Assembly (NCBI GenBank): GCA_020536535.1
Contig: JAHLWZ010000384.1
Coordinates: forward strand, 1 to 32,105
Origin: Pelomyxa schiedti
Taxonomy: Eukaryota; Protista; Evosea
Reading direction: 5' to 3'
DNA length: 32,105 bases
Shown here: one piece after another, positions 1-32,105 of the stretch
How the letters are laid out: the number at the start of each line of letters is the position of its first letter
How positions within the stretch are numbered: the stretch's first letter is position 1
Translations under genes and position numbers: made by a program
The notes under the pieces: generated by a model
Seen by the model: only the letters and a program-made list of their open reading frames with translations
The model's database searches: none
What the model was told of the DNA's origin: nothing

Positions 1-114
1 GTCCTGTTTGAGCCGTGCCATCACATCATTTGCTGTGAGGAATGTGCTTCCCGGTTAGGCAAGTGCCCCAAGTGCCGCGCACCAATTGCCTCCCACACAA
101 AGGTATACTTCTGA
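1..114 (+). CDS. 3' end of a C3HC4 RING protein; partial second copy of the CCCH-RING gene at 22892-24362
   Basis: Frame 1 reads VLFEPCHHIICCEECASRLGKCPKCRAPIASHTKVYF* and matches 24249-24362. Confidence 0.9.
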   Translation, partial: VLFEPCHHIICCEECASRLGKCPKCRAPIASHTKVYF

Positions 115-201
115 GGTTGTTGTGTTATTTATGTGTTGAAAATCAGTCCCACTTTTATTATTGTTTGTTGCAACTTTGTGTCAAATTTTGTTTCTTCTTG
201 A

Positions 202-512
202 TCAACGTTTGTGGTGTTTTTTGTTCTGGTTGCAGCATCCCTCAGCACAAGAGCACATGGGGCCACATTGTTGTTTGCGGCGCCTGCAGGAGCAGTTGTT
301 TAGCGAACATGGGAAGTAAATGCCCCCTTGCCAGCCACATTTGATTGTACGCGGGTGAGCAGGCACAGTTGCGGCTGTTGTTGTGTTTATCTTTGTATTT
401 GGGGATGGTGACTTTGCTGCTGTGTTTGTTGCCGCAACACAGGCCTTGCCCTTGTTCCATTCCTCAACGAATTTGGCATGGCGCTGAAAGTGATCATCTT
501 TTGTTGGAGGAA
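202..512 (-). CDS. 3' end of the Cys-rich (CXC-like) protein; partial copy of the gene at 24456-26320
   Basis: PPTKDDHFQRHAKF...CGWQGGIYFPCSLNNCSCRRRKQQCGPMCSCAEGCCN...KHHKR*; matches the C-terminus of ORF 24456..24926. Confidence 0.85.
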
Positions 513-612
513 NNNNNNNNNNNNNNNNNNNNNNNNNNNNNNNNNNNNNNNNNNNNNNNNNNNNNNNNNNNNNNNNNNNNNNNNNNNNNNNNNNNNNNNN
601 NNNNNNNNNNNN
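513..612. other. Assembly gap (exactly 100 N, probably of unknown size)
   Basis: Run of 100 N; the flanks belong to different genes. Confidence 0.99.
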
Positions 613-3600
613 ACTGGCAGTGTCAGCAGCATCAGGAGCACAATGTGGGCGACGCAGCAGCAGGGTGAGGGTGAGGGTGGTGGTGGGGTCGCTGCTGTTA
701 GGTTCCGTGGTGGTGGTCGTCGTCGTCGATGTAAGCGGAGTTGTTATCGACATTGGTGTTGATGATGGGGGTTGCGATGAGGGTGGGTTCTCGTGGTGGG
801 GACTGCTGGTGCCGGTAATGGCGGGGGTGATGGTAGTAGCAGTGGGGGATGATGTTGACTGGGGCAGATGGGGCTCGGTTGGTTCACTTATGGGTGTGGG
901 TGTTGTTATGGGAGCGGGGAGTTGGTGTGGCAGTGGCTGGTGTGGAGGGGGTGGTGGGGGTAGTTGTGGCTGTGGCTGTGGTGGTGGTGGTGGTGGGGGG
1001 GTGGCCATGGGGGCAGCTGTTGTTGTTGTTGTTGTTTTTGGGGGAGACTGTGAGTGTGTAGGGGATGGGGATGATTTGAATTGGGGGTGACCGGCTGTTG
1101 TTGGGGAGTGCAGTGTTATTTGGGGTTGAGTGTCCTCTTGTTGTTGTTGCCGGGGTTGTTGGTGGTGATTGCTGTGGTGCTGTTGATGTGTGAGGAGGGC
1201 GTTCCGGAGCCGGAGGTTCTCTTTGGCAAGAAGCTGGTATTCGTGCAACAGCTGTGGTACGTCAACTACGCTCAGCTGCGACAGAGGCATGCTGATAAAC
1301 TTGTAGGAAATCGACTCGGCTGGGGGCACCTCCATAATATATCAGTTCGCGGTGGAAATACAAGAGCACTTACTTGGGGTTTCGTTGGTGGAAGAATTAA
1401 TGATGAAGTAGGCTTGGAGGAACTATCAGCAGGTCGAACTGGAATTACATTAGGCTCACACATCGAGATGAAGAATATTAAACAATACCTGCGGGGATGA
1501 CTGCAGGCATGGGTGCATTGGTCAGAGGCACCTTTGACTCAAGTTGTTCCCCTACAGATCGGGAGCGGGTGCGCTGCTGTACTATTCTCATTCCACCTGT
1601 TGAAGGTATGGACCCAGTTTTCCGGTGCTGTGACTTTGGGACTTCCGGAATATCCACGGGTGTGGATTCTGACATAGATTGTGGGTTCATGTGCCTGAGC
1701 AGGAGTTTCAGTATAATCTTGTAAATATTAAAGTAGTTACATGTTCCATTCTACTGTAGAGATGTTGAGAGATGAGCTATCCATGTCTCGCAAGAAAGTT
1801 ACAGCAGACGCTAGGTTGACAAAGTAGTAGCCAACCTCACTACTCTGGAAATCCGAACTGCGGAATGATTTAATGTACCTGAGAAGGAAAAGGAAACAAG
1901 TTAGGTGGCATATTGAAGAAATAGCAAGACCTTATATTAGATACAATAGCAGGGGGATTGGCTTTCAAAACTGTATAGATAAGAAGCGGCAGTAGATCGT
2001 CAGCACCAGGTGTCCTCTGCATATATCTGGCTTTGATTCTTCAACTAAAACAATCTTATGAAGGTAATGCACGTACTTAAGGTCTTAAAAATAGCTTGGC
2101 AACACATGAACACAGTGGAGAGTTTTTCTTTTGGTGTCTTGAAATCGTTCATTTTACATAACTCAGTTTGAGCTACCAAGAGGCCTTCCTCTACCTCCTT
2201 GGTACTTTCCCCAAATTAGAGATATGAATTGATGAAGTTGCTTACTCTGGTAGATCGATTTCAAGATGTTTGAGGGTTATCCACTGCAAAGACTGCAACC
2301 GTTGTCTGATGGCTTCATCATCTTCGACGTCCTTTGTCATAATTCCGTTGCTGGCCAGGATAGGTGGAAATGTACTGAAGGCATATTAGCATTCAAAACA
2401 AAATAAACCCCACTTACACAGAGTAAAGTTTCCAAGTGAGAAATTTTTCAAGAGACTCCATTGTAGCGGCCACCTCAGCCTCGGACCCTCCCAACCATAA
2501 CGGATGCAGGGAAAATAGATTTTCGGTGAGTGTTTTAATGTAATTCCACAGTTCCTTTCCCTTAGCATCTAAGGGCCGCTGCATATCAGAAGAAAAATCT
2601 TTCATGAATCTGGTGGATATTAGTAGAAGAAATAACAAGGTTTGGGTTTTTATTTAGCAGGAAGGTTTCTTGATGAAGTTATACTTACTGTTGTATATTG
2701 TTGGAAACATCAGCAGCCCTTTTATCTGTTAATTTCTCTGAGAACATATCATCTGGGAGGCCGAAAATATTTTTTGGAGGAGAATCAGGGAAGAGGGGGG
2801 CATAAGTAGTATTTGAAGCCGGTGCTGCAGTAGAGGGATTGTTTGGTGATGCGGGGATCGGAATGGGGGAGGAGGGGCGTGGAAATTCGTCCTGAAAAAG
2901 TACTGGAGTGGTTATTGGTGTAGTGGAGGTGGTATCAATTGTATTCAGAAGTGATGGTGACGTGCCAATGCTTGAAGGGGAGGGTGGAAAAGGGGGAGTA
3001 GTTGTGAATGGAGGGGGTGACTGTGAAGGTATAAGGGAGGGCTGTGGAATATAAGAGGATTTTGGTGGCGTAGTGGCAAGAAGTGAAGAATACTCCTCCA
3101 CATGGGATTCCATCTCGGGCTTCTTGTCGTTGGTGTTGTTGGATTCAGCCCATTCACAGCCCTAAAGCCCAAAATTAGGGGAAATTCAAACTCATGACAA
3201 AGAGATACAGGGTAAATGAACGGGGAAGATAACAGAAACATAGCAACGATGACCCCATTCACTTTCAAAGTACTCTCTCGTAGGCGGATGAGAGAAGCAC
3301 TATTTGCACCTGTATTAGGCGGAATCTCGAATTGGTCAAATAACGCTCTGAGGGAGTGTGTTAGGCCCATGAATGTGCAGTTGTGCCCTACGTACTTATT
3401 TTTTATAAATACATCTTGTAGATTAGGGTTGAGTGGGTCGAAGGATGGGAGGGGTGCTGACACAACATAGAACAGGTCTTGCTTTTGGCTTGTTATCCCA
3501 AGCATCCCATTGAGGGAGACAAACCTAACAAAAAATAATAATTGGAAGGAGTAGCATGCTATTGGAAGGAGGAACCGGGTTGGATTCGCAGTAGAAAAAA

Positions 3601-4601
3601 TTATCATATGCGCCAGCAAAAACGAACTGCAGATAGAAAGACCTTCCAGTGAGACACTATGCGGTACTATGAGGGTAGCCTTTGTCATGTGAGTGAAAAG
3701 AACTCCCATTTTAGAGAAAAGACGTGAAAAACGTTGAGCACCTCACTTTTTACCAGCTCGGCAGATTCAATGCAATTTCCACTTACAATTGTTGTAATCA
3801 CTGTGTTATTGCTTAACTCATGCGACATCAAACCCACAACCCCTCCAGAAGTTTCGTATGAATTAGTGGGTGCAACATTTCCTACGGTTCCTTTGGGCTT
3901 GTATTTAGTAAGTGAAAGTTGAATCAAACGAAATAAGAACATAAAAAAAAAAAAATTCAAGATAACATATTATCCATAGAACTATAGGACTGGGGAAAAC
4001 AAAACAAAAAAAAAAAAAAAAAAAGCCAAGGCACACCCACCACCACAGCTGATTTTCTCTTGTCACTCGTTGTTGATGATGATGTTGCCAACGACTTGAC
4101 AGATCCTGAAGTACCCAATGACGACGAGGACGAGGACGAGGACCCTAAGGAGGTTGGCATGGGCTGCGACGTGACCAGAGGCGCTGCTGCTGCTGCTGCT
4201 GTCACGCCGGGCAGCGGCACCGGGGCTTGCAGCACCCCCACCGTGGCGGCCGCCCCGCCCCCGCTGCTGCTGCTGCCGCTTGTTGTGGTGGTCGTGGCGG
4301 GAGTGGCGCCCGTGGGTGGCGGGGGTGTGGCGGATGGCGGGGGTGCGTGGTCGCCCCTGCCTGGCGTGGTTGGCGCCTTGGCCTTGCTTGGGGGTGCTGC
4401 CGCCCGCGGGGACTGCGTCAGAGACGACGAGGTGTTGGATCTCCTGAGGGCGGCCAGGCCCTTGGCCAGCAGGCCGCCACCCCCCCCGCTCCCCGTGCCC
4501 GTGCTCGTGTGCGCCGACGCCGACGCGGTGCTGCCACCGGGGGTCCCTGGGCTCGTGGCCCGCACCCCGCCCCCCACCGACGACGTGGATGTCACCGACA
4601 T
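613..4601 (-). CDS. VPS9-domain Rab5-family guanine nucleotide exchange factor (Vps9/Rabex-5/plant VPS9a-like); multi-exon, 3' end runs into the gap
   Basis: ATG at 4601. Spliced translation gives HPLWLGGSEAEVAATMESLEKFLTWKLY, ELCKMNDFKTPKEKL, PGADDLLPLLIYTVLKANPP, and SEVGYYFVNLASAVTFL (VPS9 catalytic motifs). C-terminal YKFISMPLSQLSVVDVPQLLHEYQLL resembles the plant VPS9a tail. GT-AG introns restore frame. Confidence 0.9.
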
Positions 4602-4755
4602 GTAGTAGTCTTGTTTACTTGAAAAGAAAAGGGAATAACACCGAATCGCCAGGATTTCCATAGAATGGATTTCATTTCAATGCAAACTTCCTTTCTTGTT
4701 GGCTGCGGCACAAACACCCGTGGGTTGGCCTCTGAGTCACTATTTCCCATGAGTG

Positions 4756-6742
4756 CTATTCGTCAGGGGCAGCGTTCTCGTATAGCTCGCCGTATAGTTC
4801 TATGCCGGATAGCACGAGGAAGTTGTGGCGGGATGAGTTGTATGATGTCTGGAGTATCCTGAAGTATCTGTATGTCTGTAGTGTGCCCATACCGACGACG
4901 GCCCACGTGTGTGTTGCATAGCCCTCGTTGAGCGAGCAGTCCCCAGCGTGCCTCATCAGTAGCACCCATTGCTTCCCATCCTTGGACCCCTATGTGTATG
5001 TTGTTGGTTGGTTTGTTGGTTGGCTGGTTTTTGGGAGCGTGGCGATGCGGGAAATAGTTTTTGAGAGGAAAACGGAATTGCGAATGTTGGATTGAATACC
5101 TGTAAATCCCAGGTTCTAAGGCTGTCGGCTTTGAATTTCATGCCGTGGCGGAGGGTGTATTTGCTGAGTAGCACGGAGCGGGAGGGACCGAGGTCCAGGC
5201 AGAACCATGATGCCGGAACATCTTTGGTCCAGAGTTGTGTTGCAAGCTTTTCCACAAGGTCACGCGGTTGCCCCCTTTCTAGGCTTGACGCTATATGTGG
5301 ATTGTTTTTGGTTTTGTTTTTTTTTCCCAATTAGAAACCAGAAACATTGTTGCGATTGTAAAGTAGAAGTACCTGTTACTTTGACACCCCCGGGCATATC
5401 GTGGGGATTTCTCCACTTCTCCTGTAACCCGTCGGTTGCTATCCAATGCAAGACTCCTTGTTCATCAAAGTCGTGTGTATGTTCAAATTGTATTCCTTGG
5501 GCTCTCCTTGGTTGAAGCCTGGGTGACATTAATGGGAATCAATAAAGTGAAGAGTTTGCTACAAACCGTTGGGTCATTACAATTGGCAAGTCCGGTCTCT
5601 CCAATTTTTGAAGTTTAAACATGACTGCTTCGATGATAAACTCACGGGGTACAAGTGGGTTAGAAACTGCTTCCAGAAGCTAGGTTTTTTAAAATCAGTG
5701 GGTAGTAAGGAAACGGTTACCTGCTCAGCCGTGAAGAATCTAAATCTAATGGATCCCATTATATCACAGATAGTTTGGGGGGACAATTTGTCCATTTTTT
5801 TCTTGAAAGTTTTATTGAACCACCAGTATTTCAGGAACAGTACCATTATGTAGTTACATATAGTTGTGTATAGTACATATTCACTCTTTACAGTGAAGTT
5901 CCTGTGTGCTACCAACTTGAGGAAGACCACAGGCTCTATGGATGAAAAATCCGTCCCCGGAGCCATGAGACGGAAATTTTTGGCTATTACCTATACTGGC
6001 GAATTTTGAAAGGTGAGAAGGGAAAAAGGATGAGCTCAACACACCCTCAAACATTTTTCTACAGTGTCTTCGGCGTCGAAACTGGCAGCTTTCTCTAGCA
6101 TGGCAAGGACATTGTCCCTGTGTATCCTACTCCCAATGTAGTTGAAACACGCCCTTTGTAAATCCTGCGAATTTTAAGGAAGTATGGTTTTTAAAAAGAA
6201 AAAAAAATACAGGAACTAGATAGTGATCAGCCATAGATAGCAAGGGAATAGCAATTTCGGAAGTCAGGTCAACAGTACCAGTATACATAAATTGAAGTAA
6301 AATTGGAAACCTGTCGAAAGAAACTTACAACAGGATGGGAATATTGCCCATACACATGGTCAGGGTCTGGGTATTTCAACTCAATAGTGTACTGTGTGGA
6401 CTCCTTAAATTCGCCGAGCAGAAGCCTAAGAAGGAGACGTTAAACAAATATCAATATTTTAAAAAAAAAAAAAATACCAACCTTCTAAAAAACTCAGAGC
6501 TCGTAGCTAAGATAATCCTGTGAGCCCGATACCTACCATCCCAGTTACATGGATTACAAAACAAAACTCATTCTCCATCACTACACTATCAGTAGTATTT
6601 TAATGAGAAGTTTAGGTAATGTTTGTTGTTTTCAGGAGTAGCACCTCTCCCTTGGACTAGTGCGTCCCACAATTAGGGTTACGTCGCTGAATGTGCCCCG
6701 GCTTAGGAACTTGCCAAACCCACCCTGGAACAACGACGCCAT
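4756..6742 (-). CDS. BTB/POZ-BACK-F5/8C (discoidin/galactose-binding-like) protein; probable Cullin-3 adaptor; multi-exon
   Basis: ATG at 6742: MASLFQGGFGKFLSRGTFSDVTLIV ... YRAHRIILATSSEFFRR ... FPILLQFMYTG (BTB). BACK-like middle. C-terminal FEHTHDFDEQGVLHWIAT, WFCLDLG, YTLRHG, LRTWDLQ, YRYFRILQT, LSGIELYG. Stop at 4756-4758. Confidence 0.88.
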
Positions 6743-6896
6743 CAACAACCCCCCGGTCTCACTCCCCTTCCGTTGCCCTTTATTAAATTTTGTCGTTTCT
6801 TTTAATCCTTCTCCGAAAGCAGATACAAGATAGAATTTACAGATCAGAGTACGAACATTTGTGTTGGTTTAGTAGTTAGTGTTGTGCGTGACTGAC

Positions 6897-9800
6897 CTAG
6901 TTGTTATTCGATGTGGTTGTTGTTGTTGCAGTAGCTGATGTCATAGTGATGCCAACAGAGCCACGTGCCAGCCTGTCCTTGTCCTTCTGGTTCACGACGT
7001 TGAACTTTGACGCGTCTGCCGTCTGCATTGCCTTCTCAGGGTCGTCAGACATCGATATCATCCCGCTGTGGCTCTTGCCGTCGCCGGTCCTGGTCCTTGT
7101 CCTCGTCCTCCTGCGGGACAGTTGCTTCACGTTGACTTTCCCAATTGCGGCAGGGTCCCCCGCAGTTGCATTGGTTGCGTCAGCCTTGATGGCGGCCACT
7201 TCTGGGGAGATCTCCTCGAGCATGGAGCCCACGGTCGTGGCTATGGTCTCGAACTCTGGGCGGGACTCGATCTCCTGGGCCCAGCACTTGATGGCCAGGC
7301 TCGAATAATTCTGCGGGCACTCTTCGTCGAATTCGGGCCGGGCTCCACCGGCGACCTTTTTTTGTGTTATGCATTAATAAATGTACTTATCGTATGGGGA
7401 ATTGAATTGATAAAGTGCAAATGGAAAGGGAACTGGTAGAGGTGATAGAAGTGAAAGCGGGGAAAAAAGCATAAAAGAAACAAACCTTGCGGGGAATGTC
7501 CCAGCAAGGGACATCAGCCCAGGGCTCATCTCGCATCCACATCTCCCATAGGCATATTCCAAAGCTGAATACGTCAACCTGGTACAAATTCTCAGTGTTG
7601 CGGTGTGAAGGAGTGAAGAACTAACCTTACTATTGTACGGCTTTGTGGTTAGAAGCTCGGGAGCCTATGCAATTGCGTTAGCAGGAATAAAAAAAAAAAA
7701 CCGCAATAAATTTACCATGTACACAGGTGTGCCCAGACCACATGTATAATTATTAATTTGCCCTACGTTACCGTTAATAAACGCAAATGGAGGATTCTTT
7801 CAACCAGGATTTTCCACATTTCTTGCAGTTCCGAAATCTGACAAGGTGTAAAGGAAAGGAAGTTCTGGTGATGCAAACCTGTGAGCTTGCAATTGACTGG
7901 AGCGTCTAAAGCTGTGGATACAAGAAGCAGGTTTCCTGCCTTGAAGTCTCCTACGGGTACTGTTAACAATATGTAGAAGTAGGCAAAGTGAAACTGAAGA
8001 GGATGTTATTCTTGTGGAGGAAAGCCATAGCTTCAGCAGCGTTGAGTGCAAACTTGAGAATCAAAACATATGGGATGTCCACATCGGAGTCTAAATAAGA
8101 GCCCAAGCTTCCTCTTTCTATTAACTCTGTACATATACACAATTTACCTGGCTTTTTGTTAGGTTTATATACAAGACGGAAATGCCGAACCAGGGATATG
8201 GGAAGCTCCAATGAAGGTAACGATATAGGGATGTCGCAGCCGCTTCATAAGCTCACATTCTTCATTGAAGTCATTCATCTCAGCCTCCCGGAAGGCTTCT
8301 TGGTGCTTCAGAATTTTCACTGCCACCATTTGTGTGCGATAGACTCCACCAAATACTGACCTAACAAAAAAGATTCAGCATAGAACAACAAGGAGGAATG
8401 GGGTACCCAAAACCACCAGAGGCAATGGGCAAGGGATCAAGCATCACTTCTTCAGGATCAATTCGTTCGGACACAGCTCCTTCTAATTTGACCATTACCC
8501 AAAGGGTCTCTATTTCCTCTTCTCCCTCTTTCGCATTTGCTGGCTTCATCTCAAGCTTTACAGGATGCTCATAGTGTGTTGTGTACTTAAGGATGAATTT
8601 CACTTTCACCCTCACAGCACTACGTGAGGGAATAAATCCAGTCCCAGGAGTGATGCTGAGTTCCATCAAATGGGGTGTGTTCGCCACATAAAAGCAATAA
8701 TGCATTCTCCTCTTTGAGCGATTCATTACAACCAATTCGTCGTCCAGCTGTTGCATTACAGGGCAGGCATCACTTTCAGCAAGTCCGAAAGTAAGTGTTG
8801 GTTTATCCAGCCCCAGTCCTACTTCAGTCAAGTGCTCATCCCTCTCAGATGTCTTCGCTAATACTGCTGCAATTTCTTCTTTGGTCATTGCTGGCATCTT
8901 TTCAGCTGGAGCGTTTCTGGCAGCTTGTGCCAGTCTTCTCTGCCGTTTTGCAAAGAACACAAGGCCAGCTCCAGCAGCACCCAATCCTACCACCCCCACA
9001 ATCCCAAGCACAACAACTATAATTCCAATAGCAAAGCTTGGAAGAGGCTCCTTTTGGGCTGTGAAGTTCATAGCAAACCCAATATCTGTCATCTGGTTGT
9101 CACTGGACATGACAACAAGAATCTTTGTTGACTCAATGGTGATAGGGGCCAGATCAGCCGCCGACGGACTCCCTGGAATTGGTTGTCATAACAAAGAAGA
9201 CTGTTGTGCGACATACATGAATACATTCGCACCAGGTCACCTTGATTTCCCTTGGAGTCACTGTAGTAAATTGCCACGGTATCTCCCCAGAAGGCGATAA
9301 ATTCGAACTCAAACAGTATCTTGTCATACTTTTTACCAACATCTACGAACCATCTGCACTCAACCTGGTGAAACTTAGAGTTACAGAATTCAGACGAAGA
9401 AACACACTTTATTGAGATAGTGCATGTAGGCAGCACCTCGCATGGGATCCGATTTGTTGTAGTAGGCGTCTCCTGGGATAAGCCCAGTGGACTCATGAAT
9501 TTTGGTAAAGGAGGGACATCCTCTACTGCAATCAAACCAGTAATAGCCCCCGTTACACCAACACTTATTGTCGTAGCAAGCACCGTTATCTGTTTCGGCA
9601 TTGCAGTCATTTTGTCCGGTTTCGCAATCAACTTCGTCTTGGGTATAGCCACATTCAGTGTAGTCAAGTACGACGACCTAGAGTAATCCTATTAGAGTTT
9701 TCCAGAGATAGGAGCATACATCGTATTCCAGGAGTACCCACCCACCAGAGTCCCGAACAATGAAAGCCCAAACAGAAGGAGAGAGGAATGATGGGAACTG

Positions 9801-10910
9801 ACCAGTACCGGCAACACCAAGTTCGATGTTTGGGTCATTGGGATTATACCATGTGGTCCAAGTCAATAAATACCGCCAATCCTGAATTTCACTGTTTGTG
9901 ACTGCATTGACATCATACACTTGAAGCCCGGCAAGGTCATACTCCCCATAGATAAGAGGCCTTCAAAAAAGTGGATTTGTGTTCACAAGGTTATTGGTGG
10001 AGAAGGGAAGCAAAGAAGCATACGGTACATAGTACTGTGCGATCACCGGGTCAGAAGGGCAGAGCGTATCTTCCATGGAGTACTGCATAACGCAGTCTGG
10101 ACCAGCCCACAGGGGATCACACTCGCAAACACCATAAACCCACAGGCAGGTTCCATGTTCATCACACCAGTCCGTACACCCAGGCCAGTAACAAAGCCAT
10201 CTAGTTTTCCGTTATTCACCAAGTCCAGCACCGTAATGATACCCCCCAAAAATGAAAATGGCTAGCAAAAACCCAAACCTGAGTTCGAAAGAATTTCTCT
10301 CGTAGTAAAAGTTCTCAAAGTAAGCCGGCTCGCCATCAACAGTAGAATTCACGAACCTCCCACACGAGAATTCGAACGAGAACGAGACTGAGAACTCCGC
10401 ATAGTCCCAGCAATAGATATCCACCAAAAAAGTCGCAGAGTCATCCGCACTGGTCGGCGCCGCCCCATAATCCACCCACCCATCATCCAGAATCGCGTAG
10501 GTATACGTGTATTCGGGAAAAACGGCGGACCCCTCAGACTCCCCAGACAGCCTGATGGCCCACGAGTTGGTGAAAAAGCACTGATCCAATCCCCCGGTCG
10601 TGCCCCAGTCCGTGACGACGTCGTCGGGCGGGGACCAGCCCCACGTGACCGCGAGCTCCGGGTCGAAGTAGTCGACGTGTGGCATGTGATCTGATGCCCC
10701 GGACATGTCGCCGATAAACTCGGGCTGCGTCGACGAGCACAGGACCACGGGTACGTCGACGTAGGAGCCGTCGTCGGCCCACGGCAGCGACGCGGTGACC
10801 CACAGGCCACCTCCGGTGCAGGAGGGCCCCTGGGCCGCGATTATGGGAGCCAAGAGTGCTAGTGTTACAGCTAGGATGGCGGCTGCGTGGTGGGGGTGGG
10901 CTGAAGCCAT
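6897..10910 (-). CDS. Single-pass receptor protein kinase (TKL group): signal peptide, extracellular EGF-like x2 and CUB, TM, Ig-like juxtamembrane domain, kinase
   Basis: Signal peptide MASAHPHHAAAILAVTLALLAPIIAAQ. TM FAIGIIVVVLGIVGVVGLGAAGAGLVFF followed by KRQRR. Spliced kinase motifs IASGGFGSVF, VAVK, LRHPYIV, FRDFKAGN, DFG, GTPVYMAPE, DVFSFG, CWAQEIESRP. Confidence 0.92.
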
Positions 10911-11213
10911 CTTTCTCGGCGATATAGGTTATAGGGAGTATGTATAGTATAGAAGGCAACAACAAGGACGGTGGTCGCGTTGAAGTGCGTTACGTGTGTA
11001 ACGAGTGGTTGTTTTTTTTCGTTTTTCCGGTTAGGGGAAGGTGAAACTTTTCATCTGCGAAAAGCTGTTCCGCTGAACTGCCTCGGGCAGTCCACTCGGG
11101 TCAGAGGAGAAAGCTCCCTGGGTACTTGTTCCTTGTGTTCCTCTGTTCGGATTATGGGGTCTGTTGTAGGCTCACCAGAGGTTAGTAGAGGCTTTTTATC
11201 AGCTGAATTGTGA

Positions 11214-13330
11214 ATGATGATGCAGCAGGCTACGTGTACGGTGGCATCAGTGCCGGCGATCTGGATGCCTACTGCAGCGACGGTCTATTGTCGACAAAAG
11301 CGCATTGTGGGAGTTGGGAGGCTGTCGTCCTCGTCGTCGTTCGCGTCAGCGATGGGGGGACTGGCAGGGCTGCCGTTGCAGTCCGAGTGGTGGAAGAAGG
11401 GGAGAAAAAAGGTAGTGGTGGCACATAGTATCGCATCGCATCGCAGGAGACGACGATGATGGGATTTGTTTTGCTTGCATGCATCATATATTGTGTGTGT
11501 TGTGGACTGGCGATGACTCTTTGTCATTTTGCATTTGATTGGTTATTCATATTGGCTACTTAAGGACTTGACGGCCACACTCAAGGACGAGATGCGGCAA
11601 CACCTGGGAATGATCGGTGTCGATGAAGATGCCGTGGACAAATTAAAGGTTTGCCTGATACTTCTTTTTTTCCCCCACAAATTTGTAAATACAATTCAAG
11701 ATAATTCACGTTACCGGAACCAAAGGAAAAGGTTCTACCTGCTCGATGACGGACTCGTTGTTGTCAGCACACGGGCTCAAAACTGGTTTGTATACAAGCC
11801 CACACCTCCTGTCTGTAACGGAAAGAATCAAACTTAACGGTCAGTCTATTTCTGAAGTATTACTCAGCCCTCCCGGTATCTGCACAACTAACATCTCTAG
11901 GCCAAATTCGCACGATATTTTCATGAGGTTAAATCAGGGTTAGAGAAAAATGGGGAACCTCTGCCTCCCTTTTTCCGCTTTGTCACCCTCATGGCTTTTT
12001 TGGCATTCGTGAGAGAAAAGGTACCCATTCCCGCCCGCTTTTATTCACTCACTGTACTGAAGGTGGATGTTGCAGTTGTAGAGGTTGGGATAGGAGGACG
12101 AACCGACGCTACCAATTTTTTCGACCACCCTACTGTCTGTGGAGTATGAATTTGCTTTGCTTTGCACACTTTCACTCATCTTAGGTTACATCCATCGGTT
12201 ATGACCATATGGAACAATTGGGGTACAGTCTACCAGAAATCGCCTGGGAGAAATCTGGTATATTTAAACAAGGCGCACCTGCGTACACGACAGGTGACCA
12301 ACAGAAATGCGTTTTTGATGTATTAGCACGGGAAGCGAAAAGGAAAAAGGTGAGCGTTGCTTTTATTTGAGCCGACAAGCCTCCGATACTTTTACCCAGA
12401 TTCCATTTTTGATTTCTCCTACTCTAGAGACATATTCCACACCTCGAGGAGTACCTATTCAACTAGGTATTGCAATTTTAGCCAGAGAACCTATTTCATG
12501 TTTTCCACAGGGTTAGATGGAAAATTTCAGCGAACTAATGCTTCCCTGGCTTTGGCACTCTCTGGATATTGGCTTTCACAACACCGGGCCGGAACCTGTC
12601 TATGGAAAGGTTTTTATCTTGTACCTTTTTAGACTCAGTAACAAGTACAGGTCCTAAAAAGGAGCTCACTCCTCTTTGCTTAAATACCTTGAAGAACTGC
12701 CAGTGGCCAGGCCGTGCTCAAACAATACAGGTTTGTAAACTTTTCTTCAAGCTTCCCTCACATATTGCTTCACCATAGGTCCCCGGTCACCCAAACGTTA
12801 TTTTTCACCTTGATGGTGCCCACACCCCAGAGAGTATGCAAATGTGCTCAGAATGGTTCAGTGAAACAGTTTCCGCGAGCCAGAAACACTCACCCGTCCC
12901 GGCCCGAGTCATGCTCATTTTCAACTGCAGCGTATCCCGGAACCCCCAGACTCTTCTCACCCCCTTAATCAAGAACAACACATTCACCGACGTCGTTTTC
13001 ACAAGCTTCACACAGCAGCAACCGCAGCAGAATTCCACCCCATCACTCTCACATCCCTCCCTCACAGCAGACTCCACCAACCCATCCCGCCGAGCCGAAA
13101 TGGCCCAAATGTGGTCAACCCTAACCACGAAATCAACACCCCCAGCCACAACAGCCGGGAATTCCACAACCACCACCCTGAACATATGCCCTACAGTCAA
13201 CAAAGCACTGGAATGCGTGTGGGGTGCAGAGCGGGCACTACCACGAGGCCAGACCCTCCATGTGCTAGTCACGGGGTCGCTGTGGCTCGTCGGGGCCTAT
13301 CTCAAGCTGCTGGGCGTATCGCGTGTTTGA
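11214..13330 (+). CDS. FPGS: Folylpolyglutamate synthase, eukaryotic type; multi-exon
   Basis: [93 protein letters not shown]. The start codon is uncertain. Confidence 0.95.
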
Positions 13331-13622
13331 TATCAACGCCGTTCGCTGCCATCTTCGACTTTGTACATCCACAATTCCCGGTGGTTGTGCCTTGTGCACA
13401 ACTTTAAGGAGTTCTCATTGATGTGGCTGCTACATCGGGAAGGTGTCGGGGGGGAAATCGATCGAGAACAGGCTGAAAACAGCGGGGAAGCTGCGTGCAA
13501 ACTCGGAGGGGGGTTGAAATTCTGGACTCAGTAAAACCACCCTTTAAAAGAAAAACCTTCTTGCACGAACTGCAAGAAGACCACAAACAAAAATAAAAGG
13601 CGATAAACAACCACGCACGCGA

Positions 13623-14932
13623 ATGCAAAACGAACGAGTCGAAATTAATGTTCCTAGTTCCCCCAAGAGGCACAGGCCCTCGTCACGTATGCACACGCCA
13701 AACAAAAGAATACACAAATGGGTTCGTCGACGTGCATTGTGTCCATTTTCTTTTGTTGAATGTCGGATGGTGTTGTCCTGCGCAATGTTTGTTTGTTTAG
13801 TTGGTTGGTTGTCTGATGTTGGTGCGGCAGATGGCAGTATCACCGCGAGGCCTCTCAGTCACGAAGCTACTAATTTGATCGTTGACCTTCTTCTAAGGAG
13901 CCAGCAGCAGAAACTTGTTGCACAACAAGCAAGGGCTCCGGTTCTTGCACCGGGAGCACAGGCAGTGCCCTGCGTGCCTTTCGGTCACTCCGCTTCTATA
14001 GAATCATCAGCCTCGCCTGTATTACCACCTGTGCCGCATGCACTGCAGAAGGAGCAGAGTCAGCCAAAGGGTGGTTGTAAAAGGAGGCTTACATGGGTTG
14101 AGAAGCTGTCATTGTACTGTCACAGGTGCGGAAAAGTGGACACCCCCGAGTGGAGGAAGGGTCCTGATGGTCCCGCAACGTAAGTTTTCTGCCTTTGTTT
14201 CTTTATGCTGTGTATAAAGCGGGGGTTGAATACCTTTGGTACATTATTAATTCCACAAACAGGCTGTGTAATGCTTGTGGATTACAATGGAGTGCAAGTA
14301 CAGCGAACCACAAGCGGAGACCGAGAAATCCAAAAGTCCCTGTTGAAAGTAAGAGAGCGAGGCGGAACGCCTCTAAGAGTACCTCACAAGCTCCTCAGGC
14401 GGTAACAGCCCGAACTTCAACAAATAGCGTTCCGCTTTACGAGGACTCAAGGAGCTTTTCAACCATAAAGCCAGAAGACAGATTAGAGGAATTGTACGCA
14501 CCAGGGGCAGTCTCTTCTTTGGTTTCCCACTGGCTTTGCAACAACTCCTCAGCCCAAAACTTTCTCCGGTGCCTCCAAACCATCCACTTATCTGGTTCGC
14601 AGTCGATTTCCTCAACAGAGTCAACACCTACCAGCCAATATACCTCAGTCTCCCCCTCTCTCTCGCCTCGCTCCTCAACCAACAGCCCATCTCCTCTCAG
14701 CCTTGATTCCTGTCCTTCGTCTCCTCATTGTATTAGCAGTACTTTTGACCGCACAGCCTCAGTCATCTGGGCACATGATGCTCTTCATCTGCCGGACAGT
14801 GTATATCTATTGGAATCAGTAAATGACACATCAAAGCAAAGTACCAACCAGTGTTTGATTATGGAGGATGACACTAGAGATGATAGCCTCATAGCACACC
14901 TCAGAAGAATAATGTCTTCTCCTTCACTGTGA
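13623..14932 (+). CDS. GATA zinc-finger transcription factor
   Basis: CHRCGKVDTPEWRKGPDGPAT|LCNACGLQW is joined by a GT-AG intron at 14180-14262 (C-x2-C-x18-C-x2-C), followed by a basic tail. A probable first intron lies at about 13732-13830. The start is uncertain. Confidence 0.9.
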
Positions 14933-15002
14933 ACAAAGAAAAACAACAGACTGTGAAATAAACCTGATGTATTTTTTTTTGTAGAATTTCTTCTTGGTTC
15001 AC

Positions 15003-16520
15003 TCAGTCCACACAAACACACTGTACTGGGGTTTTAAGCCAGAGACCCGGTATTATCTTTCTGGTGACCACAATGATTCGACCTATTCCTCCTTCGCAAA
15101 GTGTGCTTATCTTAACGGAGCTGGGGCTTATCTCTGACTCCAAGGTTATCTCCACTTTTTGACAGAAATAAGCAAGTTCCACTTCGCTTGGCGTCATCCT
15201 ATGTATATTCTGGATTCCAAGATGAACAGAGAGCGAAATACATCTGGCGCTTGTATCGTTGCACTGGGTGATGTCTAACACCTTGAGTCCCTTCCACCAT
15301 ACCATGACAACGGCATTGAGGTTGGTCTGGTGATAAGAATAGGATGGTGTAATTATGCGTTTGAGTTGAGAAGAAGGCACAGGTAAGCTCAGTTCAGCTT
15401 GTGGATGATAGTCATGGGGGAATATTGATGAAGAGGGCGGTGGTAATAAGTTGAAGTCCGCACAGTGATACAAGGTCTGTGGTTTGGCTTTAGAAGCACC
15501 ATCACGGCAATGAGGAAAATGAGATGAAGGTTGAGGAGAGTTCTCCACATTCCCAGATTGTGGTTGGGTAATGTGCGGATTGTGACCTTGTATGCCAAGC
15601 ACGTGCTGCGCCAAAACAGGGAGATTGTTTCCTTTCATAAATGAACTTTGAAATTTGAGATGGGCAACTACCTTTGTATTTAACGCCTTGGACTGTCATA
15701 ATACCAGAACGGGAAAGTTTGTAATGACTAGAATCCACGGCATCAAACGCTGTCTCCACAAGTAGTAGCCACGTTTCTTTATCTTCTTTTGCTTTCTTTA
15801 TTGTTCTGGAAGAAAAGACAGCATCAAACGTCGTGACAGAACAGTGTCCCTCTTAAAGTGGAATAAGTAGATTTCACAAGCAATTAACCAGAGGGAACCT
15901 GCTGAGATATGCTCTGGGCCAAGAATGAATGGTACAGCCCATCCCTGGGGAGTGATATGTGGTTCCTCAATGGCCTCATAAGAACACATATTGATATAAA
16001 TTTCACTACTCTGCCGAATGTCAATTACCAAATAAACTGGATTTCATTTCAAATGAAAGATTACAACGTGCACCTGACTAGTATTAGTTGTAGTGGCTCT
16101 CAGTACTCGTACAACAAATCCACCCTTGGGCGCCCTCTAATTCCCAGGTGAGAATTACAATGTGTAGTACGGAAACTTTATCACTCCCCTGCCCCCAAAA
16201 GTGGTAGCCCCCACAAACCACAAGTGAAACCGAGTCCTTGATATCGCCGAATGTGTGAGCGTCAACTGTCGGGGGCTCCGAGTGTGCACCAGACGACGAT
16301 GGTGGCGGCGGTACACCTGTGTCACGACCATGGTCGGTGTCATTGTGCCTACCGTCCTCTGGTGGGCCACCCGTGGTGGTGCCTTGTGCGTACCTCTGGG
16401 CTGTGGGATTGAAGTTTCTTCATGTGAGCGATACACATACTGCAGCAACAAATCTCTGAATCTAGGGTCCCTCATCGCCTCAACGACCTCGGCATCCTGA
16501 CGGTCGCCATTCCCACTCAT
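15003..16520 (-). CDS. Hypothetical multi-exon protein; no family recognised
   Basis: Chain of minus-strand ORFs (16155-16538, 15798-16031, 15502-15759, 15003-15638) separated by GT..AG segments, with ATG at 16520. Exon boundaries not fully resolved. Confidence 0.55.
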
Positions 16521-16793
16521 CCGCGCCGAATTCTGCACACAAGACGAAAATCCTGCTCAAGCACGCAAAATTCACCTGTTGAAGTCCATAACGTAGGAGT
16601 GGACAGTTGGGGGCGTTGGGAAGTTCTCAGCCTCAATTCCTCCATGAGATCTTTGATGGAAATTGTTTCTCAGTTAGATTAATTACAAAGAAAACAAAAA
16701 AGCCAAGGCGAGTAGAGGGAGCGGGTGGTGTCACGCGTGACGACAACACAAGCACAAACAAACAAACATAAGAGGGTACCGTAGATCTAGGAG

Positions 16794-18375
16794 ATGTTTT
16801 TTGCAGGAGCGGGGACAGGAGCGCAGTCGCCATACAACGTACACGGGGACGCAGAGTTCCCAAACCCACCAACTGACGGCGTGTCCGCGTTATCGTGGTC
16901 GCCAACTGCTAACGTCGTAATCGCCACCTCCTGGGACAAGACTGCCAGGTGCTACGAGGTTGCCTTCTTTTTTCCTCTATTAAAATATATGCATTGGAGT
17001 GATTTGCTTTTTTTTATTTATGTAAAATTTTACTATTTATTTATGGCTTTTGGATCAACTGAATTGTGTAGATAACTCCACCTGCACCTGGGGCTACCCC
17101 GTATAGAGCTACCGCGGCGGCACGACTGCAGACTACCTCTGACGCCCCACTGTTGACTGCGGCTTGGTGTAATGACGGAATACGGGCCATCATTGCTGGT
17201 TGCAACAATAAGGCCATGTTGTGGAATTTACAGGTGAATGTCCTTCATTAATCTCAGTACATACTTACTTGTGCCCCGCATTGGCATTCAGTCCCAGCAA
17301 GTTACACCCATAGCACAGCATGAAGCTCCAATCAAGTACGCGTTTTGGATGACACAGCATCAGATATGTGGAACAGCATCTTGGGTATCCTCTTCCAGGG
17401 GAAATTTGGTTTCTATGAAACTTATAATTTATAGGACAGGTCTGTGAGATTCTGGGACACAAGAGCACAACAACCAACATTCCAAATGACACTTCCCGAG
17501 CGTTGTTATTGGGGTGATCACAGCCACGCAGGTGTGTTGAATCTGACTCTGTCAACACTAACCTCCCGGCTCAGAGTTTTTCCTTCTGGCCACAGCCGAT
17601 AAAAAGGTTCTCGTATTTGATACAAGAAACCCCGCAACTCCCATGAAAACGGTTGAGAGCCCACTGAAGTTCCAGACGAGATGTGTTTGCAGTTTTAATT
17701 TCGGCGGCCATGCAGGGTATGGTAACACTTGTACGAACATACACTCACTGTAGCAGGTTTGTCATTGGTTCAATTGAGGGAAGATGCGGTATTCACTATA
17801 TCAATGACACTGATAAAGATATGAACTTCACTTTCAAGTGCCACCGGGACGGCAACAATATATCCTTGATTTTGCCAAATAGAGCTGGGAATTTTTCTTG
17901 ACTCACCTCCTTTTCACACACCTTTGCAGTCAATGAGATATCTTTCCACCCACAGTTCGGAACTTTTGCTACATGTGGAGCTGACGGAACTATTAACTTC
18001 TGGGACAAAGTGCGTAAATTCGACTCTTATATCAAAGCTGACATCCCTGCGTAATTTACAGGATTCGCGTCAGAGGCTGAAGGGGTTCCCAACTTGTAAG
18101 ATGTCCATTCCCGTTGCAAAATTCAACAGAGATGGAACCGTAGGCCCACTTTCCTCCTTCACATGCAATTATTCTCACTGCAACTAGTTGTATGCCTACA
18201 GCATTGGATACGATTGGAGCAAGGGGCCAGAGTTCTACAAGCCCACAGACCCCAACCTGGTATACCCGGCCCTTATTCCTGTTCCTTCCCAACTCATCCT
18301 CGTATCCAGTTATTGGTTCACGCTACCCCCGAAGCCGAAATCAAAAACAAGCCCAGGACCGCAAAGAGAACTTGA
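16794..18375 (+). CDS. RAE1: mRNA export factor Rae1/Gle2 (WD40); multi-exon
   Basis: [102 protein letters not shown]. The YDWSKG and FTFKCHR motifs favour Rae1 over Bub3. Confidence 0.95.
17860..17919 (+). other. U12-type (minor spliceosome) AT-AC intron in RAE1
   Basis: 5' end ATATCCTT, branch-like TTTCTTGAC at about 17894-17902, 3' end CAC. It contains an in-frame TGA and no GT. Removal gives HRDGNN|[11 protein letters not shown]. Confidence 0.9.
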
Positions 18376-18423
18376 AGCCAGACCACAACGATCAAAACGT
18401 GGAAAACAAAAGAAAAAGAAAAA

Positions 18424-21400
18424 ATGAACGAATCGCCCGTTGTTGGCACGGCGGTGCATTGTTTCGTAATCGGGGGCGGTAGCGGTGGGCCCACGACCAC
18501 GACCACGTCCACGTGCTCGGGGTTCTTCGCGGCGCTCAAGGCCGCGGGGGCGCAGCCAATGGCATACAACGTCGGGGAGCCCAGCAAGTTCTCACCATCC
18601 ACTACGTCCCTGTACATGCGCATGAACATGGACACGGGCGGCGGCGGTGGTGGTGGTTGTTGGCCGGGGGGTGACCAGGCGGCCGCGGCTCCGGGGGTCC
18701 TGTTCCACCACGGTAGCGGCGGCACAGCGGGGGCCACACAGGGGGGCACAATGGAGGGCACAACGGGCGGCGCACAGGGGGGCATCGGCATCAACAACAA
18801 CAACGGGGTGATGGCCAGGATTAACATGCACGTCAGGTGGGTGGGTTATTGCTGTTGTTGTTGTTGTTGCTGCTGCGCGCTTGTGTGGATTCACTGAATG
18901 ATGAATGAATGAATGAATGAACGAACGACTAACTGAGTTGGTGTGAATAGGTCGGGAACAAGGAAGGTCGTGCTGGTGCTGTATTATACGAGTGACAAAC
19001 AGTCACTGTATTACGTTGGGAGCCACTTGCGCTACTTGCTGACTGAACCTTGGCCAACCGCTGTGAACTACGATTCTGCACTTAGGGATCAGTTCAAGCC
19101 AATCACTGCATCACCCCCAGTTGTTGTGGTAATGGCCCAGTGCCCAGCCGAGTGGATAGTTACAAAAAGCCCGGATGACACTGGAAAGGGAACAGATACG
19201 CCTGCTGCCGCACACAGCCTGGACATTATCTACTGGGCCTTTGTTGTATGTACTCGTTGATTGTTTCCGTATGAGTTTTGAACTCGCCGGTTCCTTCTAA
19301 CTTATGTTCCAGAGTTCGGCGGCCAGAGTGCTTACTGGGGAACAAACCGGTCTGCCGGAAATTTTATCACTGGTCATGGAGGCATCCAAGCAGGATGGCT
19401 TGGTGTACAAAAGCCATGACTTCATTCTCAAGGAGACACGGCACCCCACTGGTGGTGCACAACCAGTTCCTATCCCAAACAATCCTGCAGGGGCAAGTCC
19501 TGAGACTGCGCGCACTCTCCTGCAATGCATTCACGACCACAGGACTGTATTCCCTTGCCTCTCAGAATCCCTGGTTCTGAGGACTTGGGTGAGGGCAAAG
19601 AACTGGGCTGCCGTAACTGAAGTTTGCCGAGCATGCTGTATGACTGAGGGCCAGGAAATTGACCTGTCAAACCTCTCTTTGGATTCCGTTCCGGAGGCCC
19701 TGAGGGGTTTGACTTGCAAGAAGTTGGACCTCTCAAACAACAACATCTCAGTTGTGCCAAGGTGGATGGTTGATATGAAGAGTGCAGTCTTGACTCCAAA
19801 TCCATTGAAAGTACCACTGGGTGCAATGAAAGAATGCATGTATTTGGACCTGGGAAAGCTTGGAAATATTGTGGAAAGCCACATTCATAAGGTGGTGTTT
19901 ATTGGGGACACTGGTGCGGGAAAGACAACCCTGTTGAAGTGCATGATGGAAAAAAAGAAGAAGTTGCAAGTGGAACATTCGCACACTGGAATTGCTATTC
20001 ACCATAATGTCAAGTTCAAGAGTAAGGGAGTATGTTGGACTGTGTGGGATCTTGGTGTGCCAGCTCCTGAGAGTTTTTAATTTCACCTAAATGCTTACTA
20101 ACCAGGAGGAGATTCGTTGTCACCATTTCACTGGATGTTTCTTCGCAGCAGGTCCATATTTGTGCTTGTATTCGACATCAGAAAGGTAGCAGATGGGTCC
20201 AGGCTATACTACTGGCTGAACCAAATTGCTTCCGCTCAAGGTCCAATATTAGAGAGAAAGAGTCGAAGTGTGATCCTGGTTGGAACTCACCTCGACGGCA
20301 TGGACCCTATTACAGCCCAGTCTACACTCCAACGCCTGTTTCATGGTGCATTTCAGAACACTACATTCTTGATCAACCTCAGAATTGGCAAGGGGTTGAA
20401 GAATGAGGGAACCACCTTGTTAGAGTGTCACAATCCTATTACAAGCATTGTTCACCATTTGGAAGCAGTGAGCAACAGTGACGGGATACTTACAGCAGTG
20501 CCACAAAGCTGGATAAGACTGCACAACAAAATGAATAAATTGAGGAACAAGCTGCCTGCATCCAGGATTAGGTGGTCAAGTTTATGCAATATTGCCAGGA
20601 AAGTCGGTGTTGTAAGGGACATGGAGCAGTGTGCTAATTACTTATTTGACATTGGAACAATTATTCATTTCCGGACTCCATACCCTTTTTCCTCTGACAT
20701 TTCTTTGGCACTGGAAATGAAAATGGCGGAGCAGTTGATAATGGACCCTCAGCTTCTTTTTCAAGCCTTAATCGATGATATTTCCCAGCTTTCAATGGTT
20801 TCTTCTGGTTTTGAGTGGATGACATTTCCGTATGAACTCGTGTGGAAGCTAATATTTCCCCATGAGAAAAAGGAGGTCTCGGTTCTGTTTTGCTACTCCT
20901 TATTCCCCCTGGAGAATATAGATTGGGATAGAGTCGTTTTCAAAGACTCCCACGAATCGTGGATGGCCTTCTGGGCTCCACCACCAGAAGCCAGGGAATT
21001 CTTTGCCATGAACGGGAGGTCTATCAAGCTCTCTTTGCTCTCCACTGAGCTGTTCTTTAAGTTTGTAACACAAGTATCAACTCTTCCTGGCTTGAGACTG
21101 CACCAAGAATCAACACTGTGGAGAGACTGCGCAATGATATCATGCGAGTCAAATACCGAGGAATCATCAATGCTATTACTAATTACACGCCAAGATGATA
21201 CCCTGTCCATGTGCATGCGGGCTACAGGCAAAGAGCATTCCGAGATATTGGCACAGAGGAGGATGTGGTTATGTGTTATGGATGTCTTCACACAGCTTGC
21301 TGAGTCAGCTGTGTGTAGGTCTGAGGGTGTGGTGTTGATTCCGTGGCTAAGGGATATGGATCAGTCATTCCCTTGTCCTCACTGCTTGTTTTCACTGCTC

Positions 21401-22716
21401 GAGCATAACAGAGCAGCCGCATTTACAAATACAGGCAAGCCTGTTGCACTCCCACCGGAAGCATTCTGTTTCACAGAGAGTCAAATTATTGGTGCAGGGG
21501 TGGCTGGAAGCCAGAAACTGACATGTGCAAAGGGGATCCAAGTTGACCTTGAACAAATCGCACCAGATTGCACAATCAAGGGTTCCCTATCTTGTGCAGC
21601 CGTATCACCTCCCGGGGTTCAGTTCGGCGGCAATCCCTTGGCGCCATCTTACAAGCTTGCAACAGAAGCACTGTGCCTCAATTGCGCCACAGAGCTCAGC
21701 GCACCCTCCATTCCTCCTTACTTGAGAGACATTATTGGAACCGTGGAGGCCATCAGCCAACCCATCACTCTTTCAGAATTAATTTCACAGCTCCAAAAGG
21801 AAACCTCACCGGCACTCTTCCAGCGGGTAATGACAACCAAATTACGGGAGAGGATTCTGAAGGACGTGGCGCAGGGCCTGAGGCATCTTCACAAGCACAA
21901 TCCCCCGGCAGTTCATGGTTCTCTCTCCCCGGGTGTGTTACTCTTTTAAGTAATCCAAAGTTGTTCATACTTACCGCAGGTTCAATTACAATACTGTCGT
22001 TGGACGAGACCACTCCGGAACCTTTGGCCCGGGTGTGTTCTCGTTTTCAAAGTATGCATTCTTTTTAACCGCACCAACAGATAAGTGACTTCCGGGAAGC
22101 ACGGGTACTGTGGGGCAGAGTTACAAGAGCAACTCCCGGCACTCCCCCCGATACCAACTTCCAGTCCCCGGAAGTTCTATCGCACTCGTTCTACGGAACA
22201 GCGGCTGACATATGGAGCTTCGGTATCACGTTCACATATCCCACAAAACAAGGAAGACTAACCACAATCACAGGGTCCCTTGTGATGTGGATGATGGACC
22301 CACTCACGTCACCGTTCCAGTACCTCATCACAACACCATTATCATCGTCCCATAATAGCACACACCAGACACACGGACGCCAGGCACAGCCGCAACAACA
22401 ACCAATCTCACACCGGAGCCTCAGCCTCTGTACACAGGCCCTCTATGACTGTAACACCGAGGGCCATCCCACAATGTCCCTCCGCCCCAGTGCCATCCTC
22501 GACGCAATCATAGCTGGGGATGTGGTCCCGTGGCGGGACAGCACCGGGGACATTGTGGGAGGCGGTGAGCCAGTGGGTGTGCCGAGCCTTGGCGCCCATA
22601 AGGCATCTTATGTGCCCGATTGGGCTAGGCAGATTGCAATGTGCTGTCTCGTTCACGACCCAAGCGCCAGGCCTCACATTGACAAGATCCTCACTGTGTG
22701 GGAGTACTTCCATTGA
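18424..22716 (+). CDS. Roco-family protein: degenerate small-GTPase-like N-terminus, LRRs, Roc GTPase, COR, probable pseudokinase
   Basis: LRRs (IDLSNLSLDSVP, LDLSNNNISVVP). Roc motifs GDTGAGKTT, WDLG|G (intron 20055-20105), GTHLD. COR motifs VPQSW, YLFDIGTIIHF, PCPHC, IAPD. Kinase C-lobe DVAQGLRHLH, VHGSL, ISDFR, SPE, ADIWSFG, DPSARP. The 5' exons (18424-18836, 18951-~19245) join through GT-AG introns. Confidence 0.85.
18850..18928. repeat. Short microsatellites (GTT/GCT)n and (GAAT)n in the first Roco intron
   Basis: gctgttgttgttgttgttgctgctgc followed by gaatgatgaatgaatgaatgaatgaacgaacg. Confidence 0.8.
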
Positions 22717-22891
22717 GGAAGACCTCTAAAATCCGCCGTCCACCTTCCCATCAAGCTAGACGAAAAGAAAACTCGTCTAAACTCTGCCGAACTTGGTAGC
22801 AAAGAAAGGAGCCAGCGACCAAGCGGCACAAAAAAAAAACCACCCCGGAAAGATAGGTCCGCTTGCGGAGGGACACACAACCAAAACAACG

Positions 22892-24362
22892 ATGTGGGGA
22901 GCGTCGTCAACGAGCAACGTGTGCATATACAGCAGCAGCGGGGGCTACTGCAAAAAAGGCGACGGGTGCACCCACGCCGGCACACACCCGCCGCTCTGCA
23001 TTGTGGGAGCCGCTTGTACAAATTGGGAGGTGTGTCGCCCCTTCTCCAAAATGTCCCTCTGTTTATTTAAATAGTGAATGTATTTGGCTACTACTTAGAA
23101 TCTTAAAAGTATAGTAATTGATTTACTTCTTCCTCCCCTGATATATTTAGTGCCCTCGTTTGCACCCAAATGATAGGTGCAAATATGCAAGCTCGTGTAC
23201 TAATAAGACGTGTGAGCATAGGCACCTCGGCAACCCGCGGGAGTGCCCGCATTTGGCCGTGATTCCGGCGAAGTGTAGGAATGCATATACTACTGGGCAT
23301 GTTTCCCAAAACCCTCTATCCTAATCAAAGAAAAGAAACAAAAATGTTATGATCTGACCCTTTTTTTAGGATGTGCCAGTTTGGGATTGGCTGCAGGTTT
23401 GAGCACCCTCTTTATTGCGAACGGGGAACTTGCTGTGTAGGCTTTCCGACATGTGATAAACTGCACCTTGGGGCTCCGAAGATTGAACATCTTTCACAGA
23501 AGGTACAAATACCTTCGATTTGCTTAATCTAATTGAGCAGCTGCGGCCCGATTCGAGTCGTACCATAGTTTCCAGTGCCCCGGTCCCGTCACCAACATAT
23601 TATTCCCCCTTCGCAACACAGGCATCACAGTTCCAACAGTATCCACAGCACCCAATACCTCCATTCTCCCCTCTTCCCCTCACCTTCCATGCACAGCCCC
23701 CAAATGTCCAAAGAGGCTCGGATCATCCCAAGGACAAACTCAAACACAACCGAACAGATCGGGACCATCATACCAAAATGGTCACAAGCAAATATCCTGG
23801 AACTGTGACCGGTAGTTATGCTCCACAAGTTCCGGATTACCCGCGTAATTTTCCCACCCCGCACACAGACCCACACCACACATCAGCAACAAATCCAGAA
23901 TACCACAACGCCTACCCACAGCAACAAACCCCCTTTATGTTACAACCACAACCTTCTGCCACAACAATACAGTATATATCACCCGTACCAATGATGCCAT
24001 CAGCAAGCAGCATCTACACCACAGTACATTCCCTCAATGAGGCTATACCACAACAACAATCAACCACAACCACAACACCAACACAAACACCAACAACAGC
24101 GCAATCACAATCACCATCAGCAGCAGAAAGCAACAGCGCAGCAGCACCCATAATAACCCAAACGAGCACCACACCGCCGCCTAGCCACCGGACATCCGAG
24201 CCTGAATCCGAAAATGAGTGTGCGGTTTGCATGGCGGCTGTGAGGAGTGTCCTGTTTGAGCCGTGCCATCACATCATTTGCTGTGAGGAATGTGCTTCCC
24301 GGTTAGGCAAGTGCCCCAAGTGCCGCGCACCAATTGCCTCCCACACAAAGGTATACTTCTGA
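22892..24362 (+). CDS. Multi-CCCH zinc finger plus C-terminal C3HC4 RING protein; candidate RNA-binding E3 ligase
   Basis: ATG at 22892. Fingers CIVGAACTNWE|CPRLH, CKYASSCTNKTCEHRH, CRNAYTTG|MCQFGIGCRFEH, CERGTCCVGFPTCDKLH. P/Q/T-rich linker. RING CAVCMAAVRSVLFEPCHHIICCEECASRLGKCPKCR. Confidence 0.88.
23297..23369 (+). other. GC-AG intron
   Basis: Donor GG|GCATGT, branch CTGAC at 23354, acceptor TTTTTTTAG. Only this donor rebuilds a C-x8-C-x5-C-x3-H finger. The nearby GT at 23301 leads to a stop. Confidence 0.8.
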
Positions 24363-24455
24363 GGTTGTTATGTTATTTATGTGTTGAAAATCAGTCCCAC
24401 TTTCATTATTGTTTGTTGCAGTTGCAACCTTGTGTCAAATTTTGTTTCTAATTGA

Positions 24456-26320
24456 TCAACGTTTGTGGTGTTTTTTGTTCTGGTTGCAGCATCCCTCAGC
24501 ACAAGAGCACATGGAGCCACATTGTTGTTTGCGGCGCCTGCAGGAGCAGTTGTTTAGCGAACATGGGAAGTAAATGCCCCCTTGGCAGCCACATTTGATT
24601 GTACGCGGGTGAGCAGGCACAGTTCCGGCTGTTGTTGTGTTTATCTTTGCATTTGTATTTGGGGATGGTGACTTTGCTGCTGTGTTTGTTGCCGCAACAC
24701 AGGCCTTGCCCTTGTTCCATTCCTCAACGAATTTGGCATGGCGCTGAAAGTGATCATCTTTTGTTGGAGGAAAAGGGGAAGCTGGAGTTGGTATTGGTGC
24801 TTTTTGCGGGGCTACTGCCGGGGATATTAGTTCTTGTTCCGATAGCATCAGTTGCTGTGGGTTCTGTTGATCCGCATTGTCCGCGAAATGGACTTTCTTC
24901 GACGGCAAGATGGAAGTTGTGGACACACTTGCTGATGATTCCGGGGGCGACCTGAGTATCGAGCGGAGGTGAGGTGGCTGTACTGAATCACTGTTGTGTT
25001 CTTAGTGGATAGTACTATATTGTGAGGAAATATACCTTAATTCTCCAGCGACATCATTATCTGCAGCCTTGAAATCAGACAGGGACCCCATATTGTAGTC
25101 AGCCTGGGGTTCCATTACCTAAACTTGATTAGAAGGGGTGGGAGAAATAGAAAACCAAACCTGGGAATTACTGACAGTAGCAGGAGGTACTTGTGCTACC
25201 ATATTGTTCACTGTAGCAGAGAAGCTTGTTGCAGTGGAGGCACTTGGCAATGATTCGGAGGGTGACCAGGGTACCGGGAAAGGTGAGGGGAGGTGAGGTG
25301 CCTGTGGTGACTGTTGTTTCGCTGGTGGTTGCACTGAATCGCTGTTTTCAGTTCTTAGTGGGTAGTATTGCGTTGGGATATAATTCACCTGACTTTCTCA
25401 TTGACACCATTATCTTCCGAGGGGAAATAACTCGGAGGGCACGTTGAGTGTTTATCCATATCCTCGTCTGAGTGGAATGATTCCTAATTGGAGTAGTTGA
25501 TAGGAATAGGGAAATCAAACTAAACCTGTGGCAATGGTGGAAGCGGCATTACGGACTGCCGTGGGGGTGGTGCTGGGGGTGGGTACAATTCAACCTGTCC
25601 AGTCATGTATATCACAGGTGGGAGACTGTAAATGGTTCGATTTCCAAGCCGCGTTTCCACAGGAGGTACTTCTGATTCCTTGAAGTGTATATACCAGTTG
25701 AGGCCATAGGGTATAATACTCCTTCACAGTATTTAAAATCAACAACCAAAGTAATTAGTAAATTTTATCTAAAGCATGCAATTTAGGCCTAAATTGCTAT
25801 AATTGAATAGAGTTGTTACATACAGCCTTCCAGGGCACCACCGTTTGAAATGATTCTTTAACATAGACACAGTTGTTTCCAGTGGCACACCAAAAACCCG
25901 GCGCGCCCTTGTGAGCGAAAAGAACACAGTAGATCCGTCGTTCTTGTACTCTGGAGCAACCTCAACAAGACGGATCCGGGCTCCGTCTAGGTCGAGGACA
26001 CCGGTGTCCCGCGCCAACTTGGTGTCCTCGTCGCTGCCGAATGTGGCGTAATATTCGAAGCGGCCATCGTTGGTCGTTACACTGACCCTGAAAGGGAGGA
26101 AAGAAAAAAGGGGTTGTTCAAACGCAAGATCAACACAGCAAGAGACAGGAAGCAGAAATATCAAACCGAAACCAAGTCGGTAGGAGGCGGTTACTTACAC
26201 GTTGAGGTTGTGGTTCTGTAGGACTAAGAAGATTTCATTCTGCCCGGTGTTCTCCGGGACTCCCCAAACACGTAAGGTTGGACCGCTAAACAACAACTGT
26301 TGCGGACGCGCGTTCTGCAT
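24456..26320 (-). CDS. Hypothetical protein with two RRM-like N-terminal segments, a P/S/Q-rich middle and a C-terminal Cys-rich CXC-like domain; multi-exon
   Basis: ATG at 26320: TLRVWGVPENTGQNEIFLVL ... YYATFGSDEDTKLA; RRVFGVPLETTVSMLKNHF ... WYIHF. C-terminus CGCQGGIYFPCSLNNCSCRRRKQQCGSMCSCAEGCCN. Confidence 0.7.
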
Positions 26321-27226
26321 TATGGGGTATTCTATTCGCTGCTGCTTGGCCTTGTTGTTGGTCTCAATTGTTTAAATCTTCAGCCTGTTGTAATTTGACT
26401 TGTGGCGATCTGCACCTGGTCCACTCTACAAAACTGGTCCGCACTGCATCCTCAGCCAAACCTGACGAGGCCGACAGATTTCTCTGGAGGTTGCTGTGCA
26501 ATGGTAAGATCTCTACTTTGACTTTTCTTCCACTTTGCAATTGCGTCTTGAATTTAAAGAGGAAAAAATAACCAATCATAATAAAATAAAAAACCCAACA
26601 ACACAGTTCGGGCTCCGGTGTTGTCTCGTCGTCACCATTCTACGACATTAGGTAAGCCACTTCAACATATTATATACTTCGTCGCGATGCAGTTTTCTAT
26701 GTCGTGCTTGAGGTTTTTTTTAAACATCATAAAAAAACGCAAACACAGCGACACAAAACAAGATTACACTAAGTCGGTACCTATAGTGTGCCAGTGCATT
26801 TTACTGCACTTTCTTTTCCGGGGTACCACCCAACCAAACCATTCTCCACAGTCAATACCAAGGAGTTAAAGGTATTCATCTCCGCTTCCCACAAAGTTAT
26901 CTTCTCCTGACTCTCATGTGCAGAAATTCGAATTAGTGCAAGAAACAACTACTGAATTGAATTGGAAATATCACAGGCAGGCAGCGAGATTAAAGAGGTA
27001 TCAATCCATCTCTCTGCCTACTTGCCACTAATCCCACATGCACAGAAATTCGAGTTTGAATTTGAAAACATCTTTTTTTTGAAATGTACTTGCCTTTTTG
27101 CTGTGGTCTCTCGAAAAAGCCACTCTACTAAAAAGGTACGTTGTGCAACACACTTCTCTTCCATTCCCCACTCATATCTGATCAAGAGTGTGCTCTGATA
27201 TCCCTCTATGACTTGGGAGTTCGTGT

Positions 27227-27800
27227 TCAAAACAAACCAACTATTCTATACCGCAAATGGATGATGGCTAGTAGGAGGCGAATGTGGCTTGGGTGACCAT
27301 AAGGGTGGCAGCTAGTCAACTTGCAAGGATCGATGTGGGCATACCTGTAAAATAAGCCGGACCAAGCAGACCCTGCGGGGCAGGGATGCACGTTGGGATG
27401 ACACATCCTTCCAAGCAATCCGAACGAGCCACTGGTGATTACCCCGGCTATAGGAGCTTCCAATGAGCCGTAGTCCAGGAACACACAAAACAGGAAGGCA
27501 GTACTTTGCATTCTAAGAAATGAAAATGGTATGTTCTCTCTATACTTACCTAAGAGTTATCCACTCCCACTCATTTCCATCACAGAAAATGGTTGGTTTG
27601 CCCTTCCCCTGCTGCGCACCATAGCAACTATTGGCTGAACGGCTTTAATTTACGTTTCCAGTGTCTATGATGACTGGCCTACTCGCTCTTGATTTCCTTC
27701 AATTGCGTTGAATCGGCTCTTGTGCGGTCATCATGGATCATTCCTACCCACTCGCAAACTTCAAGGTACTGCCTGCGTCCACGGCTTCTCTGCATTCCTA
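27227..27800 (-). pseudogene. Possible small spliced gene or gene remnant of unknown function
   Basis: Minus-strand donors AG|GTAAGT (about 27548) and AG|GTATGC (about 27344) flank a 94-aa ORF. No convincing continuous model or family. Confidence 0.25.
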
Positions 27801-28159
27801 ATCAAATGAAAGAAAGGGGAGGGTTTTCGCTCTGTGGAATAGCCGCTGTTCGGCACCCAACGGATACTCGAAATTGAATTCTCCCAGTGTGTCTAAATCC
27901 ACCCCAATCAGGTACCGGCCTTTCCAATACACTTCTATCCACTTACATCAAACTCCTTAGAAACTATGGGCTTTCTCTCGCCACCCAACATGCCCTTTAC
28001 TCTCGCGGGCTTTCTTTGCCTGATTTTAATTTACGAGCACCCGTTTATACAAAAGAAAGCCTTGATTTTGCCCGCTGCACAACTTTTTTTTAAGTGATTA
28101 GCCATTTGAATTGCCACCATCACTCCTTCACGATCACTGTTCCGATAAAAAAACCTCTG

Positions 28160-28347
28160 GGTAACCACTCAACAAGAAGCGGGAACAACAAGGGCACGCG
28201 GCCGCGGCCCGGCGCCTCGGCGCCACCGCTTAGCCTCGCCGTGGTGATCGACGCCAAGCAGCAGATGCTTGCTCTCGCCTGTGCCTCCCTCCCCCAACTC
28301 CGCTCCCGCTCTCCGCGCGGTTGCACCCCTTCCCCTTCCCCTTCCCC
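28160..28347 (+). CDS. Probable 5' part of a hypothetical gene truncated by the gap
   Basis: Abrupt GC-rich open frame ...VVIDAKQQMLALACASLPQLRSRSPRGCTPSPSPS, similar in style to the GC-rich first exons elsewhere in the window. Start not defined. Confidence 0.4.
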
Positions 28348-28447
28348 NNNNNNNNNNNNNNNNNNNNNNNNNNNNNNNNNNNNNNNNNNNNNNNNNNNNN
28401 NNNNNNNNNNNNNNNNNNNNNNNNNNNNNNNNNNNNNNNNNNNNNNN
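28348..28447. other. Assembly gap (exactly 100 N)
   Basis: Run of 100 N. Confidence 0.99.
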
Positions 28448-31400
28448 GGAGCCGGAGGTTCTCTTTGGCAAGAAGCTGGTATTCGTGCAACAGCTGTGGT
28501 ACGTCAACTACGCTCAGCTGCGACAGAGGCATGCTGATAAACTTGTAGGAAATCGACTCGGCTGGGGGAACCTCCATAATATATCAATTCGTGGAAATAG
28601 CAAAAGCACTTACTTGGGGTTTCGTTGGTGGAAGAATTAATGATGAAATAGGCTTGGAGGAACTATCAGCAGGTCGAACTGGAATTACATTAGACTCACA
28701 CATCGAGATGAAGAATAATAAACAATACCTGCGGGGATTACTGCAGGCATGGGTGAATTGGTCAGAGGCACCTTTGACTCAAGTTGTTCTCCTACAGATC
28801 GGGAGCGGCTGCGCTGCTGTACTATTCTCATTCCCCCTGTTGAAGGTATGGACCCAGTTTTCCGGTGCTGTGACTTTGGGACTTCCGGAATATCCACGGG
28901 TGTGGATTCTGACATAGATTGTGGGTTCATGTGCCTGAGCAGGCGTTTCAGTATAATCTTGTAAATATTAAAGTAGTTACATATTCCATTCTACTGTAGA
29001 GATGTTGAGAGAGGAGCTATCCATGTCTCGCAAGAAAGTTACAGCAGACGCTAGGTTGACAAAGTAGTAGCCAACCTCACTACTCTGGAAATCCGAACTG
29101 CGGAATGATTTAATGTACCTAAGAAGGAAAACGAAACAAGTTAGGTGGCATATTGAAGAAATAGCAAGACCTTATATTCGATACAATAGCAGGGGGATTG
29201 GCTTTCAAAACTGTATAGATAAGAAGCGGCAGTAGATCGTCAGCACCAGGTGTCCTCTGCATATATCTGGCTTTGATTCTTCAACTACAATCTTATGAAG
29301 GTAATGCACGTACTTAAGGTCTTAAAAATAGCTTGGCAACACATGAACACAGCAGAGAGTTTTTCTTTTGGTGTCTTGAAATCGTTCATTTTGCATAACT
29401 CAGTTTGAGCTACCAAGAGGCCTTCCTCTACCTCCTTGGTACTTTCTCCAAATTAGAGGAAATGAATTGATGAAGTCGCTTACTCTGGTAGATCGATTTC
29501 AAGATGTTTGAGGGTTATCCACTGCAAAGACTGCAACCGTTGTCTGATGGCTTCATCATCTTCGACGTCCTTTGTCATAATTCCGTTGCTGGCCAGGATA
29601 GGTGGAAATGTACTGAAGGTATATTAACATTCAAAACAAAATAAACCCACTTACACAGAGTAAAGTTTCCAAGTGAGAAATTTTTCAAGAGACTCCATTG
29701 TAGCGGCCACCTCAGCCTCGGACCCTCCCAACCATAATGGATGCAGGGAAAATAGATTTTCAGTGAGTGTTTTAATGTAACTCCACAGTTCCTTTCCCTT
29801 AGCATCTAAGGGCCGCTGCATATCAGAAGAGAAATCTTTCATGAATCTGGTGGATATTAGTAGAAGAAATAGCAAGGTTTAGGTTTTTATTTAGCAGGAA
29901 GGTTTCTTGATGAAGTTATACTTACTGTTGTATATTGTTGGAAACATCGGCAGCCCTTTTGTCTGTTAATTTCTCTGAGAACATGTCATCTGGGAGGCCG
30001 AAAATATTTTTTGGAGGAGAATCAGGGAATAGGGGGGCATAAGTAGCATTTGAAGCCGGTGCTGCAGTAGAGGGATTGTTTGGTGATGCGGGAATAGGAA
30101 TGGGGGAGGAGGGGCGTGGAAATTCGTCCTGAAAAAGCACTGGACTGGTTATTGGTGTAGTGGAGGTGGTATCAATTGTATTCAGAAGTGATGGTGACGT
30201 TCCAATGCTTGAAGGGGAGGGTGGAAAAGGGGGAGTAGTTGCGAATGGAGGGGGTGACTGTGGAGCTATAAGGGAGGGCTGTGGAATATAAGAGGATTTT
30301 GGTGGTGTAGTGGCAAGAAGTGAAGAATACTCCTCCACATGGGATTCCATTTCGGGCTTCTTGTCGTTGGTGTTGTTGGATTCAGCCCATTCACAGCCCT
30401 AAAGCCCAAAATTAGGGGAAATTCAAACTCATGACAAAGAGATACAGGGTAAATGAACGGGGAAGATAACAGAAACATAGCAACGATGACCCCATTCACT
30501 TTCAAAGTACTCTCTCGTAGGCGGATGAGAGAAGCACTATTTGCACCTGTATTAGGCGGAATCTCGAATTGGTCAAATAACGCTCTGAGGGAGTGTGTTA
30601 GGCCCATGAATGTGCAGTTGTGCCCTACGTACTTATTTTTTATAAATACATCTTGTAGATTAGGGTTGAGTGGGTCGAAGGATGGGAGGGGTGCTGACAC
30701 AACATAGAACAGGTCTTGCTTTTGGCTTGTTATCCCAAGCATCCCATTGAGTGAGACAAACCTAACAAAAATTAATAATTGGAAGGATTAACATGCTATT
30801 GGAAGGAGGAACCGGGTTGGATTCGCAGTAGAAAAAATTATCATATGCGCCAGCAAAAACGAACTGCAGATAGAAAGACCTTCCAGTGAGACACTATGTG
30901 GTACTATGAGGGTAGCCTTTGTCATGTGAGTAAAAAGAACTCCCATTTTAGAGAAAAGAAGTGAAAAACGTTGAGCACCTCACTTTTTACCAGCTCGGCA
31001 GATTCAATGCAATTTCCACTTACAATTGTTGTAATCACTGTGTTATTGCTTAACTCATGTGACATCAAACCCACAACTCCTCCAGAAGTTTCGTATGAAT
31101 TAGTGGGTGCAACATTTCCTACGGTTCCTTTGGGCTTGTATTTAGTAAGTGAAAGTTGAAACAAACGAAATAAGAACAGAAAAAAAAAAAAAATAAAAGA
31201 TAGCATAGAACTAGAGGAATGGGAAAACAAAAAAGAAAAAAGCCAAGGCACACCCACCACCACAGCTGATTTTCTCTTGTCACTCGTTGTTATTGTTGTA
31301 GATGTTGCCAACGACTTGACAGATCCGGAAGTACCCAATGACGACGAGGACGAGGACGAGGACCCTAGGGAGGTTGGCAGGGGCTGCGACGTGACCAGAG

Positions 31401-31800
31401 GCGCTGCTGCTGCTGTCACGCCGGGCAGCGGCACTGGGGCTTGCAGCACCCCGCTCCCGCCCCCGCTGCTGCCGCCGCTTGCTGTGGTGGTCGTCGCGGG
31501 AGTGGCGCCCGTGGGTGGCGGGGGTGTGGTGGATGGCGGGGGTGCGTGGTCGCCCCTGCCTGGCGTGGTTGGCGCCTTGGCCTTGCTTGGGGGTGCTGCC
31601 GCCCGCGGGGACTGCGCCAGAGACGACGAGGTGTTGGATCTCCTGAGGGCGGCCAGGCCCTTGGCCAGCAGGCCGCCGCCACCCCCGCCCCCCGTGCCCG
31701 TGCTCGTGTGCGCCGACGCCGACGCGGTGCTGCCGCCGGGGGTCCCTGGGCTCGTGGCCCGCACCCCGCCCCCCACCGACGACGTGGATGTCACCGACAT
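28448..31800 (-). CDS. Second copy (allele or paralog) of the VPS9-domain GEF; 3' part lost in the gap
   Basis: ATG at 31800 corresponds to 4601. Same exons and VPS9 motifs. The coding indels I checked are in-frame. Confidence 0.88.
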
Positions 31801-31956
31801 GTAGTAGTGTTGTTTACTTGAAAAAAAAAGGGAATAACACCCCGAATCGCCAGGATTTCCATAGAATGGATTTCATTTCAATGCAAACTTCCTTTCTTGT
31901 TGGCTGCGGCACAAACACCCGTGGGTTGGCCTCTGAGTCGCTATTTCCCATGAGTG

Positions 31957-32105
31957 CTATTCGTCAGGGGCAGCGTTCTCGTACAGCTCGCCGTATAGTT
32001 CTATGCCGGATAGCACGAGGAAGTTGTGGCGGGATGAGTTGTATGATGTCTGGAGTATCCTGAAGTATCTGTATGTCTGTAGTGTGCCCATACCGACGAC
32101 GGCCC
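31957..32105 (-). CDS. Last exon (partial) of a second copy of the BTB-BACK-discoidin gene
   Basis: Matches 4756-4904 (YRYFRILQT...LYGELYENAAPDE*). Confidence 0.88.
   Translation of the reverse strand, partial: AVVGMGTLQTYRYFRILQTSYNSSRHNFLVLSGIELYGELYENAAPDE

Follow-up and report, generated by a model that had tools for sequence, protein, structure and literature searches.

The window, a stretch of 32,105 nucleotides of DNA from Pelomyxa schiedti, contains a gene whose coding sequence is interrupted by a short segment starting with AT and ending with AC. This locus raises the question whether the segment is an intron and, if it is, which spliceosome removes it. A sequence-only reading had taken the segment for an obligatory U12-type intron in RAE1, and had proposed that the organism, judged to be a probable archamoeba (P. 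schiedti is one), has kept the minor spliceosome. The 60 nucleotides are present in the DNA and missing from spliced RNA, and the junction has exactly AT..AC ends. Considering the sequence, the RNA contigs and the snRNA genes together, we estimate the probability that this is a genuine AT-AC intron of P. schiedti RAE1, with predicted U12 dependence, at about 95%.

The exon joins of the gene (Table 1) were read from assembled RNA contigs, and a calculation for each exon gave the phases and the overall length. Searches of the translated exons against PDB were performed exon by exon. With exon 6 (query 17758-17859) the sole matches were chains of human RAE1 ("mRNA export factor"; 3mmy_A, residues 231-263, E 2e-7). 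Exon 7 matched residues 274-302 of 3mmy_A amid many generic WD40 matches, and exon 9, which carries YDWSKG, matched residues 330-349. For two of these three exons RAE1 chains were the only PDB matches at an E-value of 0.01 or below, and all three were colinear with human RAE1, including FKCHR and YDWSKG. Judged by this colinear likeness to solved RAE1 structures, the gene is identified as that of the mRNA export factor RAE1/Gle2. The exon matches to 3mmy_A and the sequence itself thus bear out that the segment interrupts RAE1. The further claim that it splits a conserved Rae1 motif was right as to the conserved region only: FKCHR and xFAVN are connected by a surface loop whose length varies, with about 7 more residues in human RAE1, and it is in this loop that the intron lies, so no invariant motif is divided.

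Two observations concern the surroundings of the intron. Intron 3 of the same gene (17385-17434) opens with GTATCCTC, which agrees with the U12-type 5' consensus at 7 of 8 positions; it has no convincing branch motif and is probably U2-type. The downstream gene (18424-20080) encodes leucine-rich repeats and a Ras-like P-loop (GDTGAGKT), an arrangement of the Roco type.

Table 1. Location of the RAE1 gene, its AT-AC intron and related features. Positions without a prefix refer to the window; joins at the exons marked "shifted" were shifted to canonical ends.
Feature	Location	Strand	Basis or remarks
RAE1/Gle2-like WD40 gene	16794-18375	+	ATG at 16794, stop codon ends at 18375; 10 exons, 9 introns; 1068-nt CDS (355 codons + stop)
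RAE1 exon 1	16794-16958	+	RNA contigs, shifted
RAE1 exon 2	17072-17233	+	RNA contigs, shifted
RAE1 exon 3	17292-17384	+	RNA contigs, shifted
RAE1 exon 4	17435-17531	+	RNA contigs, shifted
RAE1 exon 5	17575-17716	+	RNA contigs, shifted
RAE1 exon 6, ends ...FKCHRDGNN	17757-17859	+	PDB match, RNA contigs, phase computation
AT-AC intron, predicted U12-type, 60 nt, phase 0	17860-17919	+	RNA contigs X3 and X4, sequence
5' splice site ATATCCTT, perfect U12-type consensus	17860-17867	+	Complementary to AAAAGGG at the U11 5' end
Branch-site motif TTTCTTGAC	17894-17902	+	Inferred branch A at 17901; hand-aligned to U12
In-frame TGA within the intron	17899-17901	+	Frame of the upstream exon
RAE1 exon 7, ends ...FWDK	17920-18009	+	PDB match, RNA contigs, phase computation
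RAE1 exon 8	18062-18139	+	RNA contigs, shifted
RAE1 intron 8, GT-AG, 48 nt	18140-18187	+	RNA contigs; same position as AT-AC intron in RAE1-like paralogue
RAE1 exon 9, with YDWSKG	18188-18259	+	RNA contigs, shifted
RAE1 exon 10	18310-18375	+	RNA contigs, shifted
Second RAE1-like gene	L027:1190-1600 (G000:C847, about 38356-38766)		Divergent copy
GT-AG intron of the second gene, 41 nt	L027:1292-1332		Position of the AT-AC intron of the window (FKCHR loop)
Candidate AT-AC intron of the second gene, 53 nt	L027:1501-1553		ATATCCTT and TGTCCTTAAC; position of GT-AG intron 8 of the window
U6atac, single gene	L003:1501-1619 (G000:C841:53279-53397)		62.7 bits
Candidate U11/U12-25K (SNRNP25) gene	L058:1471-1850 (G000:C265, about 34781-35160)	-	PF18036 on two colinear exons

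At the 5' boundary of the segment the reading frame ...FKCHRDGNN runs into ATATCCTTGATT, and the conserved protein sequence picks up again at 17920. The TGA that had been noticed within the segment is in frame with the upstream exon, and because of it retention of the intron would lead to a truncated protein. It had also been stated that the segment lacks GT; in fact no GT dinucleotide occurs from 17840 to 17928. The U12-type consensus elements were located as described: the 5' splice site is perfect, and the branch-site motif agrees with TTCCTTRAC at 8 of 9 positions. The intron terminates in CAC, and the inferred branch point A17901 lies 18 nt before its last base, a distance at the long end among the U12-type candidates of this genome. 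In the 32-kb window RTATCCTT occurs once against 1.39 matches expected by chance; the count of the motif is not significant, and the evidence lies in its placement exactly at the end of the exon.

Other splice sites were considered by hand. Use of the upstream GT at 17838 was rejected, since CHRDGNN would be lost and, in addition, the frame would be shifted or the TGA kept. The AG at 17928-17929 was rejected as 3' end because it would create a 70-nt intron and a frameshift. As read from the sequence, no GT-AG or GC-AG alternative would preserve the conserved protein, and AT-AG was likewise rejected.

If the intron is U12-dependent, the genome should be considered for the components of the minor spliceosome. 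The assembly searched comprises 52,367,397 bases in 5337 contigs, with a BUSCO completeness of about 82%. Full-length genes with an Sm site were found for U11 (67.5 bits, Rfam gathering score 39), U12 (58.2 bits, gathering score 53) and U6atac (62.7 bits, gathering score 33), the last also having a 3' run of T. The U11 RNA starts with UAAAAGGGU, which, as worked out by hand, can pair with positions 4-8 of the 5' splice site. In a hand alignment the U12 segment GAGUAAGGAAAA forms 12 pairs with intron positions 17892-17904, two of them G-U, with A17901 bulged. The recognition sequences of U11 and U12 thus appear canonical and, by these alignments, complementary to the RAE1 AT-AC intron. A second U12-like copy (L002:1501-1637; G000:C859:7899-8035) scored 41.1 bits, below the gathering score. 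Compared with the main U12, this copy is nearly the same in the 5' half but lacks most of the 3' stem-loop, and it probably represents a variant or pseudogene.

The snRNA survey suggested in the sequence-only reading succeeded for U11, U12 and U6atac, not for U4atac. No U4atac candidate was obtained in the assembly with the Rfam model (E up to 10) or with two hand-made patterns built on the U6atac pairing regions and the Sm site. U4atac is thus missing from the search results; given a heuristic search and an assembly with a BUSCO completeness of about 82%, its absence from the genome does not follow.

The AAGGA box of U6atac is the partner of the minor 5' splice site. The sole U6atac of P. schiedti reads GAGCCGAGAGA where the Rfam consensus has GAAAGGAGAGA, so that GCCGA replaces the AAGGA box; meanwhile, ATATCCTT is retained at the 5' splice sites of the genome. 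A search of the assembly for a further U6atac carrying the canonical box found none; there, the AGAGA-GGTTAGCA core had one exact match and the matches with one mismatch were not snRNA-like. Five metagenome contigs carrying an animal-type U6atac (AAGG) have GAAAGGAGAGA at the position of the divergent box. One of these contigs (L054) looks mammalian and is possibly human.

Among the minor-specific proteins, SNRNP25 had been named as one to look for, and a six-frame search detected an SNRNP25-type ubiquitin-like domain (PF18036, Ubiquitin_4) with 34.2 bits, where the cut-off is 22.8. The match falls on a candidate gene in which a pair of exons has its ISW-KYVW motif split by a GT-AG intron. Single exon pieces score below the Pfam cut-off, and the assignment is supported by the 34.2-bit six-frame match; against PDB the SNRNP25-like exon gave only a non-significant match (1v2y_A, E 0.55). 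Six-frame searches gave no match to PDCD7 (PF16021) or zf-U11-48K (PF05253). With exons of about 30 residues and a BUSCO completeness of about 82% these searches were weak, and on account of the very short exons the null results are uninformative. The three snRNAs above their gathering scores, the SNRNP25-type domain and the spliced AT-AC intron agree with the proposal that the host keeps U11/U12 splicing.

The genome was also scanned for the paired motifs RTATCCTT and TYCTTRAC separated by a gap of 10-40 nt, with the reversed pattern as control. The pair was found 32 times, compared to 10 in the control; 25 of the sites were AT-type and seven GT-type. Several of these candidates interrupt recognisable kinase activation loops and an AAA-ATPase, and an AC mostly follows 5-10 nt past the branch motif. 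A few of the 32 sites are duplicate loci. In two cases (L025/L029 and L030/L034) the intron and its flanks are identical on separate contigs, which probably reflects contig duplication or haplotigs in the single-cell assembly.

From these elements a conventional pathway can be proposed for the RAE1 intron. U11 would base-pair with ATATCCTT, U12 would pair with TTTCTTGAC leaving A17901 bulged as the branch point, and a U4atac/U6atac.U5 tri-snRNP would finish catalysis as in other eukaryotes. The intron might instead be excised by the major (U2-type) spliceosome. U2-type AT-AC introns are a rare class known from animals, the spliceosome is not defined by the termini alone, U4atac was not found, and the 5'-splice-site box of U6atac is off consensus. 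Against excision by the major spliceosome stand the perfect ATATCCTT 5' site, the extensive pairing of the branch motif with the U12 of the same genome, the genome-wide co-enrichment of 5' and branch motifs and the intact U11, U12 and U6atac genes. With this evidence we consider removal by the U2-type machinery very improbable and prefer U12-dependent splicing.

The junction between 17859 and 17920, the RNA signature by which the proposed AT-AC splicing was to be recognised, was seen in two assembled RNA contigs. Both are Logan contigs; they derive from single-cell transcriptomes (two runs, X3 and X4) that were made from one sample in the study that also produced the genome. One contig of each run joins 17859 to 17920 with no mismatches, skipping 60 nt with AT..AC ends. 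In the X3 contig all eight GT-AG introns of RAE1 are removed as well; the X4 contig begins in exon 2, and the seven GT-AG introns downstream of its start are removed. In the one DNA run the RAE1 locus is unspliced and the segment is kept. A junction shifted by 1 nt (TA..CA) fits the RNA contigs equally well; such ends are non-canonical. The assembled contigs demonstrate that the spliced form exists. That the junction is an artefact (template switching by reverse transcriptase, wrongly assembled RNA contigs or an allele that lacks the 60 nt) is suggested by the use of assembled contigs rather than raw reads and by the single sample behind both runs, but it is next to negligible because the two sides of the joint have only 1 nt in common and offer no repeat for template switching, canonical GT-AG introns are removed in the same contigs, joining the two sides brings back both the reading frame and the alignment to RAE1, and the ends of the segment carry the full U12 consensus.

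The assembly contains another RAE1-like gene, which has diverged from this one. Its exons are colinear with those of the RAE1 gene in the window, with 58-66% identity in exons 6-7, and one of them matched residues 273-328 of 3mmy_A (E 2e-15). At the position of the AT-AC intron of the window this gene has a GT-AG intron. Conversely, before LxAYxIGYDW, where the gene in the window has GT-AG intron 8, the paralogue has a candidate AT-AC intron. Both common positions are phase 0, and the two RAE1 copies align there without gaps; the paralogue has no intron after FWDK. By sequence comparison, the U12 and U2 types are thus exchanged between the two copies at two common intron positions. In the usual model conversion is one-way, from U12 to U2. 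On that model the ancestral RAE1 gene would have had two U12 introns, a different one of which was converted in each copy.

Minor splicing in P. schiedti as such is already known. Larue and Roy (2023) reported 90 minor introns in the species, counted from deposited annotations (PMC10639083), and the RAE1 intron is a well-supported instance. A literature search for RAE1 as a minor-intron gene returned nothing relevant. The genome, obtained together with single-cell transcriptomes from micromanipulated cells, was described as 52.4 Mb in 5337 scaffolds, and its annotated introns as GT-AG (98.41%), GC-AG (1.59%) and one GT-GG (PMC8887013). The RAE1 AT-AC intron therefore cannot be in that annotation, in line with the warning that prediction restricted to GT-AG would mis-model the gene. 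Since the annotation has no AT-AC introns, the RAE1 intron and other ATATCCTT candidates may lie outside the published 90. The swapped RAE1 introns, the U6atac box and the lack of AT-AC introns in the annotation suggest, tentatively and with the odds against it, that the minor system of Pelomyxa exceeds what the published 90 would imply in its size, in its wealth of AT-AC introns and in how unusual its mechanism is.

The practical value of the finding lies mainly in annotation: RAE1, and probably dozens more genes, need AT-AC introns to be allowed. For research on minor-intron turnover, small leads come from the swapped paralogue introns and from the divergent box of U6atac. An archamoeba with minor splicing that is backed by RNA at one locus also bears on the number of losses in Amoebozoa. 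Minor snRNAs and minor-specific proteins were reported absent from Mastigamoeba balamuthi and Entamoeba (PMC8136499). PMC8887013 refers to Panek et al. 2016, in whose title Entamoebidae is called a deep lineage of Archamoebae. If this is so and Pelomyxa groups with Mastigamoeba, the losses in Mastigamoeba and in Entamoeba would be separate; minor splicing would then have been lost independently in the two, as far as the cited topology holds.

Compared with the report of Larue and Roy (PMC10639083), the species and the intron class are alike, and their count is annotation-based. The RAE1 intron resembles the U12-type AT-AC introns of animals, plants, Acanthamoeba and Physarum in its ATATCCTT 5' site, its TTCCTTRAC-like branch motif near the 3' end and its AT-AC termini. 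As in known U12 systems, the host is an old, conserved housekeeping gene, and the U11 and U12 recognition sequences are canonical. Unlike known U12 introns it is very short (60 nt), as are the introns of this genome, and its branch motif differs from the consensus at position 3, where T stands for C and gives a G-U pair. The Pelomyxa U6atac, without the AAGGA box, also sets this system apart from the known ones. In Physarum the branch motif has become TTTGA, and U12 has changed to compensate (10.1101/2020.10.12.336362), whereas the classical branch motif is kept in Pelomyxa. In contrast to Mastigamoeba and Entamoeba, which are likewise Archamoebae, Pelomyxa has kept U11, U12, U6atac and spliced AT-AC introns.
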